From positions 1 through 64,000 of the forward strand of contig CAWEJX010000015.1 in the NCBI GenBank assembly GCA_963809485.1: a stretch of 64,000 bases of DNA, given 5' to 3'. Shown here piece by piece: positions 1 to 64,000 of the stretch. Made by a program: the position numbers and the translations under genes. Numbering within the stretch: the stretch's first letter is position 1; each line of letters opens with the position of its first letter. Origin of the DNA: an uncultured Acidobacteriota bacterium. GTDB taxonomy: Bacteria; Acidobacteriota; UBA6911. The notes under the pieces were generated by a model. The model made no database searches. It was not told the DNA's origin and saw only the letters and a list, made by a program, of their open reading frames with translations.

Positions 1-158
1 ACCCCGCCCCAGTGCCATCTCTCAGAAGCCCGTCCTATGAAAGCGTCAGAGTTTCAATGGCTTAAGGCAGCCCGGCCGGATACAGACTTGTACCACCGGC
101 AAAGTATTAGAATCAAGTGGTGAGGTTGAAACGAAGGCAATAAAGCAATAAATCTACA

Positions 159-1052
159 CTATATTAGCGCCCCGTGCACCAGCCGGAAGTCCCGGTCGGT
201 TTCGAAGATTCGCACGAGTTCGTCGAAGTCCTTGTCAGGGTCGAGCATTACCTGCGCCAGATTGTCTATCTTCGCCAATTCGCTCGCCGTCAATTGGCCG
301 AACCGGTCCGGTCTGCCGTATATCGGGTTGTGCATATAAATAGTTTCGTTGTTCATCAGCGAATGAAAATCATAAAAAAGCGACCACAGAATCACGATCG
401 GTCCCCTCTCCGGCTTCCCGTTGTGAAACCGCATTGGATCGATTTTCCCGGCCCGCATGTCCAGCCAGGCCTTGGCCGGAAAATCAAATGCCCCGTCCGG
501 TTGGTCGAAAATATCCAAACCCACCGGCAAAAATACTGCATCCGCATCGATGGTCACCCATCGTTCCTCGGCGGCGTTCCAATACTGGTCGATCCAGTGG
601 TCGACGCTGACTTTGCCCAAAGGTCCCAGGTCGAAGTAAGGTGCGTTCCCGGACCGCACCCTTGTCGGAATGCCTTTGGACTTCAAAATTGACGCCATCA
701 GAATTGAAACAAAACGGCACGTCACTACAATCCTGTCTTCGACTCTGCGCTCAAATGTTAGTCCACGCGGGTCGCGCCGGTACAGCTCCGCTAGCATCGC
801 CGCCACTGTTGGCAAATTGTCATCCTCTGGTTGCCGCCACCACGGCACTTTGCTCATGTCGCCGAATTTCAAATCGGCGTTGGGACCGGTATTGCCCATT
901 GCCAGCATCATGCGGTGAATCGTGTTCATCTTCACCAGTTTCCCGATCTCAACAACATCGTCGGGCAGCTCTTTTGCCAGGCTATCCTTATACAGCCCAG
1001 GATTAGTGAACAGACTGAACTGTCTGTAATGGTCGAGTATCTTGCCGTCCAT
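159..1052 (-). CDS. Transglutaminase-like domain protein
   Basis: 297 aa ORF; VTCRFVSILMASILKSKGIPTRVRSG...DHW...TIDAD gives a Cys-His-Asp triad pattern typical of transglutaminase-like proteins. Confidence 0.7.
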   Translation of the reverse strand: MDGKILDHYRQFSLFTNPGLYKDSLAKELPDDVVEIGKLVKMNTIHRMMLAMGNTGPNADLKFGDMSKVPWWRQPEDDNLPTVAAMLAELYRRDPRGLTFERRVEDRIVVTCRFVSILMASILKSKGIPTRVRSGNAPYFDLGPLGKVSVDHWIDQYWNAAEERWVTIDADAVFLPVGLDIFDQPDGAFDFPAKAWLDMRAGKIDPMRFHNGKPERGPIVILWSLFYDFHSLMNNETIYMHNPIYGRPDRFGQLTASELAKIDNLAQVMLDPDKDFDELVRIFETDRDFRLVHGALI

Positions 1053-1087
1053 CTTCTTCTCCTTGACTCTTTCACTACAAAGATTGC

Positions 1088-1606
1088 TCAGAGCCTTAAA
1101 TCAATCCAATAGCGTCGTTTGGGAACGCGTAATCCTTCTTCCCAAACGACGTTTTCCAGCACGCCGCCGTGTACTTCAATAACACGATGAGATGCGACGT
1201 TGTCATCATCGCATGTTAGGAGAATTCGTTTGAGACCGATGCTTCGGGCTATGGGAAGAGTCTGCCGCAGTATTTCTGTAGCATATCCTCTACGACGAAA
1301 CGAAGGCGCGACAGCATATCCGACGTGTCCCCCAAACCTAAATAGATAATCATTCAATTCATAGCGGATCGACACCCTTCCGACAACCACTTCTTCCACC
1401 GCAGCCACTAGAAATGTGCCAGGTACGAAATTTGGAGGAAGATCGCCACGGGACCAGCCATGGACAAGATGCACATAGGATGCAAAGTCGGTTTCTTGAT
1501 CGAAGTGAAACGCAAAATCGTGTGGAGGATTATCTTGTCGGCATTCTTCGACACACGCGCGGAACGACGCCTCATCGCTTTCTTTCAATTCTCTGATTAT
1601 CAGCAT
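1088..1606 (-). CDS. GNAT family N-acetyltransferase
   Basis: GGHVGYAVAPSFRRRGYATEIL acetyl-CoA motif and LTCDDDNVAS; start placed at ATG 1606 (MLIIREL) rather than 1939. Confidence 0.8.
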   Translation of the reverse strand: MLIIRELKESDEASFRACVEECRQDNPPHDFAFHFDQETDFASYVHLVHGWSRGDLPPNFVPGTFLVAAVEEVVVGRVSIRYELNDYLFRFGGHVGYAVAPSFRRRGYATEILRQTLPIARSIGLKRILLTCDDDNVASHRVIEVHGGVLENVVWEEGLRVPKRRYWIDLRL

Positions 1607-2029
1607 GATGGAGCCAGCCCGCGAAAAATCAATGTTAGCCACAACGGATTTTTTTCGCAATGGTTTAGGCATAGGAATTCTCTTGATACTCCCAGGAAGT
1701 CGCAATGTGGGAAACATCCATTGTGCGCAATTCTGAAAAGCATTTGCAGCTCCGCAGCCGCTGGCAGTTTCGGGACCCGGCAGAGTAACTCCAAAGCCAC
1801 TGCCGAAATAGGGCGCGCGGTCGGTTTCGGCGTTCTCTCCGGAGTGGCGGAGTACGGCCGCCCCGAGAGGCGTACAGGTTTTGCACTGGTGTCGCCGTTT
1901 CCCAGATAGGGACAATGATGCTGATTTTTGCCACTGCAAAATTCAAATGCAGTAAAATCAGCTCTACGTGATCAAAGATAAAAGGATCTTGGGGGATCCC
2001 CGAATTATGAAATCTGAGATGATCTTTCT

Positions 2030-2494
2030 ATGGTCGTGACGGTCTCGCTGAAAAAGGTGGTCGATGCACTCGATCTTCCAAACGATGAATGGTCAGCTTA
2101 TGTCGATGTGCAGACCGGGGAGGTGATTACCATTTCCGGCGAGGCCGCTGACCCGGCTGAAGCTGATGATCTGGAAATCGACGATATTCCCGATTGGCAG
2201 TTTGAGGAGATCGAAAATGCCCGCAAGGTAAAGGACTCGGCCCGGTATATCTCCCTGCCAGACAAATTCGACATTCACGAGTGGGACATCATGAGGAGGT
2301 TTTCGGAGCTTCGCCAGAATCCCCGACAACGCAGCCGGCTGCTTGAGGCTATCCATGGTTCAGGTGCCTTTCGATTTTTCAAAAGCACCCTTCACCAGCT
2401 CGGAATTGAGAAAGAGTGGTACGATTATCGCGCTTCCGCCTTCGAAGAAATCGCAAAGGACTGGTTACAGCAAAACGGATTAGCCTACAAATGA
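2030..2494 (+). CDS. UPF0158 family protein
   Basis: AYVDVQTGEV...LPDKFDIHEWDIMRRF...AIHGSGAFRFFK...W signature. Confidence 0.75.
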   Translation: MVVTVSLKKVVDALDLPNDEWSAYVDVQTGEVITISGEAADPAEADDLEIDDIPDWQFEEIENARKVKDSARYISLPDKFDIHEWDIMRRFSELRQNPRQRSRLLEAIHGSGAFRFFKSTLHQLGIEKEWYDYRASAFEEIAKDWLQQNGLAYK

Positions 2495-2686
2495 GAATTT
2501 TCGATTTCGGCCAGTGCCTGCCGAGGGCCCCGGCCATCGTGACACGAGGCTGCGCATGCAAAAGAATGTCGACGGGAATGTGCCATTTATTTTCACAAAT
2601 CAAACCTGGACAGGGTAGTTTCTCATATCGCGACCTCATGGGAATCAATCGGGCCTTCCTGGTCTTGGATTCTGAAACGGTGGTGT

Positions 2687-2955
2687 TCAGGCGGCCTCAA
2701 TATTCACTCTCATTTTCAGACCTGCTTCATCAATAAGCTCCTGCAGAGACAGGCGCACGAATTGCTCCGGACTGCGGCCCAGAATCTTGGCGAAGCGAGC
2801 GGCCCGTTCTGCACCTACAACCTTGCGGCCTTTTTCAATGTCACAAAGATGCGAGGGGGAAACGCGGAGTTTGCGAGCGAAGGCAGTTTGGGACATTTCC
2901 TCGCCAAGGCGAATCGACTCTATGAGCCCACCTAGGGTTAAAGGCCTTCCGGTTC
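2687..2955 (-). pseudogene. XRE/HigA-like helix-turn-helix protein, 5' end replaced by transposase DNA
   Basis: LTLGGLIESIRLGEEMSQTAFARKLRVSPSHLCDIEKGRK is an XRE HTH; sequence upstream of ~2955 is the antisense of a transposase fragment. Confidence 0.6.
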
Positions 2956-3434
2956 GCGATCCGGAGACGACCAGTTTTGTCGGCGGCATTGAATCATCAG
3001 ATAGGTTTGGTTGGCGCATCTATGCCGAGGCTGTCCGGCGCGGTTTGTACAATGCGAAACAAGTCGTGATTTTTGGGGATGCCGCCGAGCGGATTCATTC
3101 GATCAAGGAGGAGCACTTCCACAATGCGATCCAGATCGTGGATTTGTACCATGCACGAGAACATGTCTCCGTCCTGTGCAAACACCTGTTTGCCGGCGAC
3201 GAACCTGAAGTTGTCCGTCACCGCATCCGGTGGTGGACATTGCTTGATGAAGGCAAGGTCGAAAAAATCGTTCAACAGGCAACTCAGAACCTGCCTCTGA
3301 ATTCGGAAGCATGCGAGAAGGCCGAATCAGAGATCGCTTTCCTCAAAAAGCATAAGGAGATGATGCGCTATGCAGATTTCCGAAAACGCGGTTTCTTTAT
3401 CGGCTCCGGTGTCATGGAAGCCGGATGCCTATAG
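2955..3434 (+). mobile_element. Internal fragment of an ISKra4/ISLre2-like (UPF0236) DDE transposase
   Basis: VVIFGDAAERI, IVDLYHAREH, MRYADFRKRGFFIGSGVMEAGC motifs; no N- or C-terminus and no terminal inverted repeats seen. Confidence 0.75.
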
Positions 3435-3634
3435 GAGTTTTGGCCTCATCCGAGTCGGTGCATGGAGGATCTTACTCCCGACCGTTTCATTTCGGCTACT
3501 GTGTCTCGCCCCAGCGATTGAAATTCCCCGATGCACCGCCACAAAAAAGAGTCTGCGGCTGTCCTTCTCCTGTGGATCAATAGTGAAATCAGGACAACTC
3601 GCGTGCCCTGAGCTCCCGACACTCCGCACCGTGG

Positions 3635-3967
3635 CTATCGCTTGCCGCGCGCGGCGATCAGAAAGGATCCGAAGTACCGCTGCCAGCTCTCCGGGGTCGA
3701 CTGATAATCATTATCGAAACAGAAATAGTCCGAGGCGGCTTCCCGGACACGAAGCAGTTCCCTCAGCCGCGCGCGATTCCTTGGGTCGGCGACGGTCAGA
3801 TCCATCAGCTCTAGCGCGCGCTCGAAAGCCCGGCCGCTGATTTCGGGACGCCCCTTCTTTTTCCAGGATATTGCCCGCTCAATTTCGCTCCCAATATTGG
3901 CCATTTGTTCGGCAAATGAGAGCCGGTTCCATCCGCCCGCAGCCAGTTCTCTGTGTTGATGGCTCAT
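3635..3967 (-). CDS. Hypothetical helical protein, translationally coupled to the upstream DUF5674-like gene
   Basis: 110 aa ORF (W..LSFAEQMANIGSEIERA); ATGA overlap at 3964-3967. Confidence 0.7.
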   Translation of the reverse strand: MSHQHRELAAGGWNRLSFAEQMANIGSEIERAISWKKKGRPEISGRAFERALELMDLTVADPRNRARLRELLRVREAASDYFCFDNDYQSTPESWQRYFGSFLIAARGKR

Positions 3968-4311
3968 CGAATCACCAGGTCATTGACGATCCGCCGGATG
4001 CGCTCGCGGAGCGCAGGATCCTCCACTCCCCGGCTGCGATTCCCCCGTGAAGGGCGAAGATTAATCATCGAGTCGAATTCCAGGAAATCCTCCCCTTCCA
4101 GGCCCGGATACAGATTGATGCCCCAGAGATCTTCCTGAACCGAACCCCGCTCGATCAGCATCGCTTCCTCATCCGCGTGCAATTCGGCATCCACCACCAT
4201 TTGTTCCCGCGCAATATCCACAACCGCTTTCACCAGGTCGCCGAACATGGCCTCCGCCATTTTCGACAATTCATGAAGCATGATCCGGCTGTTTCTGTCG
4301 ACAATTCGCAT
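3964..4311 (-). CDS. DUF5674-like protein
   Basis: FGDLVKAVVD...ELHADEEAMLIERGS.QEDLWGINLYP...FDSMINLRP; ATG 4311 preceded by a GGAG RBS. Confidence 0.7.
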   Translation of the reverse strand: MRIVDRNSRIMLHELSKMAEAMFGDLVKAVVDIAREQMVVDAELHADEEAMLIERGSVQEDLWGINLYPGLEGEDFLEFDSMINLRPSRGNRSRGVEDPALRERIRRIVNDLVIR

Positions 4312-4499
4312 CCGCCGTTCTCCCGGATAATTCACTTGGATATTACACTGCATCTCCCGAAGGTCTACAGCAGAATATGAGCTATCAAGTCCCGCAATTT
4401 ATGGCGACGGAGTAAAACTGCCAGCCCCGGTTGAGAAATCCAAAAAAGGAAGGGCTTGCCTGTTTTCCTCATTCCCAACAAACCCCGCCGGTTCCTTCA

Positions 4500-4715
4500 C
4501 TGACATTATTCTACTCCGCGCCTGCCGGGTTTGTCCTCGTGCTGGATTCAGATGAGAGGGAGTTTCCACTCCAACGGGGTAAAGGCGGAAAATCACATCA
4601 AACCGGCTTTGGAAATACCCGCAAATTACGGCGTTGAGTGCATCGTCACGATTGGCTGCGCCGAGGAGGAAAAGAAAGCCTGCGGCGAAGACGAACCGCT
4701 TCACGGCAAATACAT
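4500..4715 (+). pseudogene. Nitroreductase C-terminal remnant
   Basis: SCWIQMRG...AENHIK..LEIP...VECIVTIG..EEEK resembles a nitroreductase C-terminus; no intact 5' part. Confidence 0.4.
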
Positions 4716-4752
4716 GTCAACTGCCTCTGATCCATCCGTTTGGAGGTGCAGC

Positions 4753-5412
4753 ATGAAGGGAGTAATATGCCTATTGCTCTTGAGTATGGAGGCCATGGCA
4801 CACCTGACTGCAGTCCCATCCGATCAGGATCCAAAGCATCAAACGGTTTTTCGAAACGACCACCTGCTGGTTTTGCACGTTGCTCTCAAGCCCGGAGAGA
4901 GCACCGATGCCCACACTCACTCGCGCGATTCCATGGCTGTGGAACTGACCAAAACCCAAATCCAGGTGCAGGAACCCGGGAAGCAGCCCAACCCGCCAAG
5001 GCAGGTTTCGCCGGGAGATATTATCGCCCACGACTACGCCCGCCAGCCGTTCACGCACAAGGTCACAAACGTCGGCCAGGCGAATTTCGACGTCCTCGAT
5101 ATCGAATTGCTGAAACGGCCGGCTGGCCCGGAGACGAAGCCCGCGGCTCCTGTCGCCGCGGAGAACGCAGGGATGCGCGCCTACCGCTGGGAGATTGAGC
5201 CGGGAGCTTCGTCCTCCCGGCACGCACATCAGTGTCCTTCCCTGATTATTGCCGCAACGCCCATGGAACTCACGATGGCATCGCCGGATGGGCAGTCGAT
5301 AACACATCCGGTGAAGGCGGGCGACATTCAATGGGTCGATCGAGCGGTGACCCACACCCTGACCAACAGCGGCAGGGAACGGGGGATCATCGTCGAGGTC
5401 GAACTGAAGTAA
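4753..5412 (+). CDS. Secreted two-domain cupin-like protein
   Basis: GGAGG RBS at 4742-4746; signal-like MKGVICLLLLSMEAMA; two cupin repeats (LKPGESTDAHTH...H.VTNVG; IEPGASSSRHAH...HTLTNSG). Confidence 0.7.
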   Translation: MKGVICLLLLSMEAMAHLTAVPSDQDPKHQTVFRNDHLLVLHVALKPGESTDAHTHSRDSMAVELTKTQIQVQEPGKQPNPPRQVSPGDIIAHDYARQPFTHKVTNVGQANFDVLDIELLKRPAGPETKPAAPVAAENAGMRAYRWEIEPGASSSRHAHQCPSLIIAATPMELTMASPDGQSITHPVKAGDIQWVDRAVTHTLTNSGRERGIIVEVELK

Positions 5413-5446
5413 TCCGTCACTTCTCATTTCTGACTTCTTTTGCCCA

Positions 5447-5480
5447 TTGACGCCCGTGCTGATATCCTCTACAATGTAGA
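5447..5480 (+). promoter_or_regulatory. Sigma-70 promoter with overlapping palindromic operator (probable PadR autoregulation)
   Basis: TTGACG (5447-5452), 17-nt spacer, TACAAT (5470-5475); perfect palindrome TCTACA-A-TGTAGA at 5468-5480. Confidence 0.7.
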
Positions 5481-5500
5481 ACAAACGGATCTCTTCGCAT

Positions 5501-5833
5501 ATGGGAAAAGGCGATTACCTTGGAGAATTTGAGCAGATCGTCCTGCTGGCCGTGCTGCGCCTCGGCGGGAATGCCTACGGCGTGACGATCTGGGAAGAGA
5601 TCGAGAAGCGCACGGGAAGGCCGGTCATGATCGGCGCCGTGTACGCGACACTGGACCGGCTGGAAGCAAAGCGCTACATCGCCTCAAAAGTCGGCGACCC
5701 GAAACCGGAAAGGGGAGGAAGGGCAAAACGGTTCTTCAAGATCACGGCTCAAGGGTCGGCGGCACTCAAACGATCCCGGGAAATTCTTGCCAGCATGTGG
5801 GCGGGGCTGGATCCGGCGCTGGGGAAGCCATGA
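5501..5833 (+). CDS. PadR family transcriptional regulator
   Basis: LGEFEQIVLLAVLRL...AYGVTI...GAVYATLDRLEAK...RGGRAKRFF..T..G. Confidence 0.9.
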   Translation: MGKGDYLGEFEQIVLLAVLRLGGNAYGVTIWEEIEKRTGRPVMIGAVYATLDRLEAKRYIASKVGDPKPERGGRAKRFFKITAQGSAALKRSREILASMWAGLDPALGKP

Positions 5834-6345
5834 GCGGGACATCTCACAGCACACTGAACCGGGGGATGGCAAGACCACCCAGAGCGGCGGAACGGCTGCT
5901 ATTAATCCTGCTCCCTGACCCAGTTCGCGACAACATCTGCGGCGACCTGTCGGAGATATTCAGTATCGTGATCGTCCCTGGCTGCGGAGCATTTAGAGCC
6001 CGGCTCTGGTACTGGCGGCAGGTCATTTCTTCCATGCGCCTTTTTTTCAGGTTTCGCAGGAATCCACAGGCTGCGTTGGAACTCTGGAAAGGACGGTTTC
6101 CTATGCAAAAGCGACTGCATGTTGCCGCTGCGTTCCACCCCGGCATTTCAATGCACCATATACCGGTGGGAGGCAGTCTGGCCGGCTTTCTCTTCGTTCT
6201 CGCGACGATCTTTATCTTCGGCGGCAGCGCCCGCCCTGACACAGACCTGGTGGACTCTCTTGGGAGTGAGGTGCGTCCCACGACGTTGGCCGGGAACCGT
6301 TTTATCTTATCGGAAATACCGAAGCCGTTCTATCTGTTGCGTTGA
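5830..6345 (+). pseudogene. PadR-coupled membrane protein with permease-prefix domain, apparently truncated or chimeric after ~6225
   Basis: ATGA overlap with padR; PPRAAERLL...GDLSE.F...ARLWYWRQV prefix motif; one TM helix then a non-homologous-looking tail. Confidence 0.5.
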
Positions 6346-6596
6346 AAACAGAATCCACTTTCAGACCCGGAAACCCGCAGGTCCTTTTTCGGGGCAAATA
6401 TCTCGTCTCACCTCCGGCGAACGGCATCCCAGGGGACGTCCACCCGGACGGGAAACGGTTCCTGATGATAAAAGAATCGGGGAGAGCGGACGGCGCATCT
6501 GCCAATGGAGAAACCGGGGCGGCCAGGCCGCGGAAAATCAATATCGTGGTGAACTGGACAGAAGAGCTGAAGCAGCAGGTGCGGGCAGGCAAATAG
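6342..6596 (+). pseudogene. C-terminal remnant of a Ser/Thr kinase-PD40 beta-propeller type protein
   Basis: FRPGNPQVLF...DVHPDGKRFLMIK...INIVVNWTEELK is the typical C-terminal end of these proteins; the rest is absent. Confidence 0.6.
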
Positions 6597-6630
6597 GAAA
6601 TGAGATTGGAAACCTGCTTACGGGAATTGG

Positions 6631-7599
6631 CTAGCGCGCGAGGGTGGGCGCGTACTGGTGCGTGAAGGCATGGAGGAGAGCTTCGTCATCGGCGTCGAAT
6701 CTGCTGCCCCGCTTATTCAGGACCTCCAGCACGCCAATGACATCGCCGTGGCTGTCCAGAATCGGCCCGGCAAGCAGGGTGCGCGTCCAATAGTCGGTCC
6801 GTATGTCCAGGGCCGGATCAAAACGCGACTCGAGGTAGGCTTCCTGCAGGTTAACGATTTCACGTGTCAGAGCGACCCAGCCTGCAATATCGGTTCCGGC
6901 CACTACCTTGAATCCGGCGGCCGGGTCCCCATCATCCACCTGAATAACCAGTTCTCCCGTTTCGGGGTTGCGCAGGAAAAAATAGGCGCGATCCGCGCGA
7001 AGGACTTCGCGTGCCCGGCGCACGATGTGATCCGGAGAATAGAGCGGCGCCTCCCGGAGGCTGCGTATTAAGTGCTTCGGAATCAGGTCATAGCGAATTT
7101 TGAGCAGAACCGAGGATTCCATTGCATAAGCCGAATGCCGCCGCGTGCCATCGGTGAAAAACTCAGTTTCACCCAAAACATCTCCGGGAAGTATTACGCC
7201 GGCCGGGTGCTCGGTTTGCCTTGCCGAGCGGGAAAGGAGCATCCGCCCGCTCAACATCACATAGGCGCTGTTCCCCCGCTGCCCTTCTGTGTAGAGCGTT
7301 TCCCCGGGTTCCAGCATTATCAGATCGGCCTTTTGCCCGATCCGCGTGAGTTCTTCTCTGTGCAGGTCCGCCAGCAATGGAAGCAAACGCATGCGGTCAA
7401 TGCGCTGCGATTCCAAAGCCTCTGCCAGCGCTTCTCTTTCCAGGCATTCGCGCTCTACCAGAATTTCTCCCAAAAGCTTTGCATTGCCGGATGCGGATTC
7501 CAGGCGCTGGATGGATAATGCCCATTCTATCTCCGACGAGGAGCAGGAAAGATATTCGCCGATCATGCGCAATTCTGGATACATCTCCCTGGAACACAT
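6631..7599 (-). CDS. MshEN-like + cyclic-nucleotide-binding + GAF domain protein
   Basis: N-terminal KLLGEILVERECLEREALAEALESQ; cNMP domain LYTEGQRGNSAYVMLSG...GDVLGE...RRHSAYA; GAF with IAGWVA...RFDPALD..TDYWTRTLLAGPI...GVLEVLNK...FDADDE; exact start uncertain. Confidence 0.75.
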   Translation of the reverse strand: MCSREMYPELRMIGEYLSCSSSEIEWALSIQRLESASGNAKLLGEILVERECLEREALAEALESQRIDRMRLLPLLADLHREELTRIGQKADLIMLEPGETLYTEGQRGNSAYVMLSGRMLLSRSARQTEHPAGVILPGDVLGETEFFTDGTRRHSAYAMESSVLLKIRYDLIPKHLIRSLREAPLYSPDHIVRRAREVLRADRAYFFLRNPETGELVIQVDDGDPAAGFKVVAGTDIAGWVALTREIVNLQEAYLESRFDPALDIRTDYWTRTLLAGPILDSHGDVIGVLEVLNKRGSRFDADDEALLHAFTHQYAPTLAR

Positions 7600-7839
7600 A
7601 ACTGCCGGAGCCTCCGGAGGGGCAAAATTCCTTCGTTTGCGGCGGGGAGCTTCAGTACGCGAGGGGAACCCCCCTAGGCTCTATCATACACCCGATCAAG
7701 TCCGCGGAACAATATAAGCAAGGTTGAACGTGGAACGTTTAAAGTGGAACGATGAAGAGCGTGGAATCAGTTTTAGCGGGCTGAAAATACGTTTTCAGGA
7801 AAAGACGATCTAAAGCTCAACGCGGCAAAGCTTTTTGTT

Positions 7840-10800
7840 TCAATAGGATAAAGGCTCGACGCGCTCCAGACAGATCCTGAATACATTTCCTTTCTGCGGG
7901 TCGGTTTCCATTTCGAGCCATCCCCCGATGCGATCAATCATTTCCTTGATGGAGGCGATGCGCCTTTCCGGCTGGACGTTGCAGCCGTCGGCGCTGACCA
8001 CTATCTGCATATAGGCACCAGGCTGCATGCCCGAAGGCGTCTCCGACGGGAGTTCCGTGTTGGAGGTCTCCACGGTCACAGTTCCACTCAAGGGAAGGAT
8101 CTCCCGCGAATTGGCCACAAGGCTGCACAGCAGCTGGATAATCTCCTGCCGGTCAGCCAGGACCAGAGCCGGACGGGTTGACAGCACAATCTGGAAATCA
8201 ATATCGGCGCCTGCGAGGCTGCGCAGGAGTGTCTCGTTACCGGTCAGCGTTTCATTGACGTTGAGAAGCTCGGGTTCCCTGTCCGCCTTACCGGCGAAAG
8301 AAAGAAACTGATGCGCGTGTTTGATGCCGCGGCTGGCATCGCTCCCCATCATTTCCGCTATCCGCTGGACTGATGGGCTGTCTTCGGGAGTCTGCTTTAT
8401 AAGCTCGACGCAATGAGCCAGGGATGCGCACAGATCCTTGAGGCTTTTTACGGTTTCTATTGCCAGGTCCCTGGCGGATTCCATGCGGTGCGCGCGCCGG
8501 ACCTGCTCGCTTCTATGGTGTATGCGAGAAATGTCCGCAAAAACCCTTTCTACTGCAGGATCTCCTCCGGTAGGAGACTGCAAAAGCACGGCGCTTTCCT
8601 CGATGCGTACCATCCGGCCGTCCTTGCGCAATGCCGACCATTCAATCTTTTCCAGCCTGCCTTCTTTATGAAGGCGCTCATTCAATGCACCCTCGAAGGC
8701 AAAAATTTTGAACGGATGCTCGCTGCCCGGCGCAAGAGCCTCCGCTGCTCCGGAAAATCCAAAAATCCGGGCGGCGGCATCGTTGCAGTCCAGAACGCGC
8801 CCATCAGGGGCAGCCGACACAATTCCCATGGAGGTGATTTGGCATATCCTTTGGTAGCGGGCATTCAAATCGGCAGATTCGGATTTGAGCCTTTCATACT
8901 CGCTCTTCAGTCTCTCAAGCTGCTTTTGAATTGACTCCAGCCGCGCCTCTCCGGTTCGGTTTTCTTCAGATAGCCGAGCGACGCCGTCTTCGGATTCCTC
9001 AAGCGCGGCCTGGAGAGTGGTTCCATGATCCTCCACGGCTTTTAGCTTTTGCTCCAAATCCATTCGAGCGGCATCCCAGCCTGCGCGCTCCGCGTTGTAT
9101 TCCTCAGCGAGCCGTGCGAGCCGGATTTCCACTTCCTGAAGCGCGTTTTGCATGGCGATGCGCTGTTCGCCTGCGGCTGTTTCCTTTTGCTCCAGATCCT
9201 GCCGGATGCGATCCCAGCTGGATCGTTCCACTCCTTGTTCCTCGCCAAGTTGCGCCATCCGGATTTCGGCATCGCGCAAAGCCGAATGCAGACCGCTGCG
9301 CTGCTCTTCCAGGGCATAACGCTCGCGCTCCAGTTCGGCCCGTGCCTCATCCCACCCGGTCCGCTCGGCATTGTGTTCCTCGGTAAGCTTTGCAAGGCGC
9401 GATTCGGCTTCCTGCAGGGCGTTCGACAGGATTCTCCGCTGCTCCTCGCCCGCTCTAAGATCTCTCTCCAGCTCCTGCCTGGCCTGCTCCAAAACCGTGC
9501 GTTCGGCGGCCTGCTTCCTGGCGAGCGCAGCAAGGCGCGATTCGGCTTCCTGCAGTCCGCTTTGCAGGATTGCCTTTCGCTCTTCGGCCGCTCTGTGCTT
9601 GTTCTCCAGTTCGGAGCGAGACCGCTCGAATGCCGAGCGCTCCGCCTCATAGTCCTCAGTCAGCTGAGCGACACGGGCTTCAACCTCCTGCAGCGCACTC
9701 TGAAGGGCATTCCTCTGATCTTGCACCGATTGACATTCCCGTGCCAATTCAAGACGATCCCGATCCCATTCGAGGCGCTCCGCAGTCCGTTCATGATTCA
9801 AAGATTCGATGCGGGACTCCGCGGCGCTGAGCAGCGCTGCCAGTTTTTCTTCGGCTGCCCGATGCTTCTGCTCCAGTTCAAGCCGGGTGTTTTCCCAATG
9901 GCTGCGTTCCGCGGTTTGCGTTTCCGTGAACTGCACGATGCGGGCTTCGGCCTCCCGCAGCGCAGCGTCACGCTGCTCGCCCGCTTCCTTCAGCGTGCGA
10001 TCGAATTCAGCCCGCAGCGCCTCCAATTCTGCGACCCGGGCCGCCTGCTCTTCCGTAAGCCATGCCATACGGCCTTCGGATTCCTCAAGAGCCTGCTGCA
10101 GAGATGCCCGCTGCTCCTCCGCCGCCCGGCTCATCTGCCCCCATTCCGACCGGGCACTCTCCCATACGGTACGTTCAGCGGCGGCCTCTTCGGCTAGCTT
10201 CGCCAGGCGCGCCTCCGTCTCATGCAACGCCGTCTGCAAAACTGAATTCCTGTCCTCCGAAGACTTTTGTCTTTGCATCAGGTCCAGACGGGAAGCCTCC
10301 CATCCGGCCAGTTCTGCACTGTAGGATTCCGTGAGCCTGACGATTTTTGATTCCGCTTCCCGAAGCGCCGCCAGCCGCTGTTCTTCGGCCCCCTGATGCT
10401 TACGCTCCAGTTCGAGGCGTGCAGCCTCCCATGCCGACGACTCTTCGCCGTACTTCCCGGAAAGCTGGGTGAAGCGGGATTCCATTTCCTGCAGGGCTGC
10501 CCGCAAGGATACTCTCTCCGCTTCCGTGCTTTTGAATTTCTGCTCGAGCGCCAGGCGAACGTCATCCCAGTTCTGGCGGGCTGATGCAAGTTCCTCGTTA
10601 AGCTGCGCAATCCGCATTGCTTCGTCCCGTAGCGCAGACTGCAGCTGTTCCTCAGCCGTCCGTTGCCTCTGCTCCAAATGCAGACGTGCCCGATCCCAAT
10701 TGCTGCGTTCGGTCAGCTGCTCTTCCGTTAGCCTGGCAATGCGGGCTTCGGACTCCTGCAATGCATTCTGCAGCGATGCCCGCTGCTCTTCCGCTGCCTG

Positions 10801-13800
10801 CCGCCCCTGCTCAAATTCCTGCCGCGTGCTTTCCCAGGCGCTGCGCTCCGCATTCAACGCCTCTGTGAGCTGCGCAATCCGGGACTCCGCTTCCTGCATC
10901 GCGGCGTTGCGCTGCCCTTCCGCTTCCCTTTGTTTGCGCTCGAAATCGGCCCGCAGAGCCTCCAGTTCCGCGCGTTGCGCTCCATGCTCGTCCGAGATCT
11001 GTGAAATACGGGCTTCGGCTTCCTGCAAGGCATTCTGCAAAGATGCCCGTTGCTCCTCCGCCGCACGGCGCCCCTCTTCAAGTTCCTGCCGGGTACTTTC
11101 CCATGCGCCGCGCTCCGCATTCAGCGCCTCCGTGAGTTGGGCGATCCGGGACTCCGCTTCCTGCATCGCGGCGTTGCGCTGCCCTTCCGCTTCCTTTTGT
11201 TTACGCTCAAACTCGGCCCGCAGAGCCTCCAGTTCCGCGCGCTGCGCTCCATGCTCGTCCGAGATCTGAGAAACGCGGGCTTCGGCTTCCTGCAAGGCAT
11301 TCCGCAAAGATGCCTGTTGCTCCTCCGCCGCACGGCGTCCCTCTTGAAGTTCCTGCCGGGTACTTTCCCATGCGCCGCGCTCCGCATTCAACGCCTCTGT
11401 GAGTTGCGCAATCCGGGACTCCGCTTCCTGCATCGCGGCGCTACGCTGCTCTTCCGCTTCCTTTTGTTTGCGCTCGAAATCGGCCCGCAGAGCCTCCAGT
11501 TCCGCGCGCTGCGCTCCATGCTCGTCCGAGATCTGAGAAACGCGGACTTCGGCTTCCTGCAAGGCATTCTGCAAAGATGCCCGCTGCTCTTCCGCCGCCT
11601 GCCGTCCCTGCTCAAATTCCTGCCGCGTGCTTTCCCAGGCGCCGCGCTCCGCATTCAGCGCCTCCGTGAGCTGCGCAATCCGGGACTCCGCTTCCTGCAT
11701 CGCGGCGTTGCGCTGCTCTTCCGCTTCCCTTTGTTTGCGCTCGAAATCGGCCCGCAGAGCCTCCAGTTCCGCGCGTTGCGCTCCATGCCCGTCCGAGATC
11801 TGAGAAATACGGGCTTCGGACTCCTGCAAGGCATTCTGCAAAGATGCCCGTTGCTCCTCCGCCGCACAGCGCCCCTCCTCAAGTTCCTGCCGGGTACTTT
11901 CCCAGGCGCCACGCTCCGCATTCAACGCCTCTGTGAGCTGCGCAATCCGGGACTCCGCTTCCTGCATCGCGGCGTTACGCTGTTCTTCCGCTTCCTTTTG
12001 TTTACGCTCAAACTCGGCCCGCAGAGCCTCCAGTTCCGCGCGTTGGGCTCCATGTTCGCCTGAGATCTGAGAAACGCGGGCTTCGGCTTCCTGCAAGGCA
12101 TTCTGCAAAGATGCCCGTTGCTCCTCCGCCGCACGGCGCCGCTCTTCAAGTTCCTGCCGGGTACTTTCCCAGGCGCCACGCTCCGCATTCAACGCCTCTG
12201 TGAGTTGGGCAATCCGGGACTCCGCTTCCTGCATCGCGGCGCTGCGCTGCTCTTCCGCTTCCTTTTGTTTGCGCTCGAAATCGGCCCGCAGAGCCTCAAG
12301 TTCCGCGCGCTGCGCTCCATGCTCGTCCGAGATCTGAGAAACGCGGACTTCGGCTTCCTGCAAGGCATTCTGCAAAGATGCCCGCTGCTCTTCCGCCGCC
12401 TGCCGTCCCTGCTCAAATTCCTGCCGCGTGCTTTCCCAGGCGCCGCGTTCTTCAGCAAGCTTCTGCTCAATCTGGGCAATCCGCGATTCAGCCTCTTTGA
12501 GGGCCGCGTGCAACCCTTCATTGCGGGATTCAGCCAGTTTCAGATCGGCTTCAAGTTTTCGCTGACGGAGATCCTGGTCGGACTCCTGGTTCAAGTATTG
12601 AGACTCGGCATCCAGCAGGGCCTTGACCACTCCCTTGTTTTTGCGGGAATCCGCTTCCTCTGCGGCTTCGCTGCTCTCGCGGGCCGGGGCATGCTGGATA
12701 ACGGTCAGCGCGGCTGTCGTTCCATTGGAATCCCTCCGAATGGAGACTCCGCGGAGTTCTATCCCTGGGACCGATCCATCGAGTCCCTTCCAGCCAAAAC
12801 GAAGGGAACCAGTCGCGCCCCCACAGATGGTTTTGAGAAAATCAAGGATGCGTTTCCCCTCTTCCCTGGGCGCTAGGTCAATGAGGCTTTTTCCAACAAC
12901 CTGTTCCAGATGTGCGCCGCCCATCAGCTTCAGCCCGGCGAGGTTCACGGCCAGAAAGGTTCCTTCGGCATTGATCACCGCTATGCCCACCGGCATGGTG
13001 TCCACTATCTGCCGGAGCCGGTCTTCGCGGGATTTCAGGAGGCTTCTCTCGCGGGCCAATTCCAGGCGTTTCAATTCCCTTTCGATCGCGGGCACCAGTC
13101 TACTGAAGTAGTTTCCCGTCTTGGCGATGCAGTCGGTCGCGCCCAGCTTCATCGCATTGACCGGAGTGACTTCATCTCCCGGATTTGTGAGGAGTATGAT
13201 CGGAATCTCCGGCCTGCGATTATTGATCTCCTTGATGGCATTCAATGTCTGGATGCCGGACAGCGCCAGATCGATGATGATGACATCGGGCATCGGGGCG
13301 CCGCTATCCGGAAGCTTTAAGGATCCTTGGTCCGAAATAACCGCGGGCTCCAGCTTCCATCTGGGCATGCCGCTCAACCGGCGCTGCATCTGTTCGAAAT
13401 CGCCGGCGAAGAGAAGCTGAATGGGTTTGGCCTGGGGAATGGAGTTTTTCTGATGCCGTTCCCTGGCGCTCTTTAACGCCTCTGCCAGTGAAGGGATAAA
13501 ATCGGCTTTCTTGTGAACGAAACCGTCAATCCCCGCGCCGGACAGCTCTGCCGAGGGTGCGTTTTCCGATGCACCCAACAAAACCACCAGACCTGCAGGC
13601 AGCTTTTCGTTCCGGACAGCCGTGGCCAGACCGACGGCGTCCGCGCTCGAGACCGAAGTGCCCAGCAAAATCACATCGTAGCGTCCCGGAGCAGCCATGC
13701 GGAGAAGCGCGTCCCGCGCAGTGGCTGTGACATCCATGCGAATTGAAGGGTCCGATCTGGTCAATTCACCGCTGAAAAAATCCGCTTCTCGAAGATCGTC

Positions 13801-13821
13801 GCTGACAAAGAGTATTTTCAT
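7840..13821 (-). CDS. Giant REC-REC-PAS-coiled-coil-PAS-degenerate histidine kinase protein (1993 aa)
   Basis: Two receiver-like domains, a PAS (IVDTMPVGIAVINAEG), ~1250 aa of E/A/R/Q/L-rich heptads, a second PAS, and a HisKA/HATPase-like C-terminus lacking H-box and G2 motifs. Confidence 0.8.
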   Translation of the reverse strand: MKILFVSDDLREADFFSGELTRSDPSIRMDVTATARDALLRMAAPGRYDVILLGTSVSSADAVGLATAVRNEKLPAGLVVLLGASENAPSAELSGAGIDGFVHKKADFIPSLAEALKSARERHQKNSIPQAKPIQLLFAGDFEQMQRRLSGMPRWKLEPAVISDQGSLKLPDSGAPMPDVIIIDLALSGIQTLNAIKEINNRRPEIPIILLTNPGDEVTPVNAMKLGATDCIAKTGNYFSRLVPAIERELKRLELARERSLLKSREDRLRQIVDTMPVGIAVINAEGTFLAVNLAGLKLMGGAHLEQVVGKSLIDLAPREEGKRILDFLKTICGGATGSLRFGWKGLDGSVPGIELRGVSIRRDSNGTTAALTVIQHAPARESSEAAEEADSRKNKGVVKALLDAESQYLNQESDQDLRQRKLEADLKLAESRNEGLHAALKEAESRIAQIEQKLAEERGAWESTRQEFEQGRQAAEEQRASLQNALQEAEVRVSQISDEHGAQRAELEALRADFERKQKEAEEQRSAAMQEAESRIAQLTEALNAERGAWESTRQELEERRRAAEEQRASLQNALQEAEARVSQISGEHGAQRAELEALRAEFERKQKEAEEQRNAAMQEAESRIAQLTEALNAERGAWESTRQELEEGRCAAEEQRASLQNALQESEARISQISDGHGAQRAELEALRADFERKQREAEEQRNAAMQEAESRIAQLTEALNAERGAWESTRQEFEQGRQAAEEQRASLQNALQEAEVRVSQISDEHGAQRAELEALRADFERKQKEAEEQRSAAMQEAESRIAQLTEALNAERGAWESTRQELQEGRRAAEEQQASLRNALQEAEARVSQISDEHGAQRAELEALRAEFERKQKEAEGQRNAAMQEAESRIAQLTEALNAERGAWESTRQELEEGRRAAEEQRASLQNALQEAEARISQISDEHGAQRAELEALRADFERKQREAEGQRNAAMQEAESRIAQLTEALNAERSAWESTRQEFEQGRQAAEEQRASLQNALQESEARIARLTEEQLTERSNWDRARLHLEQRQRTAEEQLQSALRDEAMRIAQLNEELASARQNWDDVRLALEQKFKSTEAERVSLRAALQEMESRFTQLSGKYGEESSAWEAARLELERKHQGAEEQRLAALREAESKIVRLTESYSAELAGWEASRLDLMQRQKSSEDRNSVLQTALHETEARLAKLAEEAAAERTVWESARSEWGQMSRAAEEQRASLQQALEESEGRMAWLTEEQAARVAELEALRAEFDRTLKEAGEQRDAALREAEARIVQFTETQTAERSHWENTRLELEQKHRAAEEKLAALLSAAESRIESLNHERTAERLEWDRDRLELARECQSVQDQRNALQSALQEVEARVAQLTEDYEAERSAFERSRSELENKHRAAEERKAILQSGLQEAESRLAALARKQAAERTVLEQARQELERDLRAGEEQRRILSNALQEAESRLAKLTEEHNAERTGWDEARAELERERYALEEQRSGLHSALRDAEIRMAQLGEEQGVERSSWDRIRQDLEQKETAAGEQRIAMQNALQEVEIRLARLAEEYNAERAGWDAARMDLEQKLKAVEDHGTTLQAALEESEDGVARLSEENRTGEARLESIQKQLERLKSEYERLKSESADLNARYQRICQITSMGIVSAAPDGRVLDCNDAAARIFGFSGAAEALAPGSEHPFKIFAFEGALNERLHKEGRLEKIEWSALRKDGRMVRIEESAVLLQSPTGGDPAVERVFADISRIHHRSEQVRRAHRMESARDLAIETVKSLKDLCASLAHCVELIKQTPEDSPSVQRIAEMMGSDASRGIKHAHQFLSFAGKADREPELLNVNETLTGNETLLRSLAGADIDFQIVLSTRPALVLADRQEIIQLLCSLVANSREILPLSGTVTVETSNTELPSETPSGMQPGAYMQIVVSADGCNVQPERRIASIKEMIDRIGGWLEMETDPQKGNVFRICLERVEPLSY
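10740..12450. repeat. Intragenic tandem repeat, 267-bp (89-aa) unit, about 6.4 copies, with an 801-bp higher-order period
   Basis: Near-identical units recur every 267 bp (10854, 11121, 11388, 11655, 11922, 12189); the variant GCCGCGTGCTTTCCCAGGCG recurs at 10821, 11622 and 12423. Confidence 0.95.
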
Positions 13822-13963
13822 GCTGGCCGGCCGGATTTGGAAATTATTGACAAACTTTTCACCTGTGCTTCCGTTTTAGAACATTACTGATAGTGTTCTG
13901 TTTTGTCCAGCAATGTATCCTGTCCGCATTTTCAGGAGGGAGCAACCGGCAATCCGGACTTGC

Positions 13964-14509
13964 CTACCAATCATTTAATTTAAGCATTTCCACCAATACC
14001 GCATCCTGAGCCTCGCAAGCGGTAACCTCGAGAATGCCCCCAATGCGGTCAAAATCCTGCATGGATGGTTCGTATGCACTACCGGCGCCAGGTTCGCCGG
14101 ATGAAGCGGATTGTCTTTTGAAAGGCTGCGAATTGTCATCCTTGGAATCAGACAGGTCGTCCAGAATGTGCAGGGGATTCTCAAATTCCACTGCGGACTG
14201 GTATCGCGGAATCCCTTTCAAAGAAGCGATGGATGAGCGAAGAACATGACCGGCGATCTGTATAACCCCTTCAATGGTAACGACTCTTAGGAGAATCTTG
14301 GTGCCCGGCCGCATGCGCATATCCGATTCCAGGAGTGCGCCGCCCCGCGAAATATTGACTACCTCAAGCTCAGATCCTCCGTTTGATGTGACGCCTTTCA
14401 GCGAAGGGACTTCCGAGATTTTATGGCGAGGCCATTGCCTCGTGCTCGGGCCCGAATATTGCTTGGGTTTCTTTTTAAGGCCGCCTTTCGGACTGAACGG
14501 ATTCTCCAT
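13964..14509 (-). CDS. PilZ domain protein (c-di-GMP receptor candidate)
   Basis: RQWPR (RxxxR) and VNISRGG (D/NxSxxG) motifs; start placed at ATG 14509, uncertain. Confidence 0.75.
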   Translation of the reverse strand: MENPFSPKGGLKKKPKQYSGPSTRQWPRHKISEVPSLKGVTSNGGSELEVVNISRGGALLESDMRMRPGTKILLRVVTIEGVIQIAGHVLRSSIASLKGIPRYQSAVEFENPLHILDDLSDSKDDNSQPFKRQSASSGEPGAGSAYEPSMQDFDRIGGILEVTACEAQDAVLVEMLKLNDW

Positions 14510-15053
14510 TTGACCAGTTGTTCCACCTCGCTCGGATGGAAGTGGAATCCCAACCTCCTCACAAGTAAAATCGGCCGAATGCGCCAAAAGTTTAGATTGC
14601 AGATCCTTCCAAAATCGGACCTTAGAGCAAGCAACCTCCCTCAGAGTCGGAGGATTTACGGGTGCCGGCACCTCAAGGCAACCGGAACGCGACCGACAAA
14701 AGGTTAAACCGGTTTAATGCGCAATAAACATCTTTTGTCGAATAGCGAATAACGAATTTCGAGGTTCTGTTCTTTTGACATTCCACATTGAATATTTTGC
14801 GGTGCTTATCCTCTTCGTTGCCGCAAGAACACCAGGGGAAACGCATGCTCAAGTATTTGTCAAACGGATGCGGCCTCACCGTCATGGCCATTGGATCATG
14901 CAGATCTCCGAAAACCGCCGATCCCGGGGAAGGATTTTGTCGCAGATCCGGTTTTTGTGCAAATGCTGCCCGATGAAACGCCAATGAAAAAATGCAATAT
15001 TTCCGCGTGCTCCCGATTTCTGATATATTGCCCTTTTAAAGGGGAGCTATCCG

Positions 15054-16466
15054 ATGGCTGGAATTTTCGGCGCCGCGTCTAAAACGGGAAACTGTTCGCA
15101 ATCTCTTTATTACGGAATCGATTACCACTCACACCTGGGCACGGATTACGCGGGGATGGCCATTTATGGCGACAAGGGCATAGAGCGTAAAATTCATGAT
15201 ATACGCGGTGAAAATTTCCGGCCCAAATTCCAGCAGGATTACGCCAGAATGAAAGGCAAATACGGAATCGGCGTGATCGGCTACGATATTCAGCCGGTCC
15301 TGCTCTCCTCGCGCCACGGCGTGTTTTCCATCGTCATGAACGGTAATGTCGCCAACCTGGATCAGATCGTCACGGAATTGCAGAACCAGGGATCGAGTTT
15401 TGCGGAGATTCAGCCCGACTCAAGTATCAGTCCCGCGGAGGTTCTGGCGGAAATTATCAGCAAGGCCGAAAGCCTGGAGGCAGGCGTTAAATCTGTTTTC
15501 GACCGCGTGCGTGGCTCGGTTTCCCTGCTGATCCTCACCCGGGACGGCATTTACGCAGTCCGGGACCATCATGGCCATTCTGCCCTGGTGATCGGAGAAA
15601 GCGAAAGCGGATATGCCGCCACGACGGAAACCACGGCATTCCCCAACCTGGGATTTTCCATAGTTGCCGAACTCAATCCGGGTGAGATTGTAAAACTGAC
15701 GGAAAAGGGCATCGAGAAAACGATGGAGGGCAACCGCGATTTAAGCCACCCCTGTGCTTTCCTCTGGATCTATACAAGCTTCCCGTCGACTTCCATCGAG
15801 GGAATCAACGTCGAAAGAGCCCGCTACCGCAGCGGAACGCTCCTGGCCAGACGCGACAAGGCGACGGGATTCACCGCCGATATCGTTGCCGGAGTGCCCG
15901 ACAGCGGCGTGGGGCATGCGATCGGGTATGCCAACGAATCAGGGATTCCGTACGCCCGGCCTATCGTCAAATACACCCCCTCGTGGCCGAGAAGCTATAT
16001 GCCTACGGAACAGGCAACGCGAGACCTAATCGCAAACATGAAATTGATCGCGATTCCGGAACTCATTCGCGGACAGCGGATCGTGATCTGCGACGATTCC
16101 ATCGTGCGCGGCACCCAACTCAGGAAAATGATCACGGAAAAACTTCTGGCGCATGGCGCCCGCGAGGTTCACATCCGTATCGCCTGCCCGCCGCTCATGT
16201 TCCCGTGCCTGTATAATCAATCGACCCGGACCACCAAAGAACTTGCCGCACGCAGGGCCATCCGACTGCTTGAAGGAGAAGAGATACAGGATGTTGCGCC
16301 CTATCTGGATCCGGGATCCGCAAAATACGCAAGCATGGTCGAAGCCACAACCAGGGAATTGGGCGCGAATTCACTGGTCTATCAACGATTGGAGGACATG
16401 GCGTCCGCTATCGGCCTCCCGGTCGACAAGATATGCACGTACTGCTGGACCGGCCGCACATCCTGA
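15054..16466 (+). CDS. purF: Amidophosphoribosyltransferase, variant lacking the N-terminal catalytic Cys
   Basis: GVPDSG, VICDDSIVRGT PRPP loop, RIACPP, C-terminal CTYCWTG; begins MAGIFG instead of MCGIFG; GGGGAG RBS. Confidence 0.9.
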   Translation: MAGIFGAASKTGNCSQSLYYGIDYHSHLGTDYAGMAIYGDKGIERKIHDIRGENFRPKFQQDYARMKGKYGIGVIGYDIQPVLLSSRHGVFSIVMNGNVANLDQIVTELQNQGSSFAEIQPDSSISPAEVLAEIISKAESLEAGVKSVFDRVRGSVSLLILTRDGIYAVRDHHGHSALVIGESESGYAATTETTAFPNLGFSIVAELNPGEIVKLTEKGIEKTMEGNRDLSHPCAFLWIYTSFPSTSIEGINVERARYRSGTLLARRDKATGFTADIVAGVPDSGVGHAIGYANESGIPYARPIVKYTPSWPRSYMPTEQATRDLIANMKLIAIPELIRGQRIVICDDSIVRGTQLRKMITEKLLAHGAREVHIRIACPPLMFPCLYNQSTRTTKELAARRAIRLLEGEEIQDVAPYLDPGSAKYASMVEATTRELGANSLVYQRLEDMASAIGLPVDKICTYCWTGRTS

Positions 16467-16529
16467 AGTGTGGAACGTGAAACTTTAAGGATTGCGAGTT
16501 GGCACTCTGCACTTCTAATGGGCTGCTAT

Positions 16530-16930
16530 GTCAGGTACCTCCGGCAAAGCCGGAGGCTTGAAAGATTTGAACCGCTCAAAGCGGTTGGAGGAGTTACGCC
16601 GGTCTTGAACGCTGACTTACGCGGGCAAAAGCCGATGAGGCGCTTCCGATCCCCGCAGGGGCCAGCGCTCTGCGCTGGACAGTTTTCTGCGGCGGCACTG
16701 TGGCAAGCGCCGTGCGGCAAGGAGATGAAGGGTATGAGAAACCGGGCGTTTGCCACAGTGCCGCCGCAGAAAACTCCATCGGAAGCGCCTCATCGGCTTT
16801 TGCTCGCCGACCCTCGCCGAACAAATCGGCGTTTGTCAGCGCTTTTATCAGCGTTTCTCAGCGCTTCAAAATACGGAGCTGTCAAACTCTTTGAGTCCCC
16901 CGGCAGAGCCGGGGTTTACCAATGTAATTA
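16530..16930 (+). mobile_element. Non-autonomous IS200/IS605-like palindromic element (MITE/PATE), longest copy, with nested inverted repeats
   Basis: Begins GTCAGGTACCTCCGGC-AAA-GCCGGAGG...AACCGCTCAAAGCGGTT; ends GAGTCCCCCGGC-AGA-GCCGGGGTTTACCAATGTAATTA; the same ends recur across the window. Confidence 0.75.
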
Positions 16931-17005
16931 ATGCTCATGGTGGTTCCAGGTTCCACGTTTCACCTTCCACGTTCCATCGTTCACCGAAGGTGAAGAAAGG
17001 TCACC

Positions 17006-17401
17006 GTGACTACAGAAGAGCCGAAGGACAAAAAGAAGTTCCCGCTCATCTCCCGCAGGGAGTTTGCCATCGGATCCATGGGGATCCTCGGCGGCTATGC
17101 ACTGGCGGACGAACCCCTTCTTCCTCCCCTATCCGCCGAAGCCCAGGCCTTGAAACTGGAAAAAGACGGAATGGTTGAGGATCTCCTGGTTGCGCGGCAC
17201 ATCATCGACGACGACCTGAAGCGCGTCATCGATCATGCCGAACGCACGGGGGACAAGCTGTATCAGCCGGGTACCAGCCGCTTCCTCTCGAAGCTTCGTG
17301 TCAAAGAAGCTTACTTCTATGTCGAGTATGAACCGGTCGGGGACCGCTATCGCATCCATGCCGCTTACACGCACCGCTTTTTGCTGGGAGTGGAGAAATA
17401 A
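17006..17401 (+). CDS. Small protein with twin-arginine-like signal, resembling the C-terminal domain of Trs-cluster FAD/dicluster oxidoreductases
   Basis: SRREF + hydrophobic stretch + ALA; then RHIIDDDLKRVIDHAERTG...YVEY...IHAAYTHRF. Confidence 0.55.
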   Translation: MTTEEPKDKKKFPLISRREFAIGSMGILGGYALADEPLLPPLSAEAQALKLEKDGMVEDLLVARHIIDDDLKRVIDHAERTGDKLYQPGTSRFLSKLRVKEAYFYVEYEPVGDRYRIHAAYTHRFLLGVEK

Positions 17402-17586
17402 TGGACGAATGGTACTGTTTCAAAGACAAAGTGAAATTGCAGGACGCGGAACTGGTCCTGAGCTACATGAAGCTGACCCAGCATGTCCCCGGATTGAAGT
17501 GCCCCAAATGCGGAGTCGAATATCTGACCGAAAGGGTGGTCATGACGATCGTGGCGGCCGCGGAAGACGCCTTGGAGCAGAAGTGA
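17401..17586 (+). CDS. DVU_1557-like small redox/zinc-ribbon protein
   Basis: 61 aa: WYCFKD...L.Y...KCPKCGVEYLTE...AEDALEQK; GGAG RBS; start overlaps the previous stop. Confidence 0.7.
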   Translation: MDEWYCFKDKVKLQDAELVLSYMKLTQHVPGLKCPKCGVEYLTERVVMTIVAAAEDALEQK

Positions 17587-17595
17587 CATAATCCG

Positions 17596-18987
17596 ATGAC
17601 GGAATTTCAGGACCGGACGGAAAGCCTTTGCCCTCACTGCCTGCGCCGCATCCCTGCCCGCAGAATTACGGAAAACGAATCCGTGTACCTGGAAAAAAGC
17701 TGTCCCGAGCACGGCGACCTGGGGAGGACTCTGCTCTGGAAAAACAATCCTATAGCCTACCGCGAGTGGAACAGGCCGGGAGGAACTGCCGTCGAGCCAA
17801 AATCCGCGGCAGAAGCGCTTGACGGATGCCCGTACGGCTGCGGCATCTGCGCCAACCACAGGCAGGAAACCTGCACCGCCATCCTCGAAGTCGCCCGCGA
17901 CTGCAACCTGAGCTGCCCGGTCTGCTTCGCCGGTTCGGCCAGCGCCACATCCCCCGATCCCGACCTGGACCGCATATCCCGGATGCTTCAGATGCTGCTG
18001 GAAAACGCCGGCCCCTGCCCGATCCAGTTGAGCGGGGGAGAGCCTACTCTAAGAGATGACCTGCCGCAGATTGTGGCGCTTGCCCGGAAAATGGGATTTG
18101 GCCACGTGCAGGTCAATACCAACGGCATCCGGCTGGGACAGGATCCGGATTACGCAAGCGCCTTGAAAGACGCCGGCGTTACCAATTTTTTCCTGCAGTT
18201 CGACGGGACCACGGACGAAATTCATCGCCGGATCCGAGGCGCGAACCTGATGGATCACAAAATCAGTGCGATCGCGCGCTGCGCCCAACTCAAAGTGGGC
18301 GTCGTACTCGTGCCCACGATTGTGAAAAATGTCAACGACCACCAGATCGGGGCCATTATCCAGTTTGCAAAAAAATGGATCCCGACCGTCAAAGCCGTGC
18401 ATTTTCAACCCATCACCTTCATGGGCCGGTATCCGGTTGAACCCTGCAACGACGACCGCGTCCTGATCCCCGATATCCTGTGCGCCATCGAGAGGCAGAC
18501 CGGCAGCGAACTGCGCGCAGAAAATCTGATACCATCCGGCTGAGAGTCTTCCCTCTGCTCCTTCTCGGGCCTCTCCGTGTTGAGAGAAGACGGCCGGCTG
18601 ATCGCAACTTCATATTTTGATGGGACAGATGATTCTGCCAAAACGCCTAAAACAGATGCCGCAGAGCATGCAAGGGAGTATGTGCGCCGGCACTGGAAAT
18701 ACTGCGAGTCCAGGCCCGGATTCGGCCCATCCACCGAACTGCTCGAGCGCGCCCAGAGTCATTTCCTGTGTGTTTCGGGAATGGCTTTTCAGGATGCATG
18801 GAACATCGACCTTGAGCGTCTGCAGCGATGCTGCGTCCATGTCCTCACCGCCGAAGGCGGGCTGATCCCGTTCTGCGCCTATTACCTGACCGGCAGTGAT
18901 GGACACAGGCTGACCCGAGGCAATCATCATGGCCGCAGTATGCCACGAGCAGCATTTGGTAACGCTGACGAATCCCGACTTCTATAA
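17596..18987 (+). CDS. trsS: Radical SAM (seleno)protein, TrsS/MJ0619(Tes)-like, TGA 18541-18543 probably read as selenocysteine (463 aa)
   Basis: TESLCPHC...KSCPEHG, CPYGCGICANH, CNLSCPVC, QLSGGEPT; the frame continues after TGA as ESSLCSFSG...FQDAWNIDLERLQRCCVH...LIPFCAY. Confidence 0.8.
18544..18591 (+). promoter_or_regulatory. Candidate bacterial SECIS hairpin
   Basis: GTCTTCCCTC (18546-18555) pairs with GAGAGAAGAC (18582-18591) with one mismatch; weak apical CGG/CCG stem whose loop starts with G 26 nt after the UGA; folded by eye. Confidence 0.45.
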
Positions 18988-19030
18988 TTAACTGGTTTCT
19001 GTTGTTAATACTTTAAGAAACATATGCTAA

Positions 19031-20404
19031 ATGTCATCAAATTCTATTGAAAAATGGATACAGGAAATTGTCCTATCAGGTGTGGATGCGGCGCCGGGTG
19101 TTTCCCTGCCTGGCAGCGTTCCGCCGAAGCTGGATCGAGCGGATGTGGATGCATACCGGCTATTCAGGCTGCGGAAAATTCTTCAGTATTCCTACGATAA
19201 GAGTTCCTTTTATCGAGAGAGTTTTGACAATGCGGGCATTCAGCCGGACCATATACGCCGCCTGGAGGACTTGTCAAAACTTCCCCTCACCGAGCCGGAA
19301 CATCTGGCCGCATCGCCCTATCGTTTTTTGTGCCTTTCCCGAGCTGAGGTTGCCCGGCCCTATACCTTTGTGACTTCGGGCACCACCGGACCGCAGAAAA
19401 AAATTTTCTGGTCGCACGCAGACCTGGAGGGGATTACGGATTTCATGGCGGCCGGCATGGGGATGGTGGCCGGCCCCGGGGATGTCGTCCAGATACTTCT
19501 GCCCGACGGTAAGCCCGGCAGTCAGGCTGATCTTTTATCCCAGGGCGTGCGCAAGCTCGGAGCCACGCCGGTGGCTCCGGGTCCGGATCTCAGCGCGGAA
19601 GAGCAGTTGAGAATCCTGGAGGACGCCCGAAGCACCGTGATCTTCGGCTATGCCGGACGCATCTTCCGCCTCACCACGGAACTTCAACCGAACCATGACC
19701 TGAAAAATAAAGGCTTGAGAGTCCTGTTCCTTGCGGCCGAGTACTTGCCGGATGCCCGCAGACGGGCTCTCGAAGAAATTTGGAATTGCCGCGTGCATAC
19801 GCACTACGGCCTTACGGAAATGGGCCTGGGCGTCGCCGTGGAATGCGACGCGAGAGACGGATATCATTTCAACGAAGCCGGTCTCCTCCTGGAAGTGGTG
19901 GATCCCCGCACAGGAAATCCGCTGCCTGCAGGGGACGAAGGAGAATTGGTATTTACCACGCTGACCCGTGAGGCCATGCCGCTGATACGCTACCGGACGC
20001 ACGACATTTCGCGGCTCATCCCGGAACCATGCCCGTGCGGCGCGCATGCCCTTCTGAGAGTAGACCGGGTACGCAAAAGGCTGGAATCCATCGCGGTCCT
20101 CGCAAACGGCGATGAATTGTATCCGGCGCTTTTTGATGACGTTCTTTTTGGGATTCCCGCGGTCATCGATTACCAGGTCATTCTCAGCCATACGGGAGAC
20201 AGAGACTTGCTCCATTTCAGGATTGAATGCGCGCGCGAGCATCGGGGAATCATCGATTGCGCAAGAATGAAATTGAACGCGCTGCCCATTATTGCGAGAA
20301 ACATTCATGCCGGGAATCTGGCCGAACCGGAAGTTGAGCTTTTGGGCTGGGGTTCCCTGCAGTCCGGGAGCAGGGCCAAGAAAATGATTGTCGACCGCCG
20401 CTGA
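19031..20404 (+). CDS. AMP-dependent CoA ligase (phenylacetate-CoA ligase-like, DVU_1553-like)
   Basis: TSGTTGPQK, HYGLTEMG, GELVFTTLTREAMPLIRYRTHD motifs. Confidence 0.85.
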   Translation: MSSNSIEKWIQEIVLSGVDAAPGVSLPGSVPPKLDRADVDAYRLFRLRKILQYSYDKSSFYRESFDNAGIQPDHIRRLEDLSKLPLTEPEHLAASPYRFLCLSRAEVARPYTFVTSGTTGPQKKIFWSHADLEGITDFMAAGMGMVAGPGDVVQILLPDGKPGSQADLLSQGVRKLGATPVAPGPDLSAEEQLRILEDARSTVIFGYAGRIFRLTTELQPNHDLKNKGLRVLFLAAEYLPDARRRALEEIWNCRVHTHYGLTEMGLGVAVECDARDGYHFNEAGLLLEVVDPRTGNPLPAGDEGELVFTTLTREAMPLIRYRTHDISRLIPEPCPCGAHALLRVDRVRKRLESIAVLANGDELYPALFDDVLFGIPAVIDYQVILSHTGDRDLLHFRIECAREHRGIIDCARMKLNALPIIARNIHAGNLAEPEVELLGWGSLQSGSRAKKMIVDRR

Positions 20405-20416
20405 GGCTCTTCACCT

Positions 20417-20487
20417 GATTTTGGGTGAGGACAGCCTCTGGAGAGCCGTCCTCACCCAATCAACATTAACTGCTGAGAAAATAGTAT
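20417..20487. repeat. Second dispersed hairpin repeat, copy 1
   Basis: GGGTGAGGAC...GTCCTCACCC hairpin followed by AATCAACATTAACTGCTGAGAAAATAGTAT, also at 62093-62163. Confidence 0.8.
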
Positions 20488-20504
20488 TTTAAATAATTTT
20501 TCAG

Positions 20505-20614
20505 TGTTCGGCGAGGGTCGGCGTAAGTCAGCGTTCAAGACCAGCGTAACTCCTCCAACCGCTTTGAGCGGCTCCAATCTTTCAAGCCTCCGGCTTTTGC
20601 CGGAGGTGCCTGAC
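20505..20614 (-). mobile_element. Partial copy of the IS200/IS605-like MITE
   Basis: Reverse complement of the GTCAGG...GCCGGAGG...AACGCTGACTTACG end. Confidence 0.75.
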
Positions 20615-20630
20615 TCCAGCCCGCCTGTTT

Positions 20631-21602
20631 TCACCAGGCGTAGGCTTCGGGCGCTTCTCCCCCCGGGCCGGGCCAGATTTCATCCAGCTTCTTCAGCACG
20701 TCATCCGAAAGCTTCAGTTCCAGCGCCCTGGCGGTCGAGGTCAACTGCTTCATGTCGCGCGGCCCGATGATGGGCGCCGTTACAACCGGATTATGCAGCA
20801 GCCAGGCAAGCGCCACATCGGCGGGCTTCTCGCCGATTTCGCGGCACAAGGGTTCGTATTTTTCCAGCTGGTCCTTGTGTTTCTTTATCAGCTTCATGGT
20901 GCGCTCTTCGCTTCGACGCCCTTCCCTGGCCTTGCGCAAAGCGCCGCTCAGCAAGCCGCCTTCCATGGGGCTCCAGGGTATCAGTCCCAGACCGTATTCG
21001 CGGCAGGCGGGGATGACTTCCAGCTCTATGGTTCGCGTCGCGAGGTTGTAAAGGCTCTGCTCGCAAACCAGTCCCATGAAACAGCGCCCGCGCACTTCAG
21101 ACTGGGCCTGCGCGATCTGCCAGCCGGCAAAGTTGCTGCTTCCCACGTAAAGGATCTTCCCCTCCCGGACCAGCTGCTCCATCGCCTGCCAGATTTCTTC
21201 CCATGGAGTGCTCCGGTCGATATGATGCATCTGGTAGAGATCGATGGTTTCGGTTCGCAGCCGGCGCAGGCTGTCTTCGCACGCCCTCCGGATGTGATAG
21301 GCGGAGAGCCCCAAATCGTTGGGTCCCTCGCCCATCCTGTTATAGACTTTGGTGGCCAGAACGATTTTTCCCCGCCGTCCTCCCCCTTGAGCCAGCCAAC
21401 GGCCTATGATCTGCTCCGTCAGGCCCTCGCCCATTTTCCAGCCGTATACGTTTGCAGTGTCAAAAAAATTGATCCCCATTTCCACCGCCTTGTCCATGAG
21501 GGCAAAGCTGTCTTTTTTGGTTGTATGCCAGCCAAAATTCATCGTGCCGAGACACAAGCGGCTGACTTTCAATCCGGTTCGACCCAGGTTTTTGTATTCC
21601 AA
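20631..21602 (-). CDS. Aldo/keto reductase
   Basis: LGRTGLKVSRLCLGTMNFG, FFDTANVYG, LATK, IDLYQMHH, YVGSSN, PWSP; TTG start 21602 with AGGAG RBS. Confidence 0.92.
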   Translation of the reverse strand: MEYKNLGRTGLKVSRLCLGTMNFGWHTTKKDSFALMDKAVEMGINFFDTANVYGWKMGEGLTEQIIGRWLAQGGGRRGKIVLATKVYNRMGEGPNDLGLSAYHIRRACEDSLRRLRTETIDLYQMHHIDRSTPWEEIWQAMEQLVREGKILYVGSSNFAGWQIAQAQSEVRGRCFMGLVCEQSLYNLATRTIELEVIPACREYGLGLIPWSPMEGGLLSGALRKAREGRRSEERTMKLIKKHKDQLEKYEPLCREIGEKPADVALAWLLHNPVVTAPIIGPRDMKQLTSTARALELKLSDDVLKKLDEIWPGPGGEAPEAYAW

Positions 21603-21869
21603 GACGGAGCTCCTTTCTCTATCAGATAAATATAGACAACACGGTCTCGAATTCCATAGCAATTAGCCGCCCATTCTCACAATGTTTTGCCCCGGCGTCG
21701 GACCCCGGCGGGCATGCAAACCGCAATTTTACCCGGGCTGCACTGGTTCCGTGCGCGTCTGATCCTGTCCTTCCGGGTTACAGGTTTCGCGAGGCACCGG
21801 CAATCTGCTATACTCTGGCCGCCGAAAAGCCGCTATAGGGGCAAAATACAAAGAAGAAAGCAGACAACG

Positions 21870-22418
21870 ATGCCAGCCAAAATTACAGTTCGGATTCTAT
21901 CTGTCGCGATCGCCATTGCCGGCATGATTCTTCCGGCTGCCGCCCGGTTTCCGGATACGGCGGGCGGCAAAGCAACCGCCGACCGGCTGCAACTGCTGGA
22001 AGATCGCGAAGAAATCCGGCAGCTCCTGGTGGACTACGGCCGGACGCTGGACCAGAGGGATTTTCGGGCTTTTGCTGGCCTCTTTTCAAAGGACGGGGAG
22101 TATGTGATGGGCGGAGGCATGGGTGCCGTTAAGGGACCCGCCGCGATCGGCAAATCAATGGAGGATGTCTTCCGCAGGAATCCGACGAATCATCGCGAGC
22201 CGAATTTTCACCTGTTCGCCAATGAGATCATCCAGGTTAAGGACGATGAAGCCACGGCCCTGAGCAAAGGATTCTTTGTGGTTCCCGATGAGGGCAACAA
22301 ACCCGTCATCGTCATGCTGGCAACTTACACGGATGATCTCATCCGTGAGAATGGCCGCTGGAAGATCAAAAAGCGAGTGGTTCACGGTGATATTCCCGGC
22401 TCCCCCGCATCGAAGTAA
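21870..22418 (+). CDS. SnoaL/NTF2-like protein with signal peptide
   Basis: LEDREEIRQLLVDYGRTLD...LF..DG...H...N...Y.D.LIRENGRWKIKKR. Confidence 0.8.
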   Translation: MPAKITVRILSVAIAIAGMILPAAARFPDTAGGKATADRLQLLEDREEIRQLLVDYGRTLDQRDFRAFAGLFSKDGEYVMGGGMGAVKGPAAIGKSMEDVFRRNPTNHREPNFHLFANEIIQVKDDEATALSKGFFVVPDEGNKPVIVMLATYTDDLIRENGRWKIKKRVVHGDIPGSPASK

Positions 22419-22462
22419 ATTGCGGGACTGCTGACGCGAAACTTTTCAGAAAACGGTCGGAT

Positions 22463-22924
22463 ATGAAGGAACAGGGGGCCTATCTTTTGTATCTTTACGT
22501 GAAACGCCCCATAACGGTCTGTGCAGGATCTCTTGGGCAAATATCTTTCCCTCAAGGGCATTATGTCTATGTGGGAAGTGCCCGCAGAGGGATCGGAGGA
22601 CGCATTGCGCGCCACAGGCGTCTGGCTCAAAATAAGGCGGGCAGGCTGCACTGGCACCTGGACTACCTGCTCGTTCATCGCCTGGTGGAGTGGACGGGAG
22701 ACGAGGCGCTGTCAGGGAAAAGCGAGTGCGATGTGTCCCTATATATCGCGTCGAGCAAAGGCGTGTCCGTTCCGGTCCCCCGCTTCGGGGCCTCCGACTG
22801 CCGGGCGGGCTGCAAATCCCACCTTTATCGTTTAAGCAGATCAGGCATTCATAATTTGGCAGCACCATTCAAATTTGCGAGGAGAAAGGAAAATGGACAA
22901 GGCTACCGCGCAGCTCTACCGTGA
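22463..22924 (+). CDS. GIY-YIG (Uri/DUF123) nuclease family protein
   Basis: GAYLL...GHYVYVGSA...RIARH...HWHLDYL...EC...FGASDC..GCKSHL. Confidence 0.85.
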   Translation: MKEQGAYLLYLYVKRPITVCAGSLGQISFPQGHYVYVGSARRGIGGRIARHRRLAQNKAGRLHWHLDYLLVHRLVEWTGDEALSGKSECDVSLYIASSKGVSVPVPRFGASDCRAGCKSHLYRLSRSGIHNLAAPFKFARRKENGQGYRAALP

Positions 22925-24128
22925 AAGAGAAAAGAGGTTCATCGATGCCGTACAATTGAAGGTTCCGGACAGAGTGCCGACTTCCCTGCACCTGAGCTAC
23001 CTCCCTGCAAGGTTCGCCGGCATCACATTCAAGGATGCCTACTATGATTTCCCGAAATGGAAGGAGGCCTACATAAAAACGGCTCTCTACTTCCAGCCCG
23101 ACAGGTGCGAGTTCTTTCCCAACCAGTCGGGCAGGATCCTGGAAGCCATGGATGCAAAGACCTCGGTCTGGCCGGGGCACGGGGCAGGGATCAACTCCTC
23201 GCATCAGTTTGTGGAAGGCGAGTACATGAAGGCCGAGGAATACGACCTCTTTTTGAACGATCAGTCGGATTTCAACATCCGCTACCTGAATCCGCGCTCC
23301 TACGGCCTGCTGGAGCCTCTCGCCAAACTGCCTCCCCTGGAATCGATGCAGTCCTTTATACCATTTAATGTGCTGGCGACTCCGGAATTCGCAAACCTGC
23401 TCCAGAAGATATCCGGGATTGCCCGCGAAGCCGTGGAGTGGCAGAGACTGAACCAGGGCATGATCGACGAGCTGAACGAATTGGGTTTCCCCGGAAGAAC
23501 CGCGATGGTCGGGGGCGGAGTGCCCTACGACATGATCTCCGATTTTATGCGCGGCATGAGAGGCGCGATGCTGGACATGTACCGCTGCCCGGACAAACTG
23601 CTTGCCGCCATCGAAAAAGTTTCCCAGCAGACCCTCAAGCGCATCGCGGCCGCTCCCAAGGCAAAGGAATTCACGACATCCTTCATAGCCCTGCACCGCG
23701 GAGCGGACGGTTTCATGTCGCTGAAACAGTTCGAGCTTTTTTATTGGCCCTACCTCATGAAACTCGTGAACGCCCTGGTTGACGCCGGCTATACCCCTGA
23801 GATCTTTTTCGAGGGCGACTACACTCAACGGCTCGAGTACCTGCTCGAACTGCCCAAGGGCAAGGTTATCGGCCGCTTTGACCGAACCGACATGGCGAAG
23901 GTCAAAGAGGTGCTCGGCGGCCACATCTGCATCGAGGGAAACGTGCCCGCTTCGCTGCTGCAGACGAGCGATGTCGAAGGAGTCAGGAAATACTGCAAGT
24001 GGCTGATCGACGTGGTGGGCAAGGATGGCGGTTACATTATGGGCCCCGGATCGGTTGTGGACGAGGTCAAAATAGAAAACCTGAAGGCCATGATCGACTT
24101 CACCCGCGAATACGGCAAGTACCGGTAA
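22893..24128 (+). CDS. Uroporphyrinogen decarboxylase / MtaA-CmuA methyltransferase family protein
   Basis: PDRVP N-terminus, PYDMISDFMRG...DMYRCPDKL, FMSLKQFELFYWP, CIEGNVP, DGGYIM; ATG 22893 with RBS. Confidence 0.8.
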   Translation: MDKATAQLYREREKRFIDAVQLKVPDRVPTSLHLSYLPARFAGITFKDAYYDFPKWKEAYIKTALYFQPDRCEFFPNQSGRILEAMDAKTSVWPGHGAGINSSHQFVEGEYMKAEEYDLFLNDQSDFNIRYLNPRSYGLLEPLAKLPPLESMQSFIPFNVLATPEFANLLQKISGIAREAVEWQRLNQGMIDELNELGFPGRTAMVGGGVPYDMISDFMRGMRGAMLDMYRCPDKLLAAIEKVSQQTLKRIAAAPKAKEFTTSFIALHRGADGFMSLKQFELFYWPYLMKLVNALVDAGYTPEIFFEGDYTQRLEYLLELPKGKVIGRFDRTDMAKVKEVLGGHICIEGNVPASLLQTSDVEGVRKYCKWLIDVVGKDGGYIMGPGSVVDEVKIENLKAMIDFTREYGKYR

Positions 24129-24276
24129 GGGGGATATCCGGTTTCACGCCCAATAACCACTCTGAAGATATGGGAACCGCAGAATTTCGAATAAAGAATG
24201 ACGAACTTCGAAGTTCTGCGGTTCGACATTCGATCTGCTGATCCACATCGGCAGAGCCGGTGTATCTGCCCAACGA

Positions 24277-25503
24277 TCAGTCGCGGCTCGGCTGCACGAG
24301 GTTGAGCGCATCCGGACGCGGGGCGTTGCGTTCATTATCCCAGTAGGGTGACAGCTTTCTCAGGTTCGCCACAATTTTCGGGAACACCTCGATCACGGTG
24401 TCGATATCCTCGTCGGAACTGTAACGGCTCAAGCTGAAGCGCACGGATCCGTGGATTGCCGTGAAAGGAACCTTCATAGCCCGAAGTACATGAGAGGGTT
24501 CGAGAGATCCCGAGGTGCACGCCGATCCGCTCGACGCGCAAATCCCGTAGGAACTCAGCTGAAACAGCATTCCTTCCCCCTCGATGTAGTGGAACGAGAT
24601 GTTCAGCGTGTTGGGAAGCCGTTGCCCTCCTTTGCCGTTAACCTGAACGGAGCCGATTTTCTCTACCAGCGCATTTTCCAGGCGGTCCCGCAGAGTTTGA
24701 ATTCGGGCTTCATCCTTTTCGCGATGCTCCGTGGCCAGGGTCAGAGCCTTTGACAGCCCGACGATGTAGGGAACGTTTTCCGTTCCTGCGCGCCTGCCGT
24801 CCTCCTGGTGGCCGCCAAGCATGAAGGGGCGGCATCGTGTCCCGCGCCGCATGAAGAGCACACCGATGCCCTTGGGCGCATGGAGTTTGTGCCCTGAAAA
24901 GGACAGCATGTCCACATACGGGAAACCGCGAACCAGGTCGATCGGCAGTTTGCCCACGGTCTGCGTGGCGTCCGTATGGAACAGAATCGAAGGATCGGTC
25001 TGTTTGGTGATGCGCGACAGCTGCTCGATCGGGAAAATCACGCCCGTTTCATTGTTGGCGTGCATGATCGTGACAAGCAGAGTATTCGGGGTCAGCGCCT
25101 GGATGAATTCCCGCATATTGAGATTTCCGTCCCGGTCCACCCCGACATAGGTCACCTTATATCCGCCGCGCTCGAGTTCCTTGCAGACTTCAAGAACCGC
25201 GGGATGCTCCACCGTGGTCGTTATGATATGGCGCCGGTTCGGATTGCCGCGCGCGGCGCCCAGGATGGCGGTGTTGTTGCTCTCGGTCGCGCATCCCGTA
25301 AAGAGGATTTCCTTGGAATCCACATGCCCCAGGCACGCGGCAATGTTTTGTCGGGCGGCAGCGATGGCATGCCCGGTTTGACGCGCAGGTTCGTACATGG
25401 AACTGGGGTTGAAGTAATCCTCCGTCAGGAAGGGCACCATCGCTTCAAAAACCTCCGGCGCGATCCTGGTCGTGGCATTGTTGTCGAGATAGATGGTTTT
25501 CAT
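24277..25503 (-). CDS. nifS: Cysteine desulfurase NifS
   Basis: IYLDNNATT, ANNETG, HTDATQ, SGHKLHAPKG, SSGSACTSGSLEPSHVL. Confidence 0.93.
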   Translation of the reverse strand: MKTIYLDNNATTRIAPEVFEAMVPFLTEDYFNPSSMYEPARQTGHAIAAARQNIAACLGHVDSKEILFTGCATESNNTAILGAARGNPNRRHIITTTVEHPAVLEVCKELERGGYKVTYVGVDRDGNLNMREFIQALTPNTLLVTIMHANNETGVIFPIEQLSRITKQTDPSILFHTDATQTVGKLPIDLVRGFPYVDMLSFSGHKLHAPKGIGVLFMRRGTRCRPFMLGGHQEDGRRAGTENVPYIVGLSKALTLATEHREKDEARIQTLRDRLENALVEKIGSVQVNGKGGQRLPNTLNISFHYIEGEGMLFQLSSYGICASSGSACTSGSLEPSHVLRAMKVPFTAIHGSVRFSLSRYSSDEDIDTVIEVFPKIVANLRKLSPYWDNERNAPRPDALNLVQPSRD

Positions 25504-25508
25504 CGGGA

Positions 25509-26465
25509 TTACACCTCGACAACCCGGATCCGCTCATCCACCTGATCCTTAAGAATGCGCTCCACCATCATCTTGAGAGTCTGGCTGGCTCCCGCACAAC
25601 CGACACAGTGTCCCTTTAACGCGCAATAAACGAGAGTCCCTTTGATGTCCACGACCTCGACGTCGCCGCCATCCATTCTGAGCGAAGGACGGACGTATTC
25701 GTCAATCACCTTCTCCACCTTCTTGGCGAATTGATAGGGGGAGAACTCCGGGGCCTGGCTAACTTCCACCGGGGTTAAAGGAACCGCGGCAACACCGGGA
25801 GTGGCCGCTGACTGACCTTCCCAGACCTGGTCCAGAAGGTCCTGGAGCCCTCCGGGAACATGATGGCATGAGGAGCAGCCGCCTCCGGCCTTTATGGCAT
25901 TTGTGATCTGGGGAATGGTGCGCAGATTGAGTTCGCGGATCTTGCGTTTGATATATGGCTCGGTGAGCGAGAAGCATTTGCAGACTATTCTGCCTTCTTC
26001 CGTTTCCTGGTCGTGAATATCGATACCGAGTTTCTTCAGGTCTACGCCCCGGCGCTGGGCCCAGTTGAACACCGCCGCCTCAAGCGCTTCGGCTCCCATG
26101 ACGGAACAGTGAATCTTCTGTTCCGGCAATCCCTCCAGGTAGCGGACAATATCGCTGTTGCTGATCTTGAGGGCCGTAACAGGCGTATAGCTCCCGTGCT
26201 CGATGATTGCACACAAAGCCTCGGAGGCTGCGATAGCCGACGTGCAGCCGAAGGTGAGATATTTTGCCTCCGTGATGATGTCCTGAGTCGGATCGTTTGG
26301 GTGGCGCTTGACCCTGAAGGTGAAACGCATGGCATCGCCACATGCAATGGACCCATGTTCTCCCATGCCGTCTGGATTTTCAATTTCACCCAGGTGCGTG
26401 CCGGGTTTTCCCTGCACGGCATCCATGAACATTTGCTTGGTCTTTTCGCTGTATTCCCAACCCAT
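25509..26465 (-). CDS. nifU: Three-domain Fe-S scaffold NifU
   Basis: IscU domain (ACGD, FGC, KIHCS), BFD domain (VCKCF...GGGCSSC), Nfu domain (RPSLRMDGGD...CVGC). Confidence 0.93.
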   Translation of the reverse strand: MGWEYSEKTKQMFMDAVQGKPGTHLGEIENPDGMGEHGSIACGDAMRFTFRVKRHPNDPTQDIITEAKYLTFGCTSAIAASEALCAIIEHGSYTPVTALKISNSDIVRYLEGLPEQKIHCSVMGAEALEAAVFNWAQRRGVDLKKLGIDIHDQETEEGRIVCKCFSLTEPYIKRKIRELNLRTIPQITNAIKAGGGCSSCHHVPGGLQDLLDQVWEGQSAATPGVAAVPLTPVEVSQAPEFSPYQFAKKVEKVIDEYVRPSLRMDGGDVEVVDIKGTLVYCALKGHCVGCAGASQTLKMMVERILKDQVDERIRVVEV

Positions 26466-26746
26466 ATCGACTCCGTCCTATTCAGGTGTAAGGCATCGCC
26501 CGCTCCCGCGAGATCTTTACCGATCCGCTCGACGCACGAGCTCATGTAACCTCCTAATATAGCGCCTTAATCGGGGCTGGGCAATCGATTGATGTTCAAA
26601 TATTGATCCGTGGAACCCAACGGCCGACTCCTGGCATAGCCGGATCGGACGGCTGCGGAAAACCGTCTTCAGCAGGCATCCTCCGGCAAAGCCGGCAAAT
26701 CTACCATTGGATCAGGATATTTGGGAAGGCATCCGCCGGAGTTGCC

Positions 26747-27625
26747 CTAAATGCTCAACACCGGACAGATCGAGTCGCGGATTATGGCGTAGCCGTTTGT
26801 ATGCAGCCGGCCGGGCACTCCATTTTCCGAACCATGACCGATAACGACCAGGTCGGCCTCATAATCCTGAGCGCAGGTAAGGACCACTTTGGAGATGGGA
26901 CCGCTCTGCACGTAGATTTCGGTGTCCGGCGGCGCTCCCGCCGCCTCCAGCATTTTCACAATGCGCTCCCGCTCGCCCTGGCTGAGAAGCTTCCTCAACT
27001 CCGACTCGATGGAGTAGGTCTGCAGATGGAAGGGTGGAGCCGGTATAGCGTGGACCATGGAGAGGCGTGCCTCGAAGGCAGAGGCCAGATTTATGGCCCA
27101 GCGGACCGCGGATTCATCTCCGGAGGCAGGATCTACAGCGCATAAAATGTGGCGGACGGTCCAATGCTCGTCGGCATCAGCCTGCTCCGCGTGCACACCG
27201 GTCCAGACCGGACATGGGGCGTCATGCAGCACTTTGGATGTAACCGAGCCCAGAATGAATCTTCGGAACATCCCGGTCCCCCGCGTCTCGCACACAATCA
27301 TGTCCGTTTTGTGCGAACGGGCGTATTCGATGATGGTCTGGGCGGGGTCGCCTTCGACAATCACTCGCGTGACGTCGAATTCCTTCAACTCCTCCGCAAG
27401 GAAGGCAGCCAACTTCGCCTCAACCTGTTCTTTTTGCCTGATCCGCACCTCCTCCAAGCTGACGCCTCCGAGGCTTTCAAAGGCAACGTTCAGCGGCGGC
27501 AGCACATGAAGCAGAGTAAGCTTCGAGTGAAAGCGCCGGGCAATGACGGCCGCATAGCGCGCAGCAACTGCAGATCGGCGCGAAAAGTCAGTCGGAAGCA
27601 GAATATTCTTAATGGCCGGTTCCAT
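26747..27625 (-). CDS. Tandem-domain universal stress protein
   Basis: NILLPTDFS...LLHV...GDP...ILGSVT.KVL..APCPV plus a second USP domain; ATG 27625 with GGAGGA RBS. Confidence 0.9.
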   Translation of the reverse strand: MEPAIKNILLPTDFSRRSAVAARYAAVIARRFHSKLTLLHVLPPLNVAFESLGGVSLEEVRIRQKEQVEAKLAAFLAEELKEFDVTRVIVEGDPAQTIIEYARSHKTDMIVCETRGTGMFRRFILGSVTSKVLHDAPCPVWTGVHAEQADADEHWTVRHILCAVDPASGDESAVRWAINLASAFEARLSMVHAIPAPPFHLQTYSIESELRKLLSQGERERIVKMLEAAGAPPDTEIYVQSGPISKVVLTCAQDYEADLVVIGHGSENGVPGRLHTNGYAIIRDSICPVLSI

Positions 27626-27647
27626 GGCATTCCTCCCGGAGATTGCC

Positions 27648-27663
27648 TGCAATATCGGTTCCA
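27648..27663 (-). promoter_or_regulatory. Sigma-54 (-24/-12) promoter for the USP gene
   Basis: Minus strand reads TGGAAC-CGATA-TTGCA (GG-N10-GC). Confidence 0.7.
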
Positions 27664-27760
27664 CTGAGCCAATATTTGTCATGTTTTCAAGAAAATAGCG
27701 GAGCTTCAGTCTGTTATGCCCACCCCATTATGCAAAATGCCGTAGCCAAATCCTATGGGA

Positions 27761-27779
27761 GTGTCTAAAATTCATACAC
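27761..27779. promoter_or_regulatory. Putative enhancer-binding site (UAS), copy 1
   Basis: GTGTCTAAAATTCATACAC (TGT-N11-ACA), 17/19 identical to 31185-31203; ~100 bp upstream of the -24 element. Confidence 0.65.
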
Positions 27780-27833
27780 TGTGGACGGGATTTGAACATC
27801 TGCGGCGGTGTCCAGGGTGCCGGCAAGCCAGTA

Positions 27834-28053
27834 GTCAGGTACCTCCGGCAGAGCCGGAGGCCTGAAAGATTTGAACCGCTCAAAGCGGTTGGAGGAGTTA
27901 CGCCGGTCTTGAACGCTGACGCACGCTGAACGGACGCCGACCCACGCCGAAAAAAATTTATATATTTTTTCAGCTTACGTCAGCGTTCGTCAGCGTTTCA
28001 AAATACGGAGCTGTCAAACTCTATGAGTCCCCCGGCAGAGCCGGGGATCTCCC
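27834..28053 (+). mobile_element. IS200/IS605-like MITE copy (subtype B interior)
   Basis: Both terminal hairpins present; interior GCACGCTGAACGGACGCCGACCCACGCCG...TATATTTTTTCAGC. Confidence 0.75.
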
Positions 28054-28092
28054 AACGGATATTAGGGAATCAGAATCGGCAGGGGAATAGAG

Positions 28093-29736
28093 ATGGCCGC
28101 GAATGATAAAAAGGGCGCACAGATTCACCCGGATCCGCTGTTGCGGGCGATGGATGAGCAGCGGCGCCTGTTTCAGCTCGTGCTTGAAAATACCCCCTCG
28201 GCCATCGCAATCCACGATGGCAGAAGTCTCCGGATCAAATGGGCCAATCCAAATTATCAGAAGCTGCTGGAAGAACCGTACAGGAACTGCGACCTGACGG
28301 GCCTTCGCCTTCAGGACATCTGGCCGGTGGCAGAAGAAAGCGGCCTCGCGGACACTTACAGAACAGCGGCTGCGTCGGGGAGGCCTCATGTGGATCCGGT
28401 CTGCGAAATGGAGGGCTTTGCCCGCGGCAAGACCTATTGGCGGCGCGCCATTCTGCCGATGACAAGCCCCGGCGAGGCGATTCCCGATCTGCTGGTCCTG
28501 ATGACGGACCTGACGGACGAGGTGAATGCGCGCAAACAGATCGAGGAGCTTGCGGCGCAGCTTTCCGAGGAACGGCGTCTGCTCGAAATACGCAACCGTG
28601 AGGTCGTGCAGGCGAACGACCTGAAGAGCGAGTTCCTTGCAGGCATGAGCCACGAATTGCGGACACCTCTGCATTCCATCATCGGATTTTCCGAGCTGAT
28701 TGCCGAAGGCAGATCGGGAGCTCTCACCGACAAGCAGAAGCGCCAGCTTGACCACATACTGCGGGCCGCCCGGCATCTGCTCTCGCTCATCAACGATATC
28801 CTGGACCTCTCTAAAATCGAGGCAGGACGCCTGGACCTGGACCTGGAAAGCTTTATCGTGAACGCATCGGTCGCGGAAGTGCTGACCACTATCGAGCCCA
28901 TGGCGCAGGCCAAACACATTGGCATTCACAGCGAAACCGATCCCGACCTGGTGCTCCGGGCAGACCGCCGGAGGTTCAAGCAGATTCTGTTCAACCTGCT
29001 CAGCAATGCCGTCAAATTTACGCCCTCGGACGGCCGGATATCCTTCACGACGGCAGACCAGGGTAACTTCATCGAGTTTTGCGTAAGTGATACGGGCATC
29101 GGTATCCCGGCCGAAGAGCATGGCATCATATTCGACAGTTTCCGCCAGGCAAGCGCCACCACAAAAGGAGTAAAGGAGGGGGCAGGGCTGGGCCTTGCCA
29201 TCACTCGCCGCCTGGTTGAGGCGCACGGCGGAAGCATCCGTGTGGACAGCGAGGTCGGCAAAGGCAGCCGGTTCTTGTTCCGAATGCCGTCGCCCTCCCG
29301 GGAAAGCGCAAAACAGGATGGGAGCGTCACGCAACAAAATCATGCCGGCCATGATTCCGCCGGACCGGGCATAAAGACAGTTCTTATCGCCGACGACAAT
29401 CCCGAAAGCAGGGAGCTGGTGCGCGACACGCTTGCGGCGGGAGATTGCCGGGTGCTCGAAGCCTCCCAGGGATATGATGCCCTCGAAAAGATCCGGGGAA
29501 CCTTACCGGACCTGGTCCTGATGGATATCCAGATGCCCATCATGGATGGCTATGCCGTACTTAAGGAAATGCGCCGGGATCCGAGGATCGCATCGATCCC
29601 CGTCGTGGCGCTGACTGCCCTGGCCATGCAGGGCGACCGTGAGCGGGCGCTTGCCGCGGGCTTCGACGACTACATCACTAAGCCCATCGATCCGGCATCA
29701 CTCAGAAAACGCGTCCATCGCCTGCTGAAAAAATAG
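28093..29736 (+). CDS. Hybrid sensor histidine kinase (PAS-HisKA-HATPase-REC)
   Basis: [36 protein letters not shown]-terminal receiver (IADD...LMDIQMP...KP). Confidence 0.92.
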
Positions 29737-29761
29737 CGGATTTTTGAACTCGGAGTTTTGC

Positions 29762-31117
29762 ATGACCGATGGCACCGGACCAATTATCAAGATGATCGCG
29801 ATTGACGACGAGGCCGCAAGTCTCGAGCTTGTGGTGGACACCCTTGCCCAGCCGGGCCTGGAAATTTTGACGGCTGTCGATTCCACCGCAGGCTGGGAAC
29901 TGGTGCGCCGCGAGCACCCGGAGATCGTGCTGCTGGATCTGCGTCTGCCCGGTATCAGCGGGATGGAATTGCTCCAGAAGATTGTGGATTGGGACCCGGG
30001 AATCGATGTCGTTCTGCTGACCGCGGATTACTCGATGGAATCGGCGGTCGAGGCCATTCAGAAAGGCGCCTGCGACTACCTGACCAAACCCATTTCCCCC
30101 GCAGTCCTTCGCCAGCGCATGGACCCGCTGCTGGCGGCAGCCCGCAAACGCCATCGAACGCTGGAGCTTGAAGGGGCGCTTCTGGAATCCTGCCGGTTTG
30201 AAAACATGGTCGGGCGGAGCCCCGAAATGCTGGAGGTTTTCGCCCGCATACGGCGCGTCGCGCCGCACTTCCGCATTGCCCTCATCACGGGCGAAACCGG
30301 CACCGGCAAAGAGCTGGCAGCCCGCGCCTTGCACAATCTCAGCCCCTCTGCCGCCGGACGCTTTGTGGTTTGCAACTGCTCCGCCATCGTTGAAACTTTG
30401 TTTGAAAGCGAACTGTTCGGCCACGTCAAAGGAGCGTTTACGGGCGCGACCCAGGACCGTGTGGGAGCTTTTGAATATGCCAGCGGCGGGACGATTTTTA
30501 TGGACGAAATCGGGGACATGCCGTACGTCACCCAGAGCAAACTGCTCAGGGTGCTGCAAGACCAGGAGATACAAAAGGTGGGTTCGCCAGCCGTCCGCAA
30601 GGTGGATGTCCGGGTCGTGGCGGCGACCAACCGCGACCTTCATCAGCGGATCGAGGAAAAGCAGTTCCGCGAGGACCTGTTCTACCGCCTGTCCATGGTC
30701 GAAATCAGAATGCCCAGCCTCGCCGAGAGGAAGGAGGACCTGACGCTGCTCGAGCACCATTTTCTGGAAAAGCTTTCCGCCCAGTACGGCAAACCGATAC
30801 GGGGCATCTCGCGGCGCGCCCAATCCGTGCTCTGGCGCCACTCCTGGCCCGGCAACGTCCGCGAACTGGAAAATGTGCTTGGAAATGCGGGAATGATGGT
30901 TGAGGGCGATACCATCGACGTTCACGATCTGCCGGGTTACCTCCAGGGTGCGGAATCCGTTCCCAGCCCCGATTCTGATCCGGAGCCTGTGCCGCTGGCC
31001 GAGATGGAGCGTCTATACGCACAAAAAGTCCTCGAAAAAATGGGCGGGAACAAGGTTCAGACGGCCAAAGCGCTCGGCATAAGCCGAGCCACACTCTACA
31101 GCATCCTGCGCGAATAG
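29762..31117 (+). CDS. Sigma-54-dependent response regulator (NtrC/AtoC family)
   Basis: Receiver domain, GETGTGKE, ESELFGHVKGAFTGA, FMDEIG, WPGNVRELEN, Fis-type HTH. Confidence 0.95.
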   Translation: MTDGTGPIIKMIAIDDEAASLELVVDTLAQPGLEILTAVDSTAGWELVRREHPEIVLLDLRLPGISGMELLQKIVDWDPGIDVVLLTADYSMESAVEAIQKGACDYLTKPISPAVLRQRMDPLLAAARKRHRTLELEGALLESCRFENMVGRSPEMLEVFARIRRVAPHFRIALITGETGTGKELAARALHNLSPSAAGRFVVCNCSAIVETLFESELFGHVKGAFTGATQDRVGAFEYASGGTIFMDEIGDMPYVTQSKLLRVLQDQEIQKVGSPAVRKVDVRVVAATNRDLHQRIEEKQFREDLFYRLSMVEIRMPSLAERKEDLTLLEHHFLEKLSAQYGKPIRGISRRAQSVLWRHSWPGNVRELENVLGNAGMMVEGDTIDVHDLPGYLQGAESVPSPDSDPEPVPLAEMERLYAQKVLEKMGGNKVQTAKALGISRATLYSILRE

Positions 31118-31184
31118 CCGTTCAAGGTGCAAACGTTCAACGTTCAAACGTCATTCCGCGCCCATCGTCTTATTTTTCTACAGA

Positions 31185-31203
31185 GTGTCTGAAATTTATA
31201 CAC
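31185..31203. promoter_or_regulatory. Putative enhancer-binding site (UAS), copy 2
   Basis: GTGTCTGAAATTTATACAC, matches 27761-27779; ~120 bp upstream of a -24/-12 motif. Confidence 0.65.
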
Positions 31204-31324
31204 CCGCCGAATAAAGAAGCCGCCCTGGACAGCCCTGGCGGCCTCAGAGTTTTAGGCTCTATCCTATATTAAATCAAAGAGATAGCACGTTATGCGCCTC
31301 ACATCCCGAGCGTATTTGTATGTT

Positions 31325-31340
31325 TGGATCGATTTTTGCA
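31325..31340 (+). promoter_or_regulatory. Sigma-54 (-24/-12) promoter
   Basis: TGGATC-GATTT-TTGCA (GG-N10-GC). Confidence 0.65.
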
Positions 31341-31408
31341 CAGAGCTGTTGCGCAGCGAGAGCTGTGAAAGACAACGATGGATTTTGATAAATGGAAAGG
31401 AGGCCGCC

Positions 31409-31519
31409 ATGGCCTTGATCGCATTAGTTGGTGGACTGATTGTTGTAGGTGGAGTTTTTGCATTTTTGCGAAGCTCCAAGAAATCTGATCGCCGCGTGGA
31501 TCAACTGCATATTGGCTGA
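31409..31519 (+). CDS. 36-aa single-TM small protein
   Basis: AAGGAGG RBS 6 nt before ATG; MALIALVGGLIVVGGVFAFLRSSKKSDRRVDQLHIG (TM helix plus basic tail). Confidence 0.6.
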   Translation: MALIALVGGLIVVGGVFAFLRSSKKSDRRVDQLHIG

Positions 31520-31672
31520 TTTTTGCTGCGCAGCCCGGACCAGGCTCCGTGGCGGCCGACCTGAATCGCGCCCGGCTTGACACTCCTATTATTTCATACC
31601 AACAGACGGCAACCGGGCGCCTGTTTTTAGGTTTTACAGGTTTTGTTAGGTGCAGTAGCAGTCAACCGCGGT

Positions 31673-31759
31673 AAAAAGCCACGGACTCTGCGAGTCAGGC
31701 ATCTCCGGCAAAGTCGGGGGCTTACCAATAGAATTATTCCGCAGATTCCGTGGCTTTTT
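31673..31759. repeat. 20-bp inverted repeat (terminator-like) enclosing a collapsed solo MITE hairpin
   Basis: AAAAAGCCACGGACTCTGCG / CGCAGATTCCGTGGCTTTTT arms around AGTCAGGCATCTCCGGCAAAGTCGGGGGCTTACCAAT. Confidence 0.7.
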
Positions 31760-31973
31760 TGTTTTTGCCTGATTGACATTCCCGATTTTGCCATTGAATG
31801 TTAGAATCTTGCTCGTAAGGACGAACGAGCATTCCCGTCCCTTTTGTTCCTTAGATTTCAAACGTCGCATAGGCCTGAAAATCTATGGTCAAAGAATCGA
31901 AAAAATTCCATTGTGAAGGCTGTGCCTGGAGGCGTCGCTCGGAAGCAAATCCCGATTCCCTTCTCGCGAAACT

Positions 31974-33116
31974 ATGGAAGTGGCATACAGGCTGGTGTCC
32001 CGGATGGAAAGCGTACCAAAAATCATTGACACAGGTTGCCGAAGTTTCCAAAAGCTAGCCGGAAATCAACAACAGCGGCGTCCTTTCTCAGACGTCCTGC
32101 GTCTCGCTCTTTTCCTGGGATTGCTGCTCGCCGTAGCGGGCGCCGCCCATGCTCACTCACCGCTTTTTCCGCGGAATAACCACGTGCCTGCGTCCGCGTT
32201 TTTTATCGAGGATGCGGCAAAATCCTGGGTGGCATATTCGGAGATACTCAATTCGGGGCAGAAGGCTTTTTACCGGTTCCGCTTTTCGGCCGGAGATCCG
32301 ATACGCATAAAACTGCTGACCTCACGGGATCCCGGGACGACGGGCTTCCTTCCTTCGCTCGCGCTGCTGGTGCCGGGCCTCAAACAGCAGGACGCGATTC
32401 CGCCAGCGATGGAAATTCCCTCCGGATTCGGCGCCGTTCTCGTTCGAGGAATCCAGCCTCCATCTGCAACCTACGAACCGTTTGCCCAGGGATGGTTTTA
32501 TGATCTTGCGGATCTGGACATGCGGGCTCCCGCCGAAGGCACCTATTACCTGGTCGTTTTTGATCCCAGGGGGGCGACGGGGCGCTACGCCGTGACCCTG
32601 GGTTACCTCGAGCGGTGGGCTCCCCTCGAGTTGGCGGCTCTGCCCTGGAACATCCGGCGCATACAGATCTGGGAAGGACAAAAGGTTTTTGCCGCGCTTC
32701 TTCCCTTTTATGCGGTGCTCGTGCTTGGACTGATCTGGTTTTACCTGAGGAGCAGAAGCGGAAAAACCCCTCACACACTGGCCCAATGGTTTGCCGCCGG
32801 ATCCTTCCTCGCCTTTTTGGGCTCGGCCGCGATTTCCCTTCAGCAGATGCACCTTGCATCCCGCATCGCGCCCATTCACCGATTCGATCTGATTATTACC
32901 CTGATTGCGGCGGCCGTTCCCGTGATTCTGGGCATGATTGCCCTGCGCTACGCGCTCAGATCCAGAAGCGGCCACATGGCCGCCTGGCGAATCGGCTTAA
33001 TCACTATCGCCGCAGTCGGCCTGCTGCTTTACACCGGCCTTTACCTGGGACCAGGCTTGTCGCTGCTGGCAGCTGTCACGAAATCAGGCAGCAAAATCGG
33101 GATCCGCCCGCTTTAG
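31974..33116 (+). CDS. Hypothetical membrane protein (signal peptide, soluble domain, several C-terminal TM helices); start uncertain
   Basis: LALFLGLLLAVAGAAHA signal-like segment, YEPF motif, hydrophobic C-terminus. Confidence 0.65.
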   Translation: MEVAYRLVSRMESVPKIIDTGCRSFQKLAGNQQQRRPFSDVLRLALFLGLLLAVAGAAHAHSPLFPRNNHVPASAFFIEDAAKSWVAYSEILNSGQKAFYRFRFSAGDPIRIKLLTSRDPGTTGFLPSLALLVPGLKQQDAIPPAMEIPSGFGAVLVRGIQPPSATYEPFAQGWFYDLADLDMRAPAEGTYYLVVFDPRGATGRYAVTLGYLERWAPLELAALPWNIRRIQIWEGQKVFAALLPFYAVLVLGLIWFYLRSRSGKTPHTLAQWFAAGSFLAFLGSAAISLQQMHLASRIAPIHRFDLIITLIAAAVPVILGMIALRYALRSRSGHMAAWRIGLITIAAVGLLLYTGLYLGPGLSLLAAVTKSGSKIGIRPL

Positions 33117-33170
33117 GATTGCCGGCTTTTCAGAGGGGCCTGATCGCAACCCATAAAAGATCAAGCCGGT

Positions 33171-33428
33171 GTCAGGCACCTCCGGCAAAGCCGGAGGCTT
33201 GAAAGATTGGAACCGCTCAAAGCGGTTGGAGGAGCTACGCCGGTCTTGAACGCTGACTTACGCGGCGCAAAAGCCGATGAGGCGCCTCATCGGCTTTTGC
33301 TCGCCGACCCTCGCCGAACAAATCGGCGTTTGTCAGCGCTTTTATCAGCGTTTCTCAGCGTTTCAAAATACGGAGCTGTCAAACTCTTTGAGTCCCCGGG
33401 CAGAGCCGGGGGTTTACCAATGTAATTA
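33171..33428 (+). mobile_element. IS200/IS605-like MITE copy (subtype A interior)
   Basis: Both terminal hairpins; interior perfect palindrome GCAAAAGCCGATGAGGCGCCTCATCGGCTTTTGC. Confidence 0.78.
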
Positions 33429-33550
33429 CGCGCCACAAAGATCTTTATAGCTTCTTGAACCGCAAAATATCGAATAACGAAGGCAGAAATTCGAAGTCCT
33501 TCTGCGGTTCGACATTCGAAATTCAACATTCCTTAATAAAAAATTCCCGG

Positions 33551-35107
33551 CTAAGGTGTAGAAAAAATTTCGGAAAGGATTCTGCCTTCGGCTCCGCCCG
33601 GTATTTCGGTTTCGAGAATGGTTGCCAGAGTTGGGGCGACGTCGACCACATCAATGGCTGAATGGTATCTGCCAGCCTTGATTCCCGACCCCATGAAAAT
33701 GACCGGAACGTGCGTGTCGTAACCGAAGGGCGTTCCGTGGTTGGCATGGATCCGGCCGAAAATCTGGTAGGGTTCGAGCAAGACATAAAGATCCGCGCCA
33801 CGCTTTGCCGAAAAACCGTTTCTGATCCTTCGGTCGATGGCATCCCCCGAAGACCCGTTGAGCAGCTGCTCCCTCGTGTACACCCGCAAAACCCGGGGCA
33901 TCGACAGCAGCGCCTGGGCCGCTTCGCGGCCTACTTCCTCATGCGAAAGTTTTTTGGTTTTGATGAGATCCCAATTCAGGTATATGGCCTCTTCGGGCGT
34001 CGCCAGAATCCACTTCCCTTCGCCGTACCTGTCGGTCAGCGCTTTCTGGACGGCATCGCGCAGGGGCGCAAAATCCACATGCCCGCCGGGCATCTTGCGG
34101 GCGCTGGCGGCCTCGGCCGTGGGTCCTGTGCCGTGATCCGCAGCCAGCACGACCAGAACGTTGCCCATACCCACCTGTGCATCAAGAAATTTGAACAGCT
34201 TCCCAAGAATCCGGTCGGTATGCAGCGAAGTTTCGCGCACCTGGGCGGAATCCGGGCCGTACTGGTGTCCTACATAATCGTTGGAAGAAAAACTCAGCAC
34301 TAAAAGATCCGTGCCCTCAGCCCCCAGCCGCTCCCCCCGCACGGCAGCTTCAGCCATCAGTTCAACCAGGTCGTTGCCAAAAGGGCTGGAGGGGATCATG
34401 GCGTAAAGCTTCGAGGCATCTTCCGCCGGCAGTTTGCCGCCGGACCATTCCGCGGCCTTGTACCGGTCGGCAGGCTTCGTCCCGTTGAACTGGCGCACCC
34501 ACTGCGGCAGTTCCTGAAAATAATAGCTGCTGCTGACGAAGCTCCCGGTTTTGCCGTCAAACCAGTAGGCGGCGTCGGCGCTGCACCCTGCGGACAGGAT
34601 TGCGCTGTAGTCCTTGATCGAAATCCCTATCACCCGGGACCGGCCCTGCCGGGATATCTTGAGTTCGTCCCCGATAGTGCTGACCAGCAAATTGCGCGGC
34701 GACGAACCTGCACCTCCATCTCCACCCAGCAGCCGGGTCGAGTCGTCCATAACCGACCGGACCACCTTTCCGCTGAAACGGTCAAACCATTGATTCCCGA
34801 TTATGCCCGTTACCGACGGGGAAGCGCCGGTGAAAAAGGCGGCGTGCCCGACAGAGGTGAATGTCGGGAAATGGCTATATCGCGCATTTGTAAAAACCGC
34901 GCCCTTTGCGAGCAGCTGCTGAAGACCTTCCCTATATTCGCCTCCGAACCGGAGCACATAATCGTAGCGGAACTGATCCACGATGATGGCGAGCACAAGC
35001 TTCGGTTTCGCCCGGGATGCCTGCTTTCTTTGGCTCGAAACCGGAGTCTGGGCCGATGCGTTCAGCCCCGCCAGAAAAATCAAAAGAATCGTCCATCTCC
35101 TCATCAA
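33551..35107 (-). CDS. Alkaline phosphatase family protein (PafA/NPP-like)
   Basis: Signal peptide; IIVDQFRYDY, PTFTSVGHA, SIKD, DYVGHQYGP, ADHG, HGTPFGYDTHVP. Confidence 0.88.
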   Translation of the reverse strand: MMRRWTILLIFLAGLNASAQTPVSSQRKQASRAKPKLVLAIIVDQFRYDYVLRFGGEYREGLQQLLAKGAVFTNARYSHFPTFTSVGHAAFFTGASPSVTGIIGNQWFDRFSGKVVRSVMDDSTRLLGGDGGAGSSPRNLLVSTIGDELKISRQGRSRVIGISIKDYSAILSAGCSADAAYWFDGKTGSFVSSSYYFQELPQWVRQFNGTKPADRYKAAEWSGGKLPAEDASKLYAMIPSSPFGNDLVELMAEAAVRGERLGAEGTDLLVLSFSSNDYVGHQYGPDSAQVRETSLHTDRILGKLFKFLDAQVGMGNVLVVLAADHGTGPTAEAASARKMPGGHVDFAPLRDAVQKALTDRYGEGKWILATPEEAIYLNWDLIKTKKLSHEEVGREAAQALLSMPRVLRVYTREQLLNGSSGDAIDRRIRNGFSAKRGADLYVLLEPYQIFGRIHANHGTPFGYDTHVPVIFMGSGIKAGRYHSAIDVVDVAPTLATILETEIPGGAEGRILSEIFSTP

Positions 35108-35166
35108 CCATCCCCTCTCTGCAAATCAAATGCCGTTCCTGCCGGGGCAACGCCGCCTTGCCGCCG

Positions 35167-35442
35167 TCATTCGATAACCACGGTCCAGGGCCTTATTTCC
35201 CATCGCTTTACTATCCCGTTTCCGACATACGGATCCTTTCGGACAAATTCCTCGACTGCGGCCGCATCCGGCGAGCGAAACACCAGAATCGCCCGGTCTA
35301 CGGGATCCGCGAGCGCGCCGCCCAATACCAGTTCGCCCCGGCTGTGCGCCTCGCGCGCCAGCCGGAGATGCTCCTCCCGGTACGCAGCCCTTCGCTCCAC
35401 GTAGTCGTCGACGACATGATATATAAGCATGTAGTAGCCCAT
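35167..35442 (-). CDS. YciI-like protein
   Basis: YVERRAAYREEHL...LGGALADP...F...DPYV.NG; ATG 35442 with AGGAG RBS. Confidence 0.88.
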   Translation of the reverse strand: MGYYMLIYHVVDDYVERRAAYREEHLRLAREAHSRGELVLGGALADPVDRAILVFRSPDAAAVEEFVRKDPYVGNGIVKRWEIRPWTVVIE

Positions 35443-35456
35443 AGCGCTCCTTTGAT

Positions 35457-35722
35457 TAGGATCAAAGGATTCTAGGATCAAAGGATCAAAGGATCAAAGG
35501 GGAAAAACAGTGCAGGATGCCGGTGAAAGCCTGGTTGTCCGATCTTCCTTTTTTCCCTCTTAGGATCCAAGGATCAGAGGATCAAAGGATCAGAGGGGGA
35601 AAACAGTGTCGGATTGCGGCGAAAGCCTGTATTGTCCCAAAACCCCAATATCCTCTATACTCCTAATCTTCACCTTTGATCCTTTGTTCGTATCCTTTGA
35701 TCCTTGAATCCTCTGATCCTTT
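35457..35722. repeat. AGGATCAA octamer arrays (direct and inverted) with a duplicated ~60-bp unit
   Basis: GGATCAAAGGATCAAAGG runs at 35459-35500 and 35562-35596, each followed by GAAAACAGTG...GAAAGCCTG...TTGTCC; inverted TTTGATCC run at 35673-35722. Confidence 0.8.
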
Positions 35723-35872
35723 GCCCCCAAAAGGTCAATAGTCCCGCCTAGCAGCAAACTATCCCAAAACAAAAAGCGTCCCCTCAAAAATTTGTTCCGT
35801 TGAATTTGCCGGGCAGCTGCGATAATTTATGAGGTCTGCAAATTATGGTTAAACTTTTCCTGGAGTAAGCCC

Positions 35873-37411
35873 ATTTACCGCGAAAACGTTTTGATACTTG
35901 ATTTTGGCGGTCAATATACTCAACTGATCGCCCGCCGTGTGCGCGAACTGTCCGTATATTGCGAGATTGTGCCATTTCACGAAGCCATGGAAAAAATTGA
36001 GGCTTCCAGGCCGGCGGGCGTAATCCTGTCGGGAAGCCCTGATTCCGTCTGCCGGGAAGGAAGTCCTTCGCTCCCTCCCGAGTTTTACAATGCCGGGCTG
36101 CCTGTTCTGGGAATTTGCTATGGCCTCCAGCTGCTGACGCGTCAGTTGGGAGGACGCGTGGTTTCCGGATCGGGACGGCGCGAATTCGGAAAAGCCATGG
36201 TCGACGTCCTGGATGCGGATATGCTTTTTGCGGGGATTCCTCAGCGTTTCCAGGCCTGGATGAGCCACGGAGACCGCGTTGAAGATTTGGCGCCGGGATT
36301 CCGCGTCCTGGCAAAATCCGGAGATATCGTGGCTGCGGCCGCCGACGAAGACAGGAAGCTCTGGGGCCTCCAGTTTCATCCTGAGGTCGTCCATACGCAT
36401 TACGGCAAAGATATCCTTGAAAACTTCCTTTCGCGAGCCTGCAACTGCAAGCGTGATTGGACGATGTCGGCCTTCATTGAGACCACGGTTCACGCCATCG
36501 CGGGCCGGGTCGGCCCGCAGCATGCGCTTTGCGGCCTGAGCGGCGGTGTCGATTCCACTGTGGCCGCTCTTCTGGTGCACAAGGCCATCGGCGACCGACT
36601 GACCTGCATTTTCGTGGATAACGGCCTGCTCCGAAAAAACGAATTTGAATCCGTGCTGGCCAACCTGAGCGAGCGCCAGCATCTGAAAATCATCGGCGTC
36701 GACGCAAGCCGGAGATTCCTTTCGCGGCTGCAAAACGTCGAGGATCCCGAAACCAAGCGTAAAATCATAGGTGAGGAATTCATCCGGGTCTTCGAAGAAG
36801 AGGCCGGGAAGCTGGGGAATCCGCCCTTTCTGGTCCAGGGGACTTTGTATCCCGATGTCATCGAATCGACATCCGTCCGGGGACCTTCCGCCGTTATCAA
36901 GTCGCACCACAACGTGGGCGGGTTGCCGCTCGATCTGAAATTCGAGCTCATAGAGCCGCTGCGCGAATTGTTCAAGGATGAAGTGCGCAGAGTGGGCGGG
37001 CAGCTGGGTATGGATCCGCGTTTCGTTTACCGCCAGCCCTTCCCGGGTCCCGGCCTGGCCGTACGCATTCTCGGCCCGGTCACGGTCCAGCGTCTCTCGC
37101 TCCTGCGTGAAGCGGATGCCATCATGCAGGAGGAAATAGAGCGGGAAGGCCTGACGCGGGAGCTCTGGCAGGCGTTTGTGGTGCTGCTGCCCATCAACAC
37201 CGTGGGCGTCATGGGAGACGACCGGACCTATGAAAACGTCGCAGCCCTGCGCGCCGTTACGAGCCTGGACGGGATGACGGCCGACTGGGCCAAGCTGCCC
37301 CACGCGGTCCTCGAGAGGATTTCAACGCGCATTGTCAACGAAGTGCGCGGCATCAACCGCGTGGTATACGACATCACCTCGAAACCGCCCGGAACCATTG
37401 AATGGGAGTAG
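35873..37411 (+). CDS. guaA: GMP synthase (glutamine-hydrolysing)
   Basis: [51 protein letters not shown]; start may be ATT 35873 (GGAG 7 nt upstream) or TTG 35891. Confidence 0.97.
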
Positions 37412-37414
37412 CCT

Positions 37415-40400
37415 GTGTCGAATCCGGTATCGTTCGTTCCGCTTCATAACCATTCCGATTACAGCCTGCTCGACGGCGCATCCACGATCGAGGCTCTCGT
37501 GGACACTGCCCTGTCCATGGGGATGCCCGCCCTGGCCCTCACGGATCACGGCAATCTCTTCGGCGCCATCCAGTTTTACGGGATTGCCCGGGAGAAAAAT
37601 ATAAAGCCCATCATCGGCTGCGAAATCTACGTTGCAAAAGAGAGCCGTCACAGGAAAACCGGCGGGGGTGACCAGTCCAATCACCTGGTCCTTCTGGCCG
37701 AGAACCTGGAGGGGTATCACAACCTCAGCCGGCTTGTCTCCTGCGGGTTTCTGGAAGGGTTTTATTACAAACCCCGCGTCGACAAGGAACTCCTTTCTCA
37801 ATACGGCCGCGGGCTGATTGCCCTGTCGGCCTGTCTGAAAGGGGCCGTGCCTCAAAAGCTGCTCATGGAACAGAGGGAAGCCGCCGCGGAAGAAGCCCTG
37901 GCGCTGCGGGACATTTTCGGCCCGGGGAATTTCTTTCTGGAGCTTCAGAACCACAACCTTCCGGCCCAGCAGCGCGTCAATCCCCTCATCATCGAGATAT
38001 CAAAAAAAACCGGCATCCCGCTCGTGTGCACCAACGACTCCCACTACCTGCGCCAGGATGACAGCGTGGCGCACGACGTGCTTCTTTGCATCGGCACCGG
38101 TAAAGTGGTGAGCCAGCCGGACCGAATGCGCTACGAAACGGATCAGTTCTATTTCAAATCTCCCGAGGAGATGCTCAGCCTTTGGGGAGAGATCCCCGAA
38201 GCCCTGGAGAATACGGTCCGCATTGCAGAGCGCTGCAATCTCGAAATCGAGACCAAACAGCCCCTGCCCCCTTTTGAAGTCCCCGCAGGGCACACCTCGG
38301 ACTCCTATTTCGAAAAAACCGTGCGCGAAGGATTCCAGGAACGGCGCCCGCACATTGAGGCCCTTTCCGCCGCGGGACGCCTCAAGCATCCGCTGTCGGA
38401 CTATGAAGAACGTCTGACCTCCGAAATCGGGATGATCCAGAAGATGGATTTTTCCAGCTATTTCCTCATTGTCTGGGACCTGATCAAATACGCCCGCGAC
38501 CATTCCATCCCGGTCGGCCCCGGCCGCGGTTCCGTAGTGGGAAGCCTGGTCGCCTACAGCCTGCGCATCACCGACATCGACCCGCTCCAGTACGAACTCT
38601 TTTTTGAGCGTTTCATGAATCCCGAGCGCATCGCCCCGCCCGATATCGACATGGATTTTTGCATGAACCGCCGGGCGGAGATGATCGAGTATGCCGCGGG
38701 CAAGTACGGGCGCGACAATGTCTGCCAGATCATCACTTTCGGCACCATGGCCGCCCGCGGAGTTATACGCGACGTCGGCCGGAGTTTGGACATCCCTTAC
38801 GCCGACGTGGACCGCATCGCCAAGCTGATTCCCGCCGAATTGAACGCGACGATCGACAGAGCCCTCCAGCAGGAACCGCGCCTGAAGGAGGAAATGAAAA
38901 ATCCCTCGATCGCCAAATTGATCGAGATCGGAAAGCGGCTGGAAGGGCTGTCGCGCCACTCGTCGACCCACGCAGCCGGGGTCGTCATAGCTCCCAGGCC
39001 GCTGGTGGAACTGCTTCCCCTGCAGAAAACAAACAAGGAGGAAATCACCACCCAGTACAGCATGAAGGACCTGGAAACCATCGGGCTCCTCAAAATGGAC
39101 TTCCTGGCGCTGACGACGCTGACCGTCATCGACAGCGCGGTGCGGCGCATCCGCGAGGAAAAAAACATCGCCCTGGACCTTTCTTCCATTCCCCTGAACG
39201 ATCCCAAGGTTTTCGAGCTTTTCTCGGAAGGCAGGACCAACGGGATTTTCCAGTTTGAAAGCGGGGGAATGAAACTGGAACTGCGGCGCTTGAAACCGGA
39301 GCGCTTCGAGGACCTGATTGCCTTGAATGCCCTGTACCGCCCGGGCCCCATGGATATGATCCCCGACTTTATCAAGCGCAAACAGGGCATGATCGACGTG
39401 CGGTACCCGCACCCGCTGCTCGAGGAAATTCTCAAGGAGACCTATGGCGTCATCGTATACCAGGAACAGGTGATGCAGATCGCCAGCAAGATGGCGGGTT
39501 TCTCTCTTGGGGAGGCCGATGTGCTCCGCAAAGCGATGGGGAAGAAGAAGGCGGACGTCATGGCTTCCATGCGCGACAAATTCCTCCAGGGCGCGCGCAA
39601 ACGCAAGATCCCTGAAAAGGCCGCCATCCAGGTTTTCGACATGATGGAGCAATTTGCCCAGTACGGCTTCAACAAATCGCACAGCACCGCCTACGCCCTG
39701 CTGGCCTATCAGACGGCCTATCTGAAGGTGCATTATCCGGTTCAGTTCATGGCCGCACTGCTTAGCAGTGAAATCGGGAATACAGACAAAATCGTAATGT
39801 ATATCGCCGAGTGCAAAGAAATGGGAATCCCCGTCCTCCCGCCCGACATCAACGAAAGCTCGCTGGAATTCCTCTCGCTGGGCGGCAGGATCCGTTTCGG
39901 CATGCTGGCGATACGCAATGTCGGGGAGGGCGCCATCCGGTCTATCCTGCAGTACCGCAACCAGTACGGGCGGTTCCGCAGCCTTTTCCATTTCTGCGAA
40001 GAAGTGGATTCGCGGTCGCTGAACAAGCGCGTCATGGAAAGCCTTGTTAAAAGCGGAGCGATGGATTCGCTGGGCCTGAAGCGCTCGCAGTGCATGGCCA
40101 TGATCGATGCCGCCATCGAGTACGGGCAGAAGGCCCGCCGCGACCGCGAGAGCGGCCAGAAGGGGTTATTCGCCGGCATGGCGTCCGAACATTCCTCGCT
40201 TGCGGAACCTTCGCCGCCGGATATACCGGAATGGGACTTCGAGCAGCGCCTGGCCAGCGAAAAGGAAACCCTCGGCTACTATGTCTCCGGCCATCCCCTG
40301 GACCGCTTCGCAGAGGAAGTGGAACGGTTCAGCAAGAAAAACATCGCCGAACTCAAGAGCGAAGGCAAAAGCACCGAATGCAGGCTCGCGGGGATCGTCA

Positions 40401-40876
40401 CCGACTTCCGCACGCGGCGCACCAAAAAAGGCGACCTCATGGCGCTTTTCACCCTGGAGGATTTGACCGGCGCCGTGGAGACCGTGGTTTTTCCCAACTC
40501 CTATCCCAAATTCGAACCGTACATGTCGGCGGATTTCCCGATCCTCGTTTCGGGACGGTTCGAGGCCGAAGATGAAAAAAGCTGCAAGCTGATTGCCTCC
40601 GAAATGCAGCCCCTTTCCGGGATTTCCGAACGAAGCGCCAAAACGCTGCGCATCCGCGCCTGCATCACCAACCTGTCCCCGGATACGGCAACGACGCTTC
40701 TAAGGCTGCTGGAGAGCAATCGCGGGGAAACCGGCGTCGAAATGGAGCTCTATAATCCTTCCGATTTCCGTGTTAACATCCAATGCGCGGACTTTGTTAA
40801 GGTGAAATCAAGCCCGGAGCTCATACGGCGGATAGAAGTCCTCTGCGGTCCCGGTTCGGTCAATGTAATTTCCTAG
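37415..40876 (+). CDS. dnaE: DNA polymerase III alpha subunit
   Basis: LHNHSDYSLLDG PHP domain, GRGS, PDIDMDF, KMDFL, YGFNKSH, OB fold. Confidence 0.97.
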   Translation: MSNPVSFVPLHNHSDYSLLDGASTIEALVDTALSMGMPALALTDHGNLFGAIQFYGIAREKNIKPIIGCEIYVAKESRHRKTGGGDQSNHLVLLAENLEGYHNLSRLVSCGFLEGFYYKPRVDKELLSQYGRGLIALSACLKGAVPQKLLMEQREAAAEEALALRDIFGPGNFFLELQNHNLPAQQRVNPLIIEISKKTGIPLVCTNDSHYLRQDDSVAHDVLLCIGTGKVVSQPDRMRYETDQFYFKSPEEMLSLWGEIPEALENTVRIAERCNLEIETKQPLPPFEVPAGHTSDSYFEKTVREGFQERRPHIEALSAAGRLKHPLSDYEERLTSEIGMIQKMDFSSYFLIVWDLIKYARDHSIPVGPGRGSVVGSLVAYSLRITDIDPLQYELFFERFMNPERIAPPDIDMDFCMNRRAEMIEYAAGKYGRDNVCQIITFGTMAARGVIRDVGRSLDIPYADVDRIAKLIPAELNATIDRALQQEPRLKEEMKNPSIAKLIEIGKRLEGLSRHSSTHAAGVVIAPRPLVELLPLQKTNKEEITTQYSMKDLETIGLLKMDFLALTTLTVIDSAVRRIREEKNIALDLSSIPLNDPKVFELFSEGRTNGIFQFESGGMKLELRRLKPERFEDLIALNALYRPGPMDMIPDFIKRKQGMIDVRYPHPLLEEILKETYGVIVYQEQVMQIASKMAGFSLGEADVLRKAMGKKKADVMASMRDKFLQGARKRKIPEKAAIQVFDMMEQFAQYGFNKSHSTAYALLAYQTAYLKVHYPVQFMAALLSSEIGNTDKIVMYIAECKEMGIPVLPPDINESSLEFLSLGGRIRFGMLAIRNVGEGAIRSILQYRNQYGRFRSLFHFCEEVDSRSLNKRVMESLVKSGAMDSLGLKRSQCMAMIDAAIEYGQKARRDRESGQKGLFAGMASEHSSLAEPSPPDIPEWDFEQRLASEKETLGYYVSGHPLDRFAEEVERFSKKNIAELKSEGKSTECRLAGIVTDFRTRRTKKGDLMALFTLEDLTGAVETVVFPNSYPKFEPYMSADFPILVSGRFEAEDEKSCKLIASEMQPLSGISERSAKTLRIRACITNLSPDTATTLLRLLESNRGETGVEMELYNPSDFRVNIQCADFVKVKSSPELIRRIEVLCGPGSVNVIS

Positions 40877-40895
40877 GATTTCAGGGTTTTGAATA

Positions 40896-41804
40896 ATGGA
40901 TACTCGCGGCGATACGGCAAAAAATGGGAGCGAGGATTCCGCTCAGGCCGAGATCGAGCGGCTGCTCGCCGAAGTGGAAAGGCTGCGCGGCGATGTTCCG
41001 GACACCGCCTACCAGAGAACCATTCTGGCCCGCCACGACTTGCGTCCTTACACCCTGGATTACGTCGGAAAGCTTTTTCAAAATTTTGCGGAACTGCACG
41101 GAGACCGCCGCTTCGCCGATGATCCGGCGATCGTTGCCGGTATGGCCCTTTATCATGACCTCCCCGTCATGGTTGTCGGCCATCAAAAAGGACGCGACCT
41201 CAAGCAGCGCCAGCACCGGAATTTCGGCTGTCCCCAGCCCGAAGGCTACCGCAAGGCCATCCGCGCCATGAAAATGGCCGACAAATTCCGGCGGCCGATC
41301 GTTTGTTTTATCGACACGCCGGGCGCCTACCCGGGCGTCGGCGCCGAAGAGCGGGGCCAGGCCGAAGCCATCGCCTTCAACCTGAGGGAAATGTCGCGCC
41401 TGCAGGTGCCGGTTGTCGTGTGCGTCATTGGAGAAGGCGGCAGCGGAGGAGCATTGGGGATTGCCGTGGGCAACTGGGTTCTGATGCAGGAGAATGCCAT
41501 ATACTCCGTCATCACTCCGGAAGGGTGCTCGGCCATCCTCTGGAAGGACCAGGAGCATGTGGTTGACGCCGCTGCAGCCCTCAAGATCACGGCAACCGAC
41601 CTGAAAGCCATGGGCGTCATCGACGAGATCGTGCCCGAACCTCCCGGGGGCGCTCACACCGATCACAATTCCGCCGCCGAGCTGCTGGACAATCATCTGT
41701 GGCCCAGCCTCGAAGCGCTGCTGCACAAATCCGGTGCTGAGATTCGCGACCAGCGCTACCAGAAGTTCCGCCAGATCGGCGCCGTATCCAGCCTGATGTT
41801 TTAG
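40896..41804 (+). CDS. accA: Acetyl-CoA carboxylase carboxyltransferase alpha subunit
   Basis: RPYTLDY, ELHGDR.FADD, PEGYRKA, DTPGAYPG, GEGGSGGA; directly after dnaE. Confidence 0.95.
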   Translation: MDTRGDTAKNGSEDSAQAEIERLLAEVERLRGDVPDTAYQRTILARHDLRPYTLDYVGKLFQNFAELHGDRRFADDPAIVAGMALYHDLPVMVVGHQKGRDLKQRQHRNFGCPQPEGYRKAIRAMKMADKFRRPIVCFIDTPGAYPGVGAEERGQAEAIAFNLREMSRLQVPVVVCVIGEGGSGGALGIAVGNWVLMQENAIYSVITPEGCSAILWKDQEHVVDAAAALKITATDLKAMGVIDEIVPEPPGGAHTDHNSAAELLDNHLWPSLEALLHKSGAEIRDQRYQKFRQIGAVSSLMF

Positions 41805-41834
41805 CCCCGTTGAAAATGCTGCTCGGACACATCA

Positions 41835-41997
41835 GTCAGGTACCTCAGGCAAAGCCGGAGGCTTGAAAGATTGGAACCGCTCAAAGCGGTTGGACTAGTT
41901 ACGCCGGTCTTGAACGCTGACGCACGCTGACCGGACGCCGACCCACGCCGACAAAAATTTATATATTTTTTCAGCGTACGTCAGCGTTTCAAAATAT
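41835..41997 (+). mobile_element. IS200/IS605-like MITE copy (subtype B, second end missing)
   Basis: GTCAGGTACCTCAGGCAAAGCCGGAGG end plus subtype B interior. Confidence 0.75.
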
Positions 41998-42009
41998 GGG
42001 GCGATGCCG

Positions 42010-43869
42010 TCAGACGCGGCCGAAGTTTCTTTCAATTTCGTAGAGGCTGAAACGCAGAATGATGGGCCTGCCATGAGGGCAGTTGGTGGGGATGCGCGTC
42101 AACGCCAGCTGGTCGATCAGCCACTGCATTTTTTCCGGAGTCAGCGGCGTATTGACTTTGATGGCGGCGCGGCAGGCGGTGGACACCGCGATGCGGTCCC
42201 GGATCCTTTCGACGTCCAGCGTCCTGTCTTCGGCCTCGAGATCGTCGAGTATTTCCGCCAGCAGTTTGCGGCAATCAGAATCGCCCGCTATCGCCGGAAC
42301 CGAACGGACCAAAACCGAGGTCCCTCCGAAGCCCTCGATTTCAAAACCATTCCCGCGCAGCTCGGGCATCACCCGCTCCATCAGCGCCACCTGGTGCGGC
42401 GCGAGTTCGAGCGAGATGGGAACCAGCAGGCCCTGCGCTTCCACCACACTTCCCTGTATGGCTGAAGCCAGTTTTTCGTAAAGGATGCGCTCATGGGCTA
42501 CGTGCTGATCTATGATCAGCAGTCCCTGGGCGTCGCTCGCGATAATGTAGCTCTCCTGGAGCTGGCCCAGGATTCGAATGGCCTCCGGCTGGAAAGGCCG
42601 CCCGGCTTCCGACGGGGAACCGTAAAGCATTTCGGGCAAAATCCTGAGGGAAGCGTGGCTCTCTTCCCGTTTTCCGAGTATACCCGCCGGGACTTCGCGG
42701 AACGGGTAGTTCAGGGCGCGCTGGAAGGGATTGGGCGCCGCCGACGGGGGGGTGAAATCAAAAACATCCCTGTTTCCCTCTGCCGGCGTGTTAAGCCGGA
42801 CCGGCGGAAACGCCGGCTGGTTTTCCGGCAACGCCTGAAATCGCCCGGCCTGATGCTGGTAAGAGGGAATCGACGCGTTTTGCACCAGTGCGCGCTCGAT
42901 GCTGTCGAGAACCAGCGAGTGCACCGTGTTCTGATCACGGAACCTGATTTCCGTCTTCGCCGGATGCGCATTGACATCCACTTCCTCGAAAGGCAATTCC
43001 AGGAAAAGAATCACGACCGGGTAGGCGGAAGCGGGCATGCAGTTCCGGTATGCCTTCCGGACCGCGCTCGTAATCACTTTGTCGCGAACCATGCGGCGGT
43101 TCACATAAAAGAACTGGGAATAGGGATTCGTCCTTTGTTCCTGGGGCCGGGAACTGAAACCGTGGACCTTTACGGGACCGCTCTGACCTGAAATTTCTAT
43201 GAGATTATCCAAAAATCCCTCGCCGAAAAGCTGGTATACGCGCTCCCGAACACTGTTGACTGCAACCGCGTCCACGAGCACCCTCCCCTCGCTGTCCAAC
43301 GTGAATCGGATTTCGGGATGAACCAGCGCGTAGTGCGTCACGAGCCTGGCGATGTGCCCCAGCTCCGTGTCGTGGGACCGGAGGAATTTTCTTCTCGCGG
43401 GTATGTTAAAGAACAGGTCGCGGACCGTTATCTCGGTGCCCTTGTCCCAGGATACGGGCTTGACGGAGCGCATGACGCCGCCCTGGATCTCTATTTCGCT
43501 CCCGGAAACCAGCCCCGCATCGGCGGGCTTCGTCCTCAGGGTCAGGCGGGACACCGATGCGATGGACGGAAGCGCCTCACCGCGGAATCCCAGAGTTGAG
43601 ATGGCGCTCAGGTCCTCGGCCGTTTGCAGTTTGCTTGTGGAATGGTGCTCGAAGGCAAGAATGGCGTCATCCTGGCTCATGCCTTCGCCGTCGTCCTGCA
43701 CGCTGATCAGCCGCTTGCCTCCCGAAACCACCGTGACGCGCACAGCCCTGCACCGGGCATCAAGGGAGTTTTCCAAAAGCTCCTTCACAACGGAAGCAGG
43801 CCGCTCGACAATCTCGCCGGCAGCGATTTTGTTTGCGACGATCTCCGGAAGCACGCGTATCTTGCTCAT
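42010..43869 (-). CDS. mutL: DNA mismatch repair endonuclease MutL
   Basis: IAAGEIVERPASVVKELLENSLDA, GFRGEAL, DQHVAHERILYE, ACR, CPHGRP. Confidence 0.97.
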   Translation of the reverse strand: MSKIRVLPEIVANKIAAGEIVERPASVVKELLENSLDARCRAVRVTVVSGGKRLISVQDDGEGMSQDDAILAFEHHSTSKLQTAEDLSAISTLGFRGEALPSIASVSRLTLRTKPADAGLVSGSEIEIQGGVMRSVKPVSWDKGTEITVRDLFFNIPARRKFLRSHDTELGHIARLVTHYALVHPEIRFTLDSEGRVLVDAVAVNSVRERVYQLFGEGFLDNLIEISGQSGPVKVHGFSSRPQEQRTNPYSQFFYVNRRMVRDKVITSAVRKAYRNCMPASAYPVVILFLELPFEEVDVNAHPAKTEIRFRDQNTVHSLVLDSIERALVQNASIPSYQHQAGRFQALPENQPAFPPVRLNTPAEGNRDVFDFTPPSAAPNPFQRALNYPFREVPAGILGKREESHASLRILPEMLYGSPSEAGRPFQPEAIRILGQLQESYIIASDAQGLLIIDQHVAHERILYEKLASAIQGSVVEAQGLLVPISLELAPHQVALMERVMPELRGNGFEIEGFGGTSVLVRSVPAIAGDSDCRKLLAEILDDLEAEDRTLDVERIRDRIAVSTACRAAIKVNTPLTPEKMQWLIDQLALTRIPTNCPHGRPIILRFSLYEIERNFGRV

Positions 43870-43937
43870 AACGCCGCCCTGTGAGGGAACATCCGCATCC
43901 GGGTGTCGACGGTCCCCGGCCTCAGCCTTCCAATGTC

Positions 43938-45230
43938 TTACACCCGGGCCGATGTTCCGCTATTCCTGCCGGCCCGGGATTGGAGGTATTCCGCCAGTTC
44001 GGGTAGAGAAACCTCCCATTGGCGTGATTCCTCCAGGCTTTTGATGACAAACCGTTCGCGTACCAGCTCCTCGTCCCCGATGATCAACACATGCTCTGCC
44101 CTGAGCCTGTTGGCAAGCCGCAACTGGCTTTTGAGGCTTCCGGCGGAGAAGTCCACATAGCAGGCGTGCCCCCGCCCGCGCAGGTCGCGCGCGATTGCGA
44201 GAGCCTTCTTGAAAGCCGGCTCGCCCAGATAAGCCACAAACAGCTCCGGCATCCATTGCCACTCCCTGCCTTGAGCTTCGGGCAGGATCATCACAAGCCG
44301 GTCCAGCCCCAGCGCGAATCCGAGGGCTCGCACCGGCGGACCGCCGAGGACCTCGGCCAGCCCGTCATAGCGGCCGCCGCCCGCAATTGCATTCTGCGAG
44401 CCCAGTTCTCCGCTCACAATTTCAAAAGCGGTCCGCATGTAATAATCCAATCCGCGGACAAGCCTGGGCGAAACCTCGAATGGGATGCCGCTCTCCTGCA
44501 GGCAGGCCTTCACTCTCCCGAAATGATCCGCGCACTCCGCACAAAGGTGATCTGTGATGGCCGGCAGGCTGCGTATGAGCGGCTGGCAGCTCTCGACTTT
44601 GCAGTCCAGCACGCGGAGGCTGTTCGTCACGGCGCGCCGCCGGCAATCCTCGCAGAAATCCGCAAGGTGCTTCTGCAGTTCGGAGCGCAGTTTCCCGACG
44701 TAAAGCGGCCGGCAATTGGGGCATCCCACGGAATTGATCAGCAGCCTGGCCTTCACTTCCAGGGATTCCAGGAGCCTCAAGGCCACCTCGATCATCTCGG
44801 CATCGGCGGCCGGATGATCCGATCCAAGAGTCTCCGCCCCGATCTGATAAAACTGGCGCCACCGCCCCTTTTGCTTCTTCTCGTACCGGAACATGGGGCC
44901 GATGTAGAAAAGCTTCGTGATTCCGCCCCCGCGGTACATGTGGTTCTGCAGATATGCCCGGACCACCGAGGCCGTGGCTTCCGGGCGAAGGGTTACCGAC
45001 CGGTTGCTCTGATCCGTAAAGGTGTACATTTCCTTTCCGACAATGTCGGTATCGTCCCCGATGCCGCGCGCGAAAAGCTCCGTCGCCTCGAAGATGGGAG
45101 TCCGTATTTCGAGGAACCCGTATCGGTAAAAAATCCGCCGCGCACAGTCCTCGACATACTGCCAACGGGCAAGTTCCTCCGGCAGCAGATCCCTGGTGCC
45201 CGGGAGGTTATTCGAAAGCAAGTCTTCCAT
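43938..45230 (-). CDS. hisS: Histidine--tRNA ligase
   Basis: LRPEATA, GPMFRYE, RQFYQIG, LVRGLDYY, GGGRYDGL. Confidence 0.96.
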   Translation of the reverse strand: MEDLLSNNLPGTRDLLPEELARWQYVEDCARRIFYRYGFLEIRTPIFEATELFARGIGDDTDIVGKEMYTFTDQSNRSVTLRPEATASVVRAYLQNHMYRGGGITKLFYIGPMFRYEKKQKGRWRQFYQIGAETLGSDHPAADAEMIEVALRLLESLEVKARLLINSVGCPNCRPLYVGKLRSELQKHLADFCEDCRRRAVTNSLRVLDCKVESCQPLIRSLPAITDHLCAECADHFGRVKACLQESGIPFEVSPRLVRGLDYYMRTAFEIVSGELGSQNAIAGGGRYDGLAEVLGGPPVRALGFALGLDRLVMILPEAQGREWQWMPELFVAYLGEPAFKKALAIARDLRGRGHACYVDFSAGSLKSQLRLANRLRAEHVLIIGDEELVRERFVIKSLEESRQWEVSLPELAEYLQSRAGRNSGTSARV

Positions 45231-45358
45231 GGCATGACCTTTATTCAGGAATAAGCGGTTATGGTAACAAACTCCGCCCCCCTCCCATAATTCTTTTCCG
45301 GATGTTTTTTGAGGCTACTGTTCGCATCCTTCGCATTTTTGTCAGCGCTACCAAAAGA

Positions 45359-45575
45359 GTCAGGTACCTCCGGCAAAGCCGGAGGCTTGAAAAATTGGAA
45401 CCGCTCAAAGCGGTTGGAGGAGTTAGGCCAATCTTAAACGCTGACTTACGCAGGCAAAAGCCGATGAGGTGCTTCCGATCCCCGCCGACCAGATCGGCGT
45501 TTGTCAGCGCTTTGGTCAGCGTATTTCCGCGTTTCAAAATTGGGAGCTGTCAAACTCTATGAGTCAGCCGGCAAG
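45359..45575 (+). mobile_element. IS200/IS605-like MITE copy (subtype A, degenerate second end)
   Basis: First hairpin intact; ends ...GAGCTGTCAAACTCTATGAGTCAGCCGGCA. Confidence 0.72.
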
Positions 45576-45664
45576 ACTGAAGGACTGCCGGTGTATGTAT
45601 CATTGCGTTTGTCCGGCTTCAGAATTTTTGCGCCCCGGTCCAGGAATGCTGCTAATATTCGGAT

Positions 45665-47017
45665 ATGATGGTGCAAAAGATATTTGTCAAAATTTCCCGT
45701 TTCCTTTTTTTGCTTTTTTTTATGCTGCCCGGGCTGAAGGCTGAGGACTGGCCTCGATGGCGCGGACCGTCAGGGAACGGTATTTCCAGTGAGTCCGGAC
45801 TGCCGGTTCAGTGGAGCGCGAGCGAACACCTGGCCTGGAAAGCATCGCTCGCCGGACTCGGGGTTTCATCGCCGATTGTCTGGGGCGACAGGGTGTTTGT
45901 GACCTCGCAGGAAGGCACAGTTCCCATCAACCAGGCCAGCTACCCACGCCTGGCGCGGGACGACCAGGACCTCGCCAGCCGGGAAAATCCGATCGGCAGC
46001 CGGAGCAAACAAGCAAAAGATTCCCGGAGCGAGGTCTTTTTGATCGTGGAAGCATTCCGGCGAACCGACGGCAAGAGGCTGTGGGAATATAGGACGAAGG
46101 CCACGGGAGAGTTCCCCCCGCTTCACGAAAAGCACAATCTTGCTACTCCGACACCGGTCACGGACGGGAAGCTTGTTTATGCCTTGTTCGGTACCGGCCA
46201 GATTCTGGCTCTCGACATGAGCGGCCGTCTGGTTTGGGAACGTCCTTTGGGCACTGAGTACGCCACCTTCAATACGCCGTGGGGATATGGCGGGTCCCCG
46301 ATCCTCCACAAGGAAACGCTGATCCTTTTATGTGACCTCGCGCAGAAGTCCTATCTGCTTGCTCTGGACAAGGGCACAGGAAAGGAACGCTGGAACGTGG
46401 ATCGCGGTAAAGGCCGCGTATCACACAGTACGCCTCTGGTTGCCGGAGGGATGGGAGGAGATGAATTGATCATCAACTCGAGCGAGCGCATTGATGCCTA
46501 CAATCCCGATAATGGCCAGCTTCTCTGGTACACCGGGACCCAGCGGCAGACACCGATTCCCTCGCCTGTTATCCATAACGGCGTGATTTACCTGAGCCGC
46601 GGCTACCGCAACAGCGATTTCCTGGCAATACGAACCGGCGGCCGGGGCGATATCTCCCAAAGCCACATTCTCTGGCGTGCCCCTGGCGGCGCCTCCTATG
46701 TGCCCTCACTCCTGTATTACGATGGATTGGTTTACGTGACCAACGAAGTCGGTATTGTGACGTGTGCAGATGCCCAAACCGGAAAATCCGTGTGGCGCCA
46801 TAGGCTCGGTGAAATCTTCTTTGCATCGCCCGTGGCCGGCGATGGGAAAGTGTACATGGTTGGCGAAACAGGAGAAACCTTCGTCCTTGGAGCCGGGCGC
46901 GAAGTGAAGATCCTGGCCAGGAACTCTATCGGCGAACGCGTCCTCGCTTCCCCGGCCATCTCTCAAGGGCACTTGTTTCTGCGCAGCGACGGTACGTTGT
47001 TTTGCATTGGCGACTGA
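45665..47017 (+). CDS. PQQ-binding-like beta-propeller repeat protein
   Basis: Signal peptide then EDWPRWRGP; repeated SSP/TP...G..W blades. Confidence 0.85.
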   Translation: MMVQKIFVKISRFLFLLFFMLPGLKAEDWPRWRGPSGNGISSESGLPVQWSASEHLAWKASLAGLGVSSPIVWGDRVFVTSQEGTVPINQASYPRLARDDQDLASRENPIGSRSKQAKDSRSEVFLIVEAFRRTDGKRLWEYRTKATGEFPPLHEKHNLATPTPVTDGKLVYALFGTGQILALDMSGRLVWERPLGTEYATFNTPWGYGGSPILHKETLILLCDLAQKSYLLALDKGTGKERWNVDRGKGRVSHSTPLVAGGMGGDELIINSSERIDAYNPDNGQLLWYTGTQRQTPIPSPVIHNGVIYLSRGYRNSDFLAIRTGGRGDISQSHILWRAPGGASYVPSLLYYDGLVYVTNEVGIVTCADAQTGKSVWRHRLGEIFFASPVAGDGKVYMVGETGETFVLGAGREVKILARNSIGERVLASPAISQGHLFLRSDGTLFCIGD

Positions 47018-47084
47018 CGGCTTCAGGGCTGGATGCGCCCATCCTCAAATGCTGCCCGCTCTTTTCCGCTCGCAGGCTCTTAAC

Positions 47085-47205
47085 CGCTGACCCTCATCCA
47101 AACTCTATTGTCAGCGTTCCTCACTGCCTTTGTCAGCGTGCGTCAGCGTTACCGGATCCCGGAGTTGGAAAACTCCATGAGCCCGCCGGCAAAACAGCGG
47201 CTGAG
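47085..47205 (+). repeat. Highly degenerate MITE-related remnant
   Basis: GTCAGCGT repeats followed by CGGAGTTGGAAAACTCCATGAGCCCGCCGGCA, similar to CGGAGCTGTCAAACTCTATGAGTCCCCCGGCA. Confidence 0.5.
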
Positions 47206-47287
47206 CCGATCCATCAATTGTCTCTCAAAATTTCTGAAAGTAGCTTAGAATGCAAGCCAAAATGACAATAGGGGAGATGGTGTCCAA

Positions 47288-48499
47288 ATGACAAATTCAA
47301 ATCGCGGCTACGAGTTCCGAATCCTGACAATCTTCTTCATCACCTGGGGCATCGTTTTCATGGACCGGTTGGCGTTTTCTTTCCTGGCGCCGATTGTCAT
47401 GCCGAAACTGCACTTGACGAATACCGATATCGGTTGGGTCGGATTCGCCACTTCGGCTGCTTTCGCGGTTTCTTCCATTGTATTCGGCTTTGTCTCCGAC
47501 AAGCTGGGCTATAGAAAAAAGGTCCTTCTTCCGTTTCTTATGGGCACTGCAATTTGCGCGGCTGCCGGTGTCGCGGTGAATACATTCGGACAATTGCTGC
47601 TGGTCCGGGCGCTGGTCGGTTTCTGCGAAGGCCCGATTTCCCCGCTGCTGTATTCCATGCTCTTCAGCGTCAATAAAGACAGTTTTGGCCGCAACTGCGG
47701 CATTCTGAACGCCTCCGTCGGAACGATCGGGACAACGATCGGGCCTGTCTTTATCACGCAATTGGCCGCGGCCTATACCTGGCAAACGACCTTCCTCCTC
47801 TCCAGTTTGCCGACTTTTGTCATGTTTTTTGTCGTTCTGTTTTATGTAAGAGAAATCCATGTGGAAAAGGAACCTGCCGGTGAAGCAGGCAAGGCCGCTC
47901 AAAAAGCCGGTTTTATGGATCTCTTTAAGAACAGGAATGTGGTTATTTGCCTCATCATGTGCGTGCTGGGCCTGTGCGGATACTGGACCATGATGCTTTA
48001 TTCCTCGGTATACCTGGTGAATGTTTCCCACTTTAATTTGCAGGCGATGGGCTGGTTGACTTCCGCCATGGGGATCCTTTACATCATTTACTGCATCTTC
48101 GTGCCGAAACTCGCGGACAATTTTGGACGAAAGCCGGTATTGTTCGTCAGCCTGGTTTTCAGCATTATCGCCCCGCTGTTTATGTACCTGTTCCCGGGCG
48201 CGGCCATATCCGCTTACGGCTATATCTTCTTCTTTGGATTTACGGCTGCCGCGATTCCCATCTACATGACGATGGTTCCCATGGAATCCGTTTCTGTGAC
48301 GCTGGTAGCCACCGTCGGCGCTTTGGTCCAGGGCATGGGCGACTTGCTGGGCGCCGCTGCATGGCCGGTTATCGCCGGCAAGATCGCGGATACAAAGGGG
48401 CTGCCTTTCATGATGCTGACGGCCTCCCTGCTCCTGGCAGTGACAGCAGTCCTGACCCTGGCTTTGAATGAAACCCGGCCGCGCAGGCGGTCCATTTGA
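47288..48499 (+). CDS. MFS transporter
   Basis: About 12 TM segments; GFVSDKLGYRK and KLADNFGRK motif A. Confidence 0.9.
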   Translation: MTNSNRGYEFRILTIFFITWGIVFMDRLAFSFLAPIVMPKLHLTNTDIGWVGFATSAAFAVSSIVFGFVSDKLGYRKKVLLPFLMGTAICAAAGVAVNTFGQLLLVRALVGFCEGPISPLLYSMLFSVNKDSFGRNCGILNASVGTIGTTIGPVFITQLAAAYTWQTTFLLSSLPTFVMFFVVLFYVREIHVEKEPAGEAGKAAQKAGFMDLFKNRNVVICLIMCVLGLCGYWTMMLYSSVYLVNVSHFNLQAMGWLTSAMGILYIIYCIFVPKLADNFGRKPVLFVSLVFSIIAPLFMYLFPGAAISAYGYIFFFGFTAAAIPIYMTMVPMESVSVTLVATVGALVQGMGDLLGAAAWPVIAGKIADTKGLPFMMLTASLLLAVTAVLTLALNETRPRRRSI

Positions 48500-48512
48500 G
48501 GAAGGCGGGAAT

Positions 48513-49907
48513 TTACTGAACCGGCTTTTGCTGGAACACGCTGCGCTTGGAGACTTCCTGGATCAGCATCTCCAGGAAGCCGACGAATTTTCGCATGTGC
48601 GTCCGTATCTCGATAAAGCTGCCGGATATCGCCAGCGCGTCCAGGAAGGTCTCAAATTCCGCCCAATCGCGGTACATGAGAGACCGCATCGACGCATCCT
48701 TGAAGGAGGTGAGGCGCTCGATGATCTTGTTCGAATCCAGCTCCTCCCTGTTTTGAAGCAGATCGATCAGCCACTGCCTCAGGTCCCACATGTCCTGGCG
48801 CAGCTTCTCGGCGGCCACCAGCCGCTGAGCCCTGGACGGGAAGAGAGCCGCCGCATCGAAGTTTTTATCGATCGCCTGGAGCAGCGTCACGATGCAGCTC
48901 TGGCTGCAGTTGCGCAACAGGCCGTAGCTGTTTTCTATGCGTGTATAAATAGAAGACGGTTCCATCTCCCCGGAAACCAGGATCAGCTCGCGGCTCATCA
49001 CTCTCTGCGACTCCATTTTCAGCGAATAGGCGACCAGGTCCGCGGCATTCTGCAGTCCCTGCATCGCCTCCTTCCCTTTCAGAAAACGTGTTTTCAGAAA
49101 ATCCGCGAGATTGCCCATCTCCTCGTGAATCAGGGAGAATATTACGAGATGATGCCGCAGCGGCCGATCCTTTTTCAGATCCGCCGATACCAGCCTCAGA
49201 TATTTGAGAATCCGGAAAAGATAGAGCAGCGCCAGCGCCATATTGCGCCGGGCCGCTTCTTCCGGAATCAGATGCAGCGTTTCGGTAAGCAGTTTACTGT
49301 CGATCAGATCGTACTGCAGCCTGAATCGCTGGCTCAACAGCATGTCGATGTAGCGGCAGTTCTTCAGTTCACGCCCGAAGCACCTTCCCAGGCTCAGAAA
49401 CAACTGGTAGCCCACAAAGGACTGGTCCGTGACCGCGTCAATGGTTATGCGCAGGTCGTTTAGAAATTCCATCAGCAGGCCGATGCTGTCCCTGGGGCTC
49501 AGCTGCTCCATCATCCGGCTGACGTGGAAATCCAGGATGCGGTCCTTGCGCAACTGGACTTCGATGAATTCGTCAAACTCGAACTTGCCCGTAATCGCGG
49601 GTGCAATCACCGCGGAGGCATAGGATTCGCAGGCCTGGACAGCCGATCGGACGATGCCCAATTCCAGGGCGAAACTTCGGGTCATAAGCTCCGCCTTTTC
49701 CGATTCACTCAAGGGCAGATGGTCGAGGTTGAAAAACGACCGAGTCCCCTTCAGCCAGGTCTCCAGGCCGAAAAGGCTTTCGATGGCGCCTTGGGTGTGA
49801 ACCTGCTTGACCCAGTCGGTCAGGTTCTCGCTGCCCGCAACAATTTCCAGGCGCAATGCATCGAGAAATGAATTTTGGCTGCCGGCCGGTCTAATTTCCT
49901 GAAGCAT
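48513..49907 (-). CDS. Hypothetical all-helical protein (464 aa)
   Basis: Long ORF in an operon-like run; no motif recognised. Confidence 0.7.
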   Translation of the reverse strand: MLQEIRPAGSQNSFLDALRLEIVAGSENLTDWVKQVHTQGAIESLFGLETWLKGTRSFFNLDHLPLSESEKAELMTRSFALELGIVRSAVQACESYASAVIAPAITGKFEFDEFIEVQLRKDRILDFHVSRMMEQLSPRDSIGLLMEFLNDLRITIDAVTDQSFVGYQLFLSLGRCFGRELKNCRYIDMLLSQRFRLQYDLIDSKLLTETLHLIPEEAARRNMALALLYLFRILKYLRLVSADLKKDRPLRHHLVIFSLIHEEMGNLADFLKTRFLKGKEAMQGLQNAADLVAYSLKMESQRVMSRELILVSGEMEPSSIYTRIENSYGLLRNCSQSCIVTLLQAIDKNFDAAALFPSRAQRLVAAEKLRQDMWDLRQWLIDLLQNREELDSNKIIERLTSFKDASMRSLMYRDWAEFETFLDALAISGSFIEIRTHMRKFVGFLEMLIQEVSKRSVFQQKPVQ

Positions 49908-50295
49908 CCCGGCCCCCCGATTTCAGGCTTCCCCCGGACTCAAGTGCCAGGAGTTCCCTAAATTCCGCAGTATCTTTTCGCATTGAAAGCCAATCATCAA
50001 ACAAGGCCGGCGTCTCCAGCCAGATTTTGAACCAGGTTGCCACTTCCTTTTTGTGAAGCCTCTTTTCGGGCGCGACCTTGCAGTTGCGGCTGATAAGTTC
50101 TGCCCGCTGCCGGCCCAGAAAAGCAACACGGCGGCAATACTCCACACCCTTCTTATCGCTCGCCAGGCGATAATTCCGACATAAATTTTCCAGGCTTCTT
50201 ATGGTTTGTTCCGTCCTGGCGAAGGTGGAGAAGGATAAAATATCCCTAAGCGCTTCACGATAAGGCATTTCCATTTCCTGGAGCAGCCGTTTCAT
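49891..50295 (-). CDS. Hypothetical protein
   Basis: 134 aa ORF overlapping the next gene; WFKIWLETPALFDDWL motif. Confidence 0.65.
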   Translation of the reverse strand: MKRLLQEMEMPYREALRDILSFSTFARTEQTIRSLENLCRNYRLASDKKGVEYCRRVAFLGRQRAELISRNCKVAPEKRLHKKEVATWFKIWLETPALFDDWLSMRKDTAEFRELLALESGGSLKSGGRDASGN

Positions 50296-50304
50296 AGCGG
50301 GAGT

Positions 50305-50961
50305 TCAGGAGCCCGTTTGGGCTCCGATCGCGGCATTTAACTCAATTTCGAAGAAAACCATCCGGGAACCGTCATCGCGGCGGTAAACATTGGGGATGTA
50401 GACGACCGATTTCGACAGATAGCCGGCCAGGTCCTTGCCGCCGGCAATATGCAGATAAAGGAAACCGCCGCCCTTATCGTGAGGGGCGATGACGGGACTC
50501 ATCAGAAACTTCTGATCGAAATCATCCAGGGCATCCTCGTTCAATTCCGATTTGCTCACTCTCGGGATTTGCCGGGAGATCCAGGATTTGTCTTTTTTGA
50601 ATAGCCGGTACACGACTTCATTGGGCGTCATCGTGCGCGTGTGTTCGGCCTCGTGAATCAATTCCGCCGTCATCCCGTCCACCTCGATCGGGAAGTCGTT
50701 GTCATTGAAAATGACAATCGCCAACGGCATAATGCCGCGTGTCACCATGTCGTCCTTGTCGAAAACCTCTGCAGCCAGAGCATCGGTGAACAGAGGTTCG
50801 GCGGCGATGGTGACGCCTTCACTCGTGAGGCTTGAGGGGTAGGTATCCCGGGCGCGAATGTCCCATCGGCGGGCTTTGTAGCCGGCCCATGCCGCGCCGC
50901 AAGCCCATGCGAACAGGACGGCAAGCAGCAACGCAAGGAGAAGCTTTCTTTTTTTTGCCAT
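50305..50961 (-). CDS. Hypothetical exported protein
   Basis: MAKKRKLLLALLLAVLFAWACGA signal peptide. Confidence 0.7.
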   Translation of the reverse strand: MAKKRKLLLALLLAVLFAWACGAAWAGYKARRWDIRARDTYPSSLTSEGVTIAAEPLFTDALAAEVFDKDDMVTRGIMPLAIVIFNDNDFPIEVDGMTAELIHEAEHTRTMTPNEVVYRLFKKDKSWISRQIPRVSKSELNEDALDDFDQKFLMSPVIAPHDKGGGFLYLHIAGGKDLAGYLSKSVVYIPNVYRRDDGSRMVFFEIELNAAIGAQTGS

Positions 50962-51030
50962 ATCAGGCGCCAAAGATCGCGAACACTACTCTCTGATTGT
51001 AGAACAGATAGCCGCCGAAGGGTGTAAAAA

Positions 51031-51990
51031 TTGGCTTCTTATTTCCTGTATATCCTGGTTCGACTTGTCATTGGCATTTTTCGCATCATGCCGCGCGCTC
51101 CGGGCATCCTCATTATCAAAATGCTTGCCGCCGCGACCTACTACCTCGATTTCCGCCACCGCCATATCGCGCGCGTGAACCTGAAAATAGCTTTCCCCGA
51201 GTTCTCCGGCCGGCAGCGGGACCGTATTGCGCGCAAGAGCTTCCAGAATGCCGCCATGAACCTTCTGGAAATCAGCCGGCTGCCCTCCCTCATGCGCGAA
51301 AATATATCTTCCCTCGTCGAATACGACCCGGACCAGGGTTTGGACAACTACCGCGCCGCCTGTGCGAAGGGAAAGGGAATCCTTTATCTCACCGGTCATT
51401 TCAGCTCGTGGGAACTCCTGCCCACGGCGCACGCTCTTCACGGCTATCCGCTCAGCTTCATCACACGCCCTCTGGATAACGCACCGCTGGAACGCTACCT
51501 CCTGAAAATCCGCCAGTCGAAGGGGAACCAGGTGATCAACAAAAAAAACTCGGCCCGCCGGATTTTGGAGAGCCTGAACTCCGGGGGGACTGCCGGCATT
51601 TTGATGGATCAGAACACCAGCCTGAAGGAAGGGATTTTCGCCGATTTTTTCGGCATACCCGCGGCCACCACGTCCAGCGTTGCGCTGTTCGCGCTGCGCA
51701 CCGACGCGCCCGTCCTCACAGGTTATCTGACCCCGATGCGCCATGGGCGCTATACCTTCAAGTTTCTCCCTCCGATGGACGTCCTGCGCACGGGCGACAG
51801 GAACAACGATGTCCGCGCAAATACCCAACTCTTCAACGACGTCCTGGAAAAGATTGTGCGTGAGCAGCCGGAATCCTGGCTCTGGGGACACCGGCGCTGG
51901 AAGTATCAGCCTCCGGAAAATCCGCCCGACCTCTATCGCCTTTCCTCCAAAGAACTGGACGAATTCCTGGCCCGGAGACGCAAACAGTAA
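51031..51990 (+). CDS. Lipid A lauroyl/lysophospholipid acyltransferase (LpxL/HtrB family)
   Basis: NLKIAFPE, TGHFSSWE (HX4E), LMDQ, FFG.PA, PESWLWGHRRWK. Confidence 0.9.
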   Translation: MASYFLYILVRLVIGIFRIMPRAPGILIIKMLAAATYYLDFRHRHIARVNLKIAFPEFSGRQRDRIARKSFQNAAMNLLEISRLPSLMRENISSLVEYDPDQGLDNYRAACAKGKGILYLTGHFSSWELLPTAHALHGYPLSFITRPLDNAPLERYLLKIRQSKGNQVINKKNSARRILESLNSGGTAGILMDQNTSLKEGIFADFFGIPAATTSSVALFALRTDAPVLTGYLTPMRHGRYTFKFLPPMDVLRTGDRNNDVRANTQLFNDVLEKIVREQPESWLWGHRRWKYQPPENPPDLYRLSSKELDEFLARRRKQ

Positions 51991-52150
51991 GTATCCTCCG
52001 GCAGAGCCCAAGGCTTGAAAGATTTGAACCGCTCAAAGCGGTTGGAGGAGTTGCGCCGGTCTTGAACGCTGACTTACGCGGGCAAAAGCCGATCCCGACA
52101 TCAGCAGTCAGCGTTCATCAGCGTCTTTTCAGCGTATGTCGGCGTTACCC
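51987..52150 (+). mobile_element. IS200/IS605-like MITE copy (partial)
   Basis: CCTCCGGCAGAGCCCAAGGCTTGAAAGATTTGAACCGCTCAAAGCGGTT...CAGCGT repeats. Confidence 0.7.
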
Positions 52151-52214
52151 GATTTAAATCCCGGGCTAGGTCGGAAAATGACCGGCGGCCCAAAACATGT
52201 GGAATCCCGCGTTG

Positions 52215-53684
52215 TCAATCCGAGGCAAGCAGCTTCGTAAAGCCTTCTTTATAGCGCACGCTGTCGAGCACCGAGTGGACTTTCTTCAGCTCCTCTTTGA
52301 GCGCCGCACGATACTTCTCGGGCTCCATTTCGATCGCCCGGGTGAACGCCGCAATGGAGGGATCGGGCTCCCCGGTCTTGGCATAAAGGACTCCGAGGTG
52401 AAAGTAGTTTAAAGCCCGGCCTTTCCCAAGCTCGATCAGCTTTTCGTGGGCCCGTATGGCTTCCTTGTCCTGCTCGAGTTTTTCCGCAACCAGAGCGAGG
52501 TTCGCCCAGGCGGCCGAATAGCCTGGATCCAGCTCGACCGCTAGCTTCAACTCCGCCAGCGCCTCCTCCAGCCGGTTCAGCTTTGCATAAAGGGTTCCCA
52601 GATTGAACCGGACATCGACTTGCCCGGACTTGATCTCGAGGGACTTTTTATAGGCCGCGATGGCTTCGTCATTCCTGTTCAAATCACTGTAAAGATCGCC
52701 CAGCAAAAAAAAGATGTCCGGGTTTTTCGAATTCAGGCGTCCGGCGTTTTCGAGCGCCGTGACCGCCTCGGCGTTTCGCTTCAAGCTGGCCAGGCTGAAT
52801 CCCATTTTGGCGTAAATCGCGCCGCGGTCGGGCGCTTTTTCCAGCGCAGATTTATAGGCGGCGGCCGCCTTCGCATGCTGGCGTTCGAATGCGTACACGT
52901 CCCCCAGGCGCTCCAGTACTTCGGGGTTGCCGGGCTGAATCAGTTCGGCGGCCTCCAGCTCCTTTGCCGCCCCGGCGTTGTTTTTCTGCCGGATATAAAT
53001 CAGGGCGAGGTTGAAGTGCGCCGCATAATTTACCGGATCCGCACGCAGTACTTCCTCGTAGGCGACTGCCGCCCTTTCCAGTTCTTCGCCTTTCTGCAAA
53101 AGCAGCGCCAGGTCCATGCGCGCGGAGGAATCACCCGGCTCAATCTCGAGAAACTGCTCGAGCGTGCGCATGGCCGCACGATCGTCCTTGACGTGCATCT
53201 GCAGGTAAGCCAACGCCCTCAGCATTTTGGGATCCTGGGGCTTGAGCTGCAGACCGGATTCGAGGGCCGCAATCGCCGATGGTATGTCCCCGACCTGCTG
53301 GCAGGCCGAAGCCAGCAGGAAATGAATTCCCTCGATCTTCGGATTCAGCTTCAGGACTGTTTCGAATTCGACAACCGCCTCTTTCCATTTCTTCTGGTTC
53401 GCGTAGATCAGTCCCAGGTCGTAGTGAGCTTCAAGAAAATCCGGCTTGATTGCAATCGCTTTGAGGAAAAGCTCCGCCTGCTCGTTGCTGTTCTCCTGCG
53501 CCGTCCCGATCATCGCCTCCGCTTTCTTGAAATAGACCATGGCTTCCCGGTAGACCTTGGCATCCGCCAACGTGCTTACCTTTTTGTCCTGCTTGGGCTT
53601 GCCTGCCTGCGCCATTGCAGACCCGAATGCCGTCACAACAATCAGGAAAGCCGGCAGGAAGCACTGTTTTTTTATCCTAATCAT
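52215..53684 (-). CDS. Exported tetratricopeptide repeat protein
   Basis: About 12 TPR motifs; start placed at ATG 53684 (MIRIKKQCF.., signal peptide); the longer ORF is read through a MITE. Confidence 0.88.
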   Translation of the reverse strand: MIRIKKQCFLPAFLIVVTAFGSAMAQAGKPKQDKKVSTLADAKVYREAMVYFKKAEAMIGTAQENSNEQAELFLKAIAIKPDFLEAHYDLGLIYANQKKWKEAVVEFETVLKLNPKIEGIHFLLASACQQVGDIPSAIAALESGLQLKPQDPKMLRALAYLQMHVKDDRAAMRTLEQFLEIEPGDSSARMDLALLLQKGEELERAAVAYEEVLRADPVNYAAHFNLALIYIRQKNNAGAAKELEAAELIQPGNPEVLERLGDVYAFERQHAKAAAAYKSALEKAPDRGAIYAKMGFSLASLKRNAEAVTALENAGRLNSKNPDIFFLLGDLYSDLNRNDEAIAAYKKSLEIKSGQVDVRFNLGTLYAKLNRLEEALAELKLAVELDPGYSAAWANLALVAEKLEQDKEAIRAHEKLIELGKGRALNYFHLGVLYAKTGEPDPSIAAFTRAIEMEPEKYRAALKEELKKVHSVLDSVRYKEGFTKLLASD

Positions 53685-53787
53685 AAATTGGATTGTACTC
53701 CAATTGCTGCAGGCTCCAGGTTGCGGGTTTTGAATTTCGAAGTCCGGCCTTATCTTCTGCAGTCCGACATTCGAAATTCGATATTCG

Positions 53788-53928
53788 TAATTACATTGGT
53801 AAACCCCAGGCTCTGCCAGGGGACTCAAAGGGTTTGACAGCTCCGTATTTTGAAACGCTGAGAAACGCTGATAAAAGCGCTGACAAACGCCGATTTGTTC
53901 GGCGAGGGTCGGCGAGCAAAAGCCGATG
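53788..53928 (-). mobile_element. IS200/IS605-like MITE half copy
   Basis: TAATTACATTGGTAAACCCCAGGCTCTGCCAGGGGACTC...GCAAAAGCCGATG on the + strand; truncated within the interior palindrome. Confidence 0.75.
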
Positions 53929-53966
53929 GATCTCCCCGTGGATAAGGGCCAGTAGTCCCGCACCGG

Positions 53967-54917
53967 CTAAATCAGGTATTTGAGATCCGCAGCTCCGGTG
54001 CCGGCTTCCGGAGCATCTTCAAAGCTGACCAGTTTGCGGAACTCGTGGTAGCGGGCATCTATTTCGGTGAAAGTAAGATCGCCGATCTTTTCCGGCCCGA
54101 ACCCGGTCACATTGAATGAAGCCATGGCAGAGCCATAGACAACGGCTTTGCGCAACGCCGAATCTCCGGAAGTTCCCGTGCCGGCGAGGTATCCCAGGAG
54201 TCCCCCCGCAAAAGTGTCTCCCGCACCCGTGGGATCCACAACATCCTCCACGGGATAAGCCGGAATGCAAAAAACCGATCGCGGACCGAACACCATGGCG
54301 CCGTATTCGCCGCGTTTGACTACGAGCATTTTCGGGCCAAGGGTGAGAATCCACCTGGCTGCCTGTATCAGATTCATCTGCCCCGCAAGCTGCCGGGCTT
54401 CCTCATCGTTAATAACCAGCAGATCGACCCGGGCGAGAGTCTTGAGAAGAGAGCCCCGTTTGTTGGAAATCCAGTAATTCATGGTATCGCAAGCCACCAG
54501 CCTGGGCTGCCGGACCTGTTCCAGCACCGATCGCTGAAGGTCGGGATCGATGTTTGCGAGGAAAATGTACTCACTGGAAAAATGTGCAGCGGTCAGTTTT
54601 GGGGAAAAATCCGCAAAAACATTGAGCTGAGTGTCCAGGGTTGTGCGCGAGCTTAAATCCGGGGCATATTCCCCCTTCCACCGGAAGGTTTTCCCCTTGC
54701 GGCGCTCCAGGCCCGAGAGATCGATCCCTTTTTTTTGCAGGGATGCAACGTGCTTTTCGGGGAAATCCTCACCCACCACGGCGATCATACTGACGTCCGT
54801 GAAGTAGCTGGCAGCTATGCTGAAATAAGTGGCGGCTCCTCCAAGGACATCCTCCCTGGTTCCGAAAGGAGTTTTGACGGAGTCCAGCGCTACGGATCCC
54901 ACCACAAGTATTCCCAT
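53967..54917 (-). CDS. PfkB family carbohydrate/nucleoside kinase
   Basis: VVGSVALD, GGAATY, INDEEA, DPTGAGDTFAGG. Confidence 0.92.
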   Translation of the reverse strand: MGILVVGSVALDSVKTPFGTREDVLGGAATYFSIAASYFTDVSMIAVVGEDFPEKHVASLQKKGIDLSGLERRKGKTFRWKGEYAPDLSSRTTLDTQLNVFADFSPKLTAAHFSSEYIFLANIDPDLQRSVLEQVRQPRLVACDTMNYWISNKRGSLLKTLARVDLLVINDEEARQLAGQMNLIQAARWILTLGPKMLVVKRGEYGAMVFGPRSVFCIPAYPVEDVVDPTGAGDTFAGGLLGYLAGTGTSGDSALRKAVVYGSAMASFNVTGFGPEKIGDLTFTEIDARYHEFRKLVSFEDAPEAGTGAADLKYLI

Positions 54918-54931
54918 ACAAGTCTCCCGAA

Positions 54932-55172
54932 GTCAGGCACCTCCGGCAAAGCCGGAGGCTTGAAAGATTGGAACCGCTAAAAGCGGTTGGAGTAGTTACG
55001 CCGGTCTTGAACGCTGACGCACGCCGAACGGACGCCGACCCACGCCGACAAAAATCTAAATATTTTTTCAGCGTACGTCAGCGTCATGTCAGCGTTTCTC
55101 AGCGTTTCAAAATACGGAGCTGTCAAACTCTTTGAGTCCCCCGGCAGAGCCATGGGTTTACTAATGTAATTA
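54932..55172 (+). mobile_element. IS200/IS605-like MITE copy (subtype B, both ends)
   Basis: GTCAGGCACCTCCGGCAAAGCCGGAGG ... GAGTCCCCCGGCAGAGCCATGGGTTTACTAATGTAATTA. Confidence 0.78.
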
Positions 55173-56033
55173 CGCCAGATATTTTCCCACGATGCAATCC
55201 AGCCGGTTTCTGGTCTCCGCCGGGATGGCGAGTTTATCCGTAATGATGGCGTACTTCAGGGCTTCGCAACAACCGCAATTCCTCGTTTGATCGAGGTCGC
55301 GCACCGTCTGCATGATGATGGACTGCGCAGACTGGCAGCTTTTCTGCAGGTTGGCGACGACCATATCCGCGCTGACAGTCTCGTGCGTTTCATGCCAGCA
55401 GTCGTAGTCGGTCACCAGGGCGAGGGTGACATAGCAGATCTCCGCTTCCCTGGCCAGCTTTGCCTCCTGCAGGTTGGTCATTCCGATCACGTCCATGCCC
55501 CAGCTGCGGTAGAGAGTGGATTCGGCCCTGGTAGAAAAAGCGGGACCCTCCATGCAGACGTAGGTGCCTCCCTTTTTGGCCGCGATTCCGGCCTTGTGGG
55601 ACGCGCGGTGCACCTGTTCGAGCAGATCGGGACAGACGGGATCTCCAAAGGCTATGTGCGCCACCAGTCCGTTGCCGAAAAATGTTGAGATACGGCCCCG
55701 CGTCCTGTCCAGGAACTGGTCCGGCAAAACGATGTCCATGGGCGCAAGTTCCTCTTTCAGGGATCCAACGGCGCTCACCGACAGGATGCGCTCGACACCC
55801 AGCAGCTTCATCGCAAAAATATTGGCGCGAAAATTAAGCTCCGAAGGCGAACACCTGTGCCCCCGGCCGTGGCGCGGCAGGAAAGCCACTCTTTTGCCCG
55901 AAATGGATCCCAGGATCAGGTCATCCGAGGGTGATCCAAAAGGAGTATCGATGTGTATTTCGGTCCTGCCGGTCAAGCCCGGCATGTCGTACAACCCGCT
56001 GCCGCCGATTATTCCGATTTTGACCTTTTCCAT
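55170..56033 (-). CDS. mtaP: S-methyl-5'-thioadenosine phosphorylase
   Basis: IGIIGGSGLY, TPFGSPS, RHGRGH, EGPAFSTRAES, IGMT, VTDYDCW; ATG 56033. Confidence 0.93.
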   Translation of the reverse strand: MEKVKIGIIGGSGLYDMPGLTGRTEIHIDTPFGSPSDDLILGSISGKRVAFLPRHGRGHRCSPSELNFRANIFAMKLLGVERILSVSAVGSLKEELAPMDIVLPDQFLDRTRGRISTFFGNGLVAHIAFGDPVCPDLLEQVHRASHKAGIAAKKGGTYVCMEGPAFSTRAESTLYRSWGMDVIGMTNLQEAKLAREAEICYVTLALVTDYDCWHETHETVSADMVVANLQKSCQSAQSIIMQTVRDLDQTRNCGCCEALKYAIITDKLAIPAETRNRLDCIVGKYLA

Positions 56034-56244
56034 GTTTGGCCTCTTGATCCTTAAGTCTTGATCTGTGTCGAGCATCTGCTTTCAATCGTCTTTGAGCATC
56101 TTCCGCCTGGTCCGAAGCAACATGCCGGAAGCAAGGAGCAGGAAGGCGGAATATCCTGTGCCTCGGGATTCCTGCTTCCGGCTTCCGGCCTGAAAAAACA
56201 AAATCCACCCTCTGTCCAACATATTCCCTGTCCGCCAAGACACG

Positions 56245-57282
56245 CTAGGTGAGGGTTTTTCGCATGATATCCGCGGCCTGATAGATCTGCTCCCGGCTCA
56301 CATCCTTGTGGGTCACGAGACGTATGCTCATCGGATCCAGAACAGACACGAGAACGCCGCTCAGTTTCAGCCGGCCCGCCAGCCTTTCGCTGTCGAAGCC
56401 TTTGCGCGAAATCCCCGCCATCAGTATATTCGTGCGGACCCGTTCCGGCTCCATATCCAGGCCGGGTATGTCCTTGAGCAGATCGGCCAGAAGCCGGGCA
56501 TTCCGGTGATCCTCCTCGAGCCGGGCGGGCATTTTTTCAAGCGCAATCAAACCCGCTGCGGCGAGAATCCCCGCCTGGCGCATCCCTCCGCCCAGCATTT
56601 TGCGCACACTTCGCGCCCTGTCGATAAAGTCCTTCGATCCCACCAGCATCGAGCCCACAGGCGCGGCAAGGCCTTTCGAAAGGCAGAACATTACGGAATC
56701 GCAGCCCTGGACCAGGCTCGCCACATCCGCGCCGAGCGCTGCGGCAGCATTGAAAATGCGCGCGCCGTCCAGGTGGACCGGCAATCCGGCTTCATGGGAG
56801 CGGCTGCAAATGTCGTCGATTTGCGCTTTGGTGTAAACCGTTCCGCCCGCCGCGTTGTGCGTGTTTTCCAGCGCGATCAGACCGGTTTGGGCCCGGTAAT
56901 AAATCTTAGGGCGGATTGCCGGGCTGATCTTGGCCCAGTCCAGGATGCCGCCGGGCGCGGGCACGGGACGCGCGAGCACCCCGCTGATAGCCGCCATGGC
57001 CGCCATTTCAAATTCGTATATGTGCGCCCTGCCCTCCGTAATGACTTCCTGCCCCGGGTCCGTGTGCACACGGATGGCGATCTGGTTGCCCATGGTACCG
57101 GAAGGCACATAAAGCGCCGCCGGCTTCCGCAATATTTCGGCCGCCCGCGATTGAAGACGGTTGACCGTCGGATCTTCGAGGTAGACGTCGTCGCCGACCT
57201 CAGCCGCCGCCATAGCCGCGCGCATTTCCGGAGTGGGCCGCGTCACCGTATCGCTTCGCAAATCAATTACCGAATCGTTCAT
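56245..57282 (-). CDS. ltaE: Low-specificity L-threonine aldolase
   Basis: [43 protein letters not shown]. Confidence 0.92.
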
Positions 57283-57291
57283 AAGAGCCTT

Positions 57292-58434
57292 TTAAACGAA
57301 CAACTGAAAAATTTCATTGGAAAGCAGCATCCCGGCCGGAGTGAGCCGGACCGTGGAACCGTTCCACTCAACCCATCCCCGGCCGGAAAGCTCCTGTAAC
57401 GAACCTTCATATTTTTTCATCAATTGACGTCCGGTCCTGTCCGTCAGCCGGTCCCAGTCCACGCCCCGATTCAAGCGCAAGCCGAGAAAAAGCGTCTCCT
57501 CAACCGCCTGCTCTTCGGTTACCGGCCGCCTCCAGCTCACAGGGGCCCGACCGGCCTCGATTGCCCCGAGATATTCATCCATTTGGGAAAAATTGGCAAG
57601 CCTCGTTTTGCCGTCAAAGGAATGGCTCGCAAGACCAAAACCCTGGACCGGCTCCCGCAACCAGTATTTCAGATTGTGGCGGCATTGATACCCGGGGCGC
57701 GCGAAATTGCTGATTTCATACTGTGCGTACCCCTGCGAAGCCAGGAAATCCAGGGTTTCCAGGTACAGATCCGAAACCAGGTCTTCTTCCGGGAGCCGGA
57801 CGGCGCCGCTCTGCACCATCGATTGCAGCGGGCACACATCATCCAGGTCGAGCATGTAGACCGAAACATGCGAAACCGAAAGCCCGTCCATGGCCAGGGT
57901 CCGGCGCCAGCTGGCCGCAGTTTGCAGCGGAAGCCCGAGCATCAGGTCCAGGTTGATGGCACGGAATCCGTTTTCCCTCAGACAATCCACCGAACCGGCG
58001 ATCATAGACGGCGTGTGGCGCCTGCCGATGGATGCCAGTTCCCCTGCGTCGAAGGACTGCGCTCCCAAGGAGGCCCGGCTCACTCCCGATCTCCGGTAGC
58101 TCTCCGCCTTGGCGGCAGAAAGCGTGCCGGGATTGGCTTCCAGCGATATTTCGCAATCATCCGCAACCGCAAACAGCCGCCCGCAGGACTCCAGAATTTC
58201 GCCGATAAAATCCGCAGGCAACAGGCTCGGAGTCCCGCCGCCGAAGTAGATGGAATCAACCTCTTCACGTTTTGTGCGGGAGGCACAGAATATCTCTATT
58301 TCACGCAAAACGGCCTTTATGTACCTGCATACATCGGCATCCTGCAAGGGCATGCTGACGAAGTGGCAATAACTGCACTTGGACTCGCAAAAAGGAATGT
58401 GGATATATATCCCGAGCGTCACGATAGCCTGCAA
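57292..58434 (-). CDS. hemW: Radical SAM heme chaperone HemW (HemN-like)
   Basis: YIHIPFCESKCSYCHF, YFGGGTPS, EANP, YEISNF, HNLKYW. Confidence 0.9.
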   Translation of the reverse strand: MQAIVTLGIYIHIPFCESKCSYCHFVSMPLQDADVCRYIKAVLREIEIFCASRTKREEVDSIYFGGGTPSLLPADFIGEILESCGRLFAVADDCEISLEANPGTLSAAKAESYRRSGVSRASLGAQSFDAGELASIGRRHTPSMIAGSVDCLRENGFRAINLDLMLGLPLQTAASWRRTLAMDGLSVSHVSVYMLDLDDVCPLQSMVQSGAVRLPEEDLVSDLYLETLDFLASQGYAQYEISNFARPGYQCRHNLKYWLREPVQGFGLASHSFDGKTRLANFSQMDEYLGAIEAGRAPVSWRRPVTEEQAVEETLFLGLRLNRGVDWDRLTDRTGRQLMKKYEGSLQELSGRGWVEWNGSTVRLTPAGMLLSNEIFQLFV

Positions 58435-58570
58435 TCCCCGGATCAGAGCAAATCTGATAACGTCAAGTATTTCGCGGGTTCACACTTCTTTATTTAATTT
58501 CGGTCTGCGGAATCCGTGATACAACCCACCAGCTTTTTGTTATTTTGGTAAATTTTTTGATCGGCGCGCC

Positions 58571-58597
58571 TGCGGACGGCTTGAAAAGCCGTCCGCA
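58571..58597. terminator. Perfect 12-bp hairpin, possible terminator or REP-like element
   Basis: TGCGGACGGCTT-GAA-AAGCCGTCCGCA, intergenic; no clear U-tract. Confidence 0.4.
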
Positions 58598-58675
58598 TAA
58601 CGGCGCGGCCGTCTTGCGAATATGCATTTATTTGGTTGCGGTCACCCGGCCGCGCCGCGAAATCCGCGGCGTATT

Positions 58676-59281
58676 TTATGCCGAGCCGGCGCCCAGCAGC
58701 GTTTCCAGGACAATAAATTCAACCCCCGCCTGGCGCATCGCCTCCAGCGCTTCTTTTTCCGTTTTGGGAGCGAGGGCGCGTATGGCATCCGTCACCAGGG
58801 CGGTCTGCACTCCCAGGCGGCGCAGCCCCAGGCATTCTTCCTTGACGCAATATTCCGTAGCGACGCCGAACACGATGGCGCGCGGAGGCAAGACCTTCAG
58901 CAGTCGTTCCGTCACCGGGTTGTCGAACACGCAGAGCGTCTGCTTTTCAACGATGATCTGCTGATACTTGCGCACCAGGTCGGCAAGGTTGCGGTCAATG
59001 GGCCTGTTCTGGAGAACCAGGGGCCGCGGCAGCAAAGTCTCGTCGATTTTGCGCTTACCTTCCGTGCCCTGCACGCAGTGCGGGGGAAACTGCCGGAACT
59101 CCGGATCTTCGGCAACATGCGCGTCAACCGACGAAAGCACGGAGATTTCGTTTTTGCGGGCAAAGTCAAACAGCCGCCGCAGTTTCGGTATAATCCGCTC
59201 GGCGCCGGGAACGTAAAGAGCGCCGGTCGACAGCATGAAATCCCGCTGCGTGTCCACATCCATGAAAAACAGGTTCTTCAT
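58676..59281 (-). CDS. Isochorismatase/nicotinamidase family cysteine hydrolase
   Basis: DVDTQRDF, DAH, FPPHCV, K, GVATEYCV; ATG 59281. Confidence 0.88.
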   Translation of the reverse strand: MKNLFFMDVDTQRDFMLSTGALYVPGAERIIPKLRRLFDFARKNEISVLSSVDAHVAEDPEFRQFPPHCVQGTEGKRKIDETLLPRPLVLQNRPIDRNLADLVRKYQQIIVEKQTLCVFDNPVTERLLKVLPPRAIVFGVATEYCVKEECLGLRRLGVQTALVTDAIRALAPKTEKEALEAMRQAGVEFIVLETLLGAGSA

Positions 59282-59300
59282 CGCATTCCCCTTGAATTCA

Positions 59301-60293
59301 TTATACAGGGGCGCCCGAATCACCGCCAGCACCCGCGCCCAGCAGCCTATCCGCATGACGGAGTATTTCCGGAAGCGGCCGTATTCCCGTCCTGGCGCCC
59401 AGGAATCCGCAGCTCAGGCCGGCGGCTGCGTTGGCAAACGCCATGATTTTTCCCAGCGGCCAGTTCCGCAGCAGCCCGTAAAGGAACCCACCGTGGAAAA
59501 TGTCGCCCGCTCCCGTTGTGTCCACAGCGTTCACCATCAAGCCGGGAAACACGACACAACGGCCGCCCACCCAGGCCATCGCGCCTTCGGCTCCCAGCGT
59601 AATGGCCAAAAATCCGTCAAAACTTCTCTTCAGGGCCAGGAAGGATTTTTCCGGGTCCGATATCCCGGTCAGCTTCGCGGGAAAATCCGCGCTGGCGATC
59701 AGGAAATCAACTTTTGTCAAAAGCTCCTCGCTGCCGGGCACCACTTTATCCAGGTCCGCACTGACGCCTATTCCCCGCTCCCGGCACCAGCTTGCCGCCT
59801 TCAGCGACAAAGGGTCGTATCCGTCCAGATGCAGAATCCGCCCGGCACATACGTCTTCTTCCCTGAGCTCGGAATCTCTGAAATCGAGCAGTTCGTCCCT
59901 CCGGCAAAAGATGGTGCGTCCGCCGGTGCTCTTGTCGATAATTATTATTGCATGGTTATTTATAGCTTTTTCTTCAACTATTACATTAGATATATCGATA
60001 TCTTCGGAGCGAAGGCTTTGAAGCATTAGCCGACCCGCCTCATCCCCGCCAAGCTTTCCAATGTATCGGGCCTTAAGCCCCATATGCGCCAGAAAAATGG
60101 CGGCCGTAGCGACCTGGCCGCCGGGCAGCCTGGCATATTGAAGGATTTCGGTTTTTGAATCGGGGGACGGATATTTGGGCACGACGCACAACTGGTCCGC
60201 CGAGTTCGAGCCAAAACCAACAATATCGTAGGGTTTGGGGGGAAATTCGAGATCGAATGTATCCGAAATATTTGCGAGGTTTTTGACCTTCAT
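59301..60293 (-). CDS. PfkB family carbohydrate kinase
   Basis: PGGQVA, IGKLGGD, TLGAEG, VDTTGAGDIFHGG. Confidence 0.9.
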   Translation of the reverse strand: MKVKNLANISDTFDLEFPPKPYDIVGFGSNSADQLCVVPKYPSPDSKTEILQYARLPGGQVATAAIFLAHMGLKARYIGKLGGDEAGRLMLQSLRSEDIDISNVIVEEKAINNHAIIIIDKSTGGRTIFCRRDELLDFRDSELREEDVCAGRILHLDGYDPLSLKAASWCRERGIGVSADLDKVVPGSEELLTKVDFLIASADFPAKLTGISDPEKSFLALKRSFDGFLAITLGAEGAMAWVGGRCVVFPGLMVNAVDTTGAGDIFHGGFLYGLLRNWPLGKIMAFANAAAGLSCGFLGARTGIRPLPEILRHADRLLGAGAGGDSGAPV

Positions 60294-60436
60294 GCGAGTT
60301 CCATTCTAACAGGGAGCAGGGCAAATTTCGACCTATGCGTGCTAGCCGTGGCAATCGACTCCGCAAAGACCCGCAATCACAGCCGTGCCTGTGATTGGTC
60401 GTCCCTGATCAACGCTTCCGTGTGAGTTCGTCAGCG

Positions 60437-61093
60437 TTACATTTCCGGAGCCGAGGCGGGATCTCCGTTGAGCAGGCCGGCATCGGCAAAGCTGTAGTAG
60501 TCGTCATAGCCCAGGACAATATGGTCCAGCACGCGGATGCCCAGTATTTGTCCCGCTTTTATGAGCCTTTGGGTGCAGTCTCTGTCCTCGCGGCTCGGCG
60601 CCGGATCGCCCGAAGGGTGATTGTGGATAAAGAGGACGCCGGCAGTGCTGTCACGCACTGCCGGCGCAAAGACCTCCCGCGGGTGCACGACCGAAGTGCT
60701 CAGGCTCCCGATGGAAACAAGCACCTCGCGCATCAGCTGGTTTTTGGAGTTGAGGTGCAGAGAAAGAAAGTGCTCCCGGGTAGCGGAAAAAAAGCGGGCG
60801 CGGTAACGCAGATACAAATCCCTGCTGTTGGAGAAACGTTCCCCGGCGCGCAGCGGAGTTGAACAGACCTGCCGGCCGAGTTCGAGCGCATAATACAGCG
60901 ACGAGGCCTGCCGGGCTGAAATCCTGCCGGCGTTGCGTATTTCCTCCAGGGTAGCCTGGGACAGGCCCTGGGCGGAACCGAAGTAGTTCATCAGGCGGGC
61001 GGAGGCGGCATGAGCAGCCTGGCTGCGTCCGCCGTGTCCAAGCACATTGGACAACAGCTCCAGGACGTGATTCGTTTCTTTGGGTGAATCCAT
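60437..61093 (-). CDS. radC: RadC (UPF0758, JAB domain) protein
   Basis: E.F..L.L...N, VHPREVF, HNHPSGDP.PS..D, LDHI. Confidence 0.9.
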   Translation of the reverse strand: MDSPKETNHVLELLSNVLGHGGRSQAAHAASARLMNYFGSAQGLSQATLEEIRNAGRISARQASSLYYALELGRQVCSTPLRAGERFSNSRDLYLRYRARFFSATREHFLSLHLNSKNQLMREVLVSIGSLSTSVVHPREVFAPAVRDSTAGVLFIHNHPSGDPAPSREDRDCTQRLIKAGQILGIRVLDHIVLGYDDYYSFADAGLLNGDPASAPEM

Positions 61094-61097
61094 GATG

Positions 61098-61333
61098 AAT
61101 TACGAATGACGAATTGCGAATTTCGAATGAATCAGGCGCTGCTGCGACTGGCTGCGCCCAGATATCTAACGGAAGGTCGGGCTGCGGTGCCAACAAAAAC
61201 TGGCCCTAATCGTGAAATCAGGCACCCATAGATGAAGTCCCGTGTCGCTGAAATATCCGAACGGCCCAGGATGCGAGCGCAATCCCTGCTGTTTGTTTCC
61301 ATTCGTAATTCGTCAATCGTAATTCGTAATTCT
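61098..61333. repeat. Inverted heptamer arrays (AATTACG / CGTAATT) bracketing ~170 bp
   Basis: GAATTACGAATGACGAATTGCGAAT at the left, ATTCGTAATTCGTCAATCGTAATTCGTAATTC at the right. Confidence 0.65.
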
Positions 61334-62075
61334 AGATTGCGAGGCCTCCGTCGACCTGCAGGACCTGGCCGGTAATGTATCGGGCCTCGTCCGAAAGCAG
61401 GAATGAGGCTATGCGCGCAACCTCGTCCGCGCTTGCGAAGCGTCCCAGAGGAATATTCTGGAGCATGGAAGCCCGGTACGCTTCGGGCAATGATTGGGTC
61501 ATGTCGCTGTCGACGAATCCCAGGGCCAAAGCGTTGACGGTGACATTGCGGCCGGCCAGCTCCTTTGCCAGCGCTTTAGTGAGACCGATCATCCCCGCTT
61601 TGGAGGCCGAGTAGTTGGCCTGCCCGGACACCCCGACAATGCCGCTGACCGAGGTTATGTTCAGGATGGATCCGAAGCGAGCTTTGAGCATGACGGCCGA
61701 CACGGCTTTGGAAAAATTGAATGCGCCTTTGAGATTGGTGTCCAAAACCTCATCCCATTCTTTTTCACTCATGCGCAAAAGCAGCTTATCTCTGGTAACG
61801 CCGGCATTGTTCACAAGGAAATCGATGCTGCCGAAACGGCTCTTCACCTCTTGGACCATGGCTTCGGCCGCGCGGCAATCCTCGACACGCGCCCTGCAGG
61901 AATAGACGCCGCGCCCCATCGCCGAAAGCTCATCCGATAGCTGCCCGGCCTGCCCGGTGCTCTGCGAGTAGTTGAAGGCTATGTTGCATCCCTGCCGGGC
62001 CAGTTCCAGACTTATGGCGCGCCCGATTCCCCGTGCGGCGCCGGTAACGATGGCCGTTTTGCCCTGAAATTTCAA
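61332..62075 (-). CDS. fabG: 3-oxoacyl-ACP reductase
   Basis: TGAARGIG, NNAGVTRD, YSASK, ITGQVLQVDGG; TTG start 62075 with GGGGAG RBS. Confidence 0.9.
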   Translation of the reverse strand: MKFQGKTAIVTGAARGIGRAISLELARQGCNIAFNYSQSTGQAGQLSDELSAMGRGVYSCRARVEDCRAAEAMVQEVKSRFGSIDFLVNNAGVTRDKLLLRMSEKEWDEVLDTNLKGAFNFSKAVSAVMLKARFGSILNITSVSGIVGVSGQANYSASKAGMIGLTKALAKELAGRNVTVNALALGFVDSDMTQSLPEAYRASMLQNIPLGRFASADEVARIASFLLSDEARYITGQVLQVDGGLAI

Positions 62076-62092
62076 AGGAAGCCGCTCCCCAG

Positions 62093-62218
62093 GATTTTTG
62101 GATGAGGACGGCCCTCCCGAGCCCTCCTCATCCAATCAACATTAACTGCTGAGAAAATAGTATCTGTTATTTATATTTTTTCAGCGTGCGTCAGCGTCTA
62201 TCGGCGTTCGTCAGCGTT
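62093..62218. repeat. Second dispersed hairpin repeat, copy 2, fused to a subtype B MITE interior
   Basis: GGATGAGGAC...CTCCTCATCC + AATCAACATTAACTGCTGAGAAAATAGTAT, then TATATTTTTTCAGCGTGCGTCAGCG. Confidence 0.75.
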
Positions 62219-62305
62219 AAAATTTGTGGACAGGCATCCAGAGCCGGTCTCCGGAGATCCGCCCTCACCGGATAAAGGAAGCCCTACCCAGCGATCGGCA
62301 TTCAA

Positions 62306-62479
62306 CTAAAAAGGAAACGGGTACATCAGCCAGCCGGCAACGATGGATAAGAGGACGAAAGAACCAAGGAGAAAGAAAAAATATGTGATGCGCGGCTTCC
62401 TGCCATGCCTGGCGATAAAAGTCAGAACCAGAGATGTCAGGACGCTGAATACCAGCATTAACAGGAAGTGGTTTTTCAT
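62306..62479 (-). CDS. 57-aa two-TM membrane protein (absent from the ORF track)
   Basis: MKNHFLLMLVFSVLTSLVLTFIARHGRKPRITYFFFLLGSFVLLSIVAGWLMYPFPF; ATGA overlap with the upstream gene. Confidence 0.7.
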   Translation of the reverse strand: MKNHFLLMLVFSVLTSLVLTFIARHGRKPRITYFFFLLGSFVLLSIVAGWLMYPFPF

Positions 62480-62904
62480 CGCTTTCTGCCCAGGGCAATA
62501 TCGAATGCGTCCACCACGACCATCATGTTCAGCAGGCCCGCGACGTAGATGAAAACATTCGCATAGTCATAGGTATAGGCCGTGGGATCCCCGGTTCCCA
62601 AACCGCGCAGCCAGGGAATCCAATAGAGCAGGCCCGAACCGGCCTCTGCGGCGAACTTCAATATGGAGAATAAATTGCCGAATTCCGGATCGAACAGCTT
62701 GCCCTGCAGCTGGAGGCCGAGCACAAACATGATGGAGATGCTGCCGAAAAAGACGACGGCACGGTCCCATTTGCCGAGGAAGGCATGGCCCAGTCCCGGC
62801 ACAAAAGCTCCCGCGACGCAGGCGGCAAAAGTTTTGGCGGGACCGGCATGGGAAAGCAAAGGATCGGCTTCCGGCGGATTATCCGGTGCGGATTGCGTTT
62901 TCAT
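62476..62904 (-). CDS. DUF6677-like membrane protein
   Basis: VPGLGH.FLGKW.RA...DY..VF..VAGLLNMMVVVDAFDIA. Confidence 0.75.
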   Translation of the reverse strand: MKTQSAPDNPPEADPLLSHAGPAKTFAACVAGAFVPGLGHAFLGKWDRAVVFFGSISIMFVLGLQLQGKLFDPEFGNLFSILKFAAEAGSGLLYWIPWLRGLGTGDPTAYTYDYANVFIYVAGLLNMMVVVDAFDIALGRKR

Positions 62905-63142
62905 AAGTAGCAAATCTTACGGAAAGGCATCTCTTCAGTCAAGGCGAAACCCTTTGGCCCCAACGAATACGCTTCCAGATACTCAGGCCGCTTTTCTCCT
63001 AGCCTTGCCGCGTGCCATAGCACACTTGAAGACTATTGTTATCGCCCGTTGAAGCCGATAGCAAATACGATGGATTCCGGGATTCCCGGAATGCAGGAAT
63101 TTGCCGCAATCGGCACGGACCGGCATCAGCTAAGGGAACCAT

Positions 63143-64000
63143 ATGAACCTCGACACGCTCCTTCGCATGATGGTCGCCAAAGGCGCCTCGGATATGCATC
63201 TCAAAGTGGGCTGTTTCCCTCACCTCCGCATTAACGGAGAACTGGTCCCGCTGGGAGACCAGGAAAAGCTCGACAAGGAAGATTCGCTCATGATGGCTTT
63301 TTCCCTGATGAACAACAAACAGAAGGAGAAGTTTCGCGACAACAACGAGGTGGACGTGGGATATGGCGTACGGGGATTGGGCCGTTTCCGTATTAACGTA
63401 TTCCAGCAGAGGGGCTACGTCTCTATTGCAATTCGCGCCATCCCCACCAACATATCGGGATTTGAAGATCTATATCTTCCACGGGTCCTGGAGATAATTG
63501 CCAGGGAACCCAGAGGCATGGTGCTGGTGACCGGAACCACGGGCTCCGGAAAATCGACGACCATCGCCTCCATGCTCAATTACATCAACGAACGCACCAT
63601 GCGGCACATTATCACGATCGAGGACCCGATCGAGTTCCTGTACCAGGACAGGCTGAGCATCGTCAGCCAGCGCGAGATCGGCGTCGATGCCTCCAGTTTC
63701 GGTAGCGCGCTGCGCAGCGCCCTGCGCCAGGACCCCGATGTGATCCTGGTCGGCGAAATGCGCGACATGGAGACCATCGAGACCGCCCTGGTTGCCGCGG
63801 AAACGGGGCACCTGGTTTTCAGCACGCTCCACACCCTGGACGCCGTCGAAACCATCAACCGCATCACGGCGGTTTTCCCGGTCCACCAGCAGCGCCAGAT
63901 ACGGCTGCAGCTGTCCATGGTGCTGCGCGCAGTGGTCTCGATGAGACTTATGAAGCAGAACCGATACCCCCGGACGCGTTCCCGCCATCGAAGTAATGCG
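63143..64000 (+). CDS. pilT: Type IV pilus retraction ATPase PilT/PilU family (runs off the window end)
   Basis: MNLDTLLRMMVAKGASDMHLKVG, GRFRINVFQQRG, VTGTTGSGKSTT, TIEDPIE, LRQDPDVILVGEMRD, AETGHLVFSTLHT. Confidence 0.93.
   Translation, partial: MNLDTLLRMMVAKGASDMHLKVGCFPHLRINGELVPLGDQEKLDKEDSLMMAFSLMNNKQKEKFRDNNEVDVGYGVRGLGRFRINVFQQRGYVSIAIRAIPTNISGFEDLYLPRVLEIIAREPRGMVLVTGTTGSGKSTTIASMLNYINERTMRHIITIEDPIEFLYQDRLSIVSQREIGVDASSFGSALRSALRQDPDVILVGEMRDMETIETALVAAETGHLVFSTLHTLDAVETINRITAVFPVHQQRQIRLQLSMVLRAVVSMRLMKQNRYPRTRSRHRSNA

Follow-up and report, generated by a model that had tools for sequence, protein, structure and literature searches.

A very long coiled-coil protein with degenerate two-component domains, encoded beside a PilZ gene in an uncultured Acidobacteriota lineage

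In a window of 64,000 nucleotides (contig CAWEJX010000015.1, positions 1 to 64,000) from an uncultured Acidobacteriota bacterium, a single open reading frame of 5982 bases encodes a protein of 1993 aa. With moderate confidence, we consider it a non-catalytic descendant of two-component proteins which would serve as scaffold or spacer in the form of a long rod, built as a parallel dimer and placed under c-di-GMP control. Worn-out receivers and a worn-out kinase, a rod of variable length and a neighboring PilZ gene together suggest a signaling scaffold rather than an enzyme.

Architecture and distribution of the giant gene

A first-pass annotation had reported a giant protein with receivers, a coil and a kinase-like end. 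This observation is real, as one ORF covers the whole chain and the domains were recovered using Pfam and AF2 (Table 1). Response_reg was matched over two stretches with 54.2 bits (cut-off 30.2), PAS at residues 268–321 and PAS_9 at residues 1666–1745; neither HisKA nor HATPase_c gave a Pfam match in the 1993 aa even at E ≤ 1. The NCBIfam model of CckA covers aa 1620–1952, at 55.9 bits compared to a cut-off of 1000. No transmembrane segment was found in the protein (highest 19-residue hydropathy 1.45), and the sole match to the defense-protein models of PADLOC was PbeC, located in the coil (E 2e-8), with no single stretch passing alone. The earlier designation as a hybrid kinase suits the layout poorly, since the receivers are N-terminal, an unusual order for such proteins. 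No description of a REC-REC-PAS-coil-PAS-pseudokinase architecture was found in the literature searched.

Table 1. Features of the giant gene and the adjacent PilZ gene (positions in the window).
Feature	Position	Strand	Evidence or remarks
Whole gene, REC1-REC2-PAS-coiled coil-PAS-pseudo-DHp-pseudo-CA	7840..13821	-	1993 aa; ORF list and translation, Pfam, NCBIfam
Receiver 1, pseudo-receiver, aa 1–126	13444..13821	-	AF2 (beta-alpha)5 fold, pLDDT 81.7
Receiver 2, aa 134–250	13072..13422	-	D184, T212, K234 kept; Gly140 for first metal-binding acid
Long helix out of receiver 2 (aa 239–275) into N-terminal PAS (aa 279–377)	12667..13071	-	Pfam PAS/PAS_8/PAS_4, AF2 secondary structure, Foldseek PAS matches
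Coiled-coil rod, approx. aa 386–1650, 43/46-aa units with conserved Trp	8872..12666	-	Composition, Trp spacing, periodicity
Recent tandem array, 267-bp (89-aa) unit, 6.4 copies, 90% matches	10741..12447	-	Tandem Repeats Finder
C-terminal PAS, aa 1665–1763	8533..8829	-	Pfam PAS_9, AF2
Pseudo-DHp helical hairpin, aa 1765–1844, K1792 (codon 8446–8448) for phospho-acceptor His	8290..8529	-	AF2 helices 125–169 and 176–204 of a 353-aa piece, alignments
Pseudo-CA, aa 1851–1989, ATP lid a 7-residue loop	7855..8271	-	AF2, Foldseek, alignment columns
PilZ-domain protein, 181 aa from Met (ORF could begin at GTG 14671)	13964..14509	-	RxxxR, N-x-S-x-x-G, C-terminal NDW

A library of 1.84 billion proteins yielded 49 relatives, and the family was seen only within one family of uncultured Acidobacteriota. 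When 20 relatives were run through Pfam, 19 gave any match, all of them in the order REC/PAS...PAS, and a kinase domain was detected in none of the 20 at E ≤ 0.001. Within the genus, 8 of 29 genomes lack the protein family at E ≤ 1e-30, and these eight are 76–100% complete. Four orthologous copies appear interrupted (G018, G121, G131 and G134); if these breaks are real, the giant gene would be dispensable in some lineages.

Degenerate receivers and kinase module

The first receiver carries Gly54 (codon 13660–13662) at the acceptor position, at the end of a predicted strand (residues 50–53). Glycine in place of the acceptor Asp had been pointed out before and is correct for the query, but it is not a family trait: among 22 distinct relatives with the N-terminus, the residue is Asp in 18, Gly in two and Glu in two, and the loss is lineage-specific. 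K104 is retained in 20 of the 22; the T/S position varies. Receiver 2, in turn, had been described as keeping D/T/K with a degraded acidic pocket, and the family bears this out, as Gly140 is found in 22/22, D184 in 19/22, T/S in 19/22 and the lysine in 21/22 sequences. Since D, T/S and K persist, mostly together with one acidic residue, receiver 2 may be phosphorylated. Its closest solved relatives by sequence are receivers of the NtrC family. By the definition excerpted from PMC12632262, a receiver in which any of the five active-site residues (DD, D, T/S, K) is absent is a pseudo-receiver; this is true of both receivers family-wide, and they are thus classed as pseudo-receivers, although fold and Pfam score remain those of receivers. 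The best whole-model Foldseek matches of the two-receiver head were to PleD (E 1.2e-11), with TM-scores of 0.24–0.29, which are low due to a different domain arrangement. The likeness lies in one receiver of the pair being a non-phosphorylatable adaptor; however, the giant protein has no GGDEF output and its first receiver is more degenerate.

For the C-terminal module, AF2 modeled a DHp hairpin and a CA domain with an alpha/beta sandwich fold (pLDDT 82.7), and Foldseek matched the model to PAS-kinases (E 2.7e-17) and to the CA domain of CckA (5idm, rmsd 3.1 Å, 168 columns). By sequence and fold, soluble PAS histidine kinases of the CckA type, with an LAGGVAHDFNN H-box, form the closest family (5idj, E 4.6e-13), and 97 canonical members were included in the alignment. 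Compared to these, the giant protein has lost the His, the F box and the G2 box, and it ends right after CA without a trailing receiver. The loss of the H-box had been recognized in the query and extends to the family: 50 of 50 family rows with this region (query included) have a residue other than His, namely K (23), P (10), Q (8), R (5), E (2), S (1) and N (1), and one further fragment, P0042, does carry a His there. An alternative conserved His, which the first-pass annotation had named as counter-evidence, was not found, no column of the C-terminal module exceeding 55% His in family rows. The degenerate G1 and missing G2 box it had listed were confirmed, as G1 reads SADGC instead of the canonical DxGxG, canonical relatives have 20 more residues between G1 and the last helix, and all 49 relatives lack the lid that bears the F and G2 boxes. 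In one respect this picture has to be amended, since the query retains the second N-box Asn, though most of the family does not (3/13 genus-level sequences, 20/51 family rows).

A new motif, D1945-G-C-x-V-Q-P-E-R-R1954 (7960–7989), occupies the former ATP site and does not vary within the genus. Given this invariant Asp-Gly and the N-box Asn of the query, the pocket may bind a nucleotide or another ligand. The c-di-GMP site of CckA, given in the excerpted part of PMC5026420 as Y514, K518 and W523 on the edge of the CA sheet, is not conserved, as it aligns to K1959, D1963 and W1968, of which the Trp alone matches (12/51 family rows). Mean pairwise identity is 51% for CA, 48% for DHp, 53% for PAS and 37.5% for receiver 1. 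Strain-specific decay, an alternative raised earlier, is countered by orthologs, because the loss of kinase motifs is common to 49 relatives and CA is as conserved as PAS. Alignments and model support a catalytically degenerate kinase module as a conserved trait of the family, and the loss of its motifs is, judged from the alignments, ancient rather than a sign of decay.

The coiled-coil rod and the PilZ gene

The two PAS anchors are separated by 1266 residues without proline, in agreement with the previous estimate of about 1250 aa of coil, and this segment is composed mainly of E (19%), A (17%), R (12%), L (10%) and Q (10%). Its units measure 43–46 aa, with a Trp spacing of 89 six times and then 46/43. 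Hydrophobic periodicity is 3.56 residues with a power of 9.1, compared to a maximum of 1.34 in 100 shuffles, and all 13 family members tested have a single coherent peak at 3.54–3.57 which is above all 100 shuffles. The stutters are regular, with 89 residues per 25 turns. Copies of the recent tandem array are 88–96% identical in DNA, with a pN/pS of 0.17 between them and a three-unit higher-order pattern. The array is confined to the N-terminal half of the coil, which argues for parallel pairing, since a fold-back hairpin needs matched growth in both halves; a dimeric, parallel and continuous coil is most likely. Coil length is altered via the repeats and spans 299–1266 aa among 33 relatives, the window's protein being the longest. 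This four-fold spread speaks against any role needing a fixed distance, so the ruler of defined length suggested earlier is unlikely.

The best functional clue is the adjacent PilZ gene, which the first-pass annotation had missed. Pfam PilZ (PF07238) was matched with 24.7 and 25.5 bits (cut-off 22.5), and R24/R28 and N/D-x-S54-x-x-G57 are invariant in nine of nine PilZ proteins. We take RxxxR and (D/N)xSxxG to be the c-di-GMP motifs of PilZ receptors, and with these motifs intact the protein is a candidate c-di-GMP receptor. PADLOC gave no match for it. The gene lies directly upstream, on the same strand, in all 12 other genomes which have the 5′ end of the giant gene on a contig, including four other genera, and it is the only neighbor common to 8/8 loci. 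In the 142-bp gap between the two genes no terminator-like site was detected.

A scaffold reading and its alternatives

The proposed assembly is most likely an in-register, parallel dimer whose two chains form one unbroken coiled coil of about 185–190 nm in the window's strain and about 45–190 nm over the family. One end of the rod would bear the pseudo-receiver/PAS head, and the opposite end the PAS/pseudo-kinase head. Both heads keep their folds, are under purifying selection and would have lost phosphotransfer chemistry; most likely they serve to bind partners, as do those of DivL, PsmA and FrzS, and the PilZ protein encoded upstream would most likely confer c-di-GMP control. The parallel with Myxococcus proteins drawn in the first-pass annotation is a fair functional analogy, in which the sequence of pseudo-receiver and long coil is an architectural match only. 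AglZ of Myxococcus xanthus, a polarity and motility scaffold, combines a pseudo-receiver with a long coiled coil. Similarly, FrzS is described, in the portions consulted of PMC1974792, PMC9811614 and PMC12632262, as having a receiver without catalytic residues followed by a long dimerizing coiled coil, and as working by partner binding, as the giant protein would. The best 60 of the 199 solved relatives retrieved with the N-terminal profile do not include FrzS, and no specific sequence kinship was seen. Unlike either, the giant protein carries one more receiver, a pair of PAS domains and a pseudo-kinase head at its C-terminus; it also differs in phylum and in having a PilZ protein as its likely partner instead of MglA or SgmX.

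DivL of Caulobacter, a fold match (4q20), uses PAS-DHp-CA without a phospho-acceptor His as a binding and sensing module, as may the giant protein. Tyr takes the place of the His in DivL, which is anchored in the membrane and carries neither receivers nor a giant coil, whereas the giant-protein family has various residues at this position (K/P/Q/R...) and has lost the ATP lid. PsmA, a hybrid histidine pseudokinase at the DivIVA polarisome of Streptomyces, is described in the excerpts of PMC12963549 as varying in the residue that replaces the His, with degenerate ATP motifs and a lid that could not accommodate ATP, and as devoid of autokinase activity; by this description, the giant protein resembles it in the variable residue, the degenerate motifs and the loss of a working lid, and probably also in lacking autokinase activity. 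PsmA acts beside long coiled-coil proteins, Scy and FilP, which are separate polypeptides in Streptomyces, whereas the giant protein fuses pseudokinase and coil, with N-terminal receivers and a linked PilZ gene. The giant protein is best read as combining the principles of FrzS/AglZ and DivL/PsmA.

A possible but rather unlikely alternative is a DivL-like pseudokinase signaling in reverse within a live phosphorelay, where a kinase phosphorylates D184, or the pseudo-DHp/CA senses a phosphorylated regulator, and another kinase is controlled allosterically, the coil being a dimerizing spacer only. The retained D, T/S and K of receiver 2, its likeness to NtrC/DctD-type receivers, which signal via the following helix, the well-conserved DHp helices and the presence of DivL among the Foldseek matches agree with this, as does the precedent of a kinase output domain sensing a response regulator in DivL (PMC4211667; bioRxiv 10.1101/812529; both in excerpt). 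However, receiver 2 has Gly in place of its first metal-binding acid throughout, the giant gene has no kinase or response-regulator gene as a conserved neighbor, and allostery over 45–190 nm of freely length-varying coil is hard to picture. This account overlaps with the scaffold reading, the main difference being whether phosphorylation is involved.

Less probable again is a cytoskeletal protein like crescentin, FilP or Scy, whose filaments or lattice would shape or organize the cell while the heads regulate assembly. Those proteins share hundreds of coiled-coil residues with a regular non-heptad insert (the Scy repeat has 51 residues), which recalls the very long, proline-free coil with its regular stutters, but they have no signaling heads, and we know of no PilZ linkage for them. 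Globular heads at both ends and a PilZ signaling partner suit an adaptor better than a structural filament, and the family is narrow, being absent from over a quarter of the genomes of its own genus, even though PsmA is placed by the available text of PMC12963549 at a polarisome with coiled-coil Scy and FilP. A more speculative and doubtful variant would have the pseudo-receiver head dock on the pseudo-DHp/CA of the next dimer via the ancestral kinase-regulator interface, so that 45–190-nm rods join head to tail and form a polymeric cable or lattice in the cytoplasm, its joints being gated by c-di-GMP-loaded PilZ protein; if true, a cytoskeleton-like polymer would have arisen from a fossil two-component pair, its mesh size being reset by repeat expansion.

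An active atypical kinase or phosphatase, using another residue and a remodeled nucleotide pocket, is very improbable: the N-box Asn of the query and the invariant Asp-Gly with two Arg in the former ATP site could be cited for it, but this Asn is not conserved, the module has no conserved His, the lid is gone from all relatives, and the residue at the His position varies freely, as in the pseudokinase PsmA (PMC12963549, in part). Finally, a decaying gene or an assembly artifact of the repeats, to which the interrupted orthologs and short-read contigs breaking within the array might point, is refuted as far as the sequence goes by the intact open frame, the low pN/pS between repeat copies, the same architecture in 49 relatives, contigs from three public runs (approx. 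95% alike) spanning the non-repeat parts, and the position of all six listed indels at 7667–7803, outside the ORF.

Bacterial genomes commonly encode pseudo-kinases and pseudo-receivers, of which, to our knowledge, few have a known mode of action. Here, one chain carries every two-component catalytic centre, each degenerate, on two ends separated by a rod whose length is reset between species by tandem repeats. Combined with the linkage to a putative c-di-GMP receptor, this makes the family a clean case for what dead signaling domains do, and since nature provides variants with rods of about 45 to 190 nm, whether distance matters is open to a direct test. It would also give a first handle on cell organization in an uncultured, widespread group of soil and wetland Acidobacteriota.

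Kinase-like C-terminal head

Pfam recognized a receiver domain in two stretches of the giant protein (54.2 bits; cut-off 30.2) and two PAS domains, and neither HisKA nor HATPase_c was found in it even at E ≤ 1. With NCBIfam, residues 1620–1952 align to the CckA model at 55.9 bits, well under the cut-off of 1000. No transmembrane segment was detected in the protein (top 19-residue hydropathy 1.45). It is present as one copy in the genome; the next best match to its C-terminal 353 aa has an E-value of 9.4e-11 at 25% identity. A defence-system reading was rejected: the sole PADLOC match, PbeC, lies in the coil, and no stretch passed alone.

Features of the giant protein, its gene and the surrounding window
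Feature	Position	Strand	Remarks
Giant gene	7840–13821	-	single ORF, 1993 aa
PAS domain	aa 268–321 of giant protein		Pfam
Second PAS domain	aa 1666–1745 of giant protein		Pfam
PAS	25–123 of the C-terminal 353 aa		AlphaFold2
Two long DHp helices	125–169 and 176–204 of the C-terminal 353 aa		AlphaFold2
Alpha/beta CA domain	211–349 of the C-terminal 353 aa		AlphaFold2
Tandem array	10741–12447		267-bp unit, 6.4 copies, 90% matches (Tandem Repeats Finder)
PilZ-domain gene	13964–14509	-	directly upstream of giant gene; PF07238 at 24.7 and 25.5 bits (cut-off 22.5)
cNMP-binding + GAF gene	6631–7599	-	adjoins giant gene downstream
Radical-SAM protein with HMPTM-type zinc ribbon	17596–18543	+	appears unrelated to giant gene
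DUF123 protein	22463–22924	+	appears unrelated to giant gene

The last 353 aa were modelled with AlphaFold2 from a 13-sequence alignment (mean pLDDT 82.7). Foldseek neighbours of this head are full-length PAS-histidine kinases (best E 2.7e-17), and DivL (4q20) and the CA domain of CckA (5idm; rmsd 3.1 Å over 168 columns, TM 0.68 by target) are among the matches. The closest solved chain by sequence is the DHp-CA of CckA (5idj, E 4.6e-13).

The kinase end was aligned with 154 relatives, i.e., the 150 best of the library search and P0002–P0005. A canonical His within LAGGVAHDFNN together with a G2 box occurs in 97 of these rows, and 49 have neither; four more contain the His with the G2 search pattern unmatched, two are fragments without the DHp region, and P0150, a misaligned multi-PAS protein, was set aside. 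The remaining row, P0042, is a 346-aa fragment of a lid-less family member with His at the H-box position, probably by chance at a freely varying site. The loss of the H-box noted in the first-pass annotation is shared by the 49 relatives; in these and the query together, the His position holds K (23), P (10), Q (8), R (5), E (2), S (1) or N (1). A conserved His elsewhere, which would have spoken against a dead kinase, was looked for as well; no column of the C-terminal module exceeds 55% His among the family rows, which leaves no other His conserved in its stead. The missing G2 box was also confirmed: from G1 up to the final helix, the query has 24 residues vs. 44 in a canonical relative, and the ATP lid is a 7-residue loop in the model. 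The second N-box Asn is kept in the query, but only in 3 of 13 genus-level sequences and 20 of 51 wider rows. At the old ATP site the family has a motif of its own, D-G-C-x-V-Q-P-E-R-R, whose D, G, P, E, R and R are shared by all rows of the 13-sequence alignment.

A CckA-type c-di-GMP site was considered for the pseudo-CA domain in view of the neighbouring PilZ gene and of CckA being nearest among the solved relatives. The CckA contacts named in PMC5026420 (Y514, K518, W523) align to K1959, D1963 and W1968 of the giant protein; because two of the three differ, such a site was rejected.

Receivers and coiled-coil rod

The first 400 aa, modelled from an 8-sequence alignment (pLDDT 81.7, pTM 0.41), form two (beta-alpha)5 receiver folds, the second of which is linked to the PAS domain by a 37-residue helix. 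The tandem-receiver protein PleD is the best whole-model match, and the receivers of NtrC, NtrC1 and DctD are closest to receiver 2 by sequence. Active-site residues were counted over 22 distinct N-termini. The Gly reported at the acceptor position of receiver 1 is real (Gly54) but lineage-specific, as 18 N-termini have D there (G 2, E 2); the T/S position of this receiver is not conserved. Receiver 2 was correctly described as keeping D/T/K (19, 19 with T or S, and 21 of 22, respectively) with a degraded acidic pocket, its first metal-binding acid being Gly in all 22. Judged by these residues, both qualify as pseudo-receivers under the definition in PMC12632262.

Between the two PAS domains lie approximately 1266 residues without a single proline (E 19%, A 17%, R 12%, L 10%, Q 10%), which bears out the earlier estimate of an approximately 1250-aa coil. 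Their hydrophobic period shows a single sharp peak at 3.56 (89/25), with a power of 9.1 vs. at most 1.34 in 100 shuffles, and fits heptads with regular stutters. The single peak implies that the seam stays in phase over the full coil length. All 13 family members tested peak at 3.54–3.57 above their own shuffles, marginally so in genome G014 (1.6 vs. 1.44). Were it a single uninterrupted two-stranded coil, the rod would measure 185–190 nm at approximately 0.15 nm per residue.

Units of 43/46 aa make up the coil, and their conserved Trp is spaced by 89 residues six times and then by 46/43. Six full copies of the 89-aa unit share 88–96% DNA identity with a pN/pS of 0.17. Unit pairs 1/4, 2/5 and 3/6 are closest (93–96% vs. 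88–93% for other pairs), pointing to a recent duplication of a three-unit block of 801 bp. The copy number of the array is as in the assembly: contigs of the sequencing runs X1, X2 and X4 break up within it and give no second count, with one bin uncovered in X1 and X2 and no joints reported. As the recent array is confined to the N-terminal half of the coil, two chains paired in parallel and in register, as is usual where a coil joins PAS and DHp domains, seem more likely than an SMC-like fold-back. The latter was set aside: the NCBIfam SMC models match the middle of the protein weakly, far under their cut-offs (59 bits vs. 567), and these matches were taken as compositional.

The inter-PAS distance ranges from 299 to 1266 aa across 33 relatives, the protein of the window being the longest. 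This four-fold range excludes a conserved ruler length, so the previously suggested role as a ruler, if of defined length, is unlikely. Some lengths may be held stable within sub-lineages: P0002, P0005 and P0019, each of another 50%-identity cluster, all have exactly 915 aa, and 406–408, 519–522, 824–826 and 884–885 recur. Quantised lengths in multiples of 44.5 or 89 residues were rejected, since the remainders, from approximate anchors, had no clear pattern.

Conservation, distribution and the PilZ partner

Mean pairwise identity is 51% for the CA domain, 48% for DHp and 53% for PAS vs. 37.5% and 43.5% for receivers 1 and 2, a comparison across two alignments holding partly different genomes. 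The apparently dead kinase head is conserved as well as the PAS domains, which, as far as alignments tell, is not decay; strain-specific degeneration, raised at first reading, was not borne out in the orthologues. Receiver and PAS domains, followed by a further PAS, were found in 19 of 20 relatives scanned with Pfam and a kinase domain in none; P0132 lacked any match. Contigs of the three public soil/wetland runs cover the non-repeat parts of the giant and PilZ genes at approximately 95% likeness, and all six insertions/deletions listed in them fall at 7667–7803, outside the giant ORF.

Four orthologous copies look interrupted (L022 3682–8988; L062; G131:C16; G134:C2). In G018 no single ORF contains both the N- and the C-terminal part, and in G121 the two lie in different frames; G131 has one in-frame TGA, and in G134 the C-terminal match is divided between two ORFs. 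These interruptions could reflect either true decay or repeats that were sequenced wrongly.

In a library of 1.84 billion proteins, the C-terminal piece has 105,661 matches at E ≤ 0.001, which are ordinary kinases, and only 73 at E ≤ 1e-30. At the latter threshold, whole genomes gave matches in 21 of 29 of the same genus and 5 of 21 of other genera in the family, and in none of 86 from the 21 other families of the class (none of 85 without the unpublished G034). One of the five, in G124, looks like an ordinary kinase from its sequence (27% identical, alignment ending at 316). The eight same-genus genomes without a match are 76–100% complete. The best ESM Atlas cluster, an Acidobacteriota cluster, is probably the giant family itself.

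A PilZ gene occupies the same upstream position in all 12 other genomes whose contig includes the giant gene's 5′ end (G005, G012, G014, G015, G017, G018, L024, L038, G115, G116, G121, G131), the last four representing four other genera; in G131 a tandem pair of PilZ genes stands there (L063 4056–5114). PilZ is the sole neighbour common to all eight loci compared. The others are housekeeping genes (UbiD, carboxylesterase, MutS2, carbamoyltransferase, alcohol dehydrogenase), each at 3–4 of the eight. RxxxR and [DN]xSxxG are invariant in 9/9 PilZ orthologues, and a C-terminal Asn-Asp-Trp, encoded at 13967–13975 in the window, is conserved in the seven complete ones and may be a docking peptide. 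Complex prediction with both heads and the PilZ protein gave no call (score 0.02), which speaks neither for nor against an interaction. No terminator-like site was found in the 142-bp gap between the two genes, and promoter/terminator scan counts were at shuffle level. The cNMP-binding/GAF gene is not beside the orthologues compared; in this strain, it places a second nucleotide-messenger sensor next to the PilZ/giant pair.

For the family UBA6911, the preprint 10.1101/2021.04.09.439258 predicts rod-shaped, Gram-negative cells, most genera of which carry genes for type IV pili. A PilM gene is on another contig of the genome of the window.

A putative non-catalytic adaptor

With all phosphotransfer centres worn out, the folds kept under selection and PilZ as the sole constant companion, we lean towards reading the giant protein as a non-catalytic, rod-shaped adaptor. 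Its heads would bind partners without phosphotransfer, and c-di-GMP, through the PilZ protein as putative receptor, would set assembly or partner choice of the rod. A DivL-like role within a live phosphorelay, exerted via receiver 2, could draw on the D/T/K retained there; given the altered acidic pocket, we consider it unlikely. That the protein is a filament-forming cytoskeletal element, as so long a coil might suggest, seems rather improbable beside the globular heads at both ends. An atypical active enzyme, for which the N-box Asn kept in the query could speak, is highly improbable with lid and His lost, and decay or artefact is practically negligible given the conservation.

Nearest in function among known proteins are AglZ and FrzS, polar scaffolds that each join a pseudo-receiver to a coiled coil, DivL, described as a pseudokinase serving as sensor, and PsmA. 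In PMC12963549, PsmA is a histidine pseudokinase whose residue at the His position varies; it works at the polarisome together with Scy and FilP, both coiled-coil proteins. The giant family unites the principles of FrzS/AglZ, DivL and PsmA in one chain. A literature search, mainly outside subscription journals, found no description of this architecture or family. Pseudo-kinases, pseudo-receivers and receiver-coiled-coil scaffolds are known kinds, and no new category is added to them; new here are their fusion, the repeat-driven four-fold length range and the fixed PilZ partner.
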